A stretch of 64,000 bases of DNA from Escherichia phage Ge15. The stretch's first letter is position 1. Every line of letters starts with the position of its first letter. The notes under the pieces were generated by a model. That model had not been told where the DNA came from. It ran no database searches and saw only the letters and a list, made by a program, of their open reading frames with translations. Positions 1 to 64,000 of this stretch are shown here, piece by piece. Location of the stretch: the sequence record PP359696.1; one strand, written 5' to 3'. The translations under genes and the position numbers were made by a program.

Positions 1-263
1 TCTAAAAAATGACCATAAACTCTAGTTCCTTCTACCGGACCAGTAACGGAGCCTCCAATTCCAGACATTGCTGCAGAAGTTATAGGTTGAATAACTGACA
101 TCCATGGTAATTTATCAGTTGGAATACCCATTACATCGCCTTGGGCTCTTTGAGGTGGATGCAAACCAACCACACGAACACGAACACGACCTAATTTTAA
201 TGGGTCCATTCTATCTTCAACAACACCAACAAACCAATTAAGGTTATTACTTATCATTTCCAT
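1..263 (-). CDS. 5: baseplate hub subunit / tail lysozyme gp5, N-terminal fragment (gene continues past window start)
   Basis: Minus-strand ATG at 263 giving MEMISNNLNWFVGVVEDRMDP..., recognised as T4 gp5 N-terminus; overlaps 3' end of gene 53. Confidence 0.8.
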   Translation of the reverse strand, partial: MEMISNNLNWFVGVVEDRMDPLKLGRVRVRVVGLHPPQRAQGDVMGIPTDKLPWMSVIQPITSAAMSGIGGSVTGPVEGTRVYGHFL

Positions 264-837
264 AAGATTTCTCCATTATACGTATAAGGTCGTTCATAAA
301 TGAATTGATGTCTGATTTTGCTATTATTTTTATTTGACGAAGTTTTTCATTTTCAAGAACAGCAGCTTCATACGTATCTACCGCAGCAAGTGCTCCTTCA
401 TATTGAGGATATTTTCTAGCTTTATCGCCTTTGTCATACCAAACATATGGATTATCATCATATGATATTAAATTATAAAATTTTTCACCGTTCTCATTCA
501 CATGATATACTATTTGGTCTCCACCTACGTTTTTGTATTTTTGTATAGATGCTTGATAAGCAGCTTCTTGCGAAGTAATCCATCCATAATACGGATCATA
601 ATTATCATTACACATCAATAAAACCCAATACAACTGCGGATTTCCATATATAGCATTTGCTAATTCTTCAGGGCGTGGTGAACCTTTAATATAATAAGTA
701 CGTAAGCGGTATCCCGCAAGAGCACGTTTGAAATAGTCTTTATAGTTTCTAAAAATATCTGTCATAGGAATAGTCGGCGCGTTTTTATTCACCGTTTTGG
801 CCGCATATTCAATCGGATCAAAAAATGTAAAGAGCAT
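247..837 (-). CDS. 53: baseplate wedge subunit gp53
   Basis: 196-aa minus-strand ORF; size and position upstream of gene 5 and divergent from gene 4 match T4 gp53. Confidence 0.8.
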   Translation of the reverse strand: MLFTFFDPIEYAAKTVNKNAPTIPMTDIFRNYKDYFKRALAGYRLRTYYIKGSPRPEELANAIYGNPQLYWVLLMCNDNYDPYYGWITSQEAAYQASIQKYKNVGGDQIVYHVNENGEKFYNLISYDDNPYVWYDKGDKARKYPQYEGALAAVDTYEAAVLENEKLRQIKIIAKSDINSFMNDLIRIMEKSYGNDK

Positions 838-850
838 GGGCCCTCCTGTT

Positions 851-858
851 TATAAATA
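851..858 (+). promoter_or_regulatory. late promoter TATAAATA for gene 4
   Basis: Exact TATAAATA about 27 nt upstream of gene 4 ATG. Confidence 0.6.
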
Positions 859-866
859 TATTATCT

Positions 867-874
867 ATTTATAA
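867..874 (-). promoter_or_regulatory. late promoter (TATAAATA on minus strand) for gene 53
   Basis: Reverse complement of TATTTATA lies about 30 nt upstream of gene 53 start. Confidence 0.5.
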
Positions 875-884
875 GGAGAATCCA

Positions 885-1337
885 ATGGCATATTCTGGAA
901 AATGGGTTCCTAAAAATATATCAAAATATAGAGGTGACCCTAAAAAAATTACGTATAGATCAAATTGGGAAAAATTCTTTTTTGAATGGTTAGATAAAAA
1001 TCCAGAAATTATTGCATGGGGTAGTGAAACAGCAGTAATTCCTTATTTTTGTAATGCAGAAGGGAAAAAACGTAGATACTTCATGGATATTTGGATGAAA
1101 GATTCTTCTGGACAAGAATTTTTTATTGAAATAAAACCTAAAAAAGAAACACAACCACCAGTTAAACCGGCACATCTAACAACCGCAGCGAAGAAAAGAT
1201 TTATGAATGAAATTTATACATATTCCGTTAATACTGATAAATGGAAAGCAGCGCAAGCTTTAGCTGAAAAGCGTGGAATAAAATTTAGAATTCTAACAGA
1301 AGATGGATTAAGAGCTCTTGGCTTTAAGGGGGCATAA
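885..1337 (+). CDS. 4: head completion protein gp4
   Basis: 150-aa ORF; length and synteny (53 | 4-2-3-1) match T4 gp4. Confidence 0.85.
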
Positions 1338-2161
1338 TGGCTATTTTTCAAATAATTAATGAAAGCACTCCCCAAGTTCCAAAGGTTAAGCAATCATTAA
1401 ACGAAAAGAAATGGATTCAGATAGGTCTTGAATACAGAAAGGCCAAAGCAAAAGGAATGACAGGAAAGCAATTTGCTGAAGAAAGAGGAATCAAATACTC
1501 TACGTTTACTTCGGCAATGTCAAAATATGCTTCAGGAATTAAAACGGCTGAAAAGATTCAAAAGCTTGAATCAAAACCAATGAATAAACTCAATAAGCAA
1601 GAAAGACAACTGCTTATGATAAATTCATTCAGGCAAACATTGCGTGATAAAATTCGTAATGAAGGTGCAGCAATTAATAATAAAACCAGAAAGTGGTTTG
1701 CTGAAACTATTAAGCAAGTAAAAGGACATAAAGTTGTTCGCCCGCAGCCGGGACGAATATATGCTTTTGCTTATGATGCTAAACACAAGGAAACTCTTCC
1801 TTATTGGGATAAATTTCCTTTGATAATTTACCTTGGTTTAGGTAAACATAATTTAATGTACGGATTGAACTTGCACTATATTCCACCTAAAGCTCGTCAG
1901 CAATTTCTAGAAGAGCTTTTAAAGCAATATTCAAATACACCTACTATTACTAATAAAACGAAATTAAAAATTGATTGGAGTCAAGTGAAAGGATTTAGGG
2001 GTGCAGACCAAATGATTAAGGCATATATACCTGGTAATATTATGGGTAGCCTCGTTGAAATCGCCCCGAAAGACTGGGCGAACGTTGTGTTAATGCCACT
2101 TCAGCAGTTCGTTTCAAAAGGAAAACGTTTCTCTGCAAACAAAGTCTGGTCAAATATCTAA
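1337..2161 (+). CDS. 2: DNA end protector protein gp2
   Basis: 274-aa ORF, start overlaps gene 4 stop; T4 gp2 size and position. Confidence 0.85.
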
Positions 2162-2267
2162 TTCTATTATCTTCCATTCTTTTCTATTGTTTGTTCTAAT
2201 TGGAATTGAATGGAAGGGACTTAGACCCATTATACCACCAACATTTATGAAGCATTATGAGGAATAT

Positions 2268-2798
2268 ATGTCGCAAGCACTACAACAAATTTTTAACCAA
2301 GCAAATACAACTAACTTTGTAGTATCAATACCGCATAGTAATACTACATCCGCTTTTACTTTAAATGCTCAGTCAGTTCCTATTCCGGGAATTAGGATAC
2401 CTGTTACTGATACCGTGACTGGGCCGTTTGGACTAGGCCGAGCACAACGTCCAGGTGTTACATTTGAGTACGACCCACTCATCGTGAGATTTATAGTTGA
2501 TGAAGAGCTTAAGTCGTGGATAGGAATGTATGAATGGATGCTAGGAACTAGTAACTATCTTACAGGCGAAAATACTGCCCAAAAAACAGGTCCTGAATAC
2601 ATTACGCTTTACATTTTAGATAATAGTAAAACTGAAATCGTGATGTCAATAAATTTTTATAAGCCCTGGGTTTCTGACCTGTCTGAAGTAGAATTTAGCT
2701 ACACAGAAGATTCAGACCCAGCCTTAGTATGCACAGCAACGATTCCTTATACGTATTTTCAAGTAGAAAAAGATGGAAAAATTATAGCAGAAGTTTAA
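2268..2798 (+). CDS. 3: tail completion / sheath stabiliser gp3
   Basis: Start chosen at ATG 2268 preceded by GAGGAA, giving 176 aa as in T4 gp3; the longer track ORF from 2187 lacks an RBS. Confidence 0.75.
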   Translation: MSQALQQIFNQANTTNFVVSIPHSNTTSAFTLNAQSVPIPGIRIPVTDTVTGPFGLGRAQRPGVTFEYDPLIVRFIVDEELKSWIGMYEWMLGTSNYLTGENTAQKTGPEYITLYILDNSKTEIVMSINFYKPWVSDLSEVEFSYTEDSDPALVCTATIPYTYFQVEKDGKIIAEV

Positions 2799-2847
2799 TG
2801 CTTCAGTTTCATGTGTTATAATCTTAACTAAATTTGAGGAGAAACAT

Positions 2848-3560
2848 ATGAAACTAATCTTTTTAAGTGGTGTAAAGCGTAGTGGAAAAGATACTACTGC
2901 AGATTTTATTATGAATAATTATTCTGCAGTTAAATATCAACTTGCTGGTCCTATTAAGGATGCATTGGCTTATGCATGGGGTGTATTTGCAGCAAACACT
3001 GACTATCCTTGTTTAACTCGTAAAGAGTTTGAAGGAATTGACTATGATCGTGAAACTAATTTAAATCTGACTAAATTAGAAGTAATTACGATTATGGAAC
3101 AAGCATTTTGCTATCTTAATAGTAAAAGCCCAATTAAAGGTGTGTTTGTTTTTGATGACGCAGTTAATTTCGTAGCATTTAACAAGATTGCTGACGTTAT
3201 AAATAATATTGAAGATCAATGGTCAGTCCGTCGTCTGATGCAAGCCCTAGGTACGGATTTGATTGTTAATAACTTCGACCGCATGTATTGGGTAAAATTA
3301 TTTGCTTTAGATTATCTTGATAAATTTAACTCAGGTTATGATTATTATATCGTTCCTGATACTCGTCAAGATCATGAAATGGATGCGGCTAGGGCGATGG
3401 GTGCTACAGTAATTCATGTAGTTCGTCCTGGTCAAAAATCCAATGATACACATATTACAGAAGCTGGATTGCCAATTCATGATGGCGATTTAGTAATTAC
3501 AAACGATGGTTCTCTTGAAGAACTTTTTTCTAAAATTAAAAATACACTAAAGGTACTATA

Positions 3561-3561
<1 letters not shown>
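2848..3561 (+). CDS. 1: deoxynucleoside monophosphate kinase gp1
   Basis: 237-aa ORF with P-loop GVKRSGKDT; sequence recognised as T4 dNMP kinase. Confidence 0.9.
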
Positions 3562-4258
<697 letters not shown>

Positions 4259-4261
4259 TTT

Positions 4262-4312
4262 CACAAAGTTGTTTACATACTGATGAGGTAGTGATACTAT
4301 TACCTCATCAAA
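4262..4312 (+). promoter_or_regulatory. early promoter embedded in stem-loop (PeSL-like cassette)
   Basis: TTCACAAAGTTGTTTACA -35 region, GTGATACTAT -10 region, flanked by inverted arms TGATGAGGTA / TACCTCATCA. Confidence 0.6.
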
Positions 4313-4330
4313 ATTAATTAGGAAAATAAA

Positions 4331-4588
4331 ATGAAAACTTTCAAAGAGTTTGCTACAAAAACTACTATCACTGAATCTTCCCACGGTATGGAAGTAAAGC
4401 TTGGAATGGCTTTAGCTGAAGCTGAGCGTCTTTTCTCTCGTATTAAAGAACTTGCTGCTGCAGTCGATCCTTCATCTTTTAAAGGAGACCAAACTAAAGT
4501 TAAAGCACTTTTAGCATTATGCTCAGATGCAGGAGAAATTGCTAAAAATGGTTCTAAGATGAAGAAACGATTAGAAGATTTAAAATAA
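4331..4588 (+). CDS. internal-protein-like small protein with capsid-targeting-like N-terminus (IPI locus)
   Basis: 85-aa ORF starting MKTFKEFATKTTITE, in the position of T4 ipI next to 57B. Confidence 0.6.
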   Translation: MKTFKEFATKTTITESSHGMEVKLGMALAEAERLFSRIKELAAAVDPSSFKGDQTKVKALLALCSDAGEIAKNGSKMKKRLEDLK

Positions 4589-4591
4589 TTT

Positions 4592-4645
4592 CACAAAGTT
4601 GTTTACACAGGGTTTTAGTAGTGATACTATTACTCTATCAAAACA
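4592..4645 (+). promoter_or_regulatory. early promoter / stem-loop cassette (second copy)
   Basis: Near-identical TTCACAAAGTTGTTTACA ... GTGATACTATTAC core as at 4262. Confidence 0.55.
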
Positions 4646-4664
4646 AAACCAAATGGAAATCAAA

Positions 4665-4898
4665 ATGAAAACTTTCAAAGAGTTTATCGCTGAATCTTCT
4701 GATGTAAAAGTTGAGTTTATTTACACCGGCAAGAAAGATAAAATGGGTGAAATGCCTCATGGAGTTCTTCGTGATGCATTAGATAATTTCGGTCAACTCG
4801 CCGCAGAAGATTACGGTGATAAAATTGTTGTTACTGGTCCTGCTGCAGTTATTGAAAAATGGGCAGCAGAAAATAAATCAATTTTTCGTAAAAAATAA
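4665..4898 (+). CDS. internal-protein-like small protein with capsid targeting sequence
   Basis: 77-aa ORF from ATG 4665, N-terminus MKTFKEFIAE matches the T4 internal-protein CTS consensus. Confidence 0.6.
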   Translation: MKTFKEFIAESSDVKVEFIYTGKKDKMGEMPHGVLRDALDNFGQLAAEDYGDKIVVTGPAAVIEKWAAENKSIFRKK

Positions 4899-4940
4899 GT
4901 TTACTTTTAGATAGGGTAGTGATACTATTACCCTATCAAC
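4899..4940 (+). promoter_or_regulatory. early promoter / stem-loop cassette (third copy)
   Basis: GTTTAC then GATAGGGTA-GTGATACTAT-TACCCTATC inverted repeat around the -10. Confidence 0.55.
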
Positions 4941-4956
4941 TACCGAGGAGAATAAA

Positions 4957-5142
4957 ATGAAACGTTGTGAATTAATTCGAAATGTTGCTATTGCAATTTC
5001 TGCTTCCGCTTTTAGTTTTTCAATGTTTGTTGGATTTATATGCGGATTATTGACTACAGCAGAAAATGTGTTTTCACTTGTAGTAGCATTTTTAATTGGT
5101 TTAATTGCTATCGTTATGGATAAAATTTCTAAAGGTGAATAG
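4957..5142 (+). CDS. small membrane protein, unknown function
   Basis: 61-aa ORF with GAGGAG RBS, two hydrophobic helices. Confidence 0.5.
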   Translation: MKRCELIRNVAIAISASAFSFSMFVGFICGLLTTAENVFSLVVAFLIGLIAIVMDKISKGE

Positions 5143-5143
5143 A

Positions 5144-5524
5144 ATGTACAAAGTGTATGCGGATTATCAGGCTAATCCATCTGAAAAGCCAGGTTGTCAA
5201 ATTGGATGGGCTCATGATACTTTGCTTGAAGCAGTAGATGCTGCTCAAAAATTGGGATATAAATATGTAGAGATTGTTCAACCGTCAGGAAAGGTTATTA
5301 CTCTTGAAGAGTTCAATAACATTAAACCAAACTTTTTACTTTTTGCAGGTGATAATTATTATCCTCGTGGTGGATATGCTGATTTAATCGCGAAAGCCGC
5401 TACCGAAGATGAACTCCGTGATATTATCAAAGAAAATGAAAACAAACCAGATTATGGTTCTAATCGCTTTGATTGGTGGCAAATTGTAAATGCCAATACG
5501 CATACTATTGTTGATGAAGGTTGA
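5144..5524 (+). CDS. hypothetical protein
   Basis: 126-aa ORF from ATG 5144 preceded by AGGTGA; co-directional early array. Confidence 0.55.
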   Translation: MYKVYADYQANPSEKPGCQIGWAHDTLLEAVDAAQKLGYKYVEIVQPSGKVITLEEFNNIKPNFLLFAGDNYYPRGGYADLIAKAATEDELRDIIKENENKPDYGSNRFDWWQIVNANTHTIVDEG

Positions 5525-5814
5525 TAATGATTCTTTACGCGAAAGTATCATCCATTGAAAATGGATATAAATATGATCAAGACGCGGCTAAAGCCTTGAT
5601 TGATGATTATGGCATTTTAACATATTTTGAAGTTGAAAAGGTTTACATTGACCGTTCATCTTCACAAGTTAAATTAGTGAAGGAAGACCGTAAATTTAAT
5701 ACAGTAAATTTTGATTTCTTTATCGAAACAGAAAAAGGTCCTCTTGAATATGATATTTTCAAGAATCCTTTGGGTCTTGAATGTATCGTAAATATGTATC
5801 ATCATAAATGGTAA
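5521..5814 (+). CDS. hypothetical protein
   Basis: 97-aa ORF overlapping upstream stop (coupled). Confidence 0.5.
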   Translation: MIMILYAKVSSIENGYKYDQDAAKALIDDYGILTYFEVEKVYIDRSSSQVKLVKEDRKFNTVNFDFFIETEKGPLEYDIFKNPLGLECIVNMYHHKW

Positions 5815-5911
5815 ATATGCTTTAAGAATTATTTGTTATTATTAATTCATACCGCACTGATTAATACCCTCTATCATCAAGGGTTCTTGTTTGAGAGCCT
5901 TTGTTAATAAT

Positions 5912-5984
5912 TGGGAATTAGCCAAGTTGGTAAGGCACTGGATTTTGATTCCAGGATGCAAAGGTTCGAGTCCTTTATTCCCAG
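5912..5984 (+). tRNA. tRNA-Gln (anticodon UUG)
   Basis: Cloverleaf by eye: acceptor TGGGAAT/ATTCCCA, anticodon loop TTTTGAT, T-arm GGTTCGAGTCC; abuts tRNA-Leu as a dimeric precursor. Confidence 0.85.
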
Positions 5985-5985
5985 C

Positions 5986-6073
5986 GCGAGAATGGTCAAA
6001 TTGGTAAAGGCACAGCACTTAAAATGCTGCGGAATTATTTCCTTGTGGGTTCGAGTCCCACTTCTCGCACCAA
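5986..6073 (+). tRNA. tRNA-Leu (anticodon UAA)
   Basis: Acceptor GCGAGAA/TTCTCGC, anticodon loop CTTAAAA, long variable arm, encoded CCA. Confidence 0.85.
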
Positions 6074-6077
6074 ATTT

Positions 6078-6151
<74 letters not shown>

Positions 6152-6155
6152 ATTT

Positions 6156-6806
6156 ATGACTCGTCGTGAGACGCTCAGTTCTTTATTAGGGACTGATATG
6201 CATTTTTATCTTTATAAAATAACAAATAAAATTAATAATAAAATTTATATTGGTGTGCATTCTACCGAAAATTTAGATGATGGATATATGGGTTCTGGTA
6301 AATTATTAAAAAGAGCCCAAGATAAATATGGTATAGAAAATTTTTCTAAAGAAATATTAGAGTATTTTGATGATAAAGAATCTATGCTTGAAGCCGAGAA
6401 AAATATTGTCACAGAAGAGTTTTTAAATAGACCAGATGTGTATAATTTAAAACTTGGAGGTGAAGGTGGATGGGACCATATAAATAATTATCCTATGACA
6501 GATCAGCAACGCGAATTAATTTCATTGGGTGTTAAAAAGGCACATTCTAACGGAAAATTAAAAGGATGGTCTTCAAATGGATTAATGAAGAATGGCTTTA
6601 CTGGTAAAACTCATTCTCAAGAAGCTAAACGTAAAATAGCAAAAGCAAACGAAGCAAAAGTTTCTGCGGATGAAAGAAAAAGAAGAATAGAAATTTCTAA
6701 ATTATATGATTTTTCTAAGCGTGGTGAATTATCTAAATATGCTAAGCATATTGGCGTAAGTCATACTCAAGCAAAAAGAATTCTAAATCAAATTAACAAT
6801 ATATAA
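6156..6806 (+). CDS. segB: GIY-YIG homing endonuclease SegB-like
   Basis: GIY-YIG motifs (YLYKITNKINNKIYIGVH ... YMGSG) in an ORF embedded in the tRNA cluster as T4 segB; true start may be ATG 6198. Confidence 0.75.
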   Translation: MTRRETLSSLLGTDMHFYLYKITNKINNKIYIGVHSTENLDDGYMGSGKLLKRAQDKYGIENFSKEILEYFDDKESMLEAEKNIVTEEFLNRPDVYNLKLGGEGGWDHINNYPMTDQQRELISLGVKKAHSNGKLKGWSSNGLMKNGFTGKTHSQEAKRKIAKANEAKVSADERKRRIEISKLYDFSKRGELSKYAKHIGVSHTQAKRILNQINNI

Positions 6807-6812
6807 ATATTT

Positions 6813-6902
6813 GGAGGCGTGGCAGAGTGGTTTAATGCACCGGTCTTGAAAACCGGCAGTCGCTCCGGCGACTCATAGGTTCAAATCCTATCGCCTCCGC
6901 CA
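6813..6902 (+). tRNA. tRNA-Ser (anticodon UGA)
   Basis: Acceptor GGAGGCG/CGCCTCC, anticodon loop CTTGAAA, long variable arm, CCA encoded. Confidence 0.85.
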
Positions 6903-6908
6903 GTTTTT

Positions 6909-6984
6909 GCTGATTTAGCTCAGTAGGTAGAGCAACTCACTTGTAATGAGAAGGTCGGCGGTTCGATTCCGTCAATCAGCACCA
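6909..6984 (+). tRNA. tRNA-Thr (anticodon UGU)
   Basis: Acceptor GCTGATT/AATCAGC, anticodon loop CTTGTAA, T-arm GGTTCGATTCC. Confidence 0.8.
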
Positions 6985-6985
6985 A

Positions 6986-7060
6986 GGCCCTGTAGCTGGA
7001 AGGTTCAAGCAAGCGACTCATAATCGCCAGATGGTGGTTCAATTCCACCCAGGGCCACCA
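6986..7060 (+). tRNA. tRNA with CAU anticodon (Ile, lysidine-type as in T4, or Met)
   Basis: Acceptor GGCCCTG/CAGGGCC, anticodon loop CTCATAA, T-arm GGTGGTTCAATTCCACC. Confidence 0.75.
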
Positions 7061-7066
7061 AATTAA

Positions 7067-7153
7067 GGGGAGTTATCCCGTAGAGGTAGCGGTGTGGACT
7101 GTAAATTCATTGTCATTGCGACTCGGGTGGTTCGACTCCACCACTCCCCACCA
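7067..7153 (+). tRNA. tRNA-Tyr (anticodon GUA)
   Basis: Acceptor GGGGAGT/ACTCCCC, anticodon loop CTGTAAA, long variable arm resembling E. coli tRNA-Tyr, T-arm GGTGGTTCGACTCCACC, CCA. Confidence 0.7.
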
Positions 7154-7157
7154 ATTT

Positions 7158-7232
7158 GGATGTGTAGCTCAATGGCAGAGCGATCGCCTGTTAAGCGATT
7201 GGTTATAGGTTCGAATCCTATCACGTCCGCCA
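7158..7232 (+). tRNA. tRNA-Asn (anticodon GUU)
   Basis: Acceptor GGATGTG/CACGTCC, anticodon stem ATCGC/GCGAT with loop CTGTTAA, T-arm GGTTCGAATCC. Confidence 0.8.
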
Positions 7233-7346
7233 AATTTGTGACAACTGTCACATTAATATCTACTTGACGCGATTATAGGGGTTGAACTGATCACTCTTCT
7301 CTTAATTTCGTGTGAAGACATCTTGATTGTTGGAGTAGGTATTAAT

Positions 7347-7422
7347 GTGGCCGTAGTTCAGTTGGTAGAACTCGAGATTGTGATTCTCGTAGTCATGGGT
7401 TCGACTCCCATCGGTCACCCCA
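7347..7422 (+). tRNA. tRNA-His (anticodon GUG)
   Basis: Extra 5' G, anticodon stem CGAGA/TCTCG with loop TTGTGAT, T-arm GGTTCGACTCC, CCA. Confidence 0.8.
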
Positions 7423-7426
7423 ATTA

Positions 7427-7502
7427 CGGGGCATAGCTCAGAAGGAAGAGCAAGGACCTTCTAAGTCCTAGGTCGTAGGTTCGATCCCTACTGCCTCGAC
7501 CA
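7427..7502 (+). tRNA. tRNA-Arg (anticodon UCU)
   Basis: Acceptor CGGGGCA/TGCCTCG, anticodon stem AGGAC/GTCCT with loop CTTCTAA, CCA. Confidence 0.85.
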
Positions 7503-7520
7503 ATTATAAGTGAGGAAAAT

Positions 7521-7871
7521 ATGAAAGGTAATGTTTATTTAGTAGTTCATGATTTAACATTTTACTTCAATGAATATGAAAAACATATCTCATTTCGTGA
7601 AATTAATTTACTTTATCAACATGCGGATTATATTTATATTCAAAACGAATTTGGTCATTGGCAATTTCTCAAAAATCGTTCATTTGGCTTAGATGGTTAC
7701 GAATACTTTGAACGTAAAGACCTTTTAGATAAAATTCCGTTATCTACGCAATATCAAAATCACAAATCTTTATATAAATGCCGTCCAATTCGAAATGTTG
7801 AATCCGCGTATGAAGCAATTGATTTATGGCGTGAACGCCGTAAACAGATTGATGCTTTAAAAGAATATTAA
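7521..7871 (+). CDS. hypothetical protein
   Basis: 116-aa ORF with GAGGA RBS immediately after tRNA-Arg. Confidence 0.55.
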   Translation: MKGNVYLVVHDLTFYFNEYEKHISFREINLLYQHADYIYIQNEFGHWQFLKNRSFGLDGYEYFERKDLLDKIPLSTQYQNHKSLYKCRPIRNVESAYEAIDLWRERRKQIDALKEY

Positions 7872-7874
7872 GAA

Positions 7875-8180
7875 ACCGGGTCGCTACCGGTAAGTCGTCG
7901 GACTGATGTTCCCTGAGTAAGGAATTGCGTTAATAATCTTTGCGTTTATTGATGCCCTCTTACATCACAGCAGAAACGGCGCACCGAATTATCGATTCGA
8001 GGAAATATCTTTGCCGTAAGCCGAGTAGCGTTTTTGACGGAACGTTCGGATATGGTCGAGATATGGCCTTTTAAAAATATTGAGTAGCGTCAACTGCTTA
8101 ATAACCGGGTTCGAATCCCGGCGTTTCGTACAAACACTTGCCTTAGCAGGTGGAACCCCGACAAGGTTGCCGCAAGGCTT
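7875..8180 (+). ncRNA. structured non-coding region, candidate stable small RNA(s) (possibly T4 rnaC/rnaD analogues)
   Basis: About 300 nt with no plausible ORF, GC-rich local hairpins and a tRNA-like T-arm CCGGGTTCGAATCCCGG; ends at a terminator. Confidence 0.25.
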
Positions 8181-8181
8181 A

Positions 8182-8208
8182 GCCCCAGCCGAAAGGTTGG
8201 GGCTTTTT
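8182..8208 (+). terminator. rho-independent terminator
   Basis: Hairpin GCCCCAGCC-GAAA-GGTTGGGGC followed by TTTTT. Confidence 0.7.
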
Positions 8209-8210
8209 AG

Positions 8211-8218
8211 TATAAATA
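8211..8218 (+). promoter_or_regulatory. late promoter TATAAATA
   Basis: Exact TATAAATA about 37 nt upstream of ATG 8255. Confidence 0.6.
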
Positions 8219-8254
8219 AGTATATTAAAACCACGAATTAAAACAGGAAATAAG

Positions 8255-8728
8255 ATGAAATCATATGCTCAATTTTTAAATGAAGCGGTGTTAAATGAAG
8301 CATCTAGCACCGAAATTCAAGCTGTCGCAAAAGCTGCCATTGCCGCGGGTAAATATTCCTATAAAGATGCTTCCGATGAATCACGATTCCAATTTGCTCG
8401 TGATATGAAAGCCGAAGGATTTACAGGGAATGCAGTTAGTATGGCTTGGAAAAGTTTAGTTGCTACTGGAGCTGCTTTTGCAAAGGCTTCAGGTAAACCT
8501 GCTCCTAAGGCTGACCCTAAAGCAGCACAAGAGAAAAATATTGTTAAAGGAATTATCTCCAAATATGAAGCTATCCTTAAAGAGCTTTTAGTAATCAAAA
8601 CTGAAGGCCAAAAACTAGCTCGTGCTTATAGTTTCAAAGATAACCCACATGCTCACTCTCTTGAGTATGTTGAAGACATTCAAAAAATTATTAAAGACCG
8701 CATTTGGTCTGCTAAACAAATCAAATAA
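8255..8728 (+). CDS. internal-protein-like late protein with capsid targeting sequence
   Basis: 157-aa ORF, N-terminus MKSYAQFLNEAVLNEA resembles the internal-protein CTS with L-x-E cleavage sites; late promoter upstream; terminators on both sides. Confidence 0.6.
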   Translation: MKSYAQFLNEAVLNEASSTEIQAVAKAAIAAGKYSYKDASDESRFQFARDMKAEGFTGNAVSMAWKSLVATGAAFAKASGKPAPKADPKAAQEKNIVKGIISKYEAILKELLVIKTEGQKLARAYSFKDNPHAHSLEYVEDIQKIIKDRIWSAKQIK

Positions 8729-8735
8729 CATTCTT

Positions 8736-8763
8736 AGCCCTAGCCGAAAGGTTGGGGCTTTTT
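8736..8763 (+). terminator. rho-independent terminator
   Basis: Hairpin AGCCCTAGCC-GAAA-GGTTGGGGCT then TTTTT; near-copy of the 8182 terminator. Confidence 0.7.
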
Positions 8764-8898
8764 GGTATCTAGGCCTTTCCAGGCCTCTCTAGACATCATT
8801 TAGTTTCTACCCTTTATAATATATTATCCTATCCTTTGATTTCCCCTCCCTGCCCTAGAATTCCCCAAAACTTTTTAAAAATTTTTTTTCACAAAACG

Positions 8899-8928
8899 GT
8901 TTACATCCTTGTCCTTCCATGGTACTAT
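8899..8928 (+). promoter_or_regulatory. early promoter (GTTTAC -35, TGGTACTAT -10)
   Basis: T4 early-promoter-like element; core TGGTACTATACAACTATCAAC recurs at 20759, 24331, 26032 and 51373. Confidence 0.55.
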
Positions 8929-8971
8929 ACAACTATCAACTACTGATACAGAAAACAACTTGGAGAATGAA

Positions 8972-9235
8972 ATGGATAATTACGGCGAACTGTTCAACTT
9001 CTTTATGAAATGTGTTTCAGAAGATTTTGGTCGTACAGTGAATGATATTAAAGTTATCGGTCCTGATCATCCGATGTTTGAAACTTATGCAGTAATGGGT
9101 AATGAAGATGGTCAGTGGTATACTGTAAAGGTTGTAATTAATATGTTCACGGCAGAAGGTTATGTTAAACTGTCTTCTAAAGTTTACCATGATAACGACG
9201 AAATCGCAGAAGAATATTTCAATAATATGAAATAA
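8972..9235 (+). CDS. hypothetical protein
   Basis: 87-aa ORF from ATG 8972 with GGAGAA RBS; the longer track ORF is read-through of the promoter. Confidence 0.55.
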   Translation: MDNYGELFNFFMKCVSEDFGRTVNDIKVIGPDHPMFETYAVMGNEDGQWYTVKVVINMFTAEGYVKLSSKVYHDNDEIAEEYFNNMK

Positions 9236-9291
9236 GTTTACACAGGCTCATGATTGAGATATTATGAGCCTATAACTTTGAGGAGAACATT

Positions 9292-9627
9292 ATGAAACGT
9301 AACTTTAGTAAAGCTTTTTGTAATAGAAATTATTATCCTGAAGAGCTTTTTGAATCTAAGGACTTTAAAGAGTTTAACGAACGTTCTCAAAACATGCCTG
9401 TACAATGGGTGTTAGATTATGCCAAACGTATCTTTGAAGGTGTACGTTGGTTCAGTCCTGATGATGAAGCCCCATATTTTCAAAGGGCATGGTCTATAGT
9501 CAATCAAGCTTATATTGATGCTTTAGAAAATATTAATATTATGGATGATGATGATGCTTTGTTAATCATCGATGAGTCTATTAATAGTAGTATCGATAAA
9601 TTTATTGATGAATTGGACGAAGAATAA
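9292..9627 (+). CDS. hypothetical acidic protein
   Basis: 111-aa ORF, GAGGAG RBS, acidic C-terminal tail. Confidence 0.55.
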   Translation: MKRNFSKAFCNRNYYPEELFESKDFKEFNERSQNMPVQWVLDYAKRIFEGVRWFSPDDEAPYFQRAWSIVNQAYIDALENINIMDDDDALLIIDESINSSIDKFIDELDEE

Positions 9628-9658
9628 GTTTACAAACTCTTGGGAGTAGAGTATAATA
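9628..9658 (+). promoter_or_regulatory. early promoter with stem-loop (GTTTAC ... TATAAT)
   Basis: GTTTACAAACTCTTGGGAGTAGAGTATAAT with GGGAGTA/TACTCCC inverted repeat bracketing the -10. Confidence 0.65.
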
Positions 9659-9701
9659 CTCCCACGGATTATAAAACCCTTAATTAACTAAAGGAAATGC
9701 T

Positions 9702-10295
9702 ATGAACATGCTGAAGAAAATTGTTGAGTTTATTCGCACTAAACTTGGTTCTGCTATGGCTAAAAATTTATCTGTTGAAGAACAGTATACTGCTGCGGCA
9801 GCAAAACTACTTGATAAGATTAAAGATCTAAAAACTGCTTCTGTTAAATCTATTAATGAAGAAAAACGTATTCGTGAACTTATTGTCGAAAAGAATCGAC
9901 AGGCCGAATCAAAAGAGCGTGAAATTCGCAAGCTTCTTTCTGAAGGTCAAGATGTAACAATGCATGCTAAACTCGGCTTGCTATATCGTCGAACAGCTGA
10001 ACAGTTGACTACTAAAGCTGATGGTTATGCTGAAATGCGAATTGAAATCGCCAAGAAAGTAGTTGAATTGGATGATGCTCGCCAAGAACTTGCAGTTAAA
10101 TTGGAATATATCCGTGAAACTCGTGCAGCAAATGCCCTTGGAATTAGTACTGCTGATGATGTAGTTGAAATTGCAGCGCTAACTAAAGTTGATATTGAAG
10201 ATACTCTCGCCCGAGTTGAAACCTTTAATGGTAATATTTCTGGGGTTGAAACTACCTCTGCCGATGTTCAGGAATATATTAATTCTCTGAAATAA
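9702..10295 (+). CDS. coiled-coil protein, unknown function
   Basis: 197-aa ORF, strongly helical and charged heptad-like composition; function not assignable by eye. Confidence 0.55.
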
Positions 10296-10300
10296 TGATA

Positions 10301-10316
10301 AGGGGCTTCGGCCCCT
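10301..10316 (+). terminator. GC hairpin with UUCG tetraloop (terminator / RNA-stability element)
   Basis: AGGGGCTTCGGCCCCT; downstream U-tract is weak. Confidence 0.45.
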
Positions 10317-10336
10317 ATTACTTGGAGTAAGTAGGA

Positions 10337-10942
10337 ATGAAAATGCAAAGTGATTTCAATTCAATGTTTGAAGAGTTCCAAAGACAGGTTGATGTTCCAG
10401 ACCAATTACTAAATGCTCTTAAACGCATGGCAGAAGGACGTAATTACTATTGGGGGTCTTCATATGAAACTGATGAAAGTCTTTCTGGATTTTATAAAGG
10501 TAAAAAGTCTTTAATACGTCCTGGAATACTTATTAACAGTATTGAATCAATTCATTCATTGACATGTGATTTTGATGTTGAATTTACTGATTTCATTTCT
10601 CCTGAATGGACGGTTTGTTATTTAAACGACGATTATGATTATCTTGGCGTTTATAGTTTAAGTGACGCATGGTTTAAACGTAATTTACAAAAGTCAAATT
10701 TATTCTATATTGATACTACTGTAAAATTTCAGGGCAAGAAATATTTCTTTACTCTTATAGTTGATTCTGAAACGAAGCATGAAAATAAACGTATTCTTAG
10801 TAAAAAGAATATCTTAACTATTGTCGATGATCTTTTTGATAAATTCGTAGAAAATCCTAATTTTGAAAGCGATTTATTATTAGAAAAATTTGTTAAGGAA
10901 TGTAGAGAATATGTCAAAGCCATCACTATACCTTCCAAGTGA
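10337..10942 (+). CDS. hypothetical protein (C-terminus shares the FVKECR tail with downstream paralogs)
   Basis: 201-aa ORF ending KFVKECREYVKAITIPSK. Confidence 0.55.
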   Translation: MKMQSDFNSMFEEFQRQVDVPDQLLNALKRMAEGRNYYWGSSYETDESLSGFYKGKKSLIRPGILINSIESIHSLTCDFDVEFTDFISPEWTVCYLNDDYDYLGVYSLSDAWFKRNLQKSNLFYIDTTVKFQGKKYFFTLIVDSETKHENKRILSKKNILTIVDDLFDKFVENPNFESDLLLEKFVKECREYVKAITIPSK

Positions 10943-11303
10943 ACCTGTGAAGTATGAACTAAAGCGTCAGCTAATTCCTACTGATGTATTAATAGGTCCT
11001 GTGACAGCTATATCATTTGTAATTCTATTGATTGTTGGAATGGTTATAGACTTTATGACTGATATTGAATCTGACGTAATATTTTTGTTAGTATTAATTC
11101 TTCCATTAGTAGTTCCATTTTTATTGGTACCTGTAAATTGGGTAGGATATTGGTATCAAGGAAGGCATTATCGTAAACGTGTACGTGAATGGAAAGCTCA
11201 GTGTAAAAAGATTAAAAAGGAACACCAGCTTAAACTAAATATGTATGAATTTAATGAAATTATGAAATTTGTTAAGGAATCACGATGCAAAAGCCAAAAC
11301 TAA
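10911..11303 (+). CDS. small membrane protein, paralog family member
   Basis: 130-aa ORF from ATG 10911, two predicted TM helices, basic tail ending MKFVKESRCKSQN. Confidence 0.55.
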   Translation: MSKPSLYLPSEPVKYELKRQLIPTDVLIGPVTAISFVILLIVGMVIDFMTDIESDVIFLLVLILPLVVPFLLVPVNWVGYWYQGRHYRKRVREWKAQCKKIKKEHQLKLNMYEFNEIMKFVKESRCKSQN

Positions 11304-11659
11304 ATAAAGTCAAATATTCTTTTTCTGAGTCATTTTTAATTTTTGCTGTGGCGTTGGCTGCAGCTCTTGCTGGTAGTCTTATTGGATTAATGATTGACTG
11401 TATTATTTTAAACATCCGCAGTAACGTCAGCGGTATAGTAGATATAATAGAAGTTTGGAGTGAACTTCATTATACTATAGCAATTTCATTATTTTCATTC
11501 TTTAGTATCATTTTATATTTTCATTATGATAATTTTAAAATAAATTGGCAAAGAAAAAAGGATTACAAAATACAATTAAAAGAATATAATAACTACATGT
11601 CTTATATTGAAAATGAATCAATGAAAGAATTCGTGAATGATTGTAGGAAAATCAAATGA
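11285..11659 (+). CDS. small membrane protein, paralog family member
   Basis: 124-aa ORF, TM helices, tail ending KEFVNDCRKIK; stop overlaps next start. Confidence 0.55.
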   Translation: MQKPKLNKVKYSFSESFLIFAVALAAALAGSLIGLMIDCIILNIRSNVSGIVDIIEVWSELHYTIAISLFSFFSIILYFHYDNFKINWQRKKDYKIQLKEYNNYMSYIENESMKEFVNDCRKIK

Positions 11660-12144
11660 TTTTAAAAACTCGCTGGTATGATTTAGATGATGGGGACGAT
11701 GGCATTTCAGTCGATAGAGTTGACTGGAGCGGCTGTTCTGAAGATACAAAGAAACGATTAATTAGGGAGTTTAGAATGGGATATCAAGCAGTTAAGCCAT
11801 CTACTGTAACAGATGATAAATTCGTGTGTATTCAAAATGGTCGTGCTAAGTTAACGAACGCTGATTGGTTCACAGATAAGAAGGTTATTCTGTGGTATAT
11901 TATTAGTTTTCCTGTGACATCATTTGTATTTTGCTTCTTTGGAGAAAGTCCAGTAGGCAGAACGGAAGATTGGATTCTTTTAATTATACTTGTTAATATT
12001 TTTACAGCAGCAGTACTATCAGGAATATGGTGCGTGTTCATTGAAATGCCATGGCGGTTACGTAGGCAGCAAAAGATTTTTGATGAAAAGAAATATACTC
12101 AAAATTTAAATAATTTTATCACTGAATGCAGGAAATTAAAATGA
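11656..12144 (+). CDS. membrane protein, paralog family member
   Basis: 162-aa ORF, TM helices, tail ending NNFITECRKLK. Confidence 0.55.
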   Translation: MILKTRWYDLDDGDDGISVDRVDWSGCSEDTKKRLIREFRMGYQAVKPSTVTDDKFVCIQNGRAKLTNADWFTDKKVILWYIISFPVTSFVFCFFGESPVGRTEDWILLIILVNIFTAAVLSGIWCVFIEMPWRLRRQQKIFDEKKYTQNLNNFITECRKLK

Positions 12145-12581
12145 AAACATTATCAGCTGGTATTATCTTTATGACAGAAGATAAAGATTTATTTATGGGA
12201 CGAGTTACTGGTTCTCGTAAGCCTGGAATGATGGCACATCGCTGGGATATTCCAAAGGGGCGTGTAGAAAATTCTGATTTAAGCGCATTAGATGCAGCAC
12301 GAAGAGAATGCTCAGAAGAGACTGGTTTTAACAATTATAATCCAGACCTTCTAGAAGACCTAGGTGTATTTAAATATTCTAGTAATAAAGACTTACAGTT
12401 ATTTTATTATACGATTCCAGTAGAGCATGAGATGTTCAGAAATTGCCATTGCGAGTCTTATTTTGAAAATAAAGATGGTGTTATGATTCCAGAGATGGAT
12501 GCTTTTGCCCTTATTCCTCGTACTCAGTGGCAATATGTGATGGGTCCTTCACTTTACCGAATAATGAACAGCCTCTTTTAA
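12126..12581 (+). CDS. nudE: Nudix hydrolase NudE
   Basis: 151-aa ORF with Nudix box GRVENSDLSALDAARRECSEETG directly upstream of e, as T4 nudE. Confidence 0.85.
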   Translation: MQEIKMKTLSAGIIFMTEDKDLFMGRVTGSRKPGMMAHRWDIPKGRVENSDLSALDAARRECSEETGFNNYNPDLLEDLGVFKYSSNKDLQLFYYTIPVEHEMFRNCHCESYFENKDGVMIPEMDAFALIPRTQWQYVMGPSLYRIMNSLF

Positions 12582-13112
<531 letters not shown>

Positions 13113-13116
13113 AGTT

Positions 13117-13146
13117 GTTTACTTTCTCCTAGAACTGTGATAGTAT
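13117..13146 (+). promoter_or_regulatory. early promoter with stem-loop
   Basis: GTTTAC, 18-nt spacer, TAGTAT; inverted repeat ACTGTGA/TCACAGT brackets the -10. Confidence 0.5.
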
Positions 13147-13171
13147 ATTCACAGTTACTTGGAGGGATAAA

Positions 13172-13588
13172 ATGACTCGTATTAATTTGACTTTAGTATC
13201 TGAACTTGCTGATCAGCATTTAATCGCAGAATACCGTGAATTGCCACGTGTTTTTGGTATAGTTCGTAAACACGTGGCAAATGGTAAGCGGGTTAAAGAT
13301 TTTAAAATATCTTCCGAGTTTATTTTAGGTTCTGGTCATGTTACGTTCTTTTACGATAAGTTAGAATTTTTGCGAAAGCGTCAATCAGACATTATAACGG
13401 AATGCTTAAAACGTGGGTTTAGTATAAAAGATACTGAAGTTCCTGACATCAGTGATATTCCAGCAGAATGGAAAAATGATTATAATCCATGCAAATCAGC
13501 TATTAAATTGAGTCAACAACGACTCGATGAAAAAATTTTAATGAAGCCACACTGGTACAAGTATTACGGCAAAAATATTTACATTTAA
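13172..13588 (+). CDS. denV: endonuclease V (pyrimidine dimer DNA glycosylase) DenV
   Basis: 138-aa [32 protein letters not shown]..., recognised as T4 endonuclease V. Confidence 0.95.
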
Positions 13589-13597
13589 AGGAAACAT

Positions 13598-13915
13598 ATG
13601 AAAACGTATAAAGAATTTATTGCAGAATCTGCCGCAGGACAACGTGTAGAAGGCGGTTATATTTGGATTGAAGAAGTTGAGCCACCTAGTCGTACTTCTA
13701 CTGGTAAATGGAAAATTACTGTCGATGGTCCTGGCGGAAAACGCAGAACTTTAAAAGAAATTAATGGATATTATAGTGAAGCTCTTTCAGACGCGGGCAC
13801 TTATATGATGCAAATTATGATTAAAAATCCAGAAAATCGTTTTGCAGCTAGAGTTTTCCGCCGCATTGGAAATAAACTTTACGATGCATATTCTAAAAAT
13901 TTTCCTAAAGCATAA
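13598..13915 (+). CDS. internal protein (IPII-like) with capsid targeting sequence
   Basis: 105-aa ORF with N-terminus MKTYKEFIAE, the canonical T4 CTS. Confidence 0.7.
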   Translation: MKTYKEFIAESAAGQRVEGGYIWIEEVEPPSRTSTGKWKITVDGPGGKRRTLKEINGYYSEALSDAGTYMMQIMIKNPENRFAARVFRRIGNKLYDAYSKNFPKA

Positions 13916-13931
13916 AAATTAAAGGAAACAT

Positions 13932-14405
13932 ATGAAAACATATCAAGAATTTATTACTGAAGCAGCTATTAATTCTCAAATTATTGCTGAATCTTTTACT
14001 GATCTTTTGAAATTTAAAAAAGGTCAAAAAATCACTGCTGTATTGGATGATGGTACAGAAGTTGAGATGGATGTACAGGGATATAATTATGCAGTAGATG
14101 GAAAACTGTATAATAAATCTCATGCTAAATTTGATTCATTTGACGACTTTGTTAATACAGTTGAAGATGAAAAAACTCGTAGATCCATTGCAACTGGTGA
14201 TGCTAAGGTTCTTATGGCACACGGCCATGAACGCATTCGCGCTAAGCAGAATAAAATGGGCGAAGATAATTTCGCATTAGTTGGTTATCAATCTGGTAAA
14301 CAAACTTATGGTTATCAGCGTACTGCTACCATGTATAACAAAAATGGTAAAATCGCTTTCGTGAATAGTAAAGGTTCTGTTCAGTACGTTAAATCGTTCA
14401 AATAA
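13932..14405 (+). CDS. internal protein (IPIII-like) with capsid targeting sequence
   Basis: 157-aa ORF with N-terminus MKTYQEFITE; shares upstream AAAGGAAACATATG element with the preceding gene. Confidence 0.7.
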   Translation: MKTYQEFITEAAINSQIIAESFTDLLKFKKGQKITAVLDDGTEVEMDVQGYNYAVDGKLYNKSHAKFDSFDDFVNTVEDEKTRRSIATGDAKVLMAHGHERIRAKQNKMGEDNFALVGYQSGKQTYGYQRTATMYNKNGKIAFVNSKGSVQYVKSFK

Positions 14406-14540
14406 TATGGGAACAGCCTGGACCTCATTTGAGGTATTCCCGCCAACCTGTGATAAGGTCGAGCCAAAGCGCGGTAATGGGTAATGCAGGAATGGACAAC
14501 TCATGTGCCATGGAATGGCCCAAAAATTAAGAGAGAAAAT

Positions 14541-15083
14541 ATGAAAACATTTTTAACTGGCCCGTATCTATCCCTGATGAATGCTTTTACACACCATTCT
14601 GATGCTAGAGTAGAAGAAATTTGTAAAAACGAATATATCCCGCCATTTGAAGAATTACTTAAACAGTACTGTACACTTCGTATAGATGGTGGACGTCAAT
14701 CCGGTAAATCACTTGCTGTGACTAACTTTGCTGCTAATTGGCTGTATGATGGCGGAACAGTTATTGTTCTATCTAATACTTCAGCTTACGCTAAAATTTC
14801 TGCAAATAACATTAAAAAGGAATTTTCGCGTTATTCTAATGATGATATACGTTTTCGTTTATTTACTGATTCTGTGCGCAGTTTTATTGGTAATAGAGGT
14901 AGCAAGTTCAGAGGTTTATCGCTTTCACGAATTTTGTATATAATTGATGAGCCTGTTAAATCTCCTGATATGGATAAAATTTACGATATTCATATTGAAA
15001 CTGTGCAACACTGTTGTCGAAGCTATAATGCTGAAACAGGTGAAACAGTTCGTCCTCAATTTTTTGTGATTGGAATGCAATGA
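14541..15083 (+). CDS. P-loop NTPase-like hypothetical protein
   Basis: 180-aa ORF from ATG 14541 (RBS GAGAGA); Walker A-like GGRQSGKS and Walker B-like ILYIIDEP. Confidence 0.5.
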   Translation: MKTFLTGPYLSLMNAFTHHSDARVEEICKNEYIPPFEELLKQYCTLRIDGGRQSGKSLAVTNFAANWLYDGGTVIVLSNTSAYAKISANNIKKEFSRYSNDDIRFRLFTDSVRSFIGNRGSKFRGLSLSRILYIIDEPVKSPDMDKIYDIHIETVQHCCRSYNAETGETVRPQFFVIGMQ

Positions 15084-15409
15084 TGACAGACACACAGCTT
15101 TTCGAATATCTTTATTTTTCGCCAAAAACTATTAAAAATAAATTGGTGAATCATTTTGAAATTTTGGCAAATAACAACGTCTTGAGCGAATTTTATCCTA
15201 AGCAATACAAATTACAAAAAGGCGTATTCAAAGGATGCAGAGTTTTGTGTACTGCTCCTAACGCGCAGTTAATGAATAAAATTCCATATTTTACCATGGA
15301 ATTTATTGATGGACCTTTTAAAGGACTAATCACCCAAAGTTTAATGGCATATGATTCTGAGCCATTTTTAATTAAAGAACAATCTTGGATAAATTTATTT
15401 TCTAATTGA
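15080..15409 (+). CDS. hypothetical protein
   Basis: 109-aa ORF, start overlaps upstream stop. Confidence 0.5.
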
Positions 15410-15416
15410 GGTTTAT

Positions 15417-15779
15417 ATGAAAGCATATCAAATTCTTGAAGGCACACATAAAGGTACTATTTATTTTGAAGATGGTATTCAAGCACGAATTATTGTCTCT
15501 AAAACCTTTAAAGAGGACTCTTTTGTAGACCCAGAAATTTTCTATGGTTTGCATGCCCGTGAAATTGAAATTGAGCAACAGCCTACAGTTAAAATTGAAG
15601 GTGGTCAACACCTGAACGTTAACGTTCTGCGTCGCGAAACTTTGGAAGATGCAGTTAAGCATCCGGAAAAATATCCGCAGCTGACCATCCGTGTATCCGG
15701 TTATGCAGTTCGCTTTAACTCTCTGACTCCGGAACAGCAGCGCGACGTTATTGCTCGTACCTTTACTGAGAGTTTGTAA
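15417..15779 (+). CDS. autonomous glycyl radical cofactor (GrcA/YfiD-like; T4 Y06I homolog)
   Basis: 120-aa ORF whose C-terminal ~60 aa ([59 protein letters not shown]) match E. coli GrcA including the RVSGY glycyl-radical motif. Confidence 0.85.
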
Positions 15780-16000
15780 TGGCAAAGATAATTATTGAAG
15801 GTTCTAAAGATGTGCTAAATGCTTTCGCCGAGTGGTTTAGTAATTCAGGCGAACAGCAATTTAATGAAGCCTGGAATATGGGTGATATTGATGGAATTTA
15901 TCCTACGACAGAAATTTCTGTTCAAGGATATGGCATTCATGAACCTATTCGTTTAGTTGAATATGATTTATGTACTGGTGAGGAAGTCAAATATGATTGA
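15779..16000 (+). CDS. hypothetical protein
   Basis: 73-aa ORF, start overlaps upstream stop. Confidence 0.5.
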   Translation: MAKIIIEGSKDVLNAFAEWFSNSGEQQFNEAWNMGDIDGIYPTTEISVQGYGIHEPIRLVEYDLCTGEEVKYD

Positions 16001-16259
16001 AGACATTAAAGGTTATAAGCCGCATACTGAAGAGAAAATCGGTAAAGTGAATGCTATTAAAGACGCTGAAGTTCGTTTAGGACTTATCTTTGACGCTTTA
16101 TACGATGAATTCTGGGAAGCACTAGATAATTGTGAAGATGATGAACTCGCGAAGAATTATGCTGAAAGCCTCGATCAGTTAACTATTGCTAAAACGAAAC
16201 TCAAAGAAGCCAGTATGTGGGCTTGTCGTGCAGTGTTCCAACCAGAGGAAAAATACTAA
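15993..16259 (+). CDS. hypothetical protein; by synteny possibly the vs.4/Acb2-type anti-CBASS sponge
   Basis: 88-aa ORF from ATG 15993 (RBS GAGGAAG); position between the GrcA-like gene and regB corresponds to T4 vs.4; not verified by sequence. Confidence 0.4.
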
Positions 16260-16537
16260 TGGCTCAATTAAGTGCAGGGTTTGGTTATGAGTATTATACT
16301 GCACCTCGTCGTGTATCTGCCGCTCCTAAGAAAATTCAAAGTCTTGATGACTTCCAGGAAGTAGTCCGTAAAGCTTTTCAGGACTATGCACGTTATCTTA
16401 AAGAAGATTCACAGGACTGTCTCGAAGAAGATGAAATTGCTTACTATGAGCAGCGTCTTGAACAGCTTAAAAACTTACATGAGGTTCGTGCAGAAGTTTC
16501 AAAGTCTATGAATAAATTGATTAGATTTAAAGAATAA
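16259..16537 (+). CDS. hypothetical protein
   Basis: 92-aa ORF from ATG 16259. Confidence 0.5.
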
Positions 16538-16539
16538 CT

Positions 16540-16569
16540 GTTTACTTTTCCTCTTGACTGTGGTATAAT
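16540..16569 (+). promoter_or_regulatory. early promoter (GTTTAC ... TGGTATAAT)
   Basis: -35 GTTTAC, 18-nt spacer, extended -10 TGGTATAAT upstream of regB. Confidence 0.65.
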
Positions 16570-16596
16570 TTTTCTATCAGTTAAGAGGAGAATAAC

Positions 16597-17058
16597 ATGA
16601 CTATCAACACAGAAGTTTTTATCCGTCGAAATAAGCTCCGTCGTCACTTTGAGTCGGAGTTTCGTCAAATTAACAATGAGATTCGTGAGGCATCAAAAGC
16701 AGCAGGGGTCTCATCGTTTCATCTAAAATATTCTCAGCATCTTCTTGATCGTGCAATTCAACGGGAGATTGATGAGACATATGTTTTTGAATTATTCCAT
16801 AAAATAAAAGATCATGTTTTAGAAGTTAATGAATTCCTGAGTATGCCTCCGCGTCCTGACATTGACGAGGATTTTATTGATGGGGTTGAATATCGTCCTG
16901 GACGTTTAGAAATCACAGATGGAAATCTTTGGCTTGGATTTACAGTTTGTAAGCCTAATGAGAAGTTCAAAAACCCGTCACTTCAATGCAGGATGGCAAT
17001 TATCAACAGTCGTCGTTTACCAGGAAAGGCTTCTAAAGCAGTAATTAAAACTCAATGA
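16597..17058 (+). CDS. regB: endoribonuclease RegB
   Basis: 153-aa ORF MTINTEVFIRRNKLRRHFESEFRQ..., recognised as T4 RegB. Confidence 0.95.
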   Translation: MTINTEVFIRRNKLRRHFESEFRQINNEIREASKAAGVSSFHLKYSQHLLDRAIQREIDETYVFELFHKIKDHVLEVNEFLSMPPRPDIDEDFIDGVEYRPGRLEITDGNLWLGFTVCKPNEKFKNPSLQCRMAIINSRRLPGKASKAVIKTQ

Positions 17059-17065
17059 GGTAAAC

Positions 17066-17611
17066 ATGAGAAAAGCACTACTCGCTGGTCTATTGGCCAT
17101 TTCAATGATGGCACATAGCTCCGAGCATACTTTCAGTAATGTCCAACTCGATAACATGCGTTACGCGTATCAATTCGGGGAACAATTTTCTAAGGATGGA
17201 AAATATAAAACACACAAAAATATCCACAAGAGCGGATTAGGTCATATAATGGCTGCCATTTTATGGCAAGAAAGCTCTGGCGGAGTTAATTTAAAATCTA
17301 AACCAAAGCATCACGCCTACGGAATGTTCCAAAATTATTTGCCTACTATGCGAGCAAGAGTTAAGGAACTTGGTTATAATATGACCGATGCTGAAATAAA
17401 AAGAATGTTGAATAAACGGTCCAATTCAGCTTCCTGGGCGTACATTGAACTTTCTTATTGGTTAAATATACATAAGGGCGATATAAGAAAAGCAATATCC
17501 TCTTATAATTCGGGATGGAATGTTAAAGCAGGTTCTAAATATGCTTCTGAAGTCCTAGAAAAGGCTAATTACCTTAAAAATAATAAACTTTTGGAAATAG
17601 TAAATGACTAA
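17066..17611 (+). CDS. secreted lytic-transglycosylase-like protein (vs.1-like)
   Basis: 181-aa ORF with signal peptide and SLT-like motif LWQESSGG ... AYGMFQ. Confidence 0.65.
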   Translation: MRKALLAGLLAISMMAHSSEHTFSNVQLDNMRYAYQFGEQFSKDGKYKTHKNIHKSGLGHIMAAILWQESSGGVNLKSKPKHHAYGMFQNYLPTMRARVKELGYNMTDAEIKRMLNKRSNSASWAYIELSYWLNIHKGDIRKAISSYNSGWNVKAGSKYASEVLEKANYLKNNKLLEIVND

Positions 17612-17945
17612 AATTTTGGTTTTATGTATAGGATTAATTTCATTTTCTGCGTTAGCAGATACATCATATACTGAAATTAGAGAGTATGTAAACCGTACTG
17701 CAGCGGATTATTGCGGGAAAAATAAAGCATGCCAAGCTGAATTTGCGCAGAAATTAATATATGCATATAAAGACGGAGAAAGAGATAAATCAAGCAGATA
17801 CAAAAATGATACATTGTTAAAACGATATGCTAAAAAGTGGAATACCTTAGAATGTTCAGTTGCGGAGGAGAAAGATAAAGCCGCTTGTCATTCAATGGTT
17901 GACCGTTTGGTAGATTCTTATAATCGAGGATTGAGTACTAGATGA
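17604..17945 (+). CDS. periplasmic protein with signal peptide (in the vs position)
   Basis: 113-aa ORF, N-terminal signal peptide MTKILVLCIGLISFSALA. Confidence 0.5.
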   Translation: MTKILVLCIGLISFSALADTSYTEIREYVNRTAADYCGKNKACQAEFAQKLIYAYKDGERDKSSRYKNDTLLKRYAKKWNTLECSVAEEKDKAACHSMVDRLVDSYNRGLSTR

Positions 17946-18421
17946 TTGTAAAATATATCAAGGGCGATATTGTCGCCCTCTTTCTTGAAGGTAATATTAT
18001 TGCGCACGGGTGCAATTGTTTTCATACAATGGGCAGTGGTGTAGCTGGTCAATTAGCAAGAGCCTATCCCAAAATTTTAGAAATAGATAAGACCACAACT
18101 GAATATGGTTCGCGTGAAAAACTCGGTGATATGTCTATTGTTTTTAAACATAAACCTAATGGTTTTGGCATATGTTATAACTTGTATACGCAATACGAAC
18201 CAGGTCCTAATCTTGATTATGGTGCTTTAGTAAACTGCATGATAGAATTAAATCTACAGGCAGAAACCCTTTTGTTTAAACCGGTAATTTACATTCCACG
18301 CATAGGTTGTGGTATTGCTGGCGGCGATTGGGATAAGGTTTCTAAATTAATCGACATGTTTACTCCTGATATTGATTTAATAGTGGTGGATTATGAAAGT
18401 GCATTACCCGCATCCGTTTGA
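17942..18421 (+). CDS. macro-domain protein (putative ADP-ribose binding / de-ADP-ribosylating enzyme)
   Basis: 159-aa ORF with macro-domain hallmarks GDIVALF...IAHGCNCFHTMGSGVAGQL and IGCGIAGGD. Confidence 0.65.
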   Translation: MIVKYIKGDIVALFLEGNIIAHGCNCFHTMGSGVAGQLARAYPKILEIDKTTTEYGSREKLGDMSIVFKHKPNGFGICYNLYTQYEPGPNLDYGALVNCMIELNLQAETLLFKPVIYIPRIGCGIAGGDWDKVSKLIDMFTPDIDLIVVDYESALPASV

Positions 18422-18605
18422 TCCTAAAAACAAAGCAGTAATTATTCGTCAATGGGAACGCATTTGCCGTACTAAATGTCCAATTAATAGTCCACATGAT
18501 GTAGATAAAGACTACATTGGAACATTCGTTGAATATACCTTTATTGATAAGAAAGGTCGTAAACAACATGTAGAAGAATATTGCTTAAAGGTTACATGGT
18601 TATGA
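18393..18605 (+). CDS. hypothetical Cys-containing small protein
   Basis: 70-aa ORF with GGTGGA RBS. Confidence 0.45.
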   Translation: MKVHYPHPFDPKNKAVIIRQWERICRTKCPINSPHDVDKDYIGTFVEYTFIDKKGRKQHVEEYCLKVTWL

Positions 18606-18626
18606 GCCAAACTAGTATTCTTAAAA

Positions 18627-18809
18627 ATGCCCACTGTGAAAAGTGTAAGTGGCCGGTTGTTTTTTGCTTTATGCAACGATGAAATGGCTTGTGATTTCGA
18701 TTATTGGTGCTATTGTTCTAATAAAGGATGCATCAATCATAAAGGTGAAGGATTTTATTCAGGATTTTACCCTTATCCTGATTTCGTTAAAGAAGGTAAA
18801 CCAAAATGA
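18627..18809 (+). CDS. hypothetical Cys-rich small protein
   Basis: 60-aa ORF with seven Cys (CDFDYWCYCSNKGCINH); possible zinc-binding. Confidence 0.45.
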   Translation: MPTVKSVSGRLFFALCNDEMACDFDYWCYCSNKGCINHKGEGFYSGFYPYPDFVKEGKPK

Positions 18810-18982
18810 ATGATGATTTAAAATATCAATTATTACGTGAACTTGATGTTTTGATTGAACTTTCTGCACAAAAAGGATTTATAATTGGATCGGGTCAAAA
18901 AGACCCCAACGGTCATTCAATCGTAGCGGTTATGAATCAGAAACGAGTCATTTTAAAACTTTTGGGGATTGACATACTGTGA
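18806..18982 (+). CDS. hypothetical small protein
   Basis: 58-aa ORF (below track cutoff) from ATG 18806, coupled to neighbours. Confidence 0.4.
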   Translation: MNDDLKYQLLRELDVLIELSAQKGFIIGSGQKDPNGHSIVAVMNQKRVILKLLGIDIL

Positions 18983-19164
18983 GCCTAAGCAAAGAACAAA
19001 AAGATAAATTGTTTGAGCTTATCCATGAACTTCTAGATGAGCATGCAGAAGCAAACACCTTTTATGATGAATACGGCCCGCTATCTCCCGAACAGCAGGA
19101 AGAATTTGCTGATCGGTTTGATAAGAAAGAAAATGAATTAATAGCTTATGTGAATACGCTTTAA
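18979..19164 (+). CDS. hypothetical acidic small protein
   Basis: 61-aa ORF, GTG start overlapping upstream stop. Confidence 0.45.
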   Translation: MSLSKEQKDKLFELIHELLDEHAEANTFYDEYGPLSPEQQEEFADRFDKKENELIAYVNTL

Positions 19165-19173
19165 GAAGGTGAT

Positions 19174-19755
19174 ATGGCGAGTTTAATTTTTACTTATGCA
19201 GCAATGAATGCTGGAAAATCTGCTTCTCTTTTGACTGCTGCACATAATTATAAAGAACGTGGAATGAGTGTATTAGTTCTTAAGCCTGCTATTGATACTC
19301 GCGATTCTGTCTGTGAAGTTGTTTCTCGCATTGGAATTAAACAGGAAGCGAATATTATTACAGATGATATGGATATTTTCGAGTTCTATAAATGGGCTGA
19401 AGCACAAAAAGATATTCATTGCGTATTTGTAGATGAAGCTCAGTTTTTAAAAACTGAACAGGTGCACCAATTAAGCCGAATTGTTGATACATATAATGTT
19501 CCTGTTATGGCTTATGGATTAAGGACTGATTTCGCTGGAAAATTGTTTGAAGGTTCTAAAGAACTTTTAGCGATTGCAGATAAACTTATTGAACTAAAGG
19601 CAGTTTGTCATTGCGGCAAAAAAGCGATTATGACAGCTCGATTAATGGAAGATGGAACACCAGTTAAAGAAGGTAATCAAATCTGTATTGGTGATGAAAT
19701 TTATGTTTCTTTGTGCAGAAAACATTGGAATGAATTAACTAAAAAGCTTGGTTAG
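19174..19755 (+). CDS. tk: thymidine kinase
   Basis: 193-aa ORF with P-loop AAMNAGKSASLL and zinc ribbon CHCGKK...CRKH; T4 Tk. Confidence 0.9.
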   Translation: MASLIFTYAAMNAGKSASLLTAAHNYKERGMSVLVLKPAIDTRDSVCEVVSRIGIKQEANIITDDMDIFEFYKWAEAQKDIHCVFVDEAQFLKTEQVHQLSRIVDTYNVPVMAYGLRTDFAGKLFEGSKELLAIADKLIELKAVCHCGKKAIMTARLMEDGTPVKEGNQICIGDEIYVSLCRKHWNELTKKLG

Positions 19756-19764
19756 TGCAAAAGT

Positions 19765-19772
19765 TATAAATA
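19765..19772 (+). promoter_or_regulatory. late promoter TATAAATA
   Basis: Exact TATAAATA upstream of the rI cluster. Confidence 0.5.
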
Positions 19773-19797
19773 GGTTTATCTAACTAAAGGGGTATAT

Positions 19798-20010
19798 ATG
19801 CTACAATTAACTGAAAAGCAACTTCGCAATCTTACTGTGCTTCAATTAGATGAAATTCGTAGGGAAGTTGGAAATATCATTTCAGCTTTGCGTCGAGAAG
19901 TATCACTCAACCAATCTCCGGCAGACTATACTAGATTGCGAAATTTTGAAAAATACCTTGATAAAGTTAAGGCCGTGCATCGGCATAAAGTAAATACAGG
20001 ACAAAAATGA
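19798..20010 (+). CDS. hypothetical protein (rI.-1 position)
   Basis: 70-aa ORF upstream of rI. Confidence 0.55.
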
Positions 20011-20022
20011 TAGGAGGCCTTT

Positions 20023-20316
20023 ATGGCCTTAAAAGCAACGGCACTATTTGCCATGCTAGGATTGTCATTTGTTTTATCTCCATCGATTGAAGCGAATGTC
20101 GATCCTCATTTTGATAAATTTATGGAATCTGGTATTAGGCACGTTTATATGCTTTTTGAAAATAAAAGCGTAGAATCGTCTGAACAATTCTATAGTTTTA
20201 TGAGAACGACCTATAAAAATGACCCGTGCTCTTCTGATTTTGAATGTATAGAACGAGGCGCGGAGATGGCACAATCATACGCTAGAATTATGAACATTAA
20301 ATTGGAGACTGAATGA
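20023..20316 (+). CDS. rI: lysis inhibition regulator RI
   Basis: 97-aa ORF with N-terminal signal-anchor MALKATALFAMLGLSFVLSPSIEA; recognised as T4 RI. Confidence 0.85.
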   Translation: MALKATALFAMLGLSFVLSPSIEANVDPHFDKFMESGIRHVYMLFENKSVESSEQFYSFMRTTYKNDPCSSDFECIERGAEMAQSYARIMNIKLETE

Positions 20317-20699
20317 AATTCAGCGACTTTTCACAAAGTGGAAAACCTTCAAAGGCAGATGAATACTTAGGTTTATTAATGGCTGCACAAGCTTATTTTC
20401 ATTCTGCACATTTTGAAACTAAAAGTTATGCTAGACACAAAGCATACGATTTTATTTTCTCCGAGTTGCCAGATTTGATTGATAAATTTGGTGAGCAATA
20501 TTTGGGGTATTCTGGTAGAAAATACACACCTTCAATTCCAGATGCCAGTAAACTTCCTACCGACACAATTAAAATGATTGATCACATACTAGACCAATCT
20601 AACAGCATTTATAAAGAAATGCCTCCAGCCATCCAAAGCACGATAGATGATATTACTGGAATGTTTTACCAGAGTAAGTATCTTCTTTCCCTCGAATAA
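20313..20699 (+). CDS. hypothetical protein (rI.1 position)
   Basis: 128-aa ORF overlapping rI stop. Confidence 0.55.
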
Positions 20700-20703
20700 C
20701 ATT

Positions 20704-20727
20704 AGTCTCCTTCGGGAGACTTTTTTC
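20704..20727 (+). terminator. rho-independent terminator
   Basis: AGTCTCCTTCGGGAGACT hairpin then TTTTTT. Confidence 0.75.
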
Positions 20728-20736
20728 ATTTTACCG

Positions 20737-20766
20737 GTTTACTTTCCGTTTGAGCTGTGGTACTAT
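20737..20766 (+). promoter_or_regulatory. early promoter (GTTTAC ... TGGTACTAT)
   Basis: Shares upstream TTTTCATTTTACCGGTTTACTTTCC with the promoter near 61565. Confidence 0.55.
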
Positions 20767-20794
20767 ACAACTATCGGATAAAGAGGAGAACATC

Positions 20795-20983
20795 ATGAAA
20801 ATTGAAGCACTCAATCAAGAAGGAAATATCTACGTCATCATTAATGGTGATTTTTTCGTCGACATGGATGAAGTTACTAGTGAAGAACTTGTAGAATTTC
20901 TTAAGAAACGTTATAATATGTGTGATGAAGTTGCAACTCACATGGCGTGTGCAATATTCTCTCTTTCATATGTGGTGGAATAA
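20795..20983 (+). CDS. hypothetical protein
   Basis: 62-aa ORF from ATG 20795 with GAGGAGAA RBS. Confidence 0.5.
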
Positions 20984-21186
20984 TGATTAGTATCGAACAA
21001 GCGGATAAAATTAAGGAATTGGTAGCTTTAATTCGTAAAGCAGATGAGGAACTTAGTGACTTTGCTTGGTTTTCGTCAGGCATTGCAAATAAAAGTATTG
21101 AAGAACTTGAAGCTAAAGTTGATAATGCTTTAGAAGCGTTAGATATGTTTCTTGATGAAATTATCGATCATAATACGAGAGTTTAA
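20983..21186 (+). CDS. hypothetical protein
   Basis: 67-aa ORF from ATG 20983 overlapping upstream stop. Confidence 0.5.
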   Translation: MISIEQADKIKELVALIRKADEELSDFAWFSSGIANKSIEELEAKVDNALEALDMFLDEIIDHNTRV

Positions 21187-21188
21187 TT

Positions 21189-21383
21189 ATGCTAACACGT
21201 GAACAGTTTGAAAAAATCATTAAATTAGCACGTGATATTGAAATAGATTCATATCAATTAGCAGTTGAGCATTGTGAAGGATATTCATACGACGGTATAG
21301 AAGCAGCTAAAAGAGATTTGGATAAATCCAAAGCTAAGTTAGTTCAATATCTTGAAATGATTAGGTGGAATAATGAAAACTGA
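21189..21383 (+). CDS. hypothetical protein
   Basis: 64-aa ORF. Confidence 0.5.
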   Translation: MLTREQFEKIIKLARDIEIDSYQLAVEHCEGYSYDGIEAAKRDLDKSKAKLVQYLEMIRWNNEN

Positions 21384-21546
21384 AAAGCAGATGTTTTTAA
21401 TGAAGCTAATTGAAGAATATGCTAATGCAGTTTCTGACTATGAGTATTCTGCTCGGGAAAGAGGTACAGCTTTCGCAAAAGAAGAAATGAAAATCATGGT
21501 TGATGCTCACACAAAGCTTCAGAATTTTATTGAAAACGTCATTTAA
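21373..21546 (+). CDS. hypothetical small protein
   Basis: 57-aa ORF (below track cutoff) overlapping upstream gene end. Confidence 0.4.
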   Translation: MKTEKQMFLMKLIEEYANAVSDYEYSARERGTAFAKEEMKIMVDAHTKLQNFIENVI

Positions 21547-21710
21547 TGGTTTACAAGTTGGCAAGGTTATGGTATAGTAATCTTGTCAACTGCCAAGGAG
21601 AAGAGAATGAAAGTTTTGTTTGTTGTGTATGTGGTGATTCAATATAATTACCCAATGTTTACTTATAATCTGGTGAACAACATTATTGATATGATTCAGA
21701 GGAGTATGTA

Positions 21711-22256
21711 ATGACGGTAGCGGCGAAACGATTAGTATTAGAAGTTAGTTCACTTTTTGGTGAATTGGCTATAGAAAAAGTAAATAATATGTATCGTTTG
21801 ACACAAGAAGACGATATGCTGTATTTTACGCCTAGTGAAATCATTCATTTAACCAAAATTGAAAATCCTTATACTGATAAAATTGTAAGCATTAATGATG
21901 AGCATAAAATTCATTTTTATTCTTCATGCCCAGGATTTAATATTGAAAGCGAGTCAATATGCTTATCAGTTATCCATTGGGATAGTTTTATAGATAAGAT
22001 TAAATATTTTTATTATTCTAATGAAAGAAAACATAGTTTAAAATGGTTTAAAAATTGCAATGCTATTATTACTAACGCTTGCAATCAGAATGATGAAACT
22101 GTTTTAAACGTATCAAAATGTTATGAAGATGGAGATGTCTTAACTATTCGTCAAATTGATGATTTTCGAGCACATATTGTCACATTTACCAAAGACGAAG
22201 CTATTGCACTAAAGACTTATCTTGATTCTGTCATTCCAACTATGATTTCAAAGTGA
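21711..22256 (+). CDS. hypothetical protein, paralog A
   Basis: 181-aa ORF; shares GFNIE and C-terminal TKDEAIALKTYLDSVIPTM motifs with the next gene. Confidence 0.55.
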   Translation: MTVAAKRLVLEVSSLFGELAIEKVNNMYRLTQEDDMLYFTPSEIIHLTKIENPYTDKIVSINDEHKIHFYSSCPGFNIESESICLSVIHWDSFIDKIKYFYYSNERKHSLKWFKNCNAIITNACNQNDETVLNVSKCYEDGDVLTIRQIDDFRAHIVTFTKDEAIALKTYLDSVIPTMISK

Positions 22257-22262
22257 GGAAAT

Positions 22263-22784
22263 ATGTTTATTTCAAGTGAAAGTGGTTTAATTCGTGTTGA
22301 ATTTAAAAATGACATCTTTCTTATTCAAGGAGATGATATTATTAAAATGAGTTATGACGAAATCAAGAAAATTTGTCATGCTCTTGAAAGTCATGGAAAA
22401 GTGAACGCTGTTATTGATATTGGCGATTTATGGGTGACACTTTATGAAGTATCCGAAGGATTTAACATTGAAGATGAAAATAACATTTTAGCTATTGATA
22501 AAAGAACTGATTTGCTTGATGTGTTAAAAGTTTATGAACAGTCAAACGGTGGAAGAAAAGCTGTATTGATTTATCAAAAACCGCATTCATGTGGAACTGC
22601 TTCAATCATTTCAAATATTGAAGGCGAAGTTGATACTTATATGTGTGTTTTAAAAGCTGGTGGTGACCGTCATCCGGATTTTATTTCTATTCGTCAAAAC
22701 AATGGAGAAATTTCATTATCAAAATCAGAAGCTGAAGCTATGATTAAGTATTTAACAACCGTTACGCCTTCAATGAAAGGATAA
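22263..22784 (+). CDS. hypothetical protein, paralog B
   Basis: 173-aa ORF; C-terminus SKSEAEAMIKYLTTVTPSM parallels paralog A. Confidence 0.55.
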   Translation: MFISSESGLIRVEFKNDIFLIQGDDIIKMSYDEIKKICHALESHGKVNAVIDIGDLWVTLYEVSEGFNIEDENNILAIDKRTDLLDVLKVYEQSNGGRKAVLIYQKPHSCGTASIISNIEGEVDTYMCVLKAGGDRHPDFISIRQNNGEISLSKSEAEAMIKYLTTVTPSMKG

Positions 22785-22786
22785 TT

Positions 22787-23248
22787 ATGATTATTAATGA
22801 AAACTCTTGGCACTATAAATTATTCAAATTGTTTAACGATGAATGGCAACGACCTAAGACATTATGCGCATATTTTTGGTCTATTGCCATTCCTACATTT
22901 TTCGTTTCTATTTTTGGATGTGTTATACTCGTAGGGCTAACAATTATTTGTGCAGAAAGCCTACAACGTTGGCTTATTTTCGGTAGTTTATGGACTCTTC
23001 TTCCATCGGCATTTATACTTGCACTTTTGGTTGTTTTACTTATTATCGGTTCATTTGTTATTCCTGCACATTTGCGTGAAAAATATAAAGATTATAAATG
23101 GAAAAAGGATTATGCTTTACACGTAGAAAATATTGATAGGGCGTATAAAGGTTTACCTCCTATTCAACCCAAGAAATCGGTTATCGTTGAATTTTTAAAA
23201 GCTCGTAAAGCTAAAGTATGTCCTGTTATTGAATATAAGGCTGAATGA
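22787..23248 (+). CDS. membrane protein, unknown function
   Basis: 153-aa ORF with two or three predicted TM helices. Confidence 0.55.
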   Translation: MIINENSWHYKLFKLFNDEWQRPKTLCAYFWSIAIPTFFVSIFGCVILVGLTIICAESLQRWLIFGSLWTLLPSAFILALLVVLLIIGSFVIPAHLREKYKDYKWKKDYALHVENIDRAYKGLPPIQPKKSVIVEFLKARKAKVCPVIEYKAE

Positions 23249-24258
23249 TGAAAACAGTAATGAAAAGCTATTTTGGTAGTCATCTTTATGGAACTTCTAC
23301 CCCAGAATCTGATGTAGATTTTAAAGAAATCTTTGTTCCTCCTGCTCGTGATATTCTTATCGGAAATGTTAAAGAGCATATGAGTAAAAATACCAACAAC
23401 ACATCATCTAAAAACACTAAAGATGATATTGACCACGAATTGTATAGTCTTAAGTATTTCTTTAAATTAGCAGCAGATGGTGAAACTGTAGCATTAGATA
23501 TGCTTCACACTCCACCTGAACTAGTGGTTAAATCTGATTTGCCTGATGTGTGGAAGTTTATTCAAGACAACCGTTCTCGTTTTTATACGACTAACATGAA
23601 ATCCTATTTAGGATATGTCCGCAAGCAAGCTTCTAAATACGGTGTCAAGGGTTCTCGTTTGGCTGCATTACGCGATGTATTGAAAGTAGTTAATCAAATC
23701 CCTGAGCAATGGGTTGATTACCAAGAAGACGGTTCCATTAAGCAGCGTCGTACTAAAGTTGAAGATATTAAGCATCGTCTTCCAGAAAACGAATTCTGTG
23801 AATGGGTGTTCCATAATCATGAGAAAACAGGTCCACAAACGTTCTATACAGTGCTGGGTCGTAAATATCAGACAACGCTTTCTCTTATTGAGCTTAAGCA
23901 GTCACTGAACAAATTAGATGCTGAATATGGTGAACGTGCTCGTAAAGCCGAAGCTAATGAAGGTATTGATTGGAAAGCACTAAGTCATGCTTGTCGTGGT
24001 GGACTTCAACTATTGGAAATTTACAAAACTGGCGACTTGATTTATCCACTCCAAGATGCTCCATTTATTCTCGACGTGAAGTTGGGTAAACATCCATTTA
24101 AAACAGTTCAAGAGTTTTTGGAAGATGTGGTCGATCAAGTAGAAGCAGCATCTACTGAAGCTTCTAAGAACGGTATGCAGCAAAAAGTAGACATGGGTTT
24201 CTGGGATGACTTCCTTGAGAAGGTCTATCTTGAAAACCACCGAAGTTATTATAAATGA
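23245..24258 (+). CDS. Pol-beta-superfamily nucleotidyltransferase-like protein
   Basis: 337-aa ORF with N-terminal motif YFGSHLYGTSTPESDVDF (GS-x9-D-x-D). Confidence 0.6.
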   Translation: MMKTVMKSYFGSHLYGTSTPESDVDFKEIFVPPARDILIGNVKEHMSKNTNNTSSKNTKDDIDHELYSLKYFFKLAADGETVALDMLHTPPELVVKSDLPDVWKFIQDNRSRFYTTNMKSYLGYVRKQASKYGVKGSRLAALRDVLKVVNQIPEQWVDYQEDGSIKQRRTKVEDIKHRLPENEFCEWVFHNHEKTGPQTFYTVLGRKYQTTLSLIELKQSLNKLDAEYGERARKAEANEGIDWKALSHACRGGLQLLEIYKTGDLIYPLQDAPFILDVKLGKHPFKTVQEFLEDVVDQVEAASTEASKNGMQQKVDMGFWDDFLEKVYLENHRSYYK

Positions 24259-24260
24259 TA

Positions 24261-24284
24261 GGGAGCCTTCGGGCTCCCTTTTTT
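24261..24284 (+). terminator. rho-independent terminator
   Basis: GGGAGCCTTCGGGCTCCC hairpin then TTTTTT. Confidence 0.75.
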
Positions 24285-24308
24285 ATTTCAAAAATTTTTC
24301 ACAAAGTT

Positions 24309-24338
24309 GTTTACAAGCATAAAGCTTTATGGTACTAT
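24309..24338 (+). promoter_or_regulatory. early promoter (TTCACAAAGTTGTTTACA ... TGGTACTAT)
   Basis: Same upstream element and -10 core as other early promoters in the window. Confidence 0.55.
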
Positions 24339-24376
24339 ACAACTATCAAAACAAATGAGTAAATTGGAGATACAAA

Positions 24377-24577
24377 ATGACTACTTTGAATAAACGTTTC
24401 GGTAAAGCTAAATCTGGGTGTGCAGCTGAACGTCGTTATGTTTTCGCTCAGTTAGAAGATGTAGAGTATCAGATTAATCAAGTTCACATTACTGGTATCG
24501 AGCCTATGTGTGGCCTTGAAGCTCTTCGTGAAGTTCGTGACGGGTATCGTCGTGACATCGAAGAAATGTCAAAATAA
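24377..24577 (+). CDS. hypothetical protein
   Basis: 66-aa ORF with GGAGA RBS. Confidence 0.5.
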   Translation: MTTLNKRFGKAKSGCAAERRYVFAQLEDVEYQINQVHITGIEPMCGLEALREVRDGYRRDIEEMSK

Positions 24578-24634
24578 GTATACAAACTGATAGGACTATG
24601 TTATAGTAGTCCTATCAAATCAAAGGAGAATAAA

Positions 24635-25603
24635 ATGAAAACTGTAACTATCAATAAGGGTATCTACTTTGGCAAAGAAATCTCTGGAACTTTTGAGCTC
24701 TTAGGCGAATGGTTCCCAGATAATGCTCCGGTAGATGCACAAGGAGATGGTAAAGTTTTTGTTGAAATTGACGGTAAACGTCGCGGTGTTTGGGTTTACA
24801 AATCAGATATTTCATATGATGGTGTAAAAGTTGAAGAAGTTAAAGAATCGTATGAAGATATGAAAACCCGCATTAATAAAAGATTTAATGTTATGGGAAT
24901 GATGACGAATGGTATTATTAATGGAAATATTCGTTCATTAATTATCTCTGGCGCAGCAGGTATTGGTAAAACGTATTCTTTAGATAAAGCTTTAAATAAA
25001 GCAAATGATATTGGATACATTGAATATAAAAGCATTAATGGTAAAATCTCTGGTATCGGTCTTTATGAACAGCTTTGGAATAATCGTGAAGAGAATTCTG
25101 TCCTTTTGATTGATGATGTGGATGTTTTCTCTGATATGGACATTCTTAATCTTCTGAAAGCTGCTCTGGACACCGGAGAGACCCGCAAAGTCTGCTGGAG
25201 CACTGCATCTTCTTACTTAGAAGAAAAAGGCATTGAGCGTGAGTTTGAATTTAAAGGAACGATTGTTTTTATCACAAACGTTGACATTGACCGCGAATTA
25301 GACCGTGGTACTAAACTTGCTCCACATTTACAAGCATTAGTTTCCCGCTCGGTTTATTTAGATTTGGGTGTTCACACTAATGAAGAAATTATGGTCAGGG
25401 TTGAAGATGTTATTCTTTCAACTGACATGATGCAAAAACGCGGTCTTTCTGATGAAGAAACTTATAAAGCATTATCATGGATGAAAGTCAATGTTAATCG
25501 TTTACGCAATGTTTCACTGCGTACTGCACTTTATCTTGCTGACTTTATTATGACCGACAAAAACGGTTGGGAAGAAATCGCTGAGGTTACTCTTCTGAAA
25601 TAA
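24635..25603 (+). CDS. AAA+/P-loop ATPase, unknown function
   Basis: 322-aa ORF with Walker A ISGAAGIGKTY and Walker B VLLIDDVD. Confidence 0.65.
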   Translation: MKTVTINKGIYFGKEISGTFELLGEWFPDNAPVDAQGDGKVFVEIDGKRRGVWVYKSDISYDGVKVEEVKESYEDMKTRINKRFNVMGMMTNGIINGNIRSLIISGAAGIGKTYSLDKALNKANDIGYIEYKSINGKISGIGLYEQLWNNREENSVLLIDDVDVFSDMDILNLLKAALDTGETRKVCWSTASSYLEEKGIEREFEFKGTIVFITNVDIDRELDRGTKLAPHLQALVSRSVYLDLGVHTNEEIMVRVEDVILSTDMMQKRGLSDEETYKALSWMKVNVNRLRNVSLRTALYLADFIMTDKNGWEEIAEVTLLK

Positions 25604-25692
25604 TTCATAAGAGGCCTTCTATGACAAAAAGGCAGTTCAGAAATAGATTATATGGACTGCCATCAAAAAGATGACTAGAATTAAACTAGTAA

Positions 25693-26007
25693 ATGGAGGT
25701 AATGATGTTATACTCAAAGGCTCGTGAAATTTACGAAACTAAAATTAAAGAAGCAGTATTTCAGTTCGCAACAACGATGCGATGGACAAATGACTGGGAG
25801 TATTCAAAAAATCATAAGAAGCCCTTGGTGACAAGAAAGGCTCATATGTTAGTGTTAATAGACCGTGAGCAGATTAAAGCCCGAGAAGCCCTCCAGAATC
25901 ATAAAAAGGCTGCCTTTGAATGGTTTATGGATAATACTGCTCCTGAGACTAAGAAAGCGGTCAGCGCATGGTTCAGTGGAAAAAATTGTGAAAGAAGTTT
26001 CTTTTAG
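25693..26007 (+). CDS. hypothetical protein
   Basis: 104-aa ORF; true start may be ATG 25702 or 25705 after GGAGG. Confidence 0.5.
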   Translation: MEVMMLYSKAREIYETKIKEAVFQFATTMRWTNDWEYSKNHKKPLVTRKAHMLVLIDREQIKAREALQNHKKAAFEWFMDNTAPETKKAVSAWFSGKNCERSFF

Positions 26008-26009
26008 TT

Positions 26010-26039
26010 GTTTACAAGACCGTTCCTCTGTGGTACTAT
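26010..26039 (+). promoter_or_regulatory. early promoter (GTTTAC ... TGGTACTAT)
   Basis: Upstream arm GTTCCTC is complementary to the downstream RBS GAGGAAC. Confidence 0.55.
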
Positions 26040-26067
26040 ACAACTATCAACTACGGAGGAACACAAA

Positions 26068-26595
26068 ATGAACGCTAAAGATATTTTCAACCTGGTAAAT
26101 TACAACGATGGTAAATTTAAATCAGAAGCACAAAGCAAGTTCTTTAATGACATCTCAATCGGAGGTGAAATCACGGTTGATGGAGGACAAATTTACAAAT
26201 CCCGTTGGAATTGGATCGTTATTATTGATGAGATTGGTATCGTAGAAATTTATAAAAATACGAATAAAAATCGTACATTACACTGGTCTCGTGATACTAA
26301 CGAACAGTACAAAAAGGATAAAGCATCTAAATTATCTCGTGTAACTCAAGAAGATATTGAGTTCATCAAGAAAGATATTTTGATGTATGATAACTTAATT
26401 GCTGAAGAGCAAGCTGTTATTGATAAATTTGACGAGATTAAAGCTTCTCGTGAAATTCCTGATTTTATGAAAGAATCAGTAAATGAACGATACACTCTCA
26501 TTTCAGAGCGTATTGAAACTTACAAAAAGCAAAGAGCTGAACGCCAGAATACTCTTCGGAAGTTTGAAGAACGGTTAAAGACGGTACTCGCATAA
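26068..26595 (+). CDS. hypothetical protein with C-terminal coiled coil
   Basis: 175-aa ORF from ATG 26068; track ORF extension is promoter read-through. Confidence 0.55.
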   Translation: MNAKDIFNLVNYNDGKFKSEAQSKFFNDISIGGEITVDGGQIYKSRWNWIVIIDEIGIVEIYKNTNKNRTLHWSRDTNEQYKKDKASKLSRVTQEDIEFIKKDILMYDNLIAEEQAVIDKFDEIKASREIPDFMKESVNERYTLISERIETYKKQRAERQNTLRKFEERLKTVLA

Positions 26596-26650
26596 CCGCT
26601 TTATACCAAGGATGGTATAATGGTTCTAAGCCCTTTTAATTGAGATTATT

Positions 26651-27052
26651 ATGAAACAGTTGATAATTAAAAGATTGAATTTATTGATATGTTGTTTATG
26701 TATAGTAATTGCATATGGTTATTACGTAATTAATGATTATATGCATTATAAAGATTATGATGTTACTGTAGTTAATACCATTACAGGAACACAAGGAAAA
26801 GGGTCTAGTTTATCGTTTATTGCTGTATATGAACTCAAAGACGGTTATAGATTTAGTGAATATATTTCCCCAGAGATGTATTCTTCAATAGAAAAAGGTG
26901 ATAATATTACTGTAAGTTTACGTCCTTTCGACGTAAAACAGACATGGTTTGATAATATTGTTTGGTTCTTTGGAATGGCATTAGTTCAGTCTATATGTGG
27001 TACTTATATAGTTTGTTCAATCTTATTCCGCGTAATTAATAAAATTGAGTGA
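26651..27052 (+). CDS. membrane protein, unknown function
   Basis: 133-aa ORF with N- and C-terminal TM helices. Confidence 0.55.
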   Translation: MKQLIIKRLNLLICCLCIVIAYGYYVINDYMHYKDYDVTVVNTITGTQGKGSSLSFIAVYELKDGYRFSEYISPEMYSSIEKGDNITVSLRPFDVKQTWFDNIVWFFGMALVQSICGTYIVCSILFRVINKIE

Positions 27053-27059
27053 GGAAAAT

Positions 27060-27947
27060 ATGTCAGTAGTAATTAATAATGTCAATGCAGTAATTAAATC
27101 TTTAGTTAATAAAAAATTGAATGAATGGACTGTACTTCGTCGTGGAGAGCCAGATAAATTTTTTCATAGATTTAACCCAACTTTGGATTTGAATGTTATT
27201 GACAGAGATGTTCATGCTGAAATTTTAGATAAATTTAAAGTTGATATTGGGTTTGGATTAGATAAACATTTACAACGAACAAACGGGTCTGGAATGGGTT
27301 TATCTAATCGCATTATGAAAGCCCTTAATAAAATTGGAGCATTGTCTCGTATTAACGCGAGTGAAATCCTTCGTAATTATAATAAAGGATATGACCTTTA
27401 CGGTCGACTAATGCCGAAATTATCATTTGACCAAATGATCGCAGATTTGTGGGAAAATCAACGACGATTATTAGCATTAGGCGCTAGATTAGCTAAAGGT
27501 CTAGATAAACAAATGATTTTTAAGACCAATAATACAGAAGACCTTAAATGCTTTAAATTTAGTATTCGCGGCGATGATTATTACGTCAGAGCTCGCTCTA
27601 CAGATTATGTTAATATGGGGCATCATCTCTGTTTAGCTTTTGAAGTTTTAAAAGAAGCCGGAACATTAGAATATGTGTCTGGTGCTAAATGCCCGATTGG
27701 TTCAAGTTGTATTTTAATTTATCGCCCGGATGAATCCAGTTTAACTAAATTGCCTACAAAACCTGTACCAGTTCGTAGTAATGAAAAATATTCCGAGCAA
27801 ATTGATTATTTTAATAAGCAAATTGAAGAGCTGAATATTTCTATTCAACAGTATGACGATGAAATTTTCAGACTATCTGGATTGAGTAGTAAAGCTAAAT
27901 CTGAGCGTGAAAAATTAATTAAAATTGTTGATTTACTTAAATCTTAA
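27060..27947 (+). CDS. hypothetical protein with C-terminal coiled coil (array member 1)
   Basis: 295-aa ORF from ATG 27060 (RBS GAGGAAAA); last ~50 aa heptad-like. Confidence 0.55.
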   Translation: MSVVINNVNAVIKSLVNKKLNEWTVLRRGEPDKFFHRFNPTLDLNVIDRDVHAEILDKFKVDIGFGLDKHLQRTNGSGMGLSNRIMKALNKIGALSRINASEILRNYNKGYDLYGRLMPKLSFDQMIADLWENQRRLLALGARLAKGLDKQMIFKTNNTEDLKCFKFSIRGDDYYVRARSTDYVNMGHHLCLAFEVLKEAGTLEYVSGAKCPIGSSCILIYRPDESSLTKLPTKPVPVRSNEKYSEQIDYFNKQIEELNISIQQYDDEIFRLSGLSSKAKSEREKLIKIVDLLKS

Positions 27948-27955
27948 GGAACACT

Positions 27956-28981
27956 ATGAAAACTCGTTCTCAAATTGAAGATATGGTTCGTAATGCCAGC
28001 TATACCCGTAATGTTATGACATTTTTGTGCCAAAATAATTTAGACCCTGATAAAGTTAATCGTGATATTCACTTTAAGTATATGAATAGCAGTGAATGGT
28101 TACGTCATTTTAATGAAGCAGGGTATATTACTCAAATGACTGCTCGTGAGCAGCTCACCGATTTCTGTAAAACTATTGATTATAAAAATCCTCTATTTGT
28201 TCAAGGCGTTGGTCAAAGTAAGGTCGATTTATCATCTGGATTTTTCAATCCGAATCATTATCGTATTGAATGGAGATTTATTGCTCTGTTCCGTAGACAA
28301 TTAAAGCAAATTTTGTCTACTGCTAGTCGATTAAAAGGCTCTGATATTAACTTAAAGAACCTGAAATTTGATGGTTATACTCTTCAGATGGAAGTAAGAC
28401 CATTAAAAGAAAATAATAGAACTGCACGAATTAGCTTTAAACCTAATACAAAAAATTCTCTTTCAATTTGTGAATGCCTTAAATCACAGTTGACAGAAGC
28501 ATTTAAGTATATGGATGTTGTTGCTGCTGTTCAATCTAAGATTTTACCTCGTTTTGAACGATTTAAGTTAGATACAACATCATATGAACTTGATATGATC
28601 GTTTCATTTAAATACGATTTTTTGAGAAAGGACGAAGTCCCGCAAGAGAAAAAGCAGGAAGTACAAGATAACTTAAATTTAAATTTATCCAATTACTTAT
28701 CAAACGATCCTAAATTTTGGATGTATAGTTCAGGTAATAAAGATGCATGGAAATTTAATAAAGTGAATTTTCTTCCTATTGAAAATCCGAGTCTTAAACC
28801 TGTTGAAAAATGGCATGCAGATGCAATTGAGAAGTCTATCAAGGCAGTAGATGATGAACTCGTTAAAGCAACTAATGAAGTGCTAGAAGCTGAAAAGATG
28901 TTGGAAAAAGCTCAAGAAAAAGTCAAAAATCTTACGAAGCAACGTTCTAAACTGAACAATGCACTAAATGCACTGAACTAG
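27956..28981 (+). CDS. hypothetical protein with C-terminal coiled coil (array member 2)
   Basis: 341-aa ORF; C-terminus KATNEVLEAEKMLEKAQEKVKNLTKQRSKLNNALNALN. Confidence 0.55.
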   Translation: MKTRSQIEDMVRNASYTRNVMTFLCQNNLDPDKVNRDIHFKYMNSSEWLRHFNEAGYITQMTAREQLTDFCKTIDYKNPLFVQGVGQSKVDLSSGFFNPNHYRIEWRFIALFRRQLKQILSTASRLKGSDINLKNLKFDGYTLQMEVRPLKENNRTARISFKPNTKNSLSICECLKSQLTEAFKYMDVVAAVQSKILPRFERFKLDTTSYELDMIVSFKYDFLRKDEVPQEKKQEVQDNLNLNLSNYLSNDPKFWMYSSGNKDAWKFNKVNFLPIENPSLKPVEKWHADAIEKSIKAVDDELVKATNEVLEAEKMLEKAQEKVKNLTKQRSKLNNALNALN

Positions 28982-29038
28982 TTTACATTGCCACAAGGAT
29001 GTGGTATAATGTTCTTACTTTCTACTGAGGAGATTATT

Positions 29039-30040
29039 ATGACTCGTAACGAATATATCAAATCATTCAATAGCGTTATTGATGATAAAGCTATACCGAT
29101 GTTTGGTCAAAATATCATTCTTTCTATTATCAATCAATGGCTCAATAGTGTTGATGCAAGTATTGTTTCTTCTGCTAAATTTATTCATGAAATTCGTAAA
29201 ATTTCTAGCCGTGTAGATAAAGATGTTATCAAGAAAACTTTTAAAGAGTCTCGTCTTCTTTCATATTTGGTTAATCGGGATATTCTTGGTAATTTTGGGA
29301 AAGAAATTAAACGAACCAAAGATGTAGTAGGATATAATTGGTTCGGTGATGTTAATTCTTATCATCTTAATAATAAAGAAGACCCTGAGAATATTTTTAC
29401 TCGTCGTTGGATTAGTAATTTCAGACTTTTCAAAGGACAAATTCTAAAATCAGCTTCTAAATTATGTTATGGCGATTATCGTCAAATTCATCCTTTGGCT
29501 TCTGATATGATTATCGTAAAAGAATATGAGCTTGATGAAAATAAAGTAGCTATTTTTGTGAATTATGGATTTTTTACACCAAACGCTAACCAAAAGAATA
29601 TTAATAAATTTTTCTCAATTGCTAGCACTATAACTCGTCAGTTAGAGACTGCATTACTTTGTATGGAAACAGTAGAAAATATTCATACATATCCTTTTAA
29701 GAATATATGCGGATGGGAAGGATATAAAATTATAATTAGCCTTCGTGAAGTGAAACGTACGTACTCACCGACTGATAAAGAAATTTACCAACAAAAATGT
29801 GATGAAATTGTGAATACTCCTAAAGAAGAAACTACCCTTGAAGAACTAATGGAATGTCTTGACGATTCGCCTGAACCGATAGAAATTCGTCCAGAAGTTA
29901 TTGCACTAGAAAAAGCTTATAAAGAAGTTCTAGAAATTTCTAATAAAGCGCAGAAAGAATATGAGAAGGCTAAAAGGATTTGGGAAGAATCTGTTAATCG
30001 CCTTGATCGTTTGGAACAAGCTTTACAGTTAATTAAGTAA
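29039..30040 (+). CDS. hypothetical protein with C-terminal coiled coil (array member 3)
   Basis: 333-aa ORF from ATG 29039 (RBS GAGGAG) after a TGGTATAAT promoter. Confidence 0.55.
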   Translation: MTRNEYIKSFNSVIDDKAIPMFGQNIILSIINQWLNSVDASIVSSAKFIHEIRKISSRVDKDVIKKTFKESRLLSYLVNRDILGNFGKEIKRTKDVVGYNWFGDVNSYHLNNKEDPENIFTRRWISNFRLFKGQILKSASKLCYGDYRQIHPLASDMIIVKEYELDENKVAIFVNYGFFTPNANQKNINKFFSIASTITRQLETALLCMETVENIHTYPFKNICGWEGYKIIISLREVKRTYSPTDKEIYQQKCDEIVNTPKEETTLEELMECLDDSPEPIEIRPEVIALEKAYKEVLEISNKAQKEYEKAKRIWEESVNRLDRLEQALQLIK

Positions 30041-30092
30041 TTTAAAGCCAAGGATGGCTCGGAGTATAAATCATTAACCAAGTGAGAAGAAC

Positions 30093-31022
30093 ATGAAAAC
30101 TCGTAAACATTATATTGATTATTTTGACAGTCTTATTATTAAACACCGTAATTATCAGATCGGACACAGAGCAGTAATCAATAATATTCTTCGTGATTTC
30201 CTTCAATATGTTGGCCAGGAAAATCATATCTGTAAAGATACTCAAAACGCTTATTCTCATTCGTTGGGCAATTTGCTTCAATGGTTTAAACGTTCTCGTA
30301 TGTTATCTTCTACTGTAGCTCGCGATAACATTAAAAACTTTATGAAGCCGAGCTTTATTAAATCTGAGACATCTATAACTGATTTGGTTGAATTTACTAT
30401 TGTTAACGATGTTAAAAAGACCCATTTGGCTGATTGGTTATCTACCATTCCTGAAACTAAATTTGCTGATAAATTTGCTTGTCAATTCAATGACCAAGTG
30501 AATATGCTTTTTAAGCATGCTCGCAAACTATTTACCGCGGGCGATGACCGTACAAATACAGTTCATGTTAAGGACTGGGTTATTGCTGATGAAGTAACAC
30601 ACAAGCCAGGTGGTTCATCAGTATTAATTAATATCCAGGTTCCTTATTATTACTCACGTAATCTCGGCACCATGAACTCTAGAGAAATTAATAAGCACAA
30701 CAAAACTATTCGTTCGTTATCTTATAAACTCCGCATGATGTTAAAAATCATGGACGTAGTAGAAATGTATGACGAAACCGAAGATAATGGTTCAATGTTA
30801 TACAGTTCACGCATTTTAATTAAACTGAAGAACCCTAATACATATAAGACAGTTGTAAAAGAGCCTAAAGTAGAAAAGATTGATAACTTGAGCGAAGAAC
30901 GTGAATACCTCAAATCTCGACTAGTTGAAGTTGAAGCTCAGATTGCCGAACACACTAAATTGTTAAAAGCTCTTAATGCAAAAGCAAATGGTTTACGTAA
31001 TGCTATTGAGGTATTGAAATGA
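30093..31022 (+). CDS. hypothetical protein with C-terminal coiled coil (array member 4)
   Basis: 309-aa ORF; C-terminus [44 protein letters not shown]. Confidence 0.55.
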   Translation: MKTRKHYIDYFDSLIIKHRNYQIGHRAVINNILRDFLQYVGQENHICKDTQNAYSHSLGNLLQWFKRSRMLSSTVARDNIKNFMKPSFIKSETSITDLVEFTIVNDVKKTHLADWLSTIPETKFADKFACQFNDQVNMLFKHARKLFTAGDDRTNTVHVKDWVIADEVTHKPGGSSVLINIQVPYYYSRNLGTMNSREINKHNKTIRSLSYKLRMMLKIMDVVEMYDETEDNGSMLYSSRILIKLKNPNTYKTVVKEPKVEKIDNLSEEREYLKSRLVEVEAQIAEHTKLLKALNAKANGLRNAIEVLK

Positions 31023-31408
31023 AAAAGCGTCTATTAGAAGATATTGCAGCTTCAAGTAATTCCAGTCTAATTAAAATTATTATGGCTGGTGAAGAAGACG
31101 ATCTGGAAATGCGCGGAAAGATTCATGGTTGTGATGATTTAGATTTTAAACCTCCAGCCTGGGATGCTATTATGGTTATGGTTGAACGTCGCGAAAGGGC
31201 TTCTAAAAACGTTCCTAATTGTCCTGAATGCGGTACTGAACAAGTTCAATTGATTAACTGGCGTAAACCGGAACTTGAATATAAATGCCGTCATTGCAAA
31301 CATAAATTTAGTAAGCATGCTCCGGAAATGGTTAAATTACCTGACTCTACTGAGTTCTTTAAAGAACTTGCGAGTGTTCAACCAATGCCTAATAATATTT
31401 TGGATTAA
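31019..31408 (+). CDS. hypothetical zinc-ribbon protein
   Basis: 129-aa ORF with CPECG ... CRHCKH. Confidence 0.5.
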
Positions 31409-31409
31409 A

Positions 31410-31652
31410 ATGACAAAGCGTAAAGAATATATGGAGACTGCTGAAAAGGCAGTCCGTGAATTAGCAATAGCGTATTATAATGAACATGGTAAATTTCCTG
31501 ATAGATATAGCGTGCTTAAATCTGCTTTAACTCGTTCATATAAAAATATGCTATCAGAAGTAAGTGATATTATATACAAACATAAAGAACAAACAGGTCA
31601 AAGTCTTGATTACGACGAGACTTTTAAACAAGTACTAGGAATTAAGGAATAA
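31410..31652 (+). CDS. hypothetical protein
   Basis: 80-aa ORF from ATG 31410. Confidence 0.5.
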
Positions 31653-31653
31653 T

Positions 31654-31917
31654 ATGTTTAAAGTATATGGTTATGATAGCAACATCCATAAATGTGTGTA
31701 TTGCGATAATGCAAAACGTCTCTTGACTGTGAAGAAACAGCCATTTGAATTTATCAACATTATGCCGGAAAAAGGTGTTTTTGATGATGAGAAAATCGCT
31801 GAGCTTCTGACGAAACTAGGTCGTGATACTCAAATTGGTTTGACAATGCCACAAGTATTTGCTCCTGATGGAAGTCATATTGGTGGATTTGACCAACTGC
31901 GAGAATATTTTAAATGA
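31654..31917 (+). CDS. nrdC: glutaredoxin (thioredoxin) NrdC
   Basis: 87-aa ORF MFKVYGYDSNIHKCVYCDNAKRLL... with CVYC active site; T4 NrdC. Confidence 0.92.
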   Translation: MFKVYGYDSNIHKCVYCDNAKRLLTVKKQPFEFINIMPEKGVFDDEKIAELLTKLGRDTQIGLTMPQVFAPDGSHIGGFDQLREYFK

Positions 31918-32129
31918 TGCTCGAAGGAAATGACTATATTCATGATTACCGCGGAAGCGCGGTATATGTAGGTGATGAAGTTGCAGTTTATTATGGGTAT
32001 GGAACTTTGATGACAGCAAAGGTTATTCAAATTAAAAATAATCGTGCTAAACTCGAAGTTTATTATTCTAATGGTGAAAAGTCTATTTCTAAGTGGAAAT
32101 ACGGCGATTGTATGGTTAAATTGGGGTAA
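31914..32129 (+). CDS. hypothetical protein
   Basis: 71-aa ORF overlapping nrdC stop. Confidence 0.5.
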   Translation: MMLEGNDYIHDYRGSAVYVGDEVAVYYGYGTLMTAKVIQIKNNRAKLEVYYSNGEKSISKWKYGDCMVKLG

Positions 32130-32131
32130 AT

Positions 32132-32302
32132 ATGATTTACGATATTAATGTATCACGAGCTCCGTCAATGGTTACTATTCCTGCTGAAGAACTAGATCGT
32201 CTTCATAAAATTGAAGAACTTCTTTGGGAAATTGAATGTGCCCTGCCATCAGGACTAGAATCCTGGATTGATGATGAAGAACTTAATAAATTGCGAAATT
32301 AA
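32132..32302 (+). CDS. hypothetical small protein
   Basis: 56-aa ORF (below track cutoff). Confidence 0.4.
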   Translation: MIYDINVSRAPSMVTIPAEELDRLHKIEELLWEIECALPSGLESWIDDEELNKLRN

Positions 32303-32312
32303 TTGGTGAAAA

Positions 32313-32633
32313 ATGACTATTGAAAATAAATTAGATGTTGATGCAGTTCTGAGCGAAATCATTGAAGACCATGATGCATTTTCGGAAAACTATGATTTCG
32401 ATTTTTCCGATTATCTTAAACCTGTCGAAATAGAAGACTGGGTGCAAGATGGTAAATGTCAATATCGTCAGTGTGTTTACTTTAGTCCAAAACATAATGT
32501 ACATGTGGCTGTAAATGAATCTCGCTCAGGTTCTTACCATTCTGACTGGTATTATGCAGTTCCGACTGTTGAACTAGTCGAGCCCCATGAACGTGTAGTA
32601 ACTCAGACAGTACGAGAATGGATTACGCTATAA
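32313..32633 (+). CDS. hypothetical protein
   Basis: 106-aa ORF. Confidence 0.5.
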   Translation: MTIENKLDVDAVLSEIIEDHDAFSENYDFDFSDYLKPVEIEDWVQDGKCQYRQCVYFSPKHNVHVAVNESRSGSYHSDWYYAVPTVELVEPHERVVTQTVREWITL

Positions 32634-32756
32634 AACCTTGGTGGGCGGCTAGATGGGAAACTGTAGAGCCAGAGCCGGAAGAACCGGTTTACACTGATGA
32701 AGAAACAATATATAATGAACCAACGATAAATGACTTAATTGATATGGAGATGGGAC

Positions 32757-33242
32757 ATGATTACAGTAGATAAGTGGTTTAGAATTAATCGTGCTGATAC
32801 AGGGCTGTGTAATTACTGGCCGGAACTTAGTGCAGGTACTGTCTTTAAAGTTCGTGAACTTGCAAAAGAATGTGAAGATGATATAGAGCCTGATACTGGA
32901 ATTATTGAAATTGAACTTTCTGATGGAAAGATTATTAACATCTACGATAAGCCAATTACGTATTGGTGCTTGTGGAATACTGAATCAGTAGAAAATGGCG
33001 AAATTGAAGAAGTTGTAGATAGAACTAATCAAGTTGTTCAGAAGCCTAAAGCTGATTTTCAAGGTGAACGTATTTCATATGCATTAGCTAAATTAGCTGC
33101 ACAAGAAAATAACGATGGCTATGAAGGAAATTTGATGCAAGCTGCGGCAGAATATATTGAATGGCTTGAAACCCAAATTTCTTTTTCTGACCAAAAGATT
33201 CGGCAATATAAGCGATTGAATCAAATGTTTTACAATACTTGA
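32757..33242 (+). CDS. pin: Pin-like protein (host protease inhibitor)
   Basis: 161-aa ORF from ATG 32757, directly upstream of gene 49 as T4 pin; the track ORF begins at an upstream TTG. Confidence 0.6.
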   Translation: MITVDKWFRINRADTGLCNYWPELSAGTVFKVRELAKECEDDIEPDTGIIEIELSDGKIINIYDKPITYWCLWNTESVENGEIEEVVDRTNQVVQKPKADFQGERISYALAKLAAQENNDGYEGNLMQAAAEYIEWLETQISFSDQKIRQYKRLNQMFYNT

Positions 33243-33283
33243 AAATAATAAATACCCTTATCTATTTAAGGTAAGGGTTTATT

Positions 33284-33757
33284 ATGTTATTGACTGGCAA
33301 ATTATACAAAGAAGAAAAACAGAAATTTTATGATGCACAAAACGGTAAATGCTTAATTTGCCAACGAGAACTAAATCCTGATGTTCAAGCTAATCATCTT
33401 GATCATGACCATGAATTAAATGGACCAAAAGCAGGAAAGGTGCGTGGATTGCTTTGTAATCTCTGCAATGCCGCAGAAGGTCAAATGAAACATAAATTTA
33501 ATCGTTCTGGCTTAAAGGGGCAAGGTGTTGATTATCTTGAATGGTTAGAAAATTTACTTACTTATTTAAAATCCGATTACACCCAAAATAATATTCATCC
33601 TAACTTTGTTGGAGATAAATCAAAGGAATTTTCTCGTTTAGGAAAAGAGGAAATGATGGCTGAGATGCTTCAAAGAGGATTTGAATATAATGAATCTGAC
33701 ACTAAAACACAATTAATAGCTTCATTCAAGAAGCAGCTTAGAAAGAGTTTAAAATGA
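33284..33757 (+). CDS. 49: endonuclease VII (Holliday junction resolvase) gp49
   Basis: 157-aa ORF with zinc-binding CLICQ ... CNLCN motifs; T4 endo VII. Confidence 0.9.
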   Translation: MLLTGKLYKEEKQKFYDAQNGKCLICQRELNPDVQANHLDHDHELNGPKAGKVRGLLCNLCNAAEGQMKHKFNRSGLKGQGVDYLEWLENLLTYLKSDYTQNNIHPNFVGDKSKEFSRLGKEEMMAEMLQRGFEYNESDTKTQLIASFKKQLRKSLK

Positions 33758-35571
33758 CAATTGAAAAAGAAATTGAAGGATTGATTCATAAAACTAATAA
33801 AGACCTTTTAAACGAGAATGCTAATAAAGATTCTCGTGTTTTTCCAACTCAACGGGACCTTATGGCTGGTATTGTGTCTAAACACATTGCCAAAAATATG
33901 GTCCCGTCTTTTATTATGAAAGCGCATGAAAGCGGAATTATTCATTTCCATGATATTGATTATTCCCCTGCTCTTCCATTTACTAATTGCTGTTTAGTAG
34001 ATTTAAAAGGAATGCTTGAGAACGGATTTAAGCTTGGTAATGCACAGATTGAAACTCCTAAATCAATTGGCGTTGCTACTGCAATTATGGCACAAATTAC
34101 TGCACAGGTTGCTTCCCATCAATACGGCGGAACGACTTTTGCTAATGTAGATAAAGTACTTTCTCCTTATGTTAAACGCACCTATGCAAAACATATTGAG
34201 GATGCAGAAAAATGGCAAATCGCTGATGCGTTGAATTATGCTCAATCTAAAACAGAAAAAGATGTATACGATGCATTCCAAGCTTATGAATATGAAGTAA
34301 ATACTCTCTTTAGTTCAAACGGACAAACACCTTTTGTAACAATTACATTTGGTACAGGAACTGACTGGACTGAACGAATGATTCAGAAAGCAATTCTGAA
34401 AAATCGTATTAAAGGTCTCGGTCGTGATGGGATAACTCCTATTTTCCCTAAGCTTGTTATGTTCGTTGAAGAAGGTGTTAATCTTTATAAAGACGATCCG
34501 AACTACGATATTAAGCAGCTTGCTCTAGAGTGCGCAAGCAAAAGAATGTATCCTGATATTATTTCAGCTAAGAACAATAAAGCTATCACCGGCTCATCTA
34601 TTCCTGTTTCTCCAATGGGTTGCCGTAGTTTCTTGAGCGTATGGAAAGATTCGACTGGTAATGAAATTCTTGATGGACGTAATAATCTCGGTGTTGTAAC
34701 ACTGAATCTTCCTCGTATCGCATTAGATTCTTATATTGGAACACAGTTCAATGAACAGAAATTTATCGAATTATTTAATGAACGAATGGATTTATGTTTT
34801 GAAGCTTTGATGTGTAGAATTAGTTCCTTAAAAGGAGTTAAAGCTACTGTTGCTCCTATTCTTTACCAAGAAGGTGCATTCGGGGTTCGTCTTAAACCTG
34901 ATGACGACATAATTGAGTTATTTAAAAACGGTAGAAGTTCAGTGTCTTTAGGATACATTGGTATCCACGAATTGAATATTCTTGTCGGACGTGATATTGG
35001 ACAAGAAATTTTAACTAAAATGAATGCTCTTCTTAAACAATGGACTGAAAGAACTGGGTTTGCTTTTAGCTTGTATTCTACACCTGCTGAAAACTTGTGT
35101 TATCGCTTCTGTAAACTCGATACAGAAAAATATGGAAGTGTAAAAGATGTTACAGATAAAGGCTGGTACACTAATAGTTTCCATGTTTCAGTAGAAGAAA
35201 ATATTACTCCGTTTGAAAAGATTTCTCGTGAAGCGCCATATCATTTCATTGCGACAGGTGGTCACATTTCTTATGTTGAACTTCCTGATATGAAAAATAA
35301 CTTAAAGGGTCTTGAGGCCGTATGGGATTATGCTGCACAACATTTAGATTATTTTGGTGTTAATATGCCAGTAGATAAATGTTTTACATGTGGAAGTACT
35401 CATGAAATGACTCCTACTGAAAACGGATTTGTTTGTTCTATTTGTGGAGAAACTGATCCTAAAAAGATGAACACAATAAGAAGAACATGTGGTTATTTGG
35501 GAAATCCGAACGAACGCGGATTTAATCTCGGTAAAAATAAAGAAATCATGCATAGGGTTAAACACCAATGA
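33754..35571 (+). CDS. nrdD: anaerobic ribonucleoside-triphosphate reductase NrdD (uninterrupted)
   Basis: 605-aa continuous ORF with C-terminal glycyl radical motif RRTCGYLG and zinc ribbon CFTCGS...CSICG. Confidence 0.95.
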   Translation: MTIEKEIEGLIHKTNKDLLNENANKDSRVFPTQRDLMAGIVSKHIAKNMVPSFIMKAHESGIIHFHDIDYSPALPFTNCCLVDLKGMLENGFKLGNAQIETPKSIGVATAIMAQITAQVASHQYGGTTFANVDKVLSPYVKRTYAKHIEDAEKWQIADALNYAQSKTEKDVYDAFQAYEYEVNTLFSSNGQTPFVTITFGTGTDWTERMIQKAILKNRIKGLGRDGITPIFPKLVMFVEEGVNLYKDDPNYDIKQLALECASKRMYPDIISAKNNKAITGSSIPVSPMGCRSFLSVWKDSTGNEILDGRNNLGVVTLNLPRIALDSYIGTQFNEQKFIELFNERMDLCFEALMCRISSLKGVKATVAPILYQEGAFGVRLKPDDDIIELFKNGRSSVSLGYIGIHELNILVGRDIGQEILTKMNALLKQWTERTGFAFSLYSTPAENLCYRFCKLDTEKYGSVKDVTDKGWYTNSFHVSVEENITPFEKISREAPYHFIATGGHISYVELPDMKNNLKGLEAVWDYAAQHLDYFGVNMPVDKCFTCGSTHEMTPTENGFVCSICGETDPKKMNTIRRTCGYLGNPNERGFNLGKNKEIMHRVKHQ

Positions 35572-36038
35572 ATTACGATAGATTTTATCCCTGTGATTTT
35601 GTGAATGGCCCTGGATGCAGGGTCGTTCTTTTCGTTACAGGTTGTTTGCATAAATGCGAAGGGTGTTATAATAAATCGACATGGAATGCTAGAAATGGTG
35701 TTCCATTCACTGGTGAAACACTAGAACAATTAATTGAATGTTTGAATAATGATTATATAGAAGGATTGACTATAACCGGAGGTGACCCTCTCTATCCTGA
35801 TAACAGAGACGTGATTCACTCTGTGGTTCAAACTATTAAAAATCTTTATCCCAATAAAAGCATTTGGTTGTGGACAGGATATAAGTTTGAAGATATTAAA
35901 CAACTAGAAATGCTTAAATATGTTGATGTTATTATTGATGGGAAGTATGAGAAAAATCTTCCGACCAAAAAGCTGTGGCGAGGATCAGATAATCAGCGAC
36001 TTTGGTCAAATACCGATGGGGTGTGGACACATGATTAA
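35568..36038 (+). CDS. nrdG: anaerobic RNR activating enzyme NrdG (radical SAM)
   Basis: 156-aa ORF with Cys cluster CLHKCEGC, coupled to nrdD. Confidence 0.9.
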   Translation: MNYDRFYPCDFVNGPGCRVVLFVTGCLHKCEGCYNKSTWNARNGVPFTGETLEQLIECLNNDYIEGLTITGGDPLYPDNRDVIHSVVQTIKNLYPNKSIWLWTGYKFEDIKQLEMLKYVDVIIDGKYEKNLPTKKLWRGSDNQRLWSNTDGVWTHD

Positions 36039-36153
36039 ATTGAATTACATTATGGATACTATAAATGATATGATTTTTCATTTTGGTCCAGAATTTTATT
36101 CGCAATATAGTTTAGTGCTTATCAATGCTTGGTTAATCAATTAAGGGTAAAAT

Positions 36154-36369
36154 ATGTATAAATTTCGTAAAGGTTTAGCTGATTTTCTTACAACTGTAAC
36201 GTTCTTTTTGTTTATGGCAGTTGGTGCTATTTTTCTTATTCCTTTTATTGCTATATTTTTCGTGATTAGCTTAATTTCTCCAGAAAAAGGCTTATCTTCT
36301 AGCGAGTTCAATGAGCGTCTGGATAAAATTACTAACAAACTGAATGCTGTTCTTGATAAAAAGGCCTAA
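36154..36369 (+). CDS. small membrane protein
   Basis: 71-aa ORF with one or two TM helices. Confidence 0.5.
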   Translation: MYKFRKGLADFLTTVTFFLFMAVGAIFLIPFIAIFFVISLISPEKGLSSSEFNERLDKITNKLNAVLDKKA

Positions 36370-36371
36370 TT

Positions 36372-36683
36372 ATGATTAGTTTTGAGCGATATGTGGTAGA
36401 GAGTTGGAAGGGTTTTGATATGTTCGGTAATGACTATTATTTCTATGAATGTAGTCTAAATCCTAGTTTTTGGGCTGGACGAGAACGAGAACTTGAAGAA
36501 ATTAATAACCGTGCTGAATTGTTAGGTGAATTACCTACGGTTTATTTTACCTTTGATGCATCTGGATTTGTTATCCAGGTTTATTTTCCTGAAGAAAATT
36601 CTGGCGATGATTCTGTTAACCCGCCATACTGGGCTTATCAAGGAATTATTTCTCGTGGAACAAAACTCGAACTTAAAGAATAA
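36372..36683 (+). CDS. hypothetical protein
   Basis: 103-aa ORF. Confidence 0.5.
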   Translation: MISFERYVVESWKGFDMFGNDYYFYECSLNPSFWAGRERELEEINNRAELLGELPTVYFTFDASGFVIQVYFPEENSGDDSVNPPYWAYQGIISRGTKLELKE

Positions 36684-36978
36684 GATTGAAGTCTATGGAA
36701 TTCCAGATGAAGTAGGTCGTTGTCCTGGATGTCAATCAGTTACAAAACTTCTAAAGGAGCTTAATGCTCCTTTTACTTTCTATAAAGTTCTTACAAATAA
36801 TGGTAAGATTGAGTATGATCGTCCACTGATTGTATCTCTTGCTAAACGCGCTGGATTCACATCTCTTAACATTCGTTATCCAGTCATTTTCATCAATGAT
36901 TCTAGACAAAAGAACATTAAACACTTCAAAGAAACTCTCATTTCACTTGGATATGATAGAGATATCATAGAAGACTAA
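36655..36978 (+). CDS. nrdH: glutaredoxin/thioredoxin-like redoxin (NrdH-like)
   Basis: CPGC motif (YGIPDEVGRCPGCQ); start inferred at GTG 36655 with AAGGA RBS, 29-nt overlap with upstream gene; no in-frame ATG near the domain. Confidence 0.55.
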   Translation: MEQNSNLKNKIEVYGIPDEVGRCPGCQSVTKLLKELNAPFTFYKVLTNNGKIEYDRPLIVSLAKRAGFTSLNIRYPVIFINDSRQKNIKHFKETLISLGYDRDIIED

Positions 36979-37003
36979 GGCGGGCCCTCTGGGCCTTTCT
37001 TTC
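36979..37003 (+). terminator. rho-independent terminator
   Basis: GGCGGGCCC-TCT-GGGCC hairpin then TTTCTTTC. Confidence 0.6.
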
Positions 37004-37136
37004 TTACATTCTGTATATTACCATTCTAAGCTATCGTTCCTTTCTTATCATTCCCTAAAATATTTTTCACAAAGTTGTTTACAACAAGCTCAAACTGTGG
37101 TATTATTAACACATGAATTGCCTTTGAGGAATTGAT

Positions 37137-37319
37137 ATGGTTGTGGTTGATAAAGAAATTAAAAAGGGGCAGTATTATCTCATTAATGGTAATGCTGTTC
37201 GTGTTACTCATGTAAATAGTTTTGAAGTTTGCTATATTATACTCAAGTTACATAAACGCATGATTTGCGATCGTGCTGCATTTAGTTCAGTTGCTAAGGA
37301 AATTAAACTCCATGGGTAA
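37137..37319 (+). CDS. hypothetical protein
   Basis: 60-aa ORF after a TGGTATTAT promoter. Confidence 0.45.
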   Translation: MVVVDKEIKKGQYYLINGNAVRVTHVNSFEVCYIILKLHKRMICDRAAFSSVAKEIKLHG

Positions 37320-37605
37320 AACGTATCGTCGTAAAGATTTAAAAGTACGTGATTATGACTATTTCGGAAAGCGTAAAGCTCCTGATGGGGTAAGTCATAA
37401 AGATATGGTTGAAAACATTTTTCGCTCAGATAAATGGCGTAGAATGAAAGGTATTGATTCAGAAGTTAAAGATGAGCTAAATCGCCAATTACGTGGTGAA
37501 GTAAGAAAGTTGAAAAAATCAGTTTACATTGACGATGATTTTGATTATAATACTTCTCAACGAGTTGCTAAACGTAAATCAAACGAGTGTTATCGTTACA
37601 GCTGA
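37312..37605 (+). CDS. hypothetical basic protein
   Basis: 97-aa ORF from ATG 37312, Lys/Arg-rich. Confidence 0.5.
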   Translation: MGKTYRRKDLKVRDYDYFGKRKAPDGVSHKDMVENIFRSDKWRRMKGIDSEVKDELNRQLRGEVRKLKKSVYIDDDFDYNTSQRVAKRKSNECYRYS

Positions 37606-37612
37606 GGAAATT

Positions 37613-37744
37613 ATGAATATCAAACGAATGCTTTTTAAGCAGGGGTTATACACTTTAAATGTTACTCCAAAAGGTGATACAACTAAGTGGTCAGTAAATG
37701 ACTGGATTAAATTTATTGATGAAAACGGTAACTGGAAAATTTAA
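37613..37744 (+). CDS. hypothetical small protein
   Basis: 43-aa ORF from ATG 37613 with GAGGAAA RBS. Confidence 0.4.
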   Translation: MNIKRMLFKQGLYTLNVTPKGDTTKWSVNDWIKFIDENGNWKI

Positions 37745-37945
37745 ATGAATCCTGAATCTAAATTATCACAACGAATTGCCGAATCTCGTCGTCAGTTCTT
37801 TGAAAATATGATAGCCCAAGGTATTGATGATGAAGTTTTTCTAAACTGGTTTTGGAATCACAAATATTCAAGTTGCTCAGGAGCAATATTAATATCAGCC
37901 GCAATGATGTATGAAGGCTGGAAGGGTGCCAAACAGTTTAGCTAA
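37745..37945 (+). CDS. hypothetical protein
   Basis: 66-aa ORF followed by a terminator. Confidence 0.5.
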   Translation: MNPESKLSQRIAESRRQFFENMIAQGIDDEVFLNWFWNHKYSSCSGAILISAAMMYEGWKGAKQFS

Positions 37946-37962
37946 GGGCTTCGGCCCTTTTT
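37945..37962 (+). terminator. rho-independent terminator
   Basis: AGGGCTTCGGCCCT hairpin then TTTTT. Confidence 0.75.
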
Positions 37963-37997
37963 GGATAATAAAATTTTAACGCAATTGAGGATAATGT

Positions 37998-38324
37998 ATG
38001 ACTATTCAAATTAAAAACGCCATCAATTCTTATGCATATGATAAAGTAGTCTCTTTGCTAGAAAAAGGCAATATTGTAACTCCTCAAATTTTGGATAAAT
38101 GGGAAAAAGAGCTTCATCAGACGATGAAACAGAATGATCAGAAAATTGGGCGCAATACTGTCCGTGAATTGTTGGTTCAATATATCTTGTCAGAATTTGA
38201 TGTTAAAGCTTTTGGTGTAGAATCTAAAGCTTATCAAAAGCATGAAATTTCCGATAAAACTATTCGTCGTATGAAAAACCAACGCAAGAAAAAATTTGCT
38301 GACCTGAAAATTGCTAAGGTATGA
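37998..38324 (+). CDS. hypothetical protein
   Basis: 108-aa ORF with GAGGA RBS. Confidence 0.5.
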   Translation: MTIQIKNAINSYAYDKVVSLLEKGNIVTPQILDKWEKELHQTMKQNDQKIGRNTVRELLVQYILSEFDVKAFGVESKAYQKHEISDKTIRRMKNQRKKKFADLKIAKV

Positions 38325-38542
38325 ATATGAACGAAGCTCTTATTAACGATTTACGTCTTGCCGGATATGAAGTAAATACAAATGGCATTGGTTTAACTCA
38401 AATTGAGGGAAATGGATTCATCCTTGAGTATGAATTTAGCCAATGGTGGTTATATGCCAATTACGGCGAATTGATTGAATACGTTGACCAATTTGATTCA
38501 CTAGATGCAGCTCTTGAAGCGGCTAAGTTGATGAATGTATGA
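38321..38542 (+). CDS. hypothetical protein
   Basis: 73-aa ORF coupled to upstream gene. Confidence 0.5.
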   Translation: MNMNEALINDLRLAGYEVNTNGIGLTQIEGNGFILEYEFSQWWLYANYGELIEYVDQFDSLDAALEAAKLMNV

Positions 38543-38808
38543 AATTTATTAATATTTCTATTACTATTGAAAATTATGGCATTTTCTATGTTGACCAATA
38601 CATGAAAATTTCATTTTTCCCAAATAAGACTGGTGTTGGATATTGGGAAAGCCATGTTTCTGAATTAAATGAAAGTGAATATGTTAGTACACATGAAAAG
38701 TTTTTAGACTTTTTATATCATGCTGATCTAACTAGTCATTATATAGATATTCATGAATTTAAAAAGATGATGGAGAAAGTGTTTCAAGCATACTGTTTAC
38801 TTAGATAA
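38539..38808 (+). CDS. hypothetical protein
   Basis: 89-aa ORF coupled to upstream gene. Confidence 0.5.
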   Translation: MKFINISITIENYGIFYVDQYMKISFFPNKTGVGYWESHVSELNESEYVSTHEKFLDFLYHADLTSHYIDIHEFKKMMEKVFQAYCLLR

Positions 38809-38886
38809 CTGATATCCTCTATGCTTTAAGATAGATCTTCAAATATTATGATATAATAGATCTATGAATTGAGCTAAGAGGTGAAA

Positions 38887-39444
38887 ATGTCAGAAACTAA
38901 GCCTAAATATAATTACGTAAACAATAAAGAGCTTTTACAAGCTATTATTGATTGGAAAACAGAATTAGCAAATAATAAAGACCCAAATAAAGTAGTTCGT
39001 CAGAATGATACTATCGGATTAGCCATTATGCTTATTGCAGAAGGCTTATCTAAACGTTTCAACTTTTCAGGATACACCCAGTCTTGGAAACAAGAAATGA
39101 TTGCAGATGGTATAGAAGCTTCTATTAAGGGGCTTCACAATTTTGATGAAACGAAATATAAAAACCCACATGCATATATAACTCAAGCTTGTTTTAATGC
39201 ATTCGTCCAGCGTATTAAAAAAGAACGTAAGGAAGTTGCAAAGAAATATAGTTACTTCGTTCACAATGTCTATGACAGCCGTGACGACGATATGGTTGCG
39301 TTAGTAGATGAAACTTTTATTCAAGACATCTATGATAAAATGACGCATTACGAAGAATCAACCTATAGAACACCGGGGGCTGAAAAGAAAAGTGTTGTAG
39401 ACGATTCTCCTAGTTTGGATTTTTTATATGAGGCTAACGATTAA
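38887..39444 (+). CDS. 55: late-transcription sigma factor gp55
   Basis: 185-aa ORF from ATG 38887; sequence recognised as T4 gp55. Confidence 0.9.
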
Positions 39445-39646
39445 CCTCTCCGGATTCTTGGAAGAAATACCTGAAGTTGAAGCTATTCCCTATTTACTTA
39501 AAATGTATCTCAGGGAAGTTTTAGCTCTTGACATTGATATTGATCCAGAAAATCCGTATGATACCGCTTTTAAATCTAATGGTGTAGAATTAAACTATCG
39601 GTATCATTTAACAGATGATGATTTTTATTTTATATTAGAGAAATAA
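39428..39646 (+). CDS. hypothetical protein
   Basis: 72-aa ORF. Confidence 0.5.
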
Positions 39647-39647
39647 T

Positions 39648-39965
39648 ATGACTGATAAACCCGAAATTAATGATGAAGTGGAAAAGCTTATTTCTTCTAT
39701 TGAAGAAAAGAACCGTCTTGAAGCAGAAAGAAAAGCAAATAAGTTATTGTCTAAAAACAAACGCGAATTGAACCGTCTTTATAAGCACGCTCAGATTGCA
39801 GCTGAAAACAATAATTTTGCTCAATACGAATATGCTATCAAGAAAAGTCGGGATATTCTAAAACAGCCATATAACGATGAACTCATTAGTATTCTTTGGA
39901 AGACTACTAGATCGCAGATTGAGGATATGATTGATGCTTACACACGTAAAATTCAAGCGTCTTAA
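39648..39965 (+). CDS. hypothetical protein
   Basis: 105-aa ORF. Confidence 0.5.
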   Translation: MTDKPEINDEVEKLISSIEEKNRLEAERKANKLLSKNKRELNRLYKHAQIAAENNNFAQYEYAIKKSRDILKQPYNDELISILWKTTRSQIEDMIDAYTRKIQAS

Positions 39966-40137
39966 AATTAATGCAGGATTTACTGAATCTTTGAATGGTC
40001 ATCTTTGTGTGAAAATTTCTGAAAAAGAATACCATGATAGTTCAATTAAAGAAGTTAATCCTCCTATTGTAAGAGCAGACCCTAATATGAAAGTGTGGGT
40101 TGATTCTTATCAAGTTAAAAAATGGTGGCAACTGTGA
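39934..40137 (+). CDS. hypothetical protein
   Basis: 67-aa ORF from ATG 39934. Confidence 0.45.
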   Translation: MLTHVKFKRLKINAGFTESLNGHLCVKISEKEYHDSSIKEVNPPIVRADPNMKVWVDSYQVKKWWQL

Positions 40138-40140
40138 AAG

Positions 40141-40314
40141 ATGAACATCCAGACTTCTGAAATAGATTATAATAAAATTCGTTCCTCTAAAGTAGAAATG
40201 ATGAGACTCTTTAAAGAGTCTCATGATAAAGCTAAAGCAGAAGGAACTATAACATATAAGCGTATAAAATTTAGAAGCTCTAATGAGCCTCTGTATGGTG
40301 TATTATGCGGATAG
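40141..40314 (+). CDS. hypothetical small protein
   Basis: 57-aa ORF (below track cutoff). Confidence 0.4.
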   Translation: MNIQTSEIDYNKIRSSKVEMMRLFKESHDKAKAEGTITYKRIKFRSSNEPLYGVLCG

Positions 40315-40330
40315 GAGCTTCGGCTCCTAT
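40312..40330 (+). terminator. GC hairpin with UUCG loop (terminator-like)
   Basis: TAGGAGCTTCGGCTCCTA. Confidence 0.5.
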
Positions 40331-40380
40331 ATTGCTTTATAAATTTTTGGTAAAATAAACCAAAACAATGAGGATATTAA

Positions 40381-41583
40381 ATGAAAGTATGTATTTTTAT
40401 GGCTCGAGGTCTTGAAGGTTGCGGCGTAACTAAATTTTCTCTCGAGCAGCGTGATTGGTTTATTAAAAATGGTCATGAAGTAACTTTGGTTTATGCTAAA
40501 GATAAATCATTTACTCGTAATTGCGCGCATGATTATAAATCATTTTCAATTCCGGTTTTATTGGCAAAAGAATACGATAAAACACTTAAGCTGGTAAATG
40601 ATTGTGATATTCTAATTATCAATTCAGTTCCTGCTACTTCAGTAGAAGAAGACACTATTAATAACTATAAAAAAATTATTGATAACATTAAACCTTCGGT
40701 TCGTGTTGTAGTTTATCAACATGACCATTCTTCTCTTTCTTTGCGCCGAAATTTGGGATTAGAAGAAACTGTTCGTCGAGCTGATGTTATTTTTAGTCAT
40801 TCTGATAATGGCGATTTTAATAAAGTTTTGATGAAAGAATGGTATCCAGAAACAGTTTCTCTGTTTGATGATATTGAAGAAGCACCGACTATATACAACT
40901 TTCAGCCTCCTATGGATATTGCGAAGGTTCGATCAACATACTGGAAAGATGTTTCTGAAATTAATATGAATGTCAACCGTTGGATTGGTCGTACGACTAC
41001 ATGGAAAGGCTTTTATCAGATGTTTGATTTTCATGAAAAACATCTTAAACCTGCAGGACTAAGTACTATTATGGAAGGTCTGGAACGTTCTCCAGCGTTC
41101 ATTCCTATTAAAGAAAAAGGAATTCCATACGAGTATTATCGTCTTCATCAAGTAGACCAAATTAAAATTGCTCCTAATTTACCAACGCAAATTCTCGATC
41201 GTTATGTAAATAGCGAAATGCTTGAACGTATGAGTAAATCCGGATTTGGTTATCAGTTGAGTAAGTTGGATAAAAAATATCTACAACGTTCTTTAGAATA
41301 TACTCATCTCGAGCTTGGTGCATGTGGAACAATTCCGGTATTTTGGAAATCTACTGGCGAAAATTTAAAATTCCGTGTTGATAATACTCCTTTGACCTCG
41401 CATGATAGCGGTATCATTTGGTTTGATGAAAATGATATGGAATCAACATTCGAGCGTATTAAAGAACTGTCATCTGACCGAGCTCTTTATGACCGTGAGC
41501 GAGAAAAAGCGTATGAATTTTTGTATCAACATCAAGATTCAAGCTTCTGCTTTAAAGAACAGTTTGACATTATTACAAAATAA
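40381..41583 (+). CDS. agt: DNA alpha-glucosyltransferase
   Basis: 400-aa ORF MKVCIFMARGLEGCGVTKFSLEQRDWFIKNGHEVTLVYAKDKSF..., recognised as T4 Agt. Confidence 0.95.
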   Translation: MKVCIFMARGLEGCGVTKFSLEQRDWFIKNGHEVTLVYAKDKSFTRNCAHDYKSFSIPVLLAKEYDKTLKLVNDCDILIINSVPATSVEEDTINNYKKIIDNIKPSVRVVVYQHDHSSLSLRRNLGLEETVRRADVIFSHSDNGDFNKVLMKEWYPETVSLFDDIEEAPTIYNFQPPMDIAKVRSTYWKDVSEINMNVNRWIGRTTTWKGFYQMFDFHEKHLKPAGLSTIMEGLERSPAFIPIKEKGIPYEYYRLHQVDQIKIAPNLPTQILDRYVNSEMLERMSKSGFGYQLSKLDKKYLQRSLEYTHLELGACGTIPVFWKSTGENLKFRVDNTPLTSHDSGIIWFDENDMESTFERIKELSSDRALYDREREKAYEFLYQHQDSSFCFKEQFDIITK

Positions 41584-41599
41584 AGGGCTTCGGCCCTTT
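41582..41599 (+). terminator. rho-independent terminator
   Basis: AAAGGGCTTCGGCCCTTT hairpin. Confidence 0.65.
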
Positions 41600-41622
41600 A
41601 GCTTTATATGGAGTTTGATATA

Positions 41623-41763
41623 ATGATATTTCTTGGATATGTGATACTTTTTCTTGCATTTTATCTATTCACTAGAGCGTGCTGGATTGGGTTCTTTAGC
41701 ACACCAGATGGGTTTATTTCAATAATTTTATTTTGCATTTCAATGACGGTTCTTGATATATGA
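41623..41763 (+). CDS. small hydrophobic protein
   Basis: 46-aa ORF (below track cutoff), stop overlaps gene 47 start. Confidence 0.4.
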   Translation: MIFLGYVILFLAFYLFTRACWIGFFSTPDGFISIILFCISMTVLDI

Positions 41764-42779
41764 AAATTTTAAATTTAGGTGATTGGCATTTAGGCGTTAA
41801 AGCCGATGATGAGTGGGTTCAATCCATTCAGTTGGATGGAATTAAACAAGCAATAGAATATTCTAAGAAAAATGGAATTACTACCTGGATTCAATACGGC
41901 GATATTTTTGATGTGCGAAAAGCAATCACACATAAAACTATGGAGTTTGCTCGTGAAATAGTTCAAATGCTTGATGATGCTGGTATTACCCTACATACTG
42001 TTGTAGGAAACCATGATATGCACTTTAAAAATACTTTAACTCCAAATGCCTCTACTGAGCTTTTGGCTAAATATCCTAATGTTAAAGTATATGATAAGCC
42101 TACTACAGTCGATTTTGACGGATGTTTAATTGATTTAATTCCTTGGATGTGCGAAGAAAATACTGGTGAAATTCTTGAGCACATCAAAACTTCATCTGCT
42201 TCTTTTTGTGTTGGTCACTGGGAACTGAATGGATTTTATTTTTATAAAGGAATGAAATCTCACGGTCTTGAACCTGATTTCCTTAAGACTTATAAAGAGG
42301 TGTGGTCTGGTCACTTCCATACTATCTCTGAGGCTGCTAACGTCAGATATATTGGGACACCATGGACACTAACTGCAGGTGACGAGAATGACCCTCGTGG
42401 GTTCTGGATGTTTGATACAGAAACAGAACGAATGGAATTTATTCCAAACAATACTACCTGGCATCGTAGAATTCATTATCCATTTAAAGGAAAAATTGAC
42501 TATAAAGATTTTACAAATCTATCAGTACGTGTTATAGTAACTGAGGTAGACAAAAATCTGACGAAGTTCGAATCTGAACTAGAAAAAGTTGTGCATTCAT
42601 TACGAGTTGTGTCAAAAATTGATAACTCTGTCGAGTCAGATGAAAGTGAAGAAGTTGAAGTTCAATCTCTTCAGACGTTGATGGAAGAATACATTAATGC
42701 AATTCCAGACATCACTGATTCTGACCGTGAAGCACTTATTCAATATGCGAATCAGCTATATGTAGAGGCAACACAATGA
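41760..42779 (+). CDS. 47: recombination endonuclease subunit gp47 (Mre11-like)
   Basis: 339-aa ORF with phosphoesterase motifs (GDWH, GDIFD, GNHD); T4 gp47 size. Confidence 0.92.
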   Translation: MKILNLGDWHLGVKADDEWVQSIQLDGIKQAIEYSKKNGITTWIQYGDIFDVRKAITHKTMEFAREIVQMLDDAGITLHTVVGNHDMHFKNTLTPNASTELLAKYPNVKVYDKPTTVDFDGCLIDLIPWMCEENTGEILEHIKTSSASFCVGHWELNGFYFYKGMKSHGLEPDFLKTYKEVWSGHFHTISEAANVRYIGTPWTLTAGDENDPRGFWMFDTETERMEFIPNNTTWHRRIHYPFKGKIDYKDFTNLSVRVIVTEVDKNLTKFESELEKVVHSLRVVSKIDNSVESDESEEVEVQSLQTLMEEYINAIPDITDSDREALIQYANQLYVEATQ

Positions 42780-43039
42780 CTTTTGATGAATTTAAAAATG
42801 TTATGATGAGTCAGCATTTTGAATGCGAAGTAAAAGATGATATTGGGCATAAAGAAATTATTGAATATTGGTTTGAACCGCTAGAGGTTGAAGATAATTG
42901 TATTAAAAAGGTCACGGTCTGCACTGACTGGGCTGTATCTTTTAACTTCAACATTTTAGATAATGACACACCTAAATCATTACAAGATATGGCTGTATCT
43001 TGTATTAAGGATGCATACTGTGAAGTTTTCGACATTTGA
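42776..43039 (+). CDS. hypothetical protein (46.x position)
   Basis: 87-aa ORF coupled to gene 47. Confidence 0.5.
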   Translation: MTFDEFKNVMMSQHFECEVKDDIGHKEIIEYWFEPLEVEDNCIKKVTVCTDWAVSFNFNILDNDTPKSLQDMAVSCIKDAYCEVFDI

Positions 43040-43226
43040 CATTAACGATGAATTCATAGCAAATATTGATTACACCGAAGAAGATTCTAGATATGTTGGA
43101 ATAATTTATATCACATCAAAAGCAGCACAAGGTGTTGTTTGCATGGCTGAATTTGATGAATACTTTTTAGATTATGATGATATGATAGAATGGTCTAAAA
43201 GATACATTAAAAGGAATCTTTTGTGA
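43011..43226 (+). CDS. hypothetical protein (46.x position)
   Basis: ORF ending at gene 46 start; start codon uncertain (ATG 43011 or upstream 42963). Confidence 0.4.
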   Translation: MHTVKFSTFDINDEFIANIDYTEEDSRYVGIIYITSKAAQGVVCMAEFDEYFLDYDDMIEWSKRYIKRNLL

Positions 43227-44905
43227 AGAATTTTAAACTAAACCGAGTTAGGTATCAAAATATAATGTCAGTAGGTGGAAATCCTATTGACATTCAACTA
43301 GATAAGGTTCAAAAAACTCTTATTACTGGACGAAATGGCGGTGGTAAGTCTACTATGTTAGAAGCCATCACATTTGGGCTTTTTGGCAAGCCATTTCGTG
43401 ATGTAAAGAAAGGTCAATTAATAAACAGCACAAATAAGAAAGAACTTTTAGTTGAACTGTGGATGGAATATGATGAGAAAAAGTACTATATCAAAAGAGG
43501 ACAAAAACCAAACGTTTTCGAAATCACCGTTAACGGTACACGTCTTAATGAATCTGCCAGCAGTAAAGATTTCCAAGCAGAATTTGAACAGCTTATCGGA
43601 ATGTCATATGCCAGTTTCAAGCAGATTGTTGTCCTTGGTACAGCAGGGTATACCCCTTTCATGGGTTTGTCGACCCCTGCGCGAAGAAAGCTTGTGGAAG
43701 ACCTGCTCGAGGTAGGAACATTAGCTGAAATGGATAAGCTTAATAAAGCACTAATACGTGAATTAAATTCACAAAACCAAGTGCTTGACGTTAAAAAAGA
43801 TAGTATTATCCAACAAATTAAAATATATAATGATAACGTTGAACGCCAGAAAAAATTAACCGGTGATAACCTTACTCGTCTGCAGAATATGTATGATGAT
43901 TTGGCTAAAGAAGCACGTTCATTAAAGTCCGAAATAGAAGAAGCCAATGAAAGATTAGTTAATATTGTTTTGGATGAAGACCCGACTGATGCATTCAATA
44001 AAATAGGTCAAGAAGCATTTTTAATTAAATCAAAAATTGACTCATATAATAAAGTCATTAATATGTATCACGAAGGTGGATTATGTCCAACCTGTTTGTC
44101 ACAATTAAGTTCCGGTGATAAAGTTGTTTCTAAAATTAAAGATAAAGTTTCTGAATGCACACATTCGTTTGAACAGCTTTCAGCACACCGTGATAATTTA
44201 AAAGTTCTTGTTGATGAATATCGAGATAATATCAAGACTCAGCAGTCATTGGCAAATGATATTCGCAATAAAAAGCAAACTTTAATTACTACAGTCGATA
44301 AAGCTAAAAAAGTTAAAGCAGCTATAGAAAAAGCATCTTCTGAGTTTATTGACCATGCTGATGAAATAGCACTGCTTCAAGAAGAACTTGATAAAATTGT
44401 TAAGACAAAAACTAATTTAGTAATGGAAAAATACCACCGAGGAATTTTGACTGATATGCTCAAAGATTCTGGTATTAAAGGTGCTATTATTAAAAAGTAC
44501 ATTCCATTATTTAATAAGCAGATTAACCATTATCTTAAAATAATGGAAGCGGATTATGTGTTTACATTAGATGAAGAATTTAATGAGACAATTAAATCCC
44601 GTGGTCGTGAAGATTTTAGTTATGCTTCATTTAGTGAAGGTGAAAAGGCAAGAATTGATATTGCTCTTTTATTTACTTGGCGTGATATTGCTTCTATTGT
44701 ATCTGGTGTTAGTATTAGTACATTAATACTCGATGAAGTGTTTGATGGGTCATTTGACGCCGAAGGTATTAAAGGTGTAGCTAATATTATAAATTCAATG
44801 AAAAACACTAATGTTTTTATAATTTCGCATAAAGACCATGACCCGCAAGAATATGGTCAGCATCTTCAAATGAAGAAAGTTGGTCGATTTACTGTAATGG
44901 TTTAA
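43223..44905 (+). CDS. 46: recombination endonuclease subunit gp46 (Rad50-like ATPase)
   Basis: 560-aa ORF with Walker A GRNGGGKST, zinc hook CPTC, coiled coil and Walker B LILDEVFD. Confidence 0.93.
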   Translation: MKNFKLNRVRYQNIMSVGGNPIDIQLDKVQKTLITGRNGGGKSTMLEAITFGLFGKPFRDVKKGQLINSTNKKELLVELWMEYDEKKYYIKRGQKPNVFEITVNGTRLNESASSKDFQAEFEQLIGMSYASFKQIVVLGTAGYTPFMGLSTPARRKLVEDLLEVGTLAEMDKLNKALIRELNSQNQVLDVKKDSIIQQIKIYNDNVERQKKLTGDNLTRLQNMYDDLAKEARSLKSEIEEANERLVNIVLDEDPTDAFNKIGQEAFLIKSKIDSYNKVINMYHEGGLCPTCLSQLSSGDKVVSKIKDKVSECTHSFEQLSAHRDNLKVLVDEYRDNIKTQQSLANDIRNKKQTLITTVDKAKKVKAAIEKASSEFIDHADEIALLQEELDKIVKTKTNLVMEKYHRGILTDMLKDSGIKGAIIKKYIPLFNKQINHYLKIMEADYVFTLDEEFNETIKSRGREDFSYASFSEGEKARIDIALLFTWRDIASIVSGVSISTLILDEVFDGSFDAEGIKGVANIINSMKNTNVFIISHKDHDPQEYGQHLQMKKVGRFTVMV

Positions 44906-44960
44906 TTTATAAGAGATTATGCTTTAATTTATTAGAGTATAATCTCTATGGAGGAAAAAC

Positions 44961-45149
44961 ATGGAATATTCAACTGGACAGCATTTATTAACTTTTCCTG
45001 AAATAAAACGATATATTCTGAGAAATAATTTTTCTAATGAAGAGCATATAGTTACTGAATCTATGCTTAGGAATGCATTTAAAGCAGAATATACAAAAAT
45101 AATGTCCAATAGAAATGAAGCTTGGACTGTTACTGATTATTATGACTAA
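44961..45149 (+). CDS. 45.2: gp45.2
   Basis: 62-aa ORF between 46 and rpbA; size matches T4 45.2. Confidence 0.7.
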   Translation: MEYSTGQHLLTFPEIKRYILRNNFSNEEHIVTESMLRNAFKAEYTKIMSNRNEAWTVTDYYD

Positions 45150-45158
45150 AGGTGTATT

Positions 45159-45548
45159 ATGACTAAAATTACTGTGAATTATACTGTTGATGTAAAAGAT
45201 ATTCAGCCAAAACACGTGCGTTCTGAATCAAATCCACAAAACCAAAATAAAATTCGTCGCGCATGGGTTTTGTCTCTTTCTGATAACGCAATGGAAGTTA
45301 TTCAGAACAAAATTAAATCTGCACCTGCTCGTCATGCGTATTATGAAGCTATCGATCGTGAAGTAAGTAATAAATGGATTGAACTAATGCGCAAACATAC
45401 TGCAGAATCCCTAAACGCCGGTGCTAAATTTATTATGACTTCATGTGGTGAACGCCTTGAAGATGAATATTGCGGTAATGCAGATGAACGCCTAATTGTT
45501 GCTGCTCAAATTGTTGCTGAAACAATTGCGGCTGATTTTAATCGTTAA
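45159..45548 (+). CDS. rpbA: RNA polymerase binding protein RpbA
   Basis: 129-aa ORF immediately upstream of gene 45. Confidence 0.8.
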
Positions 45549-45603
45549 TTGCTTTATTAAATTAGTTATAAAATTAAATCTCATTTGAATTGAAGGAAAT
45601 TAC

Positions 45604-46290
45604 ATGAAACTGTCTAAAGATACTACTGCTTTGCTTAAAAATTTCGCTACTATTAACTCCGGTATTATGCTTAAATCTGGTCAATTTATTATGACTCGTG
45701 CAGTTAATGGTACAACTTATGCGGAAGCAAATATTTCTGACGTTATTGATTTTGATGTAGCAATTTACGATTTGAACGGTTTTCTCGGTATTCTGTCGCT
45801 AGTTAATGATGATGCAGAAATTTCCCAGTCAGAAGATGGAAATATTAAAATTGCTGATGCTCGTTCAACAATTTTTTGGCCAGCAGCCGATCCGAGTACA
45901 GTAGTTGCTCCTAATAAACCAATTCCATTTCCGGTAGCATCTGTTGTTACTGAAATTAAAGCTGAAGACCTTCAACAACTGTTGCGTGTATCTCGTGGTC
46001 TGCAAATTGATACAATTGCTATCACGGTAAAAGAAGGTAAAATCGTAATTAACGGTTTTAATAAAGTAGAAGATTCTGCTCTGACCCGTGTTAAATATTC
46101 TTTGACTCTTGGTGATTATGATGGTGAAAATACATTTAATTTCATTATCAATATGGCAAATATGAAAATGCAACCAGGAAATTATAAACTTCTGCTCTGG
46201 GCAAAAGGTAAACAAGGTGCTGCTAAATTTGAAGGTGAACATGCGAATTATGTAGTAGCTCTTGAAGCTGATTCTACCCACGATTTTTAA
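45604..46290 (+). CDS. 45: sliding clamp gp45
   Basis: 228-aa ORF, T4 gp45 size and position. Confidence 0.92.
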   Translation: MKLSKDTTALLKNFATINSGIMLKSGQFIMTRAVNGTTYAEANISDVIDFDVAIYDLNGFLGILSLVNDDAEISQSEDGNIKIADARSTIFWPAADPSTVVAPNKPIPFPVASVVTEIKAEDLQQLLRVSRGLQIDTIAITVKEGKIVINGFNKVEDSALTRVKYSLTLGDYDGENTFNFIINMANMKMQPGNYKLLLWAKGKQGAAKFEGEHANYVVALEADSTHDF

Positions 46291-46293
46291 TAG

Positions 46294-46307
46294 AGGGCTT
46301 CGGCCCT
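46294..46307 (+). terminator. GC hairpin with UUCG loop (terminator-like)
   Basis: AGGGCTTCGGCCCT after gene 45. Confidence 0.55.
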
Positions 46308-46341
46308 TTATAATTTACACTAAAACTTGAATGAGGAAATT

Positions 46342-47301
46342 ATGATTACCGTAAATGAAAAAGAACACATTCTTGAACAGAAATATCGTCCATCTACTAT
46401 CGATGAATGTATTCTTCCCGCCTTTGATAAAGAAACCTTTAAATCTATTACAAGTAAAGGTAAGATTCCACATATTATTCTTCATTCTCCTTCTCCAGGA
46501 ACAGGTAAAACAACTGTAGCAAAAGCATTGTGTCATGATGTAAATGCTGATATGATGTTTGTAAATGGATCAGACTGTAAAATTGATTTCGTTCGTGGTC
46601 CTTTAACTAATTTTGCGAGTGCAGCTTCATTTGATGGTCGTCAAAAAGTAATCGTTATTGATGAATTTGACCGCTCAGGTTTAGCAGAATCTCAGCGACA
46701 TCTTCGTTCCTTTATGGAAGCTTATAGTTCAAACTGTAGTATTATTATTACTGCTAACAATATTGATGGTATTATTAAACCACTTCAGTCACGCTGCCGA
46801 GTTATTACGTTCGGTCAACCGACCGATGAAGATAAAATTGAAATGATGAAGCAGATGATTCGTCGATTGACTGAAATCTGTAAACATGAAGGTATTGCTA
46901 TAGCTGATATGAAAGTTGTAGCAGCTTTGGTTAAAAAGAATTTTCCTGATTTTCGTAAAACTATTGGCGAGCTCGATAGTTATTCATCTAAAGGTGTTTT
47001 GGATGCTGGTATTTTATCACTGGTTACTAACGATCGTGGTGCTATTGATGATGTTCTTGAGTCTCTCAAAAATAAAGATGTTAAACAACTCAGAGCTTTA
47101 GCACCAAAATATGCGGCTGATTATTCGTGGTTCGTTGGTAAACTTGCCGAAGAAATCTATACACGCGTAACTCCACAAAGTATTATTCGTATGTATGAAA
47201 TTGTTGGTGAAAATAACCAGTATCACGGAATTGCGGCTAATACGGAATTACATTTAGCATATCTTTTCATTCAATTGGCATGCGAAATGCAGTGGAAGTG
47301 A
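46342..47301 (+). CDS. 44: clamp loader large subunit gp44 (AAA+)
   Basis: 319-aa ORF from ATG 46342 (RBS GAGGAAA); Walker [11 protein letters not shown], Walker B VIVIDEFD. Confidence 0.92.
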
Positions 47302-47302
47302 T

Positions 47303-47866
47303 ATGAGCTTATTTGAAGATGATATTCAATTAAACGAGCATCAAGTTGCTTGGTATTCAAAAGATTGGACAGCTGTCCAATCTGCTGCTGATTCTTTTAA
47401 AGAAAAAGCTGAAAATGAGTTTTTTGAAATAATTGGAGCTATTAATAATAAAACTAAATGCTCTATTGCTCAAAAAGATTATTCAAAATACATGGTTGAG
47501 AATGCATTATCACAATTTCCTGAATGCATGCCAGCTGTATATGCTATGAATTTAATTGGATCAGGTTTAAGCGATGAAGCCCATTTTAATTACCTGATGG
47601 CTGCTGTTCCTCGGGGTAAAAGATATGGTAAATGGGCAAAACTGGTCGAAGATTCTACTGAAGTATTGATTATTAAGTTACTTGCTAAGCGGTATCAAGT
47701 TAATACAAATGATGCAATTAACTATAAATCAATTCTTACTAAAAATGGAAAACTTCCTTTAGTATTAAAAGAACTAAAAGGTTTAGTCACGGATGATTTT
47801 TTAAAAGAAGTGACTAAGAATGTAAAAGAACAGAAACAACTCAAAAAACTAGCATTGGAATGGTAA
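47303..47866 (+). CDS. 62: clamp loader small subunit gp62
   Basis: 187-aa ORF between 44 and regA. Confidence 0.9.
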
Positions 47867-47867
47867 A

Positions 47868-48236
47868 ATGATTGAAATTACTCTTAAAAAACCTGAAGAT
47901 TTTCTGAAAGTAAAAGAAACTTTGACTCGTATGGGAATTGCTAATAATAAAGATAAAGTTCTGTATCAGTCCTGCCACATTCTTCAGAAAAAAGGACTAT
48001 ACTATATCGTTCATTTTAAAGAAATGCTTCGTATGGATGGCCGTCAGGTTGAAATGACAGAAGAAGATGAAGTTCGTCGTGATTCGATTGCGTGGCTGTT
48101 AGAAGATTGGGGACTGATTGAAATCGTTCCTGGTCAAAGAACTTTTATGAAAGATTTAACCAATAACTTCCGAGTTATTTCTTTTAAACAAAAACATGAA
48201 TGGAAACTCGTTCCTAAATATACGATTGGTAATTAA
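47868..48236 (+). CDS. regA: translational repressor RegA
   Basis: 122-aa ORF, T4 RegA size and position. Confidence 0.9.
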   Translation: MIEITLKKPEDFLKVKETLTRMGIANNKDKVLYQSCHILQKKGLYYIVHFKEMLRMDGRQVEMTEEDEVRRDSIAWLLEDWGLIEIVPGQRTFMKDLTNNFRVISFKQKHEWKLVPKYTIGN

Positions 48237-48237
48237 T

Positions 48238-48459
48238 ATGACTGCTATAACTCCGCAAGAATACATGGCGTCTCTTAAAGAAAAATATAATCTTTCTGCA
48301 ACAGAAACACTTTTTGATTTACCAGAAAACCTCCAACTAAAATTTCAGGTAGAATTTCAAAAATTAGTTCACCCAGAACAAAAACACTTTACCGCAGTGG
48401 TTAAGTCAATTAATGCAGATGGATTAACAATTTTTCACCGACAACTGGTATTAATTTAA
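48238..48459 (+). CDS. hypothetical protein between regA and gene 43
   Basis: 73-aa ORF from ATG 48238, followed by a terminator hairpin. Confidence 0.45.
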   Translation: MTAITPQEYMASLKEKYNLSATETLFDLPENLQLKFQVEFQKLVHPEQKHFTAVVKSINADGLTIFHRQLVLI

Positions 48460-48461
48460 GC

Positions 48462-48479
48462 AAGGGGCTTCGGCCCCTT
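48462..48479 (+). terminator. GC hairpin with UUCG loop (terminator)
   Basis: AAGGGGCTTCGGCCCCTT. Confidence 0.65.
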
Positions 48480-48499
48480 ATTTGGAGTATAATATATCA

Positions 48500-48537
48500 A
48501 GAGCCTAATAACTCGGGCTATAAACTAAGGAATATCT
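48500..48537 (+). promoter_or_regulatory. gene 43 translational operator (autoregulatory hairpin plus SD)
   Basis: GAGCCTAATAACTCGGGCT hairpin followed by AAGGAA RBS; gp43 is known to repress its own translation at such a site in T4. Confidence 0.5.
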
Positions 48538-51234
48538 ATGAAAGAATTTTATATCTCTATTGAAACAGTCGGAAATAACATTGTTGAACGTTATATTGAT
48601 GAAAACGGAAAGGAACGTACCCGTGAAGTAGAATATCTTCCGACTATGTTTAGGCATTGTAAGGAAGAGTCAAAATACAAAGACATCTATGGTAAAAACT
48701 GCGCTCCTCAAAAATTTCCATCAATGAAAGATGCTCGAGATTGGATGAAGCGAATGGAAGACATCGGTCTCGAAGCTCTCGGTATGAACGATTTTAAACT
48801 CGCTTATATCAGTGATACATACGGTTCAGAAATTGTTTATGACCGAAAATTTGTTCGTGTAGCTAACTGTGACATTGAGGTTACTGGCGATAAATTTCCT
48901 GACCCAATGAAAGCAGAATATGAAATTGATGCTATCACTCATTACGATTCAATTGATGATCGTTTTTATGTTTTCGACCTTTTGAATTCAATGTACGGTT
49001 CAGTATCAAAATGGGATGCAAAGTTAGCTGCTAAGCTTGACTGTGAAGGTGGTGATGAAGTTCCTCAAGAAATTCTTGACCGAGTAATTTATATGCCATT
49101 CGATAATGAGCGTGATATGCTCATGGAATATATCAATCTTTGGGAACAGAAACGACCTGCTATTTTTACCGGTTGGAATATTGAGGGATTTGACGTTCCG
49201 TATATCATGAATCGCGTTAAAATGGTTCTCGGTGAACGTAGTATGAAACGCTTCTCTCCAATCGGTCGAGTAAAATCTAAATTAATTCAAAATATGTACG
49301 GTAGCAAAGAAATTTATTCTATTGATGGCGTATCTATTCTTGATTATTTAGATTTGTACAAGAAATTCGCTTTTACTAATTTGCCGTCATTCTCTTTGGA
49401 ATCAGTTGCTCAACATGAAACCAAAAAAGGTAAATTACCATACGACGGTCCTATTAATAAACTTCGTGAGACTAATCATCAACGATACATTAGTTATAAC
49501 ATCATTGACGTAGAATCAGTTCAAGCAATTGATAAAATTCGCGGGTTTATCGATCTAGTTTTAAGTATGTCTTATTACGCTAAAATGCCTTTTTCCGGTG
49601 TAATGAGTCCTATTAAAACTTGGGATGCTATTATTTTTAACTCATTGAAAGGTGAACATAAGGTTATTCCTCAGCAAGGTTCGCATGTTAAACAGAGTTT
49701 TCCGGGTGCATTTGTGTTTGAACCTAAACCAATTGCTCGTCGATATATTATGAGTTTTGACTTGACGTCTCTGTATCCGAGCATTATTCGTCAGGTTAAC
49801 ATTAGTCCTGAGACTATTCGTGGACAGTTTAAAGTTCATCCAATTCATGAATATATCGCAGGAACAGCTCCTAAACCGAGCGATGAATATTCTTGTTCTC
49901 CGAATGGATGGATGTATGATAAGCATCAAGAAGGTATCATTCCAAAGGAAATCGCTAAAGTATTTTTCCAACGTAAAGATTGGAAAAAGAAAATGTTCGC
50001 TGAAGAAATGAATGCCGAAGCTATTAAAAAGATTATTATGAAAGGCGCAGGGTCTTGTTCAACTAAACCAGAAGTTGAACGATATGTTAAGTTCAATGAT
50101 GATTTCTTAAATGAATTATCGAATTACACTGAATCTGTTCTTAATAGTCTGATCGAAGAATGTGAAAAAGCAGCTACACTTGCTAACACAAATCAGCTAA
50201 ACCGTAAAATTCTTATCAACAGTCTTTATGGTGCTCTTGGTAATATTCATTTCCGTTACTATGATTTGCGAAATGCTACTGCTATCACAATTTTCGGCCA
50301 AGTTGGTATTCAGTGGATTGCTCGTAAAATTAATGAATATCTGAATAAAGTATGCGGAACTAATGGCGAAGATTTCATTGCAGCAGGTGATACTGATTCG
50401 GTATATGTTTGTGTAGATAAAGTTATTGAAAAAGTTGGTCTTGACCGATTCAAAGAGCAGAACGATTTAGTTGAATTCATGAATCAATTCGGTAAGAAAA
50501 AGATGGAACCTATGATTGATGTTGCATATCGTGAGTTATGTGATTATATGAATAACCGCGAGCATCTGATGCATATGGACCGTGAAGCTATTTCTTGCCC
50601 TCCACTTGGTTCAAAGGGCGTTGGCGGATTTTGGAAAGCGAAAAAGCGTTATGCTCTGAACGTATATGATATGGAAGATAAGCGATTTGCTGAACCGCAT
50701 CTAAAAATCATGGGTATGGAAACTCAGCAGAGTTCAACGCCTAAAGCGGTCCAAGAAGCTCTCGAAGAAAGTATTCGTCGTATTCTTCAGGAAGGTGAAG
50801 AGTCTGTCCAAGAATATTACAAGAACTTCGAGAAAGAATATCGTCAACTTGACTATAAAGTTATTGCTGAAGTAAAAACTGCGAACGATATAGCGAAATA
50901 TGATGATAAAGGTTGGCCAGGATTTAAATGTCCGTTCCATATTCGTGGTGTGCTAACTTATCGTCGAGCTGTTAGCGGTTTAGGTGTAGCTCCAATTTTG
51001 GATGGAAATAAAGTAATGGTTCTTCCATTGCGTGAAGGAAATCCATTTGGTGACAAATGCATTGCTTGGCCGTCGGGTACAGAACTTCCAAAAGAAATTC
51101 GTTCTGACGTACTGTCTTGGATTGACTACTCAACTTTGTTCCAAAAATCGTTTGTTAAACCGCTTGCAGGCATGTGTGAATCGGCTGGTATGGACTATGA
51201 AGAAAAAGCTTCGTTAGACTTCCTGTTTGGCTGA
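48538..51234 (+). CDS. 43: DNA polymerase gp43
   Basis: 898-aa family B polymerase with exonuclease and polymerase motifs (DIE, YGDTDS); exact T4 gp43 length. Confidence 0.97.
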   Translation: MKEFYISIETVGNNIVERYIDENGKERTREVEYLPTMFRHCKEESKYKDIYGKNCAPQKFPSMKDARDWMKRMEDIGLEALGMNDFKLAYISDTYGSEIVYDRKFVRVANCDIEVTGDKFPDPMKAEYEIDAITHYDSIDDRFYVFDLLNSMYGSVSKWDAKLAAKLDCEGGDEVPQEILDRVIYMPFDNERDMLMEYINLWEQKRPAIFTGWNIEGFDVPYIMNRVKMVLGERSMKRFSPIGRVKSKLIQNMYGSKEIYSIDGVSILDYLDLYKKFAFTNLPSFSLESVAQHETKKGKLPYDGPINKLRETNHQRYISYNIIDVESVQAIDKIRGFIDLVLSMSYYAKMPFSGVMSPIKTWDAIIFNSLKGEHKVIPQQGSHVKQSFPGAFVFEPKPIARRYIMSFDLTSLYPSIIRQVNISPETIRGQFKVHPIHEYIAGTAPKPSDEYSCSPNGWMYDKHQEGIIPKEIAKVFFQRKDWKKKMFAEEMNAEAIKKIIMKGAGSCSTKPEVERYVKFNDDFLNELSNYTESVLNSLIEECEKAATLANTNQLNRKILINSLYGALGNIHFRYYDLRNATAITIFGQVGIQWIARKINEYLNKVCGTNGEDFIAAGDTDSVYVCVDKVIEKVGLDRFKEQNDLVEFMNQFGKKKMEPMIDVAYRELCDYMNNREHLMHMDREAISCPPLGSKGVGGFWKAKKRYALNVYDMEDKRFAEPHLKIMGMETQQSSTPKAVQEALEESIRRILQEGEESVQEYYKNFEKEYRQLDYKVIAEVKTANDIAKYDDKGWPGFKCPFHIRGVLTYRRAVSGLGVAPILDGNKVMVLPLREGNPFGDKCIAWPSGTELPKEIRSDVLSWIDYSTLFQKSFVKPLAGMCESAGMDYEEKASLDFLFG

Positions 51235-51247
51235 TAGAATAAATCTA

Positions 51248-51268
51248 GGGACCTCCGGGTCCCTTTTT
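51248..51268 (+). terminator. rho-independent terminator
   Basis: GGGACCTCCGGGTCCC hairpin then TTTTT. Confidence 0.75.
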
Positions 51269-51350
51269 CATACAAGTAATATAAATCTATACTTATGAAA
51301 AACAGATGATTCTGGACCTTTAGAATTCCCTAAAAAATTTTCACAAAACT

Positions 51351-51380
51351 GTTTACAAGACTGTTCTTCCATGGTACTAT
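51351..51380 (+). promoter_or_regulatory. early promoter (GTTTAC ... TGGTACTAT)
   Basis: TTTTCACAAAACTGTTTACA upstream element and shared -10 core. Confidence 0.55.
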
Positions 51381-51414
51381 ACAACTATCAACTAATACGG
51401 ATTTGGAGAATAAA

Positions 51415-51651
51415 ATGAAAATTGTTATGGGATGCTTAGCAGTTTGTTTAGTTGCATTAGCAGCAGTTCCATTTGTTAGTGTTGAAAATGATACTCAACC
51501 TGTGATTGAATCTAGCACCGTTATTCACACTAATGGTAAAATATCAGTTAAAATTGATGATAATCTTCATGTGAATACAAATGGATCTTTAGGTGTGCAA
51601 ATGGGTAATACCTGCATAAGCACTACTGGAGTAATTACTACTTGCATTTGA
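51415..51651 (+). CDS. small secreted or membrane-anchored protein
   Basis: 78-aa ORF from ATG 51415 with hydrophobic N-terminus MKIVMGCLAVCLVALAAVPFVS. Confidence 0.5.
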   Translation: MKIVMGCLAVCLVALAAVPFVSVENDTQPVIESSTVIHTNGKISVKIDDNLHVNTNGSLGVQMGNTCISTTGVITTCI

Positions 51652-51661
51652 GGAAATTATT

Positions 51662-52042
51662 ATGAAAATCGCTATTTTGGTTATTGCATTAGGTCTTACT
51701 GGTTGTGTAGCTCAAGGACCGGTAGTAAATCAGTCTGATGTAGGAAAAATTGTAAACTGTTCAAGCAAATTTTATAATCCTAATGTCAAGTGTTATAAAG
51801 AAGCTCCAAAACAGACAGTAGAACAGATGCAGGCGAATTTTGACGAAGCTATTCGCCCAGATGAATCTGCTCAAGCATATCGTAATTCAGATGTAATTAC
51901 ACGCGAAGAAAAAATTGAAAACTACTGCGCTGAGCTTTGGGCCAATTGGGCTAATAATTACCAATGGCGTACAGGTAAAAATGCTCCGATGGAGTATGTA
52001 GTGAATTCTTATAATTCATGTGTAAAAAATTTGACTAAGTGA
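51662..52042 (+). CDS. predicted lipoprotein
   Basis: 126-aa ORF with signal peptide and lipobox MKIAILVIALGLTGC. Confidence 0.6.
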   Translation: MKIAILVIALGLTGCVAQGPVVNQSDVGKIVNCSSKFYNPNVKCYKEAPKQTVEQMQANFDEAIRPDESAQAYRNSDVITREEKIENYCAELWANWANNYQWRTGKNAPMEYVVNSYNSCVKNLTK

Positions 52043-52049
52043 GGAAAAC

Positions 52050-52301
52050 ATGGAAACTTTAGTAGCAGGTTCAATTTTTATGGTTTTAGTTTCAGGCGTG
52101 TTGGCTATTATTATATACATGCTTCCGTGGTTCATCGCCTTGATGCGTGGGTCAAAATCGACAGTAGGAATCTTTTTCACATCTTTACTGTTTAACTGGT
52201 CAATCATTGGTTGGTTTATTACTTTTATTTGGTCAATTGCGGGTGAAACTAAAAAATCTGTACAGCAAAATCAAGTAATTATCATCAGAGAGAAGGAATG
52301 A
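52050..52301 (+). CDS. imm: superinfection immunity protein Imm
   Basis: 83-aa two-TM membrane protein, T4 Imm size and position between 43 and 42. Confidence 0.85.
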   Translation: METLVAGSIFMVLVSGVLAIIIYMLPWFIALMRGSKSTVGIFFTSLLFNWSIIGWFITFIWSIAGETKKSVQQNQVIIIREKE

Positions 52302-52447
52302 AAAGCAAAATTTTAGCAGTATTGCTTTTAATCTTGATGATTATAATAAGTATATACTATAGCGTAACAGTTCCTCTTATGATTCCGCCACTTATTATAG
52401 GTTGGAGTTTATTACTGTTACAAATTAAATATGAATGCATCAATTGA
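52298..52447 (+). CDS. small hydrophobic membrane peptide
   Basis: 49-aa ORF (below track cutoff) overlapping imm stop; almost entirely hydrophobic. Confidence 0.4.
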   Translation: MKSKILAVLLLILMIIISIYYSVTVPLMIPPLIIGWSLLLLQIKYECIN

Positions 52448-52454
52448 GGTTTAA

Positions 52455-53195
52455 ATGATTAACGATTATATGACAGTTGAAGAAATCCGTCTTCATTTGG
52501 GGCTTGCATTAAAGGAAAAAGATTTCGTAGTTGATAAAACTGGCGTTAAAACTATTGAAATTATTGGCGCATCATTTGTAGCAGATGAACCATTTATTTT
52601 TGGCGCTCTTAATGATGAATACATTCAGCGTGAACTTGAATGGTATAAATCTAAAAGTTTGTTTGTTAAAGATATTCCAGGTGAAACACCGAAGATTTGG
52701 CAACAGGTAGCATCTTCTAAAGGCGAAATTAACTCGAATTATGGTTGGGCCATCTGGTCAGAAGATAACTATGCCCAGTATGATATGTGTTTAGCTGAAC
52801 TTGGTCAAAATCCTGATTCTCGACGCGGTATCATGATTTATACTCGTCCATCCATGCAGTTTGACTACAATAAAGATGGTATGTCAGATTTCATGTGTAC
52901 GAATACAGTACAGTACCTGATTCGTGATAAGAAAGTCAATGCAGTAGTGAGCATGCGTTCAAATGACGTTGTCTTCGGATTCCGTAATGATTATGCATGG
53001 CAAAAATACGTACTAGATAAATTAGTATCTGATTTGAATGCAGGTGATTCAACTCGTCAGTATAAAGCAGGTTCTATTATATGGAATGTTGGAAGTCTTC
53101 ATGTATATTCTCGTCATTTTTACTTGGTTGATCATTGGTGGAATACTGGCGAAACTCATATTGTGAAAAAAGATTATAATGGTGAGTGGAAATGA
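52455..53195 (+). CDS. 42: dCMP hydroxymethylase gp42
   Basis: 246-aa thymidylate-synthase-like ORF, T4 gp42 size and position. Confidence 0.92.
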   Translation: MINDYMTVEEIRLHLGLALKEKDFVVDKTGVKTIEIIGASFVADEPFIFGALNDEYIQRELEWYKSKSLFVKDIPGETPKIWQQVASSKGEINSNYGWAIWSEDNYAQYDMCLAELGQNPDSRRGIMIYTRPSMQFDYNKDGMSDFMCTNTVQYLIRDKKVNAVVSMRSNDVVFGFRNDYAWQKYVLDKLVSDLNAGDSTRQYKAGSIIWNVGSLHVYSRHFYLVDHWWNTGETHIVKKDYNGEWK

Positions 53196-54034
53196 TTCAA
53201 TTCGTAATTCCAAGCTATCAACGCGTAGGGGCAGTTTCTGCCCTTGATATGTTTCCGACTGATTATGAACCTCATATTGTAGTACGTGAACACGAAGAAA
53301 AAGCTTATTATGACGCTTACGGGTCTAAAGCCAAAATTATAACTATTCCTGATGATGTTAATGGAATTGCTGGTACTCGTAAAGCAATTACTGATATGTA
53401 TGCAGGTCAACGAATCTGGATGATTGATGATGATACTACTATTCGTATGAGTTCAATGCGAAAGAAAGATGATCGTCGCTGTGTAGATAAAATTAATCAA
53501 TTAACTCGTGAACAGTTCTATGAATTGATTCAATACGTTGAAGATGCCATGGATTGTGGGTATTATCATGGTCATGCTCGTTTACCAATTTTTAAAATTA
53601 CTTCATCTTGGGGTAATTATCGTGAAAATTCATATGGATTCACGAATACTTGGTATGACCTTGGAAAACTTACGACAGAACAAATTGGGTATGGAAAAAT
53701 TGATTTATGCGAAGATATGTATGCATTTCTCAATTTAATTAATCAAGGTTATCCGCATTTGGCCTTGTTCAAATATCTAGTTGTATCTGGAAAAGCACAA
53801 GCTCCTGGCGGGTGTAGTTCAATTCGTAGTAATTCTAAACATAATAGAGCGCTTGAGCAAATCAATAGAGAGTTTCCAGAGCAAGCTCGTTGGAAAACAT
53901 CGAATATTGAAAAACGAAAATCGTTGGGTGAAGAAGATGAACCACTAAAGGTTCTTCGCATGTGTGTTTCGCGTAAAGAAAAATCAGAAGCATTTCATAA
54001 GTTTAATGCTATTCATCCAATAGCAGTTGATTAA
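53186..54034 (+). CDS. DXD-motif (GT-A-like) glycosyltransferase in the bgt locus; candidate T2/T6-type beta-alpha-glucosyltransferase
   Basis: 282-aa ORF with RIWMIDDDTTI; does not resemble the 351-aa T4 Bgt sequence I know. Confidence 0.55.
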   Translation: MEMIQFVIPSYQRVGAVSALDMFPTDYEPHIVVREHEEKAYYDAYGSKAKIITIPDDVNGIAGTRKAITDMYAGQRIWMIDDDTTIRMSSMRKKDDRRCVDKINQLTREQFYELIQYVEDAMDCGYYHGHARLPIFKITSSWGNYRENSYGFTNTWYDLGKLTTEQIGYGKIDLCEDMYAFLNLINQGYPHLALFKYLVVSGKAQAPGGCSSIRSNSKHNRALEQINREFPEQARWKTSNIEKRKSLGEEDEPLKVLRMCVSRKEKSEAFHKFNAIHPIAVD

Positions 54035-54111
54035 TGCCTAAATTTATTGTGTTATAATTACTCTATCTTTAACCAGTGAGGAAAATATAATGATGCCTAT
54101 GGAAAAAATGA

Positions 54112-55293
54112 ATGTCTATTGCAGATTTAAAATCCCGTTTGATTAAAGCTTCCACTTCTAAAATGACTGCTGAACTGACTACATCTAAATTCTTTAATGA
54201 AAAGGATGTAATCCGTACAAAAATCCCAATGCTTAATATCGCTATTTCTGGTGCGATTGATGGTGGTATGCAGTCTGGTTTAACCATTTTTGCAGGTCCT
54301 TCTAAACACTTTAAATCAAATATGTCTTTGACTATGGTTGCGGCGTATTTGAACAAATATCCTGACGCGGTTTGTCTATTCTATGATAGCGAATTTGGTA
54401 TTACTCCAGCTTATTTGCGATCCATGGGAGTTGACCCGGAACGAGTAATTCATACACCAATCCAGTCAGTTGAACAACTGAAAATTGATATGGTGAATCA
54501 GCTTGAAGCTATTGAGCGCGGTGAAAAAGTTATTGTATTCATCGACTCAATTGGTAATATGGCTTCTAAGAAAGAAACGGAAGATGCCTTGAATGAAAAA
54601 TCTGTGGCAGATATGACTCGTGCTAAATCACTGAAGTCATTATTCCGTATTGTTACTCCTTATTTTAGCATTAAAAATATTCCATGCGTTGCGGTTAACC
54701 ATACAATTGAAACAATTGAAATGTTTAGTAAAACCGTGATGACAGGTGGTACAGGCGTAATGTATTCGGCTGATACTGTATTCATTATCGGTAAACGCCA
54801 GATTAAAGATGGTTCTGATCTTCAGGGGTATCAATTTGTTCTAAATGTAGAAAAATCTCGTACCGTTAAAGAAAAAAGTAAATTCTTTATTGATGTTAAA
54901 TTTGACGGCGGTATCGATCCTTATTCTGGATTGTTAGATATGGCTCTTGAATTAGGATTTGTAGTAAAACCTAAAAATGGCTGGTATGCTCGTGAATTTC
55001 TTGATGAAGAAACCGGCGAGATGATTCGCGAAGAAAAATCTTGGCGTGCAAAAGATACCAACTGTACTACATTCTGGGGTCCTTTATTTAAGCATCAACC
55101 ATTCCGAGATGCTATTAAACGTGCTTATCAGTTAGGTGCTATTGATAGTAATGAAATTGTTGAAGCTGAAGTTGATGAATTGATTAACTCAAAGGTTGAA
55201 AAATTTAAATATCCAGAAAGTAAAAGTAAATCAGCAGCTGATTTAGAAACTGACCTAGATCAGTTAAGTGATATGGAAGAATTTAATGAATAA
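54112..55293 (+). CDS. uvsX: RecA-like recombinase UvsX
   Basis: 393-aa ORF with Walker A GPSKHFKS; recognised as T4 UvsX. Confidence 0.95.
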   Translation: MSIADLKSRLIKASTSKMTAELTTSKFFNEKDVIRTKIPMLNIAISGAIDGGMQSGLTIFAGPSKHFKSNMSLTMVAAYLNKYPDAVCLFYDSEFGITPAYLRSMGVDPERVIHTPIQSVEQLKIDMVNQLEAIERGEKVIVFIDSIGNMASKKETEDALNEKSVADMTRAKSLKSLFRIVTPYFSIKNIPCVAVNHTIETIEMFSKTVMTGGTGVMYSADTVFIIGKRQIKDGSDLQGYQFVLNVEKSRTVKEKSKFFIDVKFDGGIDPYSGLLDMALELGFVVKPKNGWYAREFLDEETGEMIREEKSWRAKDTNCTTFWGPLFKHQPFRDAIKRAYQLGAIDSNEIVEAEVDELINSKVEKFKYPESKSKSAADLETDLDQLSDMEEFNE

Positions 55294-55630
55294 AGATGAT
55301 TTGGATTTAGATCTAGAAATTATCGACGAATCCCCCTCTTCGGAGGGGGAAGAAGAAAGAAAAGAACGTCTTTTTAATGAATCTCTTAAGATAATTAAAT
55401 CTGCCATGGAAAATGTTATCCAGGAGATTGTCATTAAACTAGAAGACGGTTCTACACACATTGTGTATGTGACAAAATTAGATTGGGTTGATGGAAAAGT
55501 CGTAATGGACTTTGCTGTTCTTGACCAAGAAAGAAAAGCTGAGTTAGCTCCTCATGTAGAAAAATGTATTACAATGCAACTACAAGATGCATTTAATAAA
55601 AGGTCAAAGAAAAAATTTAAATTCTTTTAA
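55286..55630 (+). CDS. 40: head vertex assembly chaperone gp40
   Basis: 114-aa ORF between uvsX and 41. Confidence 0.7.
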   Translation: MNKDDLDLDLEIIDESPSSEGEEERKERLFNESLKIIKSAMENVIQEIVIKLEDGSTHIVYVTKLDWVDGKVVMDFAVLDQERKAELAPHVEKCITMQLQDAFNKRSKKKFKFF

Positions 55631-55639
55631 GGAGTAAGT

Positions 55640-57067
55640 GTGGTAGAAATTATTCTTTCTCATCTCATATTTGATCAAGCTTATTTTTCAAAAGTTTGGC
55701 CATATATGGATTCAGAATATTTTGAAAGTGGTCCAGCTAAAAATACATTCAAATTAATTAAATCTCATGTTAATGAGTACCATAGCGTTCCATCTATTAA
55801 TGCGTTAAATGTTGCATTAGAAAATAGTTCATTTACTGAAACAGAATATTCTGGTGTAAAAACACTTATTTCAAAACTAGCCGATTCTCCGGAAGACCAT
55901 AGTTGGTTAATAAAAGAAACAGAAAAATATGTTCAGCAAAGGGCGATGTTTAACGCCACATCTAAAATAATTGAAATTCAAACTAATGCTGAGCTTCCTC
56001 CGGAAAAACGAAATAAGAAAATGCCGGATGTTGGTGCTATTCCTGACATCATGCGCCAAGCATTATCAATTTCATTTGATAGTTACGTTGGTCATGATTG
56101 GATGGATGACTACGAAGCACGTTGGCTATCTTATATGAATAAAGCTCGTAAGGTTCCATTTAGACTCAAAATTCTAAATAAAATTACTAAAGGCGGAGCT
56201 GAAACTGGAACACTGAACGTTTTAATGGCTGGTGTTAACGTTGGTAAGTCATTAGGATTGTGTTCATTGGCAGCAGATTATTTGCAGCTTGGTCATAACG
56301 TTCTTTATATCTCCATGGAAATGGCAGAAGAAGTCTGCGCTAAACGTATTGATGCTAATATGCTCGATGTTTCTCTTGACGATATTGATGATGGACATAT
56401 TTCTTACGCCGAGTATAAAGGAAAAATGGAAAAATGGCGTGAGAAATCTACTCTCGGTCGTTTAATCGTTAAACAGTATCCTACTAGTGGAGCAGACGCT
56501 AATACATTCAGGTCTCTCTTGAATGAATTGAAGCTCAAAAAGAATTTTGTTCCAACAATCATTATTGTTGACTATCTAGGTATTTGTAAATCTTGCCGCA
56601 TCAGAGTTTATTCAGAAAATAGTTACACAACTGTTAAAGCTATTGCAGAGGAATTGCGTGCTCTGGCTGTTGAAACCGAAACCGTTCTTTGGACTGCAGC
56701 ACAGGTTGGTAAGCAAGCTTGGGACTCTTCTGATGTTAACATGAGCGATATTGCAGAATCTGCCGGGCTTCCAGCAACAGCCGATTTTATGCTTGCGGTC
56801 ATTGAAACCGAGGAGCTAGCAGCTGCTGAACAACAACTAATTAAGCAAATCAAATCACGATATGGTGATAAGAATAAATGGAATAAGTTTTTGATGGGTG
56901 TTCAAAAAGGAAATCAGAAATGGGTAGAAATTGAACAAGATTCTACTCCAACTGAAGTGAGTGAAGTAGCAGGTTCACAGCAGATTCAGGCTGAACAGAA
57001 TCGCTATCAAAGAAACGAATCTGCTCGAGCCCAGTTAGATGCTTTGGCAAATGAATTAAAATTTTAG
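55640..57067 (+). CDS. 41: replicative DNA helicase gp41
   Basis: 475-aa ORF with GTG start, MVEIILSHLIFDQAYFSKVWPYMD..., Walker A GVNVGKS; recognised as T4 gp41. Confidence 0.96.
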   Translation: MVEIILSHLIFDQAYFSKVWPYMDSEYFESGPAKNTFKLIKSHVNEYHSVPSINALNVALENSSFTETEYSGVKTLISKLADSPEDHSWLIKETEKYVQQRAMFNATSKIIEIQTNAELPPEKRNKKMPDVGAIPDIMRQALSISFDSYVGHDWMDDYEARWLSYMNKARKVPFRLKILNKITKGGAETGTLNVLMAGVNVGKSLGLCSLAADYLQLGHNVLYISMEMAEEVCAKRIDANMLDVSLDDIDDGHISYAEYKGKMEKWREKSTLGRLIVKQYPTSGADANTFRSLLNELKLKKNFVPTIIIVDYLGICKSCRIRVYSENSYTTVKAIAEELRALAVETETVLWTAAQVGKQAWDSSDVNMSDIAESAGLPATADFMLAVIETEELAAAEQQLIKQIKSRYGDKNKWNKFLMGVQKGNQKWVEIEQDSTPTEVSEVAGSQQIQAEQNRYQRNESARAQLDALANELKF

Positions 57068-57096
57068 TTTACAAGCCGACAAGACTATGGTATAGT
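57067..57096 (+). promoter_or_regulatory. early promoter with stem-loop (GTTTAC ... TGGTATAGT)
   Basis: Inverted repeat ACAAGACTA/TAGTCTTGT brackets the -10. Confidence 0.55.
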
Positions 57097-57125
57097 AGTC
57101 TTGTTGGTTAAATGAGGAGATTGTT

Positions 57126-57308
57126 ATGGAATTGGTAAAGGTAGTTTTTATGGGGTGGTTTAAGAATGAAAGCATGTTTACTAAAGAAATCACAATGATG
57201 AAAGATGACGTTCAATGGGCTACTACTCAATATGCTGAAGTTAATAAAGCATTAGTTAAAGCTTTCATTGATGACAAGAAAGTGTGCGAAGTGGATTGCC
57301 GAGGATAA
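57126..57308 (+). CDS. dmd: Dmd (inhibitor of RnlA/LsoA toxins)
   Basis: 60-aa ORF immediately downstream of gene 41; T4 Dmd size and position. Confidence 0.85.
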   Translation: MELVKVVFMGWFKNESMFTKEITMMKDDVQWATTQYAEVNKALVKAFIDDKKVCEVDCRG

Positions 57309-57309
57309 T

Positions 57310-57567
57310 ATGCATATTGTTTTATTTAAACCTACTCCGTATAACGTCAGGAAAAATACTCAATTCAAAGCACTTATTGCAGATACGTGGGAATTGGTGT
57401 TAGATATTCCAGCAGAAGAAAGTCCTCCATTTGGTCGAGTGGAATTTATTAAGTTTGCTGTACGTCCTACGAAGAGGCAGATTCGTCAGTATAAAAGGTA
57501 TTTTCGTAAAATCGTTAAGCTAGAGAAACATTTTGTAACATGTGATTACGCAGAAGTTTTAAAATAA
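57310..57567 (+). CDS. gp61.4-like protein (position of the ToxN-inhibitor tifA locus, as I recall it)
   Basis: 85-aa ORF from ATG 57310 (RBS GAGGATAA) between dmd and sp. Confidence 0.5.
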   Translation: MHIVLFKPTPYNVRKNTQFKALIADTWELVLDIPAEESPPFGRVEFIKFAVRPTKRQIRQYKRYFRKIVKLEKHFVTCDYAEVLK

Positions 57568-57627
57568 CTGTTTACTTTTGTTGGAAATTGAGATACTATA
57601 TAAACATAAACTACTGAGGAGATTATC

Positions 57628-57921
57628 ATGAAAAAATTTATCTTTGCTACAATTTTTGCTTTAGCTTCTTGTGCTGCTCAGCCTGCTATGGCAGGTTATG
57701 ATAAAGATTTGTGCGAATGGTCTATGACTGCTGATCAGACTGAGGTTGAAACTCAAATTGAAGCGGATATTATGAATATTGTTGAGCGCGATCGTCCTGA
57801 AATGAAAGCTGAAGTGCAAAAACAGCTTAAGTCTGGTGGTGTAATGCAGTATAATTATGTTCTGTATTGCGATAAAAACTTTAATAACAAAAATATCATC
57901 GCTGAAGTGGTAGGTGAATAA
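57628..57921 (+). CDS. sp: spackle periplasmic protein Sp
   Basis: 97-aa ORF with signal peptide MKKFIFATIFALASCAAQPAMA; T4 Sp size and position. Confidence 0.85.
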   Translation: MKKFIFATIFALASCAAQPAMAGYDKDLCEWSMTADQTEVETQIEADIMNIVERDRPEMKAEVQKQLKSGGVMQYNYVLYCDKNFNNKNIIAEVVGE

Positions 57922-58547
57922 TGCTTTATCAAATGCACAAGTGCAAAGATACATACAAATATAAAGGTGCCCAGTGTTATATCATTAATCGTGAAAACGC
58001 GGGTCCAGGTCATTCGCATCAATCACGGTTTGTATTCGTTAAAAACAATGAAATTATAGCAGTTGCTAATTACATGCTTGTGACTAATGATGTTAATCCG
58101 GTGCCTTTTACATATTATAATCTAATGGATTTGGCGTACGATTATAATTGGTTTAATCATGACACTTTGGCTCATATCGAAGGCGTAGGATTTGACATCT
58201 CTTATTCTAGTTACTCGTTGTGTCCTATGAGCCGAGCTCATAAAGAGCCTGAATATTTTTCATTTCGTCGGCGTGTAGACTTTAAACGCAGTACAGAGTA
58301 TGTCGGTGGAATATTTGTTAAAGATAATCGAATTACTCGCATTATTTATCCTTTGGGCTGTGGTCAAAAAGATATTGATGTTGATTTAGACTTTACTGAA
58401 AACATCATTAATCATATTGCTTCTGTGTATTTTGATATTGATCACAAAATTGTGATATGTGGATATGAATTACCATCAGAAAAACAGTCTAAAGTAAATG
58501 TTTCTATTGATGACCAAATTTTTAATGCTTTTATGAATAAAGGTTAA
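57921..58547 (+). CDS. gp61.2-like protein (position of the anti-DarTG factor adfA, as I recall it)
   Basis: 208-aa ORF after sp; C-terminus SIDDQIFNAFMNKG repeated in the next gene. Confidence 0.55.
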   Translation: MLYQMHKCKDTYKYKGAQCYIINRENAGPGHSHQSRFVFVKNNEIIAVANYMLVTNDVNPVPFTYYNLMDLAYDYNWFNHDTLAHIEGVGFDISYSSYSLCPMSRAHKEPEYFSFRRRVDFKRSTEYVGGIFVKDNRITRIIYPLGCGQKDIDVDLDFTENIINHIASVYFDIDHKIVICGYELPSEKQSKVNVSIDDQIFNAFMNKG

Positions 58548-58551
58548 TATG
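58503..58551 (+). repeat. 49-bp direct repeat copy 1 (gene 3' end plus next-gene start junction)
   Basis: TCTATTGATGACCAAATTTTTAATGCTTTTATGAATA[A/G]AGGTTAATATG occurs at 58503 and again at 58861 with one mismatch. Confidence 0.85.
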
Positions 58552-58905
58552 TATAGTTCTGAATTTTCATATTTAAAAATGGAAAAAATTTCATACGATT
58601 TTATAGATGAAAAGGTTTATTACAGTTTCCATGAACCACGTTTTAATAGTGAGGTTGGGTTTATTGTAGTAAAAGACAATTTCATTTTAAAGATATATTC
58701 AGCATTAAAGGATTTTCACTACGAAAATATTAACCTAAAATTTGATAAAGAAAACGTTCGTAATTGTGCAGTAACAATTACAGGAAATAAAGGCACATGT
58801 GTTATGCTATCTGATGAAATTAATGATTTGCTAAATGATGCCGAAAAGGTTGCTATTCCATCTATTGATGACCAAATTTTTAATGCTTTTATGAATAGAG
58901 GTTAA
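58549..58905 (+). CDS. gp61.1-like hypothetical protein
   Basis: 118-aa ORF ending SIDDQIFNAFMNRG. Confidence 0.55.
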   Translation: MYSSEFSYLKMEKISYDFIDEKVYYSFHEPRFNSEVGFIVVKDNFILKIYSALKDFHYENINLKFDKENVRNCAVTITGNKGTCVMLSDEINDLLNDAEKVAIPSIDDQIFNAFMNRG

Positions 58906-58909
58906 TATG
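58861..58909 (+). repeat. 49-bp direct repeat copy 2
   Basis: Second copy of the junction repeat, 358 bp downstream of the first. Confidence 0.85.
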
Positions 58910-59071
58910 AAAACATATAAAGAATTTATTAAAGAAGATATGGTAGCTGGAGATTCAGGTGGTAATCCTGAAAATATCTCTACTGGAACAACGTCAGGTG
59001 CTGTAGTAAATAAAGGTCCTGAACAGATTCCTAAAAAGAAAAAAGAGGAATCTAAAGAAAAAGAAGAGTAA
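58907..59071 (+). CDS. mini-protein with capsid-targeting-like N-terminus
   Basis: 54-aa ORF (below track cutoff), MKTYKEFIKEDMVAG..., Lys/Glu-rich tail, immediately upstream of primase. Confidence 0.45.
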   Translation: MKTYKEFIKEDMVAGDSGGNPENISTGTTSGAVVNKGPEQIPKKKKEESKEKEE

Positions 59072-59073
59072 AA

Positions 59074-60102
59074 ATGTCATCAATACCTTGGATTGATAAT
59101 GAGTTTGCATACCGTGCATTGGCTCATTTACCTAAATTCGCACAAGTAAATAATAGTTCAACTTTTAAATTACGGTTTAGATGCCCTGTTTGTGGAGATT
59201 CAAAAACCGACCAAAATAAAGCCCGTGGATGGTATTATGGTGATAATAATGAAGGAAATATTCATTGTTATAACTGTAACTATCATGCACCAATCGGAAT
59301 ATATTTAAAGGAGTTTGAACCTGATTTATATCGTGAGTATATCTTTGAAATAAGAAAAGAAAAAGGTAAAAGTCGTCCAGTAGAAAAACCTAAAGAACTT
59401 CCTAAACAACCCGAGAAGAAAATAATTAAATCTCTTCCGTCATGTGTTAGATTAGATAAACTGACGGAAGACCATCCAATTATAAAATACATAAAAGCTC
59501 GCTGTATTCCAAAGGATAAATGGAAATATCTTTGGTTTACAACTGAATGGCCTAAATTAGTTAATAGCATAGCGCCGGGAACATATAAAAAGGAAATACC
59601 TGAGCCTCGTCTTGTTATTCCAATTTATAATGCTAATGGAAAAGCTGAGTCGTTTCAAGGACGTGCATTAAAGAAAGATGCTCCTCAAAAATATATCACC
59701 ATCAAAGCTTATCCTGAAGCAACAAAAATCTATGGAGTCGAACGGGTTAAAGATGGTGATGTATATGTTCTAGAAGGACCTATAGATTCACTTTTTATTG
59801 AAAATGGTATAGCTATTACGGGTGGTCAATTAGACCTAGAAGTTGTTCCATTTAAAGATAGACGCGTGTGGGTTTTAGATAATGAACCTCGTCACCCTGA
59901 CACTATTAAGCGAATGACTAAATTAGTTGATGCAGGAGAAAGGGTTATGTTTTGGGACAAATCTCCCTGGAAATCAAAAGATGTTAATGATATGATTAGA
60001 AAGGAAGGTGCAACCCCTGAACAAATTATGGAATATATGAAAAATAATATTGCGCAGGGGTTGATGGCTAAAATGCGGCTATCTAAATATGCTAAGATTT
60101 AA
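59074..60102 (+). CDS. 61: DNA primase gp61
   Basis: 342-aa ORF with zinc ribbon CPVCGDS...CYNC and TOPRIM region; T4 gp61 size. Confidence 0.93.
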   Translation: MSSIPWIDNEFAYRALAHLPKFAQVNNSSTFKLRFRCPVCGDSKTDQNKARGWYYGDNNEGNIHCYNCNYHAPIGIYLKEFEPDLYREYIFEIRKEKGKSRPVEKPKELPKQPEKKIIKSLPSCVRLDKLTEDHPIIKYIKARCIPKDKWKYLWFTTEWPKLVNSIAPGTYKKEIPEPRLVIPIYNANGKAESFQGRALKKDAPQKYITIKAYPEATKIYGVERVKDGDVYVLEGPIDSLFIENGIAITGGQLDLEVVPFKDRRVWVLDNEPRHPDTIKRMTKLVDAGERVMFWDKSPWKSKDVNDMIRKEGATPEQIMEYMKNNIAQGLMAKMRLSKYAKI

Positions 60103-60299
60103 ATTAACCCAACTAAAGCAAATGCTAAATCTACGAATGTATCAAGAGTAATTACTGGAATATTAACACCATGAGCAATAGCAATTGGTGATAAAACAAA
60201 ATTCCAGAGTAAAATTCCTACCATAGCAGAAATAGTAAAAGCTATACGTTTTTTATTACCTTTTATGGCATTAACAAGTGCCATTAATTTTTGTACCAT
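60099..60299 (-). CDS. small membrane protein on the opposite strand
   Basis: 66-aa minus-strand ORF with strong SD (AAGGAGGA then ATG) and two hydrophobic segments, in the 61-56 intergenic space. Confidence 0.45.
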   Translation of the reverse strand: MVQKLMALVNAIKGNKKRIAFTISAMVGILLWNFVLSPIAIAHGVNIPVITLDTFVDLAFALVGLI

Positions 60300-60370
60300 A
60301 TGTCCTCCTTATTGCTTTATATATTTATTGTATAATTAATCTACTAACCCATGAATTGAAAGGAAAAATA

Positions 60371-60889
60371 ATGGCATACTTTAATGAATGTTCACAACTG
60401 ATCGAAGGCGCTGATAAAGCTCAAAATGAATACTGGGATATTCTCGGTGATGAAAAAGACCCACTACAGGTTATGCTTGATATGCAGAAATCTTTGCAGG
60501 TTCGTTTAGCTAAAGATAAACCTGAATATAACCGTCATCCTGATGATTTGGCTACTGCAGGCGAAGTTGTTGATTGGCTGCGTAATCAAAAAGATTATAT
60601 TGACGATGAATTCCGTGAACTTCTGACTTCTCTTGGCGGCATGAGCAATGGTGAAAAAGATGCATCTGCTGTATGGAAGCCTTGGAAAGCTCAACATGGT
60701 GAACGCCGTGAAACTCTAATTACTGATTTGTCTCCGCAAGATCAGTTGGAAATTAAATTCGAAATGATTGATATTCTTCATTTCGTTCTGAACATGTTCC
60801 AAGGTCTTGGTCTTACGGCTGAAGAAATCTTTAAACTTTATTATCTGAAAAATGCTGAAAACTTCGCTCGTCAAGACCGAGGTTATTGA
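60371..60889 (+). CDS. 56: dCTPase/dUTPase gp56
   Basis: 172-aa ORF from ATG 60371, MAYFNECSQLIEGADKAQNEYWDILG...; recognised as T4 gp56. Confidence 0.9.
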   Translation: MAYFNECSQLIEGADKAQNEYWDILGDEKDPLQVMLDMQKSLQVRLAKDKPEYNRHPDDLATAGEVVDWLRNQKDYIDDEFRELLTSLGGMSNGEKDASAVWKPWKAQHGERRETLITDLSPQDQLEIKFEMIDILHFVLNMFQGLGLTAEEIFKLYYLKNAENFARQDRGY

Positions 60890-61089
60890 TGGCTCGTTTA
60901 AATAAACGCCAGCTTAAGAAAGCCCGCAAGAAACGTATTGACCAGCTATTTAAAAATTATGATAAGGAGCTCGTATGTGAGCTCTTATCTAATCAGCTTC
61001 GTGTGGTTGATTGGGTTGTAGAAGAAGGTCCTGATGAAATTTTTGTCAGCGAAGAAGCCTTAAAATTAATTATAGAACATTCAAAATGA
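60886..61089 (+). CDS. hypothetical basic protein
   Basis: 67-aa ORF coupled to gene 56. Confidence 0.5.
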   Translation: MMARLNKRQLKKARKKRIDQLFKNYDKELVCELLSNQLRVVDWVVEEGPDEIFVSEEALKLIIEHSK

Positions 61090-61259
61090 AAATATCCAAA
61101 GAAGAATTTATTAGACGTCAAAAAGCTTTAATTAATTTATACGAGTGGTATGCTTATCAGCTTAAAGTAGATAGCTCTAATATAAATGCTGTAATGGCTT
61201 TATATAAACAAATTCAAGATGAACACGAATTCCTGGCACAAGTTTTCATTGAAGACTGA
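61086..61259 (+). CDS. hypothetical small protein
   Basis: 57-aa ORF (below track cutoff). Confidence 0.4.
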   Translation: MKISKEEFIRRQKALINLYEWYAYQLKVDSSNINAVMALYKQIQDEHEFLAQVFIED

Positions 61260-61267
61260 TATAAATA
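61260..61267 (+). promoter_or_regulatory. late promoter TATAAATA for soc
   Basis: Exact TATAAATA about 30 nt upstream of soc ATG. Confidence 0.65.
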
Positions 61268-61298
61268 CACCTGTAATTAAACAATAAAGGAGTTTATT

Positions 61299-61535
61299 AT
61301 GGGTGGTTTCGTTAACATCAAGACCTTTACTCATCCAGCAGGTGAAGGCAAAGAAGTTAAAGGTATGGAAGTTTCTGTAGCATTTGATGTATATTCAAAT
61401 GAACACCGTATTGCAGATTCTCATTATCAAATCTTTCCGTCAGAAAAAGCAGCTTATTCTGATGTAGTTTCCGATGCAGCAACTTGGAAAACTAAGAATG
61501 CTGCAATGTTTACACCTACAGAAATAGGTGGTTAA
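61299..61535 (+). CDS. soc: small outer capsid protein Soc
   Basis: 78-aa ORF (FVNIKTF ... HYQIFPSEKAAYS) resembling T4 Soc; late promoter upstream and terminator downstream. Confidence 0.85.
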   Translation: MGGFVNIKTFTHPAGEGKEVKGMEVSVAFDVYSNEHRIADSHYQIFPSEKAAYSDVVSDAATWKTKNAAMFTPTEIGG

Positions 61536-61542
61536 TAATTCA

Positions 61543-61567
61543 AGGACTCCCTAGGGAGTCCTTTTTT
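61543..61567 (+). terminator. rho-independent terminator
   Basis: AGGACTCCCTAGGGAGTCCT hairpin then TTTTTT. Confidence 0.75.
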
Positions 61568-61633
61568 CATTTTACCGGTTTACTTTCCAAAATGAGTATG
61601 GTATAATAGAATTATCTTATAGAGGAGAGCACT

Positions 61634-61840
61634 ATGTTAAATCGTTGGATTAAACCAAATGAAGATTTAGATATTATCATTTCACGGCATGTAATGAAGA
61701 AATATGAACTACAGCCATGGTCTACAGAAGTTGTTGTGCATTCATTTATGATGTACGCAGATGGTTCTGTCGAATTTAATGCAGAGATTCGGTATGATTA
61801 TGGTGAGAAGCAAGTCGAATTCAAAAGAGGCTTTTTGTAA
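61634..61840 (+). CDS. hypothetical protein
   Basis: 68-aa ORF after a TGGTATAAT early promoter. Confidence 0.5.
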   Translation: MLNRWIKPNEDLDIIISRHVMKKYELQPWSTEVVVHSFMMYADGSVEFNAEIRYDYGEKQVEFKRGFL

Positions 61841-62181
61841 TGTTTATCTTTAATTGGTTTAAAAGTTTCTTTACGGATTTTTTCTCTACGACTCCTGGGG
61901 AAGGTGTAGTTCCTATTTCAAATGACTACCTTCCTTTAACTGTAGTTGAATATGTTTATATGGGAGATGGAACAGTAGAAGCAGTTACTATGACTTATGA
62001 AGAAGCCCAAGAATATTATAAAAATCCTTGGCGCTGGTCAACACCTACTACATCATCTAACACACAGAATACACAGTCTAGTTCTGATTCATATGATACA
62101 AATGTTCCTGTTCACGTATGGGCAGGTGATTCATGTGGAAGTTCTTGTGATTCTAGTTGTTCATCTACATCTTGTGATTGA
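61840..62181 (+). CDS. hypothetical protein with Ser/Cys-rich C-terminal tail
   Basis: 113-aa ORF ending [19 protein letters not shown]. Confidence 0.5.
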
Positions 62182-62189
62182 GGAAAATT

Positions 62190-62675
62190 ATGGAAGCAAT
62201 TTTGTTTGAAATGTCTATCAATAGTATTAGTATGGCGTTTGTCAAGGATGTTCCAATTACCGTAGCAGTAATGATTGATAAAAGATATGACAATAACATG
62301 TATCTAGTAGAAGATTTTATTTCAATGCCAGTTCCAGAAGATGTTGAAATAAAACTTAAAAAGATCGGAATTATTGAAACTGTACAAAATTCTCCATTTA
62401 TGGCAATTCAAGCATTTACTAAATCTAACTATATTGATGTTGCTGAAGCATATTATAATAATAAACCATTATCCTTCTATTCATATGATTCAATACATGA
62501 TTGGAAAATAGATAAAGGAAATAAATTTATAATTACAGACGAAAGTGCGCTATCATATTTTATTACCTCTTTATGGAATAATTTAAATCCAAATTTGCTA
62601 AAAATTCATAAATTTGACGATGCTCCTACTGTCGTTTTAGGTAAAACAAATGAAAGTTCTGAAGAAAATACTTGA
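62190..62675 (+). CDS. hypothetical protein
   Basis: 161-aa ORF from ATG 62190 (RBS GAGGAAAA). Confidence 0.5.
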
Positions 62676-62853
62676 ATGGTTTAGTAGACCAAACTCAATG
62701 TACATTGATGATGGTTGGGTTGAACAAGCAAATAAAGAAATGCAGAACGAATCGGAAGAATGGATGAAATCAATGATTAGTGCTGAGAAAGAAAAGAAAT
62801 TAGAACGCTCAGCGCTTAAATTGATGAGAGACATCTATGGTGATAAATCATGA
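62650..62853 (+). CDS. hypothetical protein
   Basis: 67-aa ORF. Confidence 0.45.
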
Positions 62854-63011
62854 ACAAAGATATGACGCTGGAAGAGGCTAAAGCAAAAGCAAATGAAGCC
62901 TTAGATTTGCTTCTTAAAATTGGCAGTAAAATGATGGAAGAAAATGAGAAATATATCCAGGAAAACAAAATTCCTGACGGCCCATTAGTAGGCAAGAGGA
63001 AATCACATGAT
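62850..63011 (+). CDS. hypothetical small protein
   Basis: 53-aa ORF (below track cutoff). Confidence 0.4.
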
Positions 63012-63477
63012 TGAAGTAGCAAAACATTATTCAATAGAATTTATGTCCAAAGAAGGTAAATCAGTAAATACACTTGATAAAAAATGCTCGTTAATTATTC
63101 CTTTAGCAGAAAATCCGGATATTTTAATTAAAGATATAAAAGAAAGAAAATATCCAGAAAATGTTATTCTAATTATAAAGCATACTGAAGATATTTTGCA
63201 GAATACTGATTCACCATTTTCTTCTTCTGAAGCTTTAACTATTAAAGGCTATAAAAGAGCTCATGAATATGGTCTTTTTGACCTGTTTGAAGACGATAAA
63301 GTTAAATTAGTTAGTCAACCTTCTAAAAGTAAAACATTCATTATTGAAGATATTAAAGATATAAATGCATTTGTTAAGATGGTCTGGGCTCATTTTGATG
63401 TTGGACTACGCTGGAGAATGTCCGAAGAAGAAAGAAAGATTATTGAAGCTAATCGTCAATTTGGTTTTTATCGCTAG
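63007..63477 (+). CDS. hypothetical protein
   Basis: 156-aa ORF. Confidence 0.5.
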
Positions 63478-63485
63478 GAATTAAT

Positions 63486-63668
63486 ATGGATTTATTTGAG
63501 ATGTTAGAAGATAATCATTCTACGAATATCCAGAATGATTCTAGTGATTATAAGAAAGAGTACCGTATAGTATTACAGAATTATGGAATTGAAGCCCCAG
63601 ATGCTCTTCTAGAAGAACTAGCTTCATACCATCTTGACCCTCCGCCTTGGGCTCCCTGGGCAAAATAA
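63486..63668 (+). CDS. hypothetical acidic small protein
   Basis: 60-aa ORF. Confidence 0.45.
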   Translation: MDLFEMLEDNHSTNIQNDSSDYKKEYRIVLQNYGIEAPDALLEELASYHLDPPPWAPWAK

Positions 63669-63735
63669 TTCAAAAAGTTGTTTACTTTCCTTCCTAACAA
63701 TGATATGATAGCTTCTGAAGTATATGGAGGCTATC

Positions 63736-64000
63736 ATGATTATTAATCTTGCAGATGTTGAACAGTTATCTATAAAAGCTGAAAGCGTCGATTTTCAATA
63801 TGATATGTATAAAAAGGTCTGTGAAAAATTTACGGACTTTGAACAGTCAGTTCTTTGGCAATGTATGGAAGCCAAAAAGAATGAAGCTCTTCATCGGCAG
63901 TTGAATAAAATCGTTAAAAATCATTTAACTAAATCACCTTATCAGCTATATCGTGGTATATCAAAATCGACAAAAGAACTTATTAAAGATTTACAAGTTG
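63736..64000 (+). CDS. partial ORF, possibly Mod-type ADP-ribosyltransferase (continues past window end)
   Basis: ORF from ATG 63736 after an early promoter; contains LYRGIS, reminiscent of the Arg motif of R-S-E ADP-ribosyltransferases; T4 modA/modB lie in this map region. Confidence 0.3.
   Translation, partial: MIINLADVEQLSIKAESVDFQYDMYKKVCEKFTDFEQSVLWQCMEAKKNEALHRQLNKIVKNHLTKSPYQLYRGISKSTKELIKDLQV

What the first reader, a model, noticed from the sequence alone, without database searches (positions are those of the whole stretch)
8182..8763. Terminator-insulated late gene encoding a CTS-bearing protein
ORF 8255-8728 has a late promoter, an N-terminus resembling the capsid targeting sequence cleaved by the prohead protease (MKSYAQFLNE/AVLNE), and near-identical terminators on both sides. 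That is a self-contained cassette for a protein packaged in the head and injected with the DNA, a delivery route T4 uses for anti-restriction protein IPI.
Basis: partly seen in the sequence, partly recalled or inferred. Interest (0 to 1): 0.55.

Follow-up and report, generated by a model that had tools for sequence, protein, structure and literature searches.

The report
Unannotated injected head protein gene cassette
A T4-like phage carries a small late gene, missing from T4 itself, whose product has the address tag that T4 uses to load proteins into the head and inject them with the DNA, so it is probably one more member of the known, variable set of injected anti-defence proteins, at a genome site not yet listed for them.

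Summary
ORF 8255-8728 (157 aa) lies in a Tequatrovirus genome between the tRNA/rnaC cluster and gene e.8. It is preceded by a TATAAATA late-promoter motif (8211-8218). It is flanked by two strong terminator hairpins that form a 36-nt direct repeat, 94% identical and 555 bp apart. T4, T2 and PST lack exactly this segment and keep a single terminator.

The N-terminus MKSYAQFLNE keeps the four residues mapped as functional in the T4 IPIII capsid targeting sequence: Y4 and F7 for targeting, L8 and E10 for gp21 cleavage. All full-length relatives keep this pattern, across five Tevenvirinae genera. Some phages carry a second tag-bearing gene of the same PHROG family in tandem. dN/dS of about 0.08 shows a real gene.

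The mature protein (about 15.5-16 kDa, pI 9.5, all-helical) has no detectable relative outside T4-like phages and no informative fold match. It is named 'hypothetical' in all but one of the named database entries I read.

Best reading: an unrecognised internal (injected) protein at a third Ip locus, plausibly an inhibitor of a host type IV restriction enzyme, like Ip1-3. Packaging, injection and target are inferred, not shown. It is a new member of a known kind, of moderate interest.

The parts
8178..8213 (+). Direct-repeat copy 1. It contains the terminator hairpin 8181-8204 with its U tract. This is the terminator of the upstream tRNA/rnaD/rnaC unit, and T4 has it as well.
8211..8218 (+). 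TATAAATA, a T4-type late-promoter motif, 36 nt upstream of the ATG.
   Evidence: It is conserved in other carriers and annotated as a promoter in phage Lutter.
8245..8249 (+). Shine-Dalgarno-like AGGAA.
   Evidence: read directly from the sequence
8255..8728 (+). ORF of 157 aa including the stop codon. It belongs to PHROG 2280 and is a candidate internal (injected) head protein.
8255..8284 (+). Codons 1-10, MKSYAQFLNE: a capsid-targeting-sequence-like propeptide ending in the gp21 motif L-N-E.
   Evidence: PMC9026906
8285..8299 (+). Codons 11-15, AVLNE: a second L-N-E site created by a 5-residue duplication. The duplication is absent from some alleles (LH2, ZCEC15, PhAPEC2).
8300..8479 (+). 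Codons 16-75: a helical N-terminal domain (pLDDT 83-90). It is the part conserved across genera (motif GKYSYKD..E.RF.F.RDMKAEGF...AWKS).
8480..8524 (+). Codons 76-90: a Lys/Ala/Pro-rich linker of low model confidence.
8525..8725 (+). Codons 91-157: a C-terminal antiparallel helical hairpin. It is nearly invariant between Tequatrovirus and Mosigvirus (dN/dS 0.03) and is replaced by a different C-terminal sequence in the Yersinia and Klebsiella phages. It contains one further L-K-E at residues 108-110.
8733..8768 (+). Direct-repeat copy 2. It contains the terminator hairpin 8736-8759 with its U tract and ends the cassette ahead of the early promoter of e.8 (8900-8928).

Best explanation
ORF 8255-8728 encodes a previously unrecognised 'internal protein' of a T4-like phage.

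Proposed sequence of events. Only the sequence features are shown; each step below is inferred.
1. Late in infection the gene is transcribed on its own from the TATAAATA promoter. The transcript ends at the downstream hairpin. The upstream hairpin stops read-through from the tRNA/rnaC unit.
2. The N-terminal decapeptide MKSYAQFLNE directs the protein into the prohead scaffolding core.
3. The prohead protease gp21 cuts after Glu10 and/or Glu15 (L-N-E/A, twice). This releases a basic, all-helical protein of about 15.5-16 kDa that stays in the DNA-filled head.
4. The protein is injected with the DNA into the next host.
5. There it most likely neutralises a host defence that acts on incoming glucosyl-hmC DNA, most plausibly a GmrSD-type type IV restriction enzyme, as T4 Ip1, Ip2 and Ip3 each do.

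The gene sits at a third Ip locus, between rnaC and e.8. In different phages this site holds 0, 1 or 2 tag-bearing genes of one superfamily (PHROG 2280). Each cassette is bounded by copies of the same terminator. Homologous recombination between those copies explains the precise presence/absence pattern, as in the PeSL model.
For: Targeting tag.
- Y4, F7, L8 and E10 match the residues mapped in IPIII. gp21 cleaves after L/I-X-E (PMC9026906).
- The pattern is about 60-fold over chance in the window. Three of the other four ORF-start hits lie at the known ip loci, two of them in families named 'internal virion protein'.
- All full-length relatives keep M-x-x-[FY]-x-x-F-[LV]-x-E, although they diverge to about 25-40% identity elsewhere.

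Third locus.
- The same position after the tRNA cluster is occupied in Tequatrovirus, Mosigvirus, Dhakavirus and Jiaodavirus. The Tegunavirus homologue's position was not checked.
- Tandem pairs of tag-bearing genes occur in PhAPEC2 and fHe-Yen9-01. In PhAPEC2 both genes were shown to be PHROG 2280. HZ_ZJUN4 has a 564-bp ORF at the second-gene position that I did not translate.

Real gene.
- dN/dS is 0.08 against the PhAPEC2 allele, with saturated synonymous sites.
- The protein is found in 511 phage records.

Late expression.
- TATAAATA lies directly after the terminator, and this junction is conserved.

Accessory status.
- The gene is absent from T4, T2 and PST, which have a single terminator at the junction.
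- Truncated alleles exist.

Properties.
- The mature pI of 9.5 is like that of the basic IPII and IPIII.

Precedent.
- Ip1, Ip2 and Ip3 each block a distinct GmrSD enzyme and share only the leader sequence (PMC12373910).
- One database entry for the Klebsiella homologue is already named 'Internal head protein'.
Against: - There is no direct evidence that the protein is in virions, is cleaved or is injected. I found no proteomic record.
- A tag-like N-terminus is not proof of packaging. The conserved small gene 61.1 homologue (58907-59071) also starts MKTYKEFIKE and is not known to me as a head protein.
- The TATAAATA motif is not enriched in the window overall. In the Mosigvirus and Dhakavirus alleles it is a one-mismatch variant, AATAAATA.
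- The mature protein has no sequence or fold similarity to IPI*, Ip2 or Ip3. The anti-GmrSD role is therefore analogy only.
- Silas et al. tested ip4-10 against active GmrSD systems and found no reproducible new inhibition. Being an Ip does not guarantee a detectable GmrSD target.
Confidence: 0.65

Rival explanations
1. The protein is packaged and processed as proposed, but its role is structural or physical inside the head. It might neutralise DNA charge, condense DNA or help core assembly, as was long assumed for the basic IPII and IPIII. It would have no host-defence target.
For: - The mature pI is 9.5, and the Lys/Ala/Pro-rich linker KASGKPAPKADPKAAQEK resembles DNA-binding basic tails.
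- IPIII mutants show head-assembly aberrations (PMC9026906).
- The C-terminal hairpin is extremely conserved (dN/dS 0.03). That is unusual for an arms-race interface.
Against: - T4, T2 and PST do without the gene, and truncated alleles circulate. Any structural role is therefore dispensable.
- All three T4 Ips, once thought structural, turned out to be specific GmrSD inhibitors (PMC12373910).
Confidence: 0.2
2. The protein is a late cytoplasmic protein that is not packaged. Its N-terminus resembles the targeting sequence only because 5' gene ends are shared or exchanged among small T-even accessory genes by recombination.
For: - The gene 61.1 homologue carries a similar N-terminus without being a recognised head protein.
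- Targeting sequences and their flanks are plausible recombination substrates (my inference; the primary paper, Repoila 1994, could not be read).
Against: - The functional positions 4, 7, 8 and 10 are kept across five genera, while positions 2, 3, 5, 6 and 9 and the underlying codons vary. That indicates selection on the peptide rather than recent DNA exchange.
- The cleavage site is duplicated in this allele.
- The late promoter fits the timing of prohead assembly.
Confidence: 0.12
3. The ORF is a chance reading frame in a spacer between two terminators and has no protein product.
For: The only support is negative. No family annotation exists, and nearly every database entry calls it hypothetical.
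Against: - dN/dS is 0.08 with saturated synonymous sites.
- Full-length conservation is seen in hundreds of phage genomes and five genera.
- A Shine-Dalgarno sequence and a promoter are present.
- The structure model is confidently helical.
Confidence: 0.02

Closest known systems
[quoted passage not shown]
   Same: - An N-terminal decapeptide of the same pattern ending in L/I-X-E.
- Small size and a basic mature protein.
- A non-essential gene that is variably present.
- Late-promoter-driven expression.
- The mature parts are unrelated between members.
   Different: - The gene lies between rnaC and e.8, not at the 57B-ipI or e-denV loci that the literature calls 'the two Ip loci' (PMC12373910).
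- The tag differs at non-critical positions (S3, A5, Q6, L8, N9).
- The cleavage site is duplicated.
- There is no sequence or fold similarity to IPI*, Ip2 or Ip3.
- Nothing has been shown experimentally.
PeSL cassettes (early promoter plus stem-loop) that flank ORFans in hyperplastic regions of RB49/phi1 and mediate gain and loss through mini-circles (PMC2839356, PMC4122927)
   Same: - The ORF is flanked by two near-identical copies of a stem-loop terminator.
- Relatives lack the ORF precisely and keep one copy.
- The site can hold tandem cassettes.
   Different: - The repeat here is a terminator followed by a late promoter, not by a sigma-70-type early promoter.
- The repeat is only about 36 nt long.
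- Circular intermediates were not tested.
PHROG 2280 (unknown function), including the RB69ORF149c-type proteins
   Same: The protein matches the profile over its full length (E 1.6e-60). So does the tandem neighbour in PhAPEC2 (E 1.6e-53).
   Different: The family carries no functional annotation. The two subfamilies share little beyond the tag in pairwise comparison.

Membership tests
T-even internal (Ip) proteins | An N-terminal capsid targeting sequence with an aromatic residue at position 4 and Phe at position 7 (targeting) | tested here: met
   MKSYAQFLNE has Y4 and F7. The residue roles come from PMC9026906. Both residues are conserved in all full-length homologues.
T-even internal (Ip) proteins | A gp21 cleavage motif L/I-X-E at the end of the propeptide | tested here: met
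   L8-N9-E10 is followed by Ala, and a second copy lies at L13-N14-E15. The motif is taken from PMC9026906.
T-even internal (Ip) proteins | Expression at the time of prohead assembly (late promoter) | tested here: inconclusive
   TATAAATA is present and positionally conserved. However, this is only a motif match, it is not enriched in the window overall, and it is a one-mismatch variant in Mosigvirus and Dhakavirus. No transcript data are available.
T-even internal (Ip) proteins | Physically present in the mature head in processed form | not testable with these tools
   No virion proteomics were found for this protein.
T-even internal (Ip) proteins | Injected into the host together with the DNA | not testable with these tools
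   This needs an experiment.
T-even internal (Ip) proteins | Non-essential and variably present among close relatives | tested here: met
   The gene is absent from T4, T2 and PST. Truncated alleles exist.
T-even internal (Ip) proteins | Encoded at one of the two described Ip loci (ipI locus or ipII/ipIII locus) | tested here: not met
   The gene lies between rnaC and e.8. This is a positional convention of the literature (PMC12373910), not a mechanistic requirement.
GmrSD (type IV restriction) inhibitors Ip1/Ip2/Ip3 | Sequence or structural homology to IPI*, Ip2 or Ip3 | tested here: not met
GmrSD (type IV restriction) inhibitors Ip1/Ip2/Ip3 | Specific inhibition of a GmrSD enzyme | not testable with these tools
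   This needs an experiment.
PeSL mobile regulatory cassettes | A stem-loop terminator repeated on both sides of an ORFan, with a single copy in a relative that lacks the ORF | tested here: met
PeSL mobile regulatory cassettes | A strong sigma-70-type early promoter as part of the repeated unit | tested here: not met
   No sigma-70-like site lies in 8178-8254. The repeat carries a late-promoter motif in copy 1 only.
PeSL mobile regulatory cassettes | Excised mini-circles detectable by inverse PCR | not testable with these tools
   This needs an experiment.
PHROG 2280 | A full-length match to the family profile | tested here: met
   E 1.6e-60, residues 1-157 matched to profile positions 1-172 of 178.

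The most novel reading that the evidence does not exclude
The rnaC-e.8 junction is a third, overlooked injected-protein locus of Tevenvirinae. Its PHROG 2280 proteins would be a new family of virion-delivered defence inhibitors built from two modules. One is an N-terminal domain conserved across genera. The other is an exchangeable C-terminal helical hairpin that sets target specificity. Their targets could be the GmrSD clades that are active against T-even phages but have no known inhibitor, or a different DNA-sensing defence.
Probability: 0.3. Interest if true: 0.65.

Novelty: new member of a known kind. Interest (0 to 1): 0.45.

Why it matters
Ip1, Ip2 and Ip3 were recently shown each to disarm a different GmrSD restriction enzyme. 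Several GmrSD clades that are active against T-even phages still lack a known inhibitor (PMC12373910).

By approximate counts, about two thirds of sequenced T4-like coliphages that have the rnaC region carry this tag-bearing gene family. The laboratory phages T4 and T2 lack it, which may be why it has escaped notice. It is therefore an obvious untested candidate.

The finding also extends the Ip repertoire to a third locus. It gives a clean natural example of cassette gain and loss between repeated terminators.

Tried and rejected
- **Family and sequence searches.** Pfam, NCBIfam and PDB-sequence searches gave nothing significant.
- **Comparison with known Ips.** BLASTP against T4 IPI/II/III, PST IpIII-VI and the window's other tag-bearing ORFs found similarity only in the tag. 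There was also a weak match to the tandem paralogue family.
- **Exhaustive profile search.** A search of 1.84 billion representative proteins found 13 proteins. Those I could trace are from T4-like phages. This gives no link to any cellular family.
- **Concerted evolution of the two terminator copies.** The window, slur03 and PhAPEC2 suggested it: each genome has its own 5'-arm variant in both copies. I dropped the idea because JK23 and Lutter have discordant copies.
- **Overall enrichment of TATAAATA as support for the promoter.** This is not significant (13 found against 10.8 expected). Only the position and its conservation count as evidence.
- **Virion proteomics for a carrier phage.** None was found. 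The fPS phage paper has none. The phiR1-RT, JS98, Repoila 1994 and Rifat 2008 papers are not held. The HY01 paper reports one major virion band identified as an unnamed hypothetical protein, but its identity is given only in a figure. This lead is unresolved.
- **Rfam.** No family covers the rnaC/rnaD homologues upstream.

Full report
**What the window is.** The region is 96-97.5% identical over 1.8 kb to many Tequatrovirus genomes such as KIT03, slur03 and wV7. The + strand corresponds to the T4 minus strand. Gene order around the finding is:
- gp57A/57B, then the ipI locus and tRNA.4-.2;
- a cluster of ten tRNA genes (5912-7502), interrupted by a GIY-YIG endonuclease ORF;
- a 116-aa ORF;
- homologues of the T4 small RNAs rnaD and rnaC, about 98% identical to T4;
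- the finding;
- e.8, e.7 and the following genes.

- ORF 8255-8728 encodes 157 aa and has an AGGAA ribosome-binding site.
- TATAAATA lies at 8211-8218.
- Two intrinsic-terminator hairpins lie at 8181-8204 and 8736-8759. Each has 10 pairs, a GAAA loop and a U tract. Their energies are -20.6 and -18.3 kcal/mol.
- The hairpins belong to a 36-nt direct repeat, 94% identical and exactly 555 bp apart. The repeat occurs nowhere else in the window.
- TATAAATA is not enriched in the window as a whole (13 found, 10.8 expected). The motif alone is therefore weak evidence.
- The junction 'GGGGCTTTTTAGTATAAATA' is nonetheless kept in other Tequatroviruses and in Klebsiella phage KP1 of the genus Jiaodavirus, where the terminator stem itself has a different sequence.
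- In Mosigvirus and Dhakavirus the motif is AATAAATA, one mismatch from the consensus.

**A precise insertion/deletion.** Aligned with T4, the flanks are nearly identical. T4 lacks exactly the 555 bp and has one terminator at the junction. T2 and PST look the same. The upstream hairpin is therefore the ordinary terminator of the tRNA/rnaC unit. The cassette consists of a late promoter, the ORF and a second terminator copy. This is the topology described for PeSL-flanked ORFans in RB49/phi1: two repeats in one phage and a single chimeric repeat in its relative (PMC2839356). The difference is that the promoter here is a late one, and it is not part of copy 2. The downstream neighbour e.8 has its own early-type promoter at 8900-8928.

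**The N-terminus is a targeting tag by every sequence test available.**
- T4 IPII and IPIII begin MKTYQEFIAE. Mutagenesis of IPIII placed targeting mainly at residues 4 and 7 and processing at residues 8 and 10. gp21 cuts after L/I-X-E (PMC9026906).
- The ORF begins MKSYAQFLNE/AVLNE/ASS, so Y4, F7, L8 and E10 are all in place.
- A pattern built on these positions hits 6 times in the six-frame translation, against 0.10 expected. Five hits are ORF starts on the + strand:
  - the finding itself;
  - 4665-4898, which matches PST IpVI in length and in the first 30 residues;
  - 13598-13915;
  - 13932-14405, which likewise matches PST IpIV;
  - 58907-59071, a gene 61.1 homologue.
- PHROGs calls the IpVI, IpIV and T4 IPI/II/III families 'internal virion protein'. 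It calls the finding's family, PHROG 2280, 'unknown function'.
- The AVLNE pentapeptide is a polymorphic duplication of the cleavage site. LH2, ZCEC15 and PhAPEC2 have a single site. Cleavage at E15 would give the N-terminus that corresponds to theirs.

**Family and distribution.**
- tblastn finds the protein in 511 phage records. In 368 of them identity is 90% or higher.
- The rnaC/D segment is found in 718 records. Roughly two thirds of phages with this region therefore carry the gene. This is an approximate comparison of two searches.
- In the 5.8-billion-protein collection there are 14 clusters. In the exhaustive search of 1.84 billion representatives there are only 13 proteins. Those I could trace are from T4-like phages.
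- Every full-length member starts with M-x-x-[FY]-x-x-F-[LV]-x-E, for example MLKFNEFLAE, MINFSDFLNE, MKSFSSFLNE and MKFKEFLAE. The rest of the protein diverges to 25-40% identity.
- The gene occupies the same place after the tRNA cluster in Mosigvirus (PhAPEC2, mogra), Dhakavirus (IME341) and Jiaodavirus (KP1). A homologue also exists in Tegunavirus (fHe-Yen9-01), where I did not check the position.
- PhAPEC2 and fHe-Yen9-01 carry a second tag-bearing gene in tandem: the RB69ORF149c type, MKTYAEFLTE or MLQYNEFLKE. The PhAPEC2 copy also matches PHROG 2280 over its full length. HZ_ZJUN4 has a 564-bp ORF in the same position that I did not translate.
- The site thus holds 0, 1 or 2 such genes.
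- Nearly all of the named database entries I read call the protein hypothetical. The exception is one 'Internal head protein' label on a Klebsiella phage homologue.

**It is a real gene.** Against the PhAPEC2 allele (74% identity at the protein level), dN/dS is 0.08 with saturated synonymous sites. The C-terminal part is nearly invariant (dN/dS 0.03), and the N-terminal domain is more variable. Truncated, frameshifted alleles exist in some phages. This fits a dispensable accessory gene.

**The protein.**
- The mature form has 147 or 142 residues, a mass of 16.0 or 15.5 kDa and a pI of 9.5-9.6.
- The AlphaFold2 model has a mean pLDDT of 72. It is all-helical, with an N-terminal domain at residues 18-71 (pLDDT 83-90), a low-confidence Lys/Ala/Pro linker at residues 76-90, and a long helical hairpin at residues 88-155.
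- No Pfam, NCBIfam or PDB sequence match was found.
- There is no similarity to IPI, IPII or IPIII beyond the tag.

**Mechanism and its status.**
- Shown by sequence: the cassette anatomy, the tag, the cleavage motifs, purifying selection, the presence/absence pattern and the conserved position.
- Inferred: late transcription, incorporation into the prohead core, gp21 cleavage, retention in the head and injection.
- Analogy only: an anti-defence role. Ip1, Ip2 and Ip3 share nothing but the leader, and each blocks one GmrSD type IV enzyme. The authors of that work expect the other proteins of 'the two Ip loci' to do the same. They found five further active GmrSD systems and no reproducible new inhibition when they tested ten ip genes, including ip4-10 (PMC12373910).
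- The gene studied here lies at neither of those two loci, so it is probably not among the ip genes tested there; the tested sequences are not in the supplement text I could read.

**Caveats.** A tag-like N-terminus on the gene 61.1 homologue shows that the pattern alone does not prove packaging. No proteomic evidence could be found. The strongly conserved C-terminal hairpin is not what one expects of a fast arms-race interface. A structural or DNA-binding role inside the head therefore remains a serious rival.

**Verdict.** The thing is best filed as a new, unannotated member of the known class of T-even internal proteins, at a third locus. Its gain and loss are explained by recombination between duplicated terminators. 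Interest is moderate. The concept is established, but the family is widespread, untested, and directly relevant to the open list of GmrSD enzymes without inhibitors.

Noticed in passing
window 58907-59071 (+): This 54-aa ORF is the homologue of T4 gene 61.1. It begins MKTYKEFIKE, a near-perfect targeting-sequence pattern, followed by a low-complexity acidic/basic tail. It is conserved in 1228 phage records, including Aeromonas, Acinetobacter and Klebsiella T4-like phages, and falls in PHROG 1823 (unknown function). Either it is an unrecognised head-targeted peptide or the pattern is not specific to packaged proteins.
   Followed up: partly
window 13598-13915 (+): This 105-aa ORF at the ipIII/ipII locus begins MKTYKEFIAE/SAAG and has a pI of 9.6. 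It belongs to PHROG 3966, 'unknown function', whereas its neighbour 13932-14405 (PST IpIV type) is annotated as an internal virion protein. It is another unannotated Ip candidate.
   Followed up: partly
window 4600-4990 (+): The ipI-locus gene 4665-4898 (PST IpVI type, MKTFKEFIAE) is flanked upstream and downstream by a repeated early-promoter-like sequence, 'tagtgatactattac(t/c)ctatcaa'. This is a PeSL-like arrangement at the classical hyperplastic ipI locus.
   Followed up: no
window 6156-6806 (+): A GIY-YIG homing-endonuclease-like ORF of 216 aa sits inside the tRNA cluster between tRNA-Gly and tRNA-Ser. Phage slur03 has tRNA-Pro at that position, and the window has no tRNA-Pro. A TATAAATA motif overlaps the ORF's end at 6802-6809.
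   Followed up: no
window 7521-7871 (+): A 116-aa ORF lies between tRNA-Arg and the rnaD homologue. T4 has tRNA-Arg directly adjacent to rnaD, so this is another insertion/deletion difference. T2, slur03 and PhAPEC2 have an ORF of similar size (345-351 bp) at the same position, annotated in PhAPEC2 as RB69ORF150c-like.
   Followed up: no
window 7880-8130 (+): The homologues of the T4 stable RNAs rnaD and rnaC (species 2 and 1) are about 98% identical to T4, but no Rfam family matches them. The stretch 8131-8180 between the 3' end of rnaC and the terminator folds into additional small hairpins.
   Followed up: no
L004 (PhAPEC2) 3089-3652; L005 (fHe-Yen9-01) 1922-2491; L008 (HZ_ZJUN4) from 1000: A second tag-bearing gene (RB69ORF149c type, 187-189 aa, also PHROG 2280 in PhAPEC2) lies in tandem with the homologue of the finding in PhAPEC2 and fHe-Yen9-01. 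In PhAPEC2 it has its own terminator. HZ_ZJUN4 has a 564-bp ORF in the same position that I did not translate. The rnaC-e.8 site is thus a multi-cassette locus in some phages.
   Followed up: partly
PMC5201272 (phage HY01): One of five major SDS-PAGE bands of HY01 virions was identified by MALDI-TOF as an unnamed 'hypothetical protein'. Its identity is given only in a figure that is not held. It could be an abundant internal protein such as this one.
   Followed up: no

Follow-up and report, generated by a model that had tools for sequence, protein, structure and literature searches.

A shared C-terminal tail in the e.5–e.2 gene array of the T4-like phage Ge15, with candidate roles as peptide, ribosome-binding site and recombination site

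Introduction

Promoter-early stem-loop (PeSL) cassettes mediate modular gene shuffling in T4-type phages (PMC2839356, PMC4122927). They are intergenic, extend from a stop codon to the following ATG, and carry a sigma-70 promoter together with a stem-loop (PMC2839356). A different kind of module, the Psp/Lia envelope-stress system, consists of PspA or LiaH with the small membrane partners PspB, PspC or LiaI, and PspA-type proteins usually have small membrane partners of this sort (PMC11237479).

In this work, we analysed a stretch of 64,000 nucleotides from Escherichia phage Ge15 (PP359696.1; hereafter the window), in which the four consecutive genes e.5, e.4, e.3 and e.2 end with related peptide tails. 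These genes were catalogued as early as 1993 and are not essential; the array thus belongs to the ordinary 'dark matter' of T4. A literature search by gene name returned nothing relevant on e.5–e.2; the genes are already known, as uncharacterised ones, and the shared tail appears to be undescribed. A tail at this position also recalls MinD and FtsA, which carry a short C-terminal amphipathic helix that targets them to the cytoplasmic face of the inner membrane.

The tail junctions resemble PeSLs in being short conserved gene-boundary elements in plastic regions of T4-type genomes, in containing the Shine-Dalgarno sequence and start of the downstream gene, and in apparently serving as recombination sites for gene gain and loss, with the breakpoints of e.2 presence or absence falling inside the tail repeats. 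Unlike PeSLs, they lie inside overlapping coding sequence rather than between genes, have no early sigma-70 promoter, stem-loop or other stable structure, and encode a peptide that itself appears to be under selection. With the Psp/Lia modules, the array shares a gene for a long helical hairpin (predicted in e.6) followed by small inner-membrane proteins that could recruit the hairpin protein; it differs in having no regulator, in its lytic-phage setting and in that the interaction is purely hypothetical. With MinD and FtsA, it shares a short amphipathic helix at the extreme C-terminus of otherwise different proteins, whereas the phage tail, which conserves Glu, Cys and Arg, is the more polar of the two and is found on integral membrane proteins as well.

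The explanation that we favour, with slightly better than even confidence, is that these are the T4 genes, that e.4 and e.3 arose by duplication, that the tail acts at three levels and, at low confidence, that it docks on a common partner. The same ~20-30 nt would then be selected as a peptide, as the ribosome-binding site of the next cistron and as a recombination site, which would carry the modular-shuffling idea of PeSLs from intergenic promoters into coding sequence. A portable C-terminal motif would also offer a handle (one peptide, presumably one partner) on an uncharacterised gene block of the best-studied phage.

Results and discussion

Identity and organization of the locus

The features of the locus are as follows.

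9629-9657: early-type promoter-like site before e.6
9702..10295, + strand: e.6, 197 aa, first gene of the transcription unit
10298..10318, + strand: GC-rich hairpin with a UUCG loop in the e.6/e.5 gap, seen in the sequence and entered as a putative stem_loop in L13089
10337..10942, + strand: e.5 (msp4), 201 aa, soluble; tail core FVKECR at nt 10889-10906
10911..11303, + strand: e.4 (msp5), 130 aa from the ATG, with an alternative TTG at 10890; degenerate tail FVKESR
11285..11659, + strand: e.3 (msp6), 124 aa; tail FVNDCRKIK, core at nt 11630-11647
11656..12144, + strand: e.2 (msp7), 162 aa, intact; tail FITECRKLK, core at nt 12115-12132
12141..12581, + strand: nudE (Nudix hydrolase; Pfam NUDIX 1.3e-13), last overlapping cistron

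By similarity and position, the locus is that of a Tequatrovirus (T4-like) and its four ORFs are T4 e.5, e.4, e.3 and e.2, formerly msp4–msp7 (GenBank L13089). The nucleotide identity is 99.4% to Tequatrovirus genomes and 92% to T4, and e.5, e.4, e.3 and e.2 match phrog_2607, 2604, 2330 and 2203 over their full length (2.4e-108, 9e-71, 2.3e-61 and 9e-78, respectively). In tblastn against T4 products, e.4 reaches 84.6% identity and e.2 76.5%, the latter read across a T4 frameshift. Full-length similarity is accompanied by synteny, from e.6 to nudE/e on the same strand and with overlapping cistrons, as expected of orthologues. The comparison with T4 e.2-e.8 that the original prediction had proposed was therefore apt, since the ORFs correspond to e.5-e.2, and the four consecutive coupled ORFs with related basic tails that it described were found at the same positions. 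In Pfam, NCBIfam and PDB sequence searches, none of the four tail proteins gave a match above noise.

The gene order, e.6-e.5-e.4-e.3-e.2-nudE-e, places the array upstream of the lysozyme gene e and is identical in T4, where the overlaps and tails are likewise alike. The two phages differ in that e.2 is whole in Ge15 (162 aa) but frameshifted in reference T4 (102 aa left), that the e.3 allele encodes 124 aa in Ge15 and 120 aa in T4, that their e.2 periplasmic loops belong to different allelic types, and that Ge15 lacks ipII/ipIII between e and denV.

The genes from e.5 to nudE form a single block of overlapping cistrons. Because the promoter scan found no strong promoter-like site between e.6 and e.5, this block is probably transcribed from the early promoter before e.6. 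Strong promoter-like sites were also absent from the e.5/e.4, e.4/e.3 and e.2/nudE junctions; one 10-of-12 promoter match was seen at 11562-11590, ~65 nt upstream of the e.2 start. The hairpin in the e.6/e.5 gap has no T-run on its 3' side on the + strand, and the terminator scan calls it on the - strand only. For nudE, the start at 12141 is likely to be used rather than 12126, because the upstream ATG is missing from phage PP01, which has no e.2.

Membrane topology and relationships of the four proteins

Two transmembrane (TM) helices had been predicted for three of the four proteins, and a Kyte-Doolittle scan agrees. The 19-residue maxima are 3.02, 2.47 and 2.43 for e.4, e.3 and e.2, each with two hydrophobic helices, compared with 0.87 and no hydrophobic helix in e.5. 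The helices span aa 27-47 and 56-77 in e.4, which continues with a basic cytoplasmic C-terminal region of ~53 aa, aa 17-41 and 63-80 in e.3, and aa 77-95 and 105-129 in e.2, which begins with a cytoplasmic N-domain of 76 aa. Since the loops are acidic and the termini basic, e.4, e.3 and e.2 are N-in/C-in hairpin proteins of the inner membrane with both ends in the cytoplasm.

The common N-termini MSKPS/MQKPK were confirmed. In hhalign, e.4 and e.3 align over 45 cytoplasmic columns with a probability of 93.8% (P=1.8e-7, score 46), and none of 60 region-preserving column shuffles reached this score (shuffle maximum 23.7). By this alignment e.4 and e.3 are paralogues, and no other pair is demonstrably so. 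The proposal of one family of small membrane proteins, with pairwise alignment of all four as its check, holds for this pair, which aligns beyond the tail, and not for the whole array. Every other pair aligns over 9-15 tail columns or TM segments only; e.5-e.3, e.3-e.2 and e.5-e.2 give P values of 2-6e-4 across just 10-15 columns. Hence e.2 shares only tail and topology with the others, and the soluble e.5 only the tail.

More distant relatives of these proteins were sought with a combined e.4+e.3 profile in an exhaustive HMMER search of 1.84 billion representatives, which gave only six matches, all T4-like e.3/e.4, and word-seeded searches with e.3 and e.5 returned close relatives only. The e.5-position proteins of different genera are linked by BLASTP at 1e-4 to 1e-15. 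We discarded the AF2 fold of e.5 as meaningless (pLDDT 57 from an 8-sequence alignment, Foldseek TM scores ~0.14); Foldseek found no match to this model in the PDB below E=0.02.

Gene junctions and the nucleic-acid level

Four junction elements are relevant to the argument.

10886..10901, + strand: first copy of the 16-nt junction repeat AAATTTGTTAAGGAAT, covering codons K-F-V-K-E; AAGGAA before the e.4 ATG at 10911
11265..11280, + strand: second copy of AAATTTGTTAAGGAAT; AAGGAA 5 nt before the e.3 ATG at 11285
11630..11690, + strand: e.3-tail/e.2-head junction, an imperfect direct repeat of 12115-12174; one end of the natural e.2 deletion
12115..12174, + strand: e.2-tail/nudE-head junction, the other end of that deletion; AGGAAA before the nudE ATG at 12141

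The repeated junction nucleotides noted earlier thus include an exact 16-nt repeat, and the adjoining start regions are also alike (ATGTCAAAGCCA vs ATGCAAAAGCCA). The e.5/e.4 and e.4/e.3 junctions are, by strong inference from these matches, copies of each other. Unequal crossing-over between two tail-coding sequences would give both the e.4/e.3 paralogy and the copied junctions.

As read from the sequence, the K-E codons (AAGGAR) or R-K codons (AGGAAA) of the tail are the ribosome-binding site of the next cistron; that the tail doubles as a Shine-Dalgarno sequence had escaped the original prediction. At the e.3/e.2 junction, for example, AGGAAA is the Shine-Dalgarno sequence of e.2, and stop and start overlap as ATGA. 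In the coupled cases, the distance from the motif end to the downstream ATG is -7 to +14 nt; this ATG overlaps or abuts the stop codon, and AAGGAR, GAGGAA or AGGAAA stands 5-9 nt upstream of it.

These observations give some weight to a first alternative, in which the tail is kept mainly as nucleic acid, that is, as the initiation region of the next cistron, and was copied as the array grew, the peptide being a functionless passenger. The K-E/R-K codons spell one of these Shine-Dalgarno sequences, 5-9 nt before the ATG, throughout Tequatro-, Mosig-, Jiaoda-, Gapriver- and Dhakavirus, and in e.3 and e.2, where the Shine-Dalgarno sequence has moved to R-K, two added codons restore the spacing. 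The 16-nt identity between two junctions fits a copied initiation region, and so does a Mosigvirus contig with an internal deletion of e.3, in which tail and junction still stand before the next gene. The junction RNAs are also unstructured, as is typical of initiation regions. They have less structure than shuffled sequences do (z +0.7 to +1.7), and we rejected an explanation of the junctions by RNA structure on the same grounds; Rfam gave no families, its best match being caiA at E=0.28 in the e.6 leader. Within Tequatrovirus, the ribosome-binding site alone could account for much of the K-E/R-K conservation. If duplication legacy and this constraint were all there is to the tail, it would be a neat detail of how phage genomes evolve, though a minor one. 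The peptide evidence described below makes this alternative unlikely, although it is the strongest of those considered.

Conservation and spread of the tail peptide

A short cytoplasmic amphipathic helix closes all four proteins. The tails, which are as originally quoted, read KFVKECREY (e.5), KFVKESRCK (e.4), EFVNDCRKIK (e.3) and NFITECRKLK (e.2), and the consensus is [L/I]-x-x-F-[I/V]-x-[E/D]-C-R-[K/R], with hydrophobic residues at i, i+3, i+4 and i+7. In e.5, the tail is followed by an 11-residue extension that overlaps the e.4 start. The strict motif [FW][IVL]x[ED]C[RK] has three matches in the six frames of the 64 kb, all of them the tails of e.5, e.3 and e.2, compared with ~0.4 matches expected from shuffles and ~0.005 tail matches expected among 125 genes. 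The tail is seen at no other pair of overlapping genes in the window, which speaks against the nucleic-acid alternative; a genome-wide junction signal was rejected for the same reason.

Outside the window, and thus invisible to the original prediction, the tail recurs on ~40 ORFs in at least eight otherwise dissimilar protein groups from 12 T4-like genera. Its best-conserved positions are F (18/20), [I/V] (19/20), C (15/20) and R (18/20), all of which fall outside the Shine-Dalgarno sequence. The codons vary: Arg switches between the AGR and CGN families (AGA, AGG, CGT, CGA), Cys is TGT or TGC, Phe is TTT or TTC, and Ile and Val also vary synonymously. Among e.3 orthologues, the x position is N, S, I or R while F, V, D, C, R and K stay unchanged. 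Winklervirus, PM2, Yen9-01, Karamvirus and Aeromonas phages keep F-[IV]-x-x-C-R even though they do not conserve the K-E codons, and x-x takes other forms there (FVDYCR, FIDQCR, FVTYCR). The motif is also kept on ORFs with no coupled downstream gene, namely JD18 gp114, a 109-aa ORF of P896 and a 96-aa ORF of KLB31. Because Arg spans AGA/AGG/CGT/CGA and the motif persists where a coupled downstream gene is absent, the pattern argues for protein-level selection on the tail as a peptide.

The motif tolerates some change. One JD18 tail has no Arg, and e.4 orthologues carry S, I, V or M at the Cys position; we set aside a metal or redox ligand role for the Cys on account of these substitutions and of its place on the hydrophobic helix face. 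An IMG/VR scan for FIKECRK directly followed by a stop codon, plus ATGA, returned five contigs, four of which carry this gene set in a T4-like locus. On the fifth (L015, 222 kb), no ORF of at least 45 aa ends at the match, which is likely to be due to chance.

Excision of e.2 and plasticity of the array

In about 12% of Tequatroviruses, precisely e.2 is missing, and the crossover falls within the tails of e.3 and e.2. In PP01 and RPN226, a hybrid e.3 tail (…DCRKLK) is fused straight to nudE, and the BLAST pieces overlap by 30 nt, corresponding to window positions 11630-11659 and 12115-12144. Query coverage is below 80% in 64 of 504 relatives; of the eight such records in an evenly spaced sample, seven break at query position 1323, the eighth being an isolated 14% match. 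Correspondingly, e.2 is found in 447 records (at least 60% identity) and e.4 in 503 (at least 80%). From these breakpoints, the tail DNA appears to be the micro-homology used in nature for exact excision of e.2, and the array seems to behave as a set of removable cassettes. A single type of e.2 deletion was seen, and the loss may have happened once, in an ancestor, and not by recurrent recombination. The suggestion of serial duplication or recombination in the original prediction fits the e.4/e.3 paralogy, the homology of the junctions and this natural removal of e.2 by crossover between tail repeats.

Further changes point to an array that can be dispensed with: the frameshift of T4 e.2, the e.3 deletion mentioned above, an e.4::e.2 chimera in UFV06 and one e.4 variant that has lost both TM helices.

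The upstream gene e.6 and a possible common partner

In the explanation that we favour, each tail would present the same docking helix, at the cytoplasmic membrane face for e.4, e.3 and e.2 and on a soluble protein for e.5. All tail proteins could then bind one common partner, for which e.6 is, at low confidence, the best candidate because of its synteny with the e.5-like gene and a predicted hairpin fold that resembles membrane-scaffolding proteins. Early in infection, the module would act at the inner membrane of the host; in the laboratory, it would be dispensable.

In 11 of the 12 genera examined, Aeromonas phages and Pseudotevenvirus among them, the gene directly downstream of e.6 encodes a soluble, e.5-like protein with the tail. 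The predicted model of e.6 is a long helical hairpin (pLDDT 84-97), and its top eight Foldseek matches are Vipp1/PspA; the fold assignment is ambiguous between a PspA/ESCRT-III-like and a BAR-like form. The partner idea draws on this synteny and this one structural search, and we hold it at low confidence. The conserved pair of e.6 and tail-bearing e.5, taken with the PspA-like lead for e.6, suggests a membrane-directed function.

A bolder version, which we regard as quite unlikely, makes e.6 a member or analogue of the PspA/Vipp1/ESCRT-III scaffolds that is recruited by the tail F-[I/V]-x-x-C-R, so that the array would be a Psp-like module with interchangeable anchors swapped by recombination at the motif DNA. 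Such anchors would bring a polymer that stabilises or remodels membranes to the host inner membrane in early infection, possibly so that the membrane is kept energised after DNA injection or resists membrane-depolarising abortive-infection systems. The Foldseek matches and the synteny fit this version; the sequence searches do not. None of 32 e.6 homologues matches Pfam PspA_IM30, hhalign of e.6 against E. coli PspA gives a probability of 0.6%, and Vipp1 appears in an e.6 profile search of PDB sequences at E 1.5-3.6 only. Likewise, e.4, e.3 and e.2 have no Pfam or NCBIfam match to the PspB, PspC or LiaI-LiaF-TM families. The link of e.6 to PspA/Vipp1 is a model-based lead only. These sequence results also count against the simpler partner idea, as do phage VR7, in which e.3 persists although its locus no longer has e.6, e.5 or the 5' part of e.4, and Karamvirus PG7, whose tail-bearing genes do not adjoin e.6.

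The original prediction had suggested that these proteins could act in superinfection exclusion, lysis timing or counter-defence. As separate membrane effectors that share a tail by common descent only, they would be small, early-transcribed inner-membrane proteins close to the lysozyme gene in Tequatrovirus, and host-specific accessory or arms-race genes typically show the patchy presence, pseudogenes and chimeras seen here. We nevertheless consider this account improbable. No similarity to holins, antiholins or spanins was found in Pfam, PHROGs or NCBIfam, nor any to T4 Imm or Sp in Pfam or PHROGs, and linkage to the endolysin is not conserved: in the loci examined from Mosigvirus and Gaprivervirus, the e.5-e.4-e.3 block does not neighbour the lysozyme gene, nor does e.5 in Aeromonas phage 31. 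Common descent alone also fails to explain one tail on soluble and membrane proteins that cannot be aligned.

Least probable of all is a tail that serves as a membrane-targeting helix of the MinD/FtsA type, bringing e.5 to the membrane and stabilising the hairpin proteins with no protein partner: its extreme C-terminal position, its hydrophobic spacing (hydrophobic moment ~0.5-0.6) with Lys/Arg flanks, its helical form in the predicted e.5 model (residues 180-195, low confidence) and its presence on both soluble and membrane proteins agree with such a role, but the mean hydrophobicity is negative (~-0.2 to -0.4), the hydrophobic face consists of four small positions, a conserved Glu/Asp and near-invariant Cys and Arg are unusual in lipid-binding helices such as MinD-type sequences, and the motif is followed by 7-14 polar residues in e.5 and lies 28 residues from the end in Pseudotevenvirus. 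Over a stretch too short to evaluate, the tail core also resembles the capsid-targeting sequence of internal proteins (MKTYQEFIxE) and the gp21 cleavage motif I-x-E.

Identity and layout of the e.5-e.2 locus

The 1.8-kb stretch holding the four ORFs shows 99.4% identity to Tequatrovirus genomes (e.g. FriedrichMiescher, Sf25) and 92% to T4. The ORFs are almost certainly the T4 genes e.5, e.4, e.3 and e.2, which are already catalogued under these names in the T4 reference and as msp4-msp7 in GenBank L13089 (1993). Searches of Pfam, NCBIfam and PDB sequences with the four proteins returned no match, and PHROGs places each in a T4-like family of unknown function. Public annotations name e.3/e.4 as 'sulfurtransferase', 'phosphoserine phosphatase', 'site-specific RNA endonuclease' or 'DNA primase' and e.6 as 'host specificity protein'; these names were unsupported in Pfam and NCBIfam scans and look like propagated errors.

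Features of the locus (window coordinates)
9629-9657: early promoter-like site
9702-10295: e.6
10298-10318: GC-rich hairpin
10337-10942: e.5
10911-11303: e.4
11285-11659: e.3
11656-12144: e.2
from 12141: nudE
12618-13112: e (lysozyme)
from 13172: denV

Successive genes from e.5 to nudE overlap by 32, 19, 4 and 4 nt, and a promoter scan found no strong promoter-like site between e.6 and e.5. The hairpin between these two genes is perfect and GC-rich with a UUCG tetraloop (AAGGGGCTTCGGCCCCTAT); the coding strand has no U-tract 3' of it, and its role may lie in RNA stability or attenuation and not in termination. The start of nudE is probably ATG 12141, with AGGAAA 5 nt upstream and the e.2 stop overlapping it as ATGA, and not ATG 12126, the start in RefSeq T4, which is missing from e.2-less phages such as PP01. 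Comparison of window 13113-13600 with locus L001 places denV directly after e in Ge15, followed by ip-like ORFs, unlike T4, where ipIII and ipII lie between e and denV.

A C-terminal motif shared by soluble and membrane proteins

The original prediction described four ORFs with related basic tails, N-termini MSKPS/MQKPK, a repeated junction and two transmembrane (TM) helices in three of the products, and the array of tail-sharing ORFs is confirmed. Tails and N-termini are present as described, the junction repeat is an exact 16 nt (AAATTTGTTAAGGAAT) at 10886-10901 and 11265-11280, and e.4, e.3 and e.2 each contain two strongly hydrophobic 19-residue windows, with none in e.5. The inter-helix loops of the three membrane proteins are acidic with 0-1 Lys/Arg and their C-terminal regions contain 9-15 Lys/Arg, which by the positive-inside rule marks them as hairpins of N-in/C-in topology, their tails being cytoplasmic. 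The strict motif [FW][IVL]x[ED]C[RK] has three matches in six frames of the 64 kb, all of them these tails, against an expectation of ~0.4 matches from shuffles and ~0.005 tail matches among 125 genes. No other gene of the window has such a tail.

Equivalent loci were read in another 11 genera, covering Mosigvirus, Jiaodavirus, Gaprivervirus, Dhakavirus, Kanagawavirus, a Winklervirus, Pectobacterium phage PM2, Yersinia phage fHe-Yen9-01, Karamvirus PG7, Aeromonas phages 31 and Aes012, and the Pseudotevenvirus RB43 and Invicta. About 40 ORFs bear the motif, in each case at most 16 residues from the stop codon except in the Pseudotevenvirus e.5-like proteins (~28 residues from the end). The carriers include many two-TM proteins across most genera read, as well as soluble ones: the e.5-position proteins, JD18 gp114 and ORFs of P896 (109 aa), KLB31 (96 aa), PM2 (55 aa) and PG7 (117 aa). 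Alignment of 20 tails from the first six genera (the window and loci L003-L009), anchored on Phe, gave the consensus L/I(-3) x x F(0) I/V(+1) K(+2) E(+3) C(+4) R(+5) K(+6), with F or W at position 0 in 20/20, I/V in 19/20, C in 15/20 and R in 18/20. The hydrophobic positions -3, 0, +1 and +4 fall on one helix face (hydrophobic moment ~0.5-0.6), and a low-confidence e.5 model predicts the tail region to be helical.

The tail as peptide and as probable ribosome-binding site

Where genes are coupled, the distance from the motif end to the following ATG is -7 to +14 nt, and a Shine-Dalgarno sequence 5-9 nt before that ATG is supplied by the K-E codons (AAGGAA, AAGGAG, GAGGAA) or the R-K codons (AGGAAA). 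In e.3 and e.2 of the window, where the Shine-Dalgarno is shifted to R-K, the spacing is recovered by two added codons (IK, LK). The junction RNAs have less structure than their shuffles, the behaviour that open initiation regions should show.

Four observations show that the peptide itself is selected. The tail codons vary synonymously (Arg as AGA, AGG, CGT or CGA; likewise Cys, Phe and Ile/Val); among e.3 orthologues the x position alone varies within the motif; the motif is kept on ORFs without a coupled downstream gene; and in distant genera x-x is no longer K-E (FVDYCR, FIDQCR, FVTYCR, FVESCR) while F, I/V, C and R persist. We consider it likely that the tail is a protein-level motif that doubles as ribosome-binding and recombination site. 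Neither the shared tail nor its three roles turned up in the literature that could be searched.

Probable duplication and recombination at the junctions

Serial duplication within one family, as originally proposed, holds for part of the array. Single-sequence BLASTP among the four proteins was weak, and hhalign was run on small family alignments drawn from several genera. For e.4 versus e.3, 45 columns of the cytoplasmic C-terminal region aligned (probability 93.8%, P=1.8e-7, score 46), compared with a maximum of 23.7 in 60 column shuffles that kept membrane and cytoplasmic composition separate, and 13 for the reversed alignment. The pairs e.5-e.3, e.3-e.2 and e.5-e.2 aligned over 10-15 tail columns only (P 2-6e-4). 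These results make e.4 and e.3 paralogues, whereas e.2 has topology and tail in common with them and e.5 the tail only. The e.4/e.3 family has very few members: a joint profile of the two, searched exhaustively by HMMER against 1.84 billion cluster representatives, retrieved six proteins, all T4-like e.3 or e.4. The e.5/e.4 and e.4/e.3 junctions are themselves homologous: both contain the 16-nt repeat, and their start sequences (ATGTCAAAGCCA and ATGCAAAAGCCA) correspond. Such homology would be the expected footprint if a gene was duplicated through unequal crossing-over between the tails on either side of it.

The recombination inferred originally is borne out by natural phages. In PP01 and RPN226, e.2 is exactly absent and a hybrid e.3 tail with the e.2-type ending (…DCRKLK) runs straight into nudE; the two BLAST pieces have 30 nt in common, which match both window 11630-11659 and 12115-12144, and this puts the breakpoint within the tail repeats. 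Similarity between the e.3/e.2 and e.2/nudE junctions covers ~60 nt and runs on into the 5' ends of e.2 and nudE. Among related genomes, 64/504 cover <80% of the query, and of the eight such records in an evenly spaced sample seven, T2 and RB32 included, end at query position 1323, where e.3 has its stop codon; the remaining one, from a partial T4 record, is an isolated match of 14%. By tblastn, e.2 occurs in 447 records (at least 60% identity) versus 503 for e.4 (at least 80%). Together these counts indicate that ~12% of Tequatroviruses are without e.2. Deletion is likelier than insertion, because Dhaka-, Gapriver-, Kanagawa- and Winklervirus likewise have e.2 a short way upstream of nudE.

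Other alleles are also rearranged. UFV06 (locus L011, 1512-1832) encodes an in-frame e.4(1-32)::e.2(88-162) chimera joined across a 9-nt micro-homology (CCTGTGACA) in TM1, with e.3 removed; a Mosigvirus contig (L016, reverse complement, about 3300-3420) has lost 252 nt from inside e.3 but retains its tail and junction; and the e.4 variant P0111 lacks both TM helices and keeps the tail. T4 e.2 (L002, 3200-3240) has lost one base of an A-run (A5 versus A6 in UFV06, L011 1600-1640) and is thereby truncated. TM2 and the tail NFITECRKLK are still encoded, out of frame, in the remainder, and in the recent T4 resequencing record OZ209057.1 e.2 likewise aligns as two pieces.

The array is of a known kind, in which modular accessory genes are shuffled through conserved junction elements. 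A similar gene-shuffling role belongs to the PeSL cassettes of T4-type phages, which are intergenic promoter and stem-loop elements (PMC2839356), whereas the tail element is coding and has neither promoter nor stable structure.

e.6 as a candidate partner

The upstream gene e.6 is far better conserved than its neighbours: 1106 phage records contain it, with identity falling to 31-33% in Pseudotevenvirus. In 11/12 genera examined, the gene directly after e.6 encodes a soluble motif-bearing protein, usually with 7-14 further residues after the motif; exceptions are Karamvirus PG7 and Gaprivervirus VR7, and Dhakavirus and Kanagawavirus were read around e.2 only, not around e.6. BLASTP links the e.5-position proteins of different genera (1e-4 to 1e-15).

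An AF2 model of e.6 built from 32 sequences (mean pLDDT 74) shows a helical hairpin of 55-60 residues (pLDDT 84-97), preceded by one N-terminal helix and followed by short helices at the C-terminus, a solid prediction of a long helical-hairpin protein with the general shape of membrane scaffolds. Tests of fold likeness disagree. Foldseek against the PDB ranked eight Vipp1/PspA structures on top (probability 1.00, E 3e-3 to 1.4e-2), followed by archaeal CdvB2, but Pfam PspA_IM30 was found in 0/32 e.6 homologues, hhalign against E. coli PspA was insignificant, and in a profile search of PDB sequences Vipp1 gave only a collinear, sub-threshold match. We regard PspA likeness as a lead.

The tails might serve as a common docking helix through which one partner, possibly e.6, gathers e.5 and the membrane hairpins on the cytoplasmic side of the inner membrane. 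PspA-type proteins characteristically act with small membrane partners (PMC11237479), which makes this guess reasonable but unproven. We hold the docking role only tentatively, and e.6 as the common partner is doubtful. In VR7, e.3 persists at a locus that lacks e.6 and e.5, and the tail-bearing genes of PG7 are not adjacent to e.6, both of which count against strict dependence on e.6.

Other ORF families

A second tail-defined family, absent from the window, consists of small soluble ORFs (65-103 aa), arrayed in tandem in sets of 2-5, that all end G-W-[V/I]-S-S-S-x-x-C plus stop and lie just downstream of e.3-like genes in many T4-like genera. A ~310-aa conserved protein (Pfam DUF7277 + DUF7275) recurs in the same plastic region of several genera.

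Locations of both in loci read in other phages
L003 3731-4525; L005 3691-4959; L006-L008; L018 6832-7391; L020 7407-8450; L021 6553-7576; L024 5302-5828: G-W-[V/I]-S-S-S-x-x-C arrays
L018 7458-8390; L019 2556-3458; L020 8495-9463; L021 7636-8568: DUF7277 + DUF7275 protein

In the window, small ORFs starting MKT[Y/F]xEF[I/A] occur at 4331, 4659, 8255 (MKSYAQFL), 13598, 13932 and 58907, and these starts resemble the capsid-targeting sequence of T4 internal proteins. Their core EFIxE, in which I-x-E is the gp21 cleavage motif, resembles the tail core (e.g. NEFIEECRK), a likeness too short to evaluate.

What the first reader, a model, noticed from the sequence alone, without database searches (positions are those of the whole stretch)
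17942..18421. Macro-domain protein in the early accessory region
Clear macro-domain motifs (GDI..., HGCNCFHTMGSGVAGQ, IGCGIAGGD) in a 159-aa early ORF. Macro domains bind or hydrolyse ADP-ribose adducts. In a phage this could reverse ADP-ribosylation of DNA or protein by host defences such as DarT-like toxins, process NAD-derived immune signals, or counterbalance the phage's own Alt/Mod ADP-ribosyltransferases.
Basis: partly seen in the sequence, partly recalled or inferred. Interest (0 to 1): 0.6.

Follow-up and report, generated by a model that had tools for sequence, protein, structure and literature searches.

The report
Phage T4 tk.4/AdfM macrodomain gene
The ORF is a real macro-domain gene, the counterpart of phage T4 tk.4 (recently named adfM), which lets T4 escape the bacterial DarTG2 defence, most likely by stripping ADP-ribose off phage DNA, so the gene is already known.

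Summary

The window is a Tequatrovirus, 99.9% identical to phage AdolfPortmann. The gene sits between vs and tk.3, so it is the positional ortholog of T4 tk.4.

A 2025 preprint found tk.4 as the only T4 transposon-screen hit on a DarTG2 host. A clean knockout made T4 sensitive, and the gene was named adfM. It is not tested for this allele.

Three details appear in none of the papers I read:
- The catalytic position holds an invariant Gln (Q84), as in Streptomyces SCO6735, not the Lys of DarG/TARG1.
- Bacterial homologs stand alone in housekeeping neighbourhoods, with no recurring partner gene.
- tk.4 is a swapped cassette. It is 58% identical to the T4 allele inside flanks 96-100% identical to T4, and 92.5% identical to Dhakavirus JS98. 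Each allele type occurs in about 350-385 phage records.

Verdict: real, and already known. Interest is low to moderate.

The parts
17942..18421 (+). tk.4/adfM ORF: a 159-aa stand-alone macrodomain protein (coordinates include the stop codon)
17926..17930 (+). GAGGA Shine-Dalgarno-like element. The tk.4 ATG (17942-17944) overlaps the vs stop codon (17943-17945), which suggests translational coupling.
   Evidence: Read directly from the sequence and the ORF list. The coupling is an inference.
18005..18052 (+). Codons for H22-Q37 (HGCNCFHTMGSGVAGQ): ADP-ribose-binding loop 1, including the invariant H22, N25 (18014-18016), G31 and G33
   Evidence: The alignments put N25 opposite SCO6735 N27 and Thermus DarG N22. 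N25 is present in 255 of 258 homologs. SCO6735 N27S almost abolishes activity.
18191..18193 (+). Codon CAA for Q84, at the structural position of the catalytic Lys of DarG (K80) and TARG1 (K84) and equal to Gln85 of SCO6735
   Evidence: MAFFT alignment A3 and hhalign. Q is present in 257 of 258 homologs and in 80 of 80 bacterial loci. SCO6735 Q85A and Q85E lose all activity.
18302..18331 (+). Codons for I121-W130 (IGCGIAGGDW): the phosphate-binding loop. G122 and G124 correspond to SCO6735 G126 and G128. A126 sits where TARG1 has its catalytic D125.
   Evidence: SCO6735 G128E loses a substantial part of its activity.
17980..18440 (.). Divergent allele block. DNA identity to T4 falls from about 100% to 45-80% over this stretch, which is almost exactly the tk.4 ORF, then returns to about 100%.
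   Evidence: Sliding identity and per-gene identities. The window-type block occurs in 350 phage records and the T4-type block in 385.
17961..17979 (+). G+C-rich hairpin (8 bp stem, 3-nt loop) inside the 5' end of the ORF, immediately before the left edge of the divergent block
   Evidence: Found by the scan. It is identical in T4, and the stem is kept in JS98. The DalCa record annotates it as a terminator. The fold z-score is only -1.44. Its role is unknown.
16541..16569 (+). Sigma-70-like promoter match (TTTACT-17-TATAAT with TG) upstream of regB. It is a candidate early promoter for the regB-vs.1-vs-tk.4 block.
   Evidence: This is a consensus match only, and such matches are not enriched over shuffled sequence in the region.

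Best explanation
The ORF is this Tequatrovirus's tk.4 gene, recently renamed adfM (anti-DarT factor, macrodomain). It encodes a single-domain macrodomain enzyme of the ALC1-like class.

Most likely mechanism: when the host DarT2 toxin ADP-ribosylates thymidines in single-stranded phage DNA and so blocks replication, the protein binds the ADP-ribose through its two glycine-rich loops and hydrolyses the thymine-ribose bond. Unmodified DNA is restored and the phage can grow on DarTG2 hosts.

Its active site is of the SCO6735 type. An invariant Gln (Q84), held in place by Asn (N25), positions the distal ribose, and a water molecule does the chemistry. This differs from the Lys-based site of DarG and TARG1.

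Shown here: the domain, the fold class, the conserved residues, the orthology and the allele structure. Shown by others: the T4 allele is needed for growth on DarTG2, and SCO6735 cleaves thymidine-linked ADP-ribose and needs Gln85 and Asn27. Inferred: this allele does the same, and it does so enzymatically.
For: - Orthology: gene order regB-vs.1-vs-tk.4-tk.3 is the same as in T4 and JS98. The protein is 58% identical to T4 Tk.4 over 155 aa without gaps, E=5e-70.
- Function of the ortholog: tk.4 was the single significant hit on a DarTG2 host, and a clean knockout was sensitised. T4 lacking adfA and adfN stays DarTG2-resistant, so another factor had been predicted.
- Active site: H22, N25, Q84, G122 and G124 are invariant in 40 homologs. 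N25 is present in 255 of 258 and Q84 in 257 of 258 homologs. They align with SCO6735 H24, N27, Q85, G126 and G128. The N27S, Q85A/E and G128E mutants of SCO6735 lose most or all activity on dT-ADPr DNA, and SCO6735 rescues DarT toxicity.
- Profile comparison: hhalign places the family closer to SCO6735 (E=1.5e-16) than to Thermus DarG (1.8e-12) or PhiKZ gp104 (9.6e-9).
- Precedent: the macrodomain of PhiKZ-like phages removes DarT2 marks from DNA in vitro.
Against: - No experiment exists for this allele. It shares only 58% identity with the T4 protein that was tested.
- The T4 result is a preprint, seen under special conditions (30 C, minimal medium). It shows a genetic requirement, not enzyme activity. 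The authors themselves write only that enzymatic removal 'seems likely'.
- Two SCO6735 residues that position DNA have no counterpart. Lys34 aligns with S32. Lys89 lies in a 5-residue 'mobile loop' insert that this protein lacks.
- Substrate cannot be read from sequence. The same class includes protein-Glu/Asp hydrolases (TARG1) and an ADP-ribose-1''-phosphatase (Poa1p).
Confidence: 0.72

Rival explanations
1. The protein protects against DarTG2 mainly without catalysis, by binding and blocking the DarT2 toxin. Hydrolysis would be secondary or absent.
For: Catalytically dead SCO6735 Q85A still inhibits DarT in vitro, more strongly than the dead DarG and TARG1 mutants. The other T-even and Vibrio factors, AdfA and AdfB, work by binding the toxin. 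Two deeply diverged alleles exchanged as cassettes are what co-evolution with a variable protein partner would produce. A pure eraser of a fixed chemical mark would be less likely to diverge this way.
Against: Every residue needed for catalysis in SCO6735 is invariant across 258 homologs and 80 bacterial loci. That argues for selection on enzyme activity. The protein has no counterpart of the C-terminal DarT-binding domain of DarG: it is 159 aa and matches only positions 2-138 of the 338-position DarG model.
Confidence: 0.1
2. It acts on small soluble ADP-ribose derivatives rather than on DNA. Candidates are ADP-ribose-1''-phosphate (the database label 'phosphatase'), O-acetyl-ADP-ribose, or NAD-derived immune signals such as Thoeris cyclic ADP-ribose isomers.
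Against: The label is homology transfer only. From established knowledge, T4 RNA repair (Pnkp and Rnl1) does not use the Tpt1/KptA step that produces ADP-ribose-1''-phosphate. The only phenotype on record for tk.4 is with DarTG2. The Poa1p sequence match is strong only over the N-terminal half, and Poa1p has Ser rather than Gln at the key position.
Confidence: 0.1
3. It erases ADP-ribose (or RNA chains) that the phage's own Alt, ModA and ModB transferases attach to host proteins, and so tunes that reprogramming.
For: T-even phages are known to carry three ADP-ribosyltransferases (established knowledge, and PMC9503650). A writer-eraser pair would be a natural arrangement.
Against: Alt and Mod enzymes modify arginine. 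From established knowledge, the known activities of the ALC1-like class are on Glu/Asp esters and on thymidine, and arginine-specific macrodomains such as MavL belong to another type. No Alt/Mod gene lies beside tk.4. Bacterial homologs exist without any transferase partner.
Confidence: 0.05

Closest known systems
Phage T4 Tk.4 = AdfM (NP_049723; bioRxiv 10.1101/2025.11.20.689424)
   Same: Same position between vs and tk.3. Same length class (155 vs 159 aa). A 155-aa alignment without gaps at 58% identity. The same invariant H, N, Q and Gly residues.
   Different: It is a distinct allele class. Identity is only 58%, although the flanking genes are 96-100% identical. The phosphate loop reads IGCGIAGGDW here and IGAGIGKGNW in T4. 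The overlap with tk.3 is 29 nt here and 4 nt in T4. Only the T4 allele has been tested genetically.
Streptomyces coelicolor SCO6735 and Bacteroides Bt_1257 (PDB 5E3B, 2FG1/2AFC)
   Different: Only about 27-30% identical. It lacks the 5-residue 'mobile loop' insert that defines that subclass, including Lys89, and has Ser where SCO6735 has Lys34. It is a phage anti-defence gene rather than a bacterial DNA-damage-inducible gene.
DarG2 antitoxin macrodomain (Thermus aquaticus and M. tuberculosis; PDB 5M31, 5M3E, 5M3I)
   Different: Gln replaces the catalytic Lys80. There is no C-terminal DarT-binding domain and no adjacent darT gene. It scores 28 bits against the 250-bit cut-off of the NCBIfam DarG model.
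Chimallivirus AdfM (PhiKZ gp104; Cell Rep 2026, PMC13309987)
   Same: A phage-encoded, single-domain macrodomain that counters DarTG2. It carries the same name.
   Different: It is not an ortholog. BLASTP finds only a 31-residue match at E=0.001. gp104 is of the DarG type: it scores 132.9 bits on the PADLOC DarG model against 27.9 here, and has Lys78 at the catalytic position. gp104 is imported into the phage nucleus, which T4-like phages do not have. The two look like independent acquisitions.
Human TARG1 and yeast Poa1p
   Different: TARG1 uses a Lys84/Asp125 pair, which here are Q84 and A126. Poa1p is an ADP-ribose-1''-phosphatase, and its sequence match is strong mainly over the N-terminal half.

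Membership tests
Macro domain (Pfam PF01661) | Profile match above the curated gathering score | tested here: met
   34.4 bits against a cut-off of 22, E=2.4e-8, covering 2-117 of 118 profile positions.
Macro domain (Pfam PF01661) | Three-layer alpha/beta/alpha fold with a central mixed sheet, plus two glycine-rich ADP-ribose-binding loops | tested here: met
ALC1-like macrodomain class (TARG1, DarG, SCO6735, Poa1p) | Closer in structure and sequence to members of this class than to MacroD, PARG or viral macrodomains | tested here: met
T4 Tk.4/AdfM orthologous group | Conserved genomic position between vs and tk.3 in a Tevenvirinae genome | tested here: met
   The flanking genes are 96-100% identical to those of T4.
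T4 Tk.4/AdfM orthologous group | Full-length sequence similarity to T4 Tk.4 | tested here: met
   58% identity over 155 aa with no gaps, E=5e-70.
T4 Tk.4/AdfM orthologous group | Required for plaque formation on a DarTG2-expressing host | not testable with these tools
   Shown only for the T4 allele.
DarG antitoxin (NCBIfam NF048014, PADLOC DarG) | Score above the equivalog cut-off, including the C-terminal DarT-binding domain | tested here: not met
   28 bits against a cut-off of 250. Only model positions 2-138 of 338 are matched. The PADLOC DarG score is 27.9 bits, against 132.9 for PhiKZ gp104.
DarG antitoxin (NCBIfam NF048014, PADLOC DarG) | Catalytic lysine (Thermus K80) | tested here: not met
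   Q84 occupies that column.
DarG antitoxin (NCBIfam NF048014, PADLOC DarG) | Adjacent darT toxin gene | tested here: not met
   The neighbours are vs and tk.3. In 80 bacterial loci no neighbour-gene cluster recurs in more than 9 loci. The clusters scanned against Pfam are housekeeping genes: the ileS class, rpoC, rpsL and lspA.
SCO6735/Bt_1257 subclass | Gln at the catalytic position, positioned by a conserved Asn, plus conserved His and two loop Gly | tested here: met
   H22, N25, Q84, G122 and G124 align with H24, N27, Q85, G126 and G128. They are invariant in the family.
SCO6735/Bt_1257 subclass | Extended 'mobile loop' (a 5-residue insert after the Gln, carrying Lys89), and Lys34 | tested here: not met
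   The insert is absent, and S32 aligns with Lys34. The paper calls the long loop characteristic of the subclass.
SCO6735/Bt_1257 subclass | Hydrolysis of thymidine-linked ADP-ribose on ssDNA | not testable with these tools
   This needs a biochemical assay.
Poa1p-type ADP-ribose-1''-phosphatase (the 'phosphatase' label) | Phosphatase activity on ADPr-1''-P, and a pathway that produces this compound | not tested

The most novel reading that the evidence does not exclude
T-even phages may carry two functionally distinct AdfM allele classes, the T4 type and the JS98/window type. These move as precise cassettes between Tequatrovirus and Dhakavirus genomes and may be tuned to different DarT2 variants or to different ADP-ribosylated nucleic-acid substrates.

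The enzyme may also not be a captured DarG antitoxin at all. It could descend from Gln-type, stand-alone bacterial macrodomains of the SCO6735 kind and use a lysine-independent, water-mediated mechanism. That would be a second, independent origin of a phage anti-DarT2 macrodomain, alongside the DarG-like AdfM of nucleus-forming phages.
Probability: 0.25. Interest if true: 0.5.

Novelty: already known. Interest (0 to 1): 0.3.

Why it matters
DarTG is a widespread toxin-antitoxin defence that stops phages by ADP-ribosylating their DNA. T-even phages stack several counter-measures against it: AdfA, AdfN and now AdfM. This window carries both adfA (57921-58544) and adfM. Knowing that the ORF is adfM tells anyone using this phage group, which includes BASEL-collection and therapy candidates, that it should resist DarTG2 hosts.

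The extra details found here give concrete experiments. They are a Gln-type active site, two allele classes at roughly equal frequency, and housekeeping-context bacterial relatives. They bear on how thymidine de-ADP-ribosylation works without a catalytic lysine. They also raise the question of whether an enzyme that erases a chemical mark still co-evolves with the toxin.

The gene itself is not a discovery. It has been annotated in hundreds of genomes, and its ortholog was assigned a function in 2025.

Tried and rejected
- I considered filing the protein as an orphan DarG antitoxin. I rejected membership: it scores 28 bits against a 250-bit cut-off, lacks the C-terminal domain, has Gln instead of the catalytic Lys, and has no darT neighbour.
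- I considered orthology with the chimallivirus AdfM (PhiKZ gp104). I rejected it: BLASTP finds only a 31-residue match at E=0.001, and gp104 is of the DarG type.
- I checked multi-domain relatives (10 proteins of 228-546 aa) for informative fusion partners. Pfam finds only Macro, plus one weak ThsA_Macro match below its cut-off.
- I looked at the gene neighbourhoods of three mid-distance homologs. All look phage-like, with short unannotated ORFs, and nothing points to a partner.
- I tested whether the hairpin inside the ORF is an unusually stable RNA element. The 81-nt fold has z=-1.44, which is not significant.
- A literature search for 'AdfM' was swamped by unrelated DOI strings. A first search failed on term length.
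I reran it without that row.

Full report
OBSERVATION. The ORF is exactly as described. It is an ATG-initiated frame at 17942..18421 on the + strand, 159 aa. It contains KGDIVALF, HGCNCFHTMGSGVAGQ and IGCGIAGGD. Its start codon overlaps the stop of the upstream gene (ATGA at 17942-17945), and GAGGA lies 12 nt upstream. It matches Pfam Macro (PF01661) at 34.4 bits against a cut-off of 22, E=2.4e-8, over nearly the whole profile. It matches PHROG 335 at E=2.5e-71. An exhaustive HMMER search finds 6214 protein clusters (50% identity level) at E<=1e-3. tblastn finds relatives in 2768 of 50,697 phage records. This is not a chance ORF.

WHERE IT SITS. The surrounding 2.8 kb is 99.9% identical to Escherichia phage AdolfPortmann and 98-99% identical to many Tequatrovirus genomes. 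The gene order on the + strand is regB (16597-17058), vs.1, vs, this ORF, tk.3, three small ORFs, then tk (19174-19755). This matches the T4 order regB-vs.1-vs-tk.4-tk.3-tk.2-tk.1-tk, and the JS98 record names the same gene tk.4. The protein aligns with T4 Tk.4 over 155 residues without gaps, at 58% identity and E=5e-70. It is therefore the positional ortholog of T4 tk.4. RefSeq labels it 'phosphatase; contains A1pp phosphatase motif'.

The next hits are coronavirus, alphavirus and PARP macrodomains at 13.6 or less. Sequence searches of the PDB recover the same set. Profile comparison ranks SCO6735 first (E=1.5e-16), then Thermus DarG (1.8e-12), then PhiKZ gp104 (9.6e-9).

ACTIVE SITE. I recovered reference sequences from PDB alignments and aligned them with the phage proteins. 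The correspondences are:
- N25 aligns with SCO6735 N27 and Thermus DarG N22.
- Q84 aligns with SCO6735 Q85, DarG K80, TARG1 K84 and PhiKZ gp104 K78.
- A126 sits where TARG1 has D125.
- G122 and G124 align with SCO6735 G126 and G128, and H22 with H24.
H22, N25, Q84, G122 and G124 are invariant in a 40-sequence alignment. In 258 homologs, N25 is present in 255 and Q84 in 257. All 80 bacterial loci keep both.
The SCO6735 paper (PMC9411070) shows that Q85A and Q85E abolish activity on thymidine-ADP-ribosylated DNA. N27S almost abolishes it and G128E strongly reduces it. The same paper shows that SCO6735 rescues DarT toxicity, and it proposes a water-mediated mechanism without a catalytic lysine.
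Two differences from SCO6735 stand out. The phage protein lacks the 5-residue 'mobile loop' insert that carries Lys89, and it has Ser32 in place of Lys34. Both lysines help position DNA in SCO6735.

WHAT IS ALREADY KNOWN. The preprint 'Systematic mapping of bacteriophage gene essentiality with HIDEN-SEQ' (bioRxiv 10.1101/2025.11.20.689424) infected a DarTG2 host with a T4 transposon library. It found tk.4 as the single significant hit. It then showed that a clean tk.4 knockout is sensitised to DarTG2, and it named the gene adfM. Enzymatic removal of ADP-ribose was stated only as likely. Earlier work had shown that T4 lacking adfA and adfN remains DarTG2-resistant and had predicted a further factor (PMC11825919). 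A Cell Reports 2026 paper independently gave the name AdfM to the macrodomain of nucleus-forming phages (PhiKZ gp104) and showed that it removes DarT2 marks from DNA (PMC13309987).

TWO 'AdfM' PROTEINS ARE NOT ORTHOLOGS. BLASTP between the window protein and PhiKZ gp104 finds only a 31-residue segment at E=0.001. gp104 scores 132.9 bits on the PADLOC DarG model and has the catalytic Lys. The window protein scores 27.9 bits and T4 Tk.4 scores 36. Against the NCBIfam DarG equivalog the window protein reaches 28 bits, where the cut-off is 250, and it covers only the macrodomain third of the model. It works like DarG but is not a member of that family.

BACTERIAL RELATIVES. A scan of one genome per species found 398 stretches encoding relatives, and 80 loci were fetched (34-43% identity). 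I clustered the ORFs within 2.5 kb of the macro gene. No neighbour cluster occurs in more than 9 of the 80 loci. The clusters I scanned against Pfam are housekeeping genes specific to particular lineages:
- a class-I tRNA synthetase upstream and signal peptidase II downstream in Hyphomicrobiaceae;
- RNA polymerase beta-prime upstream and ribosomal protein S12 downstream in Ruegeria.
No toxin partner recurs. I did not search explicitly with a DarT profile. Closer homologs (40-46% identity) sit in phage-like contigs. The family therefore looks like stand-alone Gln-type macrodomains, as SCO6735 is, and not like an antitoxin cut loose from a DarTG operon.

ALLELE CASSETTE. Comparing genes one by one against T4 and JS98 gives these amino-acid identities:
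- regB, vs.1, vs, tk.3 and tk are 99.3, 100, 99.1, 95.7 and 99.5% identical to T4, and 47-74% identical to JS98.
- tk.4 is 58.1% identical to T4 and 92.5% identical to JS98.
A sliding-window DNA comparison with T4 shows about 100% identity up to about 17970. Identity is 45-80% from about 17980 to 18440, then returns to about 100% until 18600. The replaced block is almost exactly the ORF.
Megablast with the divergent block finds the window-type allele in 350 phage records, and the corresponding T4 block in 385. Both types occur within sets of sibling isolates, for example slur13/slur07 and PYps55T/PYps11T. Identity to the window protein across phage records has a gap: 318 records are at 90% or more, and only one falls between 80 and 90%.
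A second replaced block (18606-19173) covers the tk.2/tk.1 region. This dimorphism is not mentioned in the papers I read. It is the pattern expected for a gene under conflict-driven selection, but it is not evidence for any particular specificity.

MECHANISM, WITH STATUS OF EACH STEP.
1. The protein is a folded macrodomain with an intact ADP-ribose pocket. This is shown by sequence and model.
2. It belongs to the class whose members cleave thymidine-linked ADP-ribose. The classification is shown. The activity is inferred.
3. Its ortholog is needed for T4 growth on DarTG2. This is shown by others, in a preprint.
4. It removes DarT2 marks from phage ssDNA using the Gln84/Asn25 site. This is inferred.
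5. It is made early, probably from the promoter-like site at 16541-16569, and is translationally coupled to vs. This is weakly inferred.
I put 0.72 on the overall explanation. Rivals are toxin binding without catalysis (0.10), action on soluble ADP-ribose derivatives including the annotated 'phosphatase' activity (0.10), and erasing the phage's own Alt/Mod marks (0.05).

VERDICT. The finding is real and correctly interpreted, but the gene is already known. It was annotated as a macro/A1pp protein in T4-like genomes, and its T4 ortholog was functionally assigned as adfM in 2025. The residual interest lies in three points: the Gln-type active site, the non-orthology with chimallivirus AdfM, and the two-allele cassette structure.

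Noticed in passing
window 17961-17979: A G+C-rich hairpin (8-bp stem, 3-nt loop, followed by a T-rich run) lies 20 nt inside the tk.4 ORF of an AT-rich genome. It is identical in T4. In JS98 the stem is kept and only the loop changes. The DalCa record annotates it as a rho-independent terminator. The divergent allele block begins right after it, so it may mark a recombination junction or an RNA element. The fold z-score is only -1.44.
   Followed up: partly
window 18606-19173: This is a second mosaic block downstream of tk.3. T4 tk.1 has no counterpart here. tk.2 (18979-19164) is 52% identical to T4 and 87% identical to JS98. Two extra small ORFs are present: 18627-18809 (60 aa, Cys-rich) and 18806-18982 (58 aa).
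   Followed up: partly
window 58549-58905: An extra 118-aa ORF lies between 61.2/adfA (57921-58547) and 61.1. It is 34% identical (E=4e-8) to the C-terminal half of AdfA and shares the SIDDQIFNAFMN(R/K)G tail. It looks like a truncated tandem adfA paralog. T4 has no gene at this position.
   Followed up: partly
window 3800-4255; 12126-12578; 57126-57305; 57921-58544: tblastn with T4 proteins finds other known counter-defence or NAD/ADP-ribose-related genes in the window. They are 57B/acb1 (99% identical), nudE, a Nudix hydrolase active on ADP-ribose (97%), dmd (100%) and 61.2/adfA (97%).
   Followed up: partly
window 6252-6548: The homing endonuclease segB gives only a partial match (T4 residues 19-117 of 221, 83% identity). 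This suggests a truncated or degraded copy in the tRNA region.
   Followed up: no
window 14429-15083: The vs.8 match to T4 is split into three pieces in different frames at its 5' end (14429-14482, 14455-14532, 14532-15080). The longest ORF is 14484-15083 (199 aa, against 219 aa in T4). This could be a frameshift or a different start.
   Followed up: no
L026, L070 (Ruegeria); L028, L059 (Hyphomicrobiaceae): Bacterial Gln-type homologs of this macrodomain sit in conserved housekeeping neighbourhoods. In several Ruegeria genomes the gene lies downstream of rpoC and upstream of rpsL. In Hyphomicrobiaceae it lies between a class-I tRNA synthetase gene and lspA. This hints at a cellular housekeeping role for the family.
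   Followed up: partly
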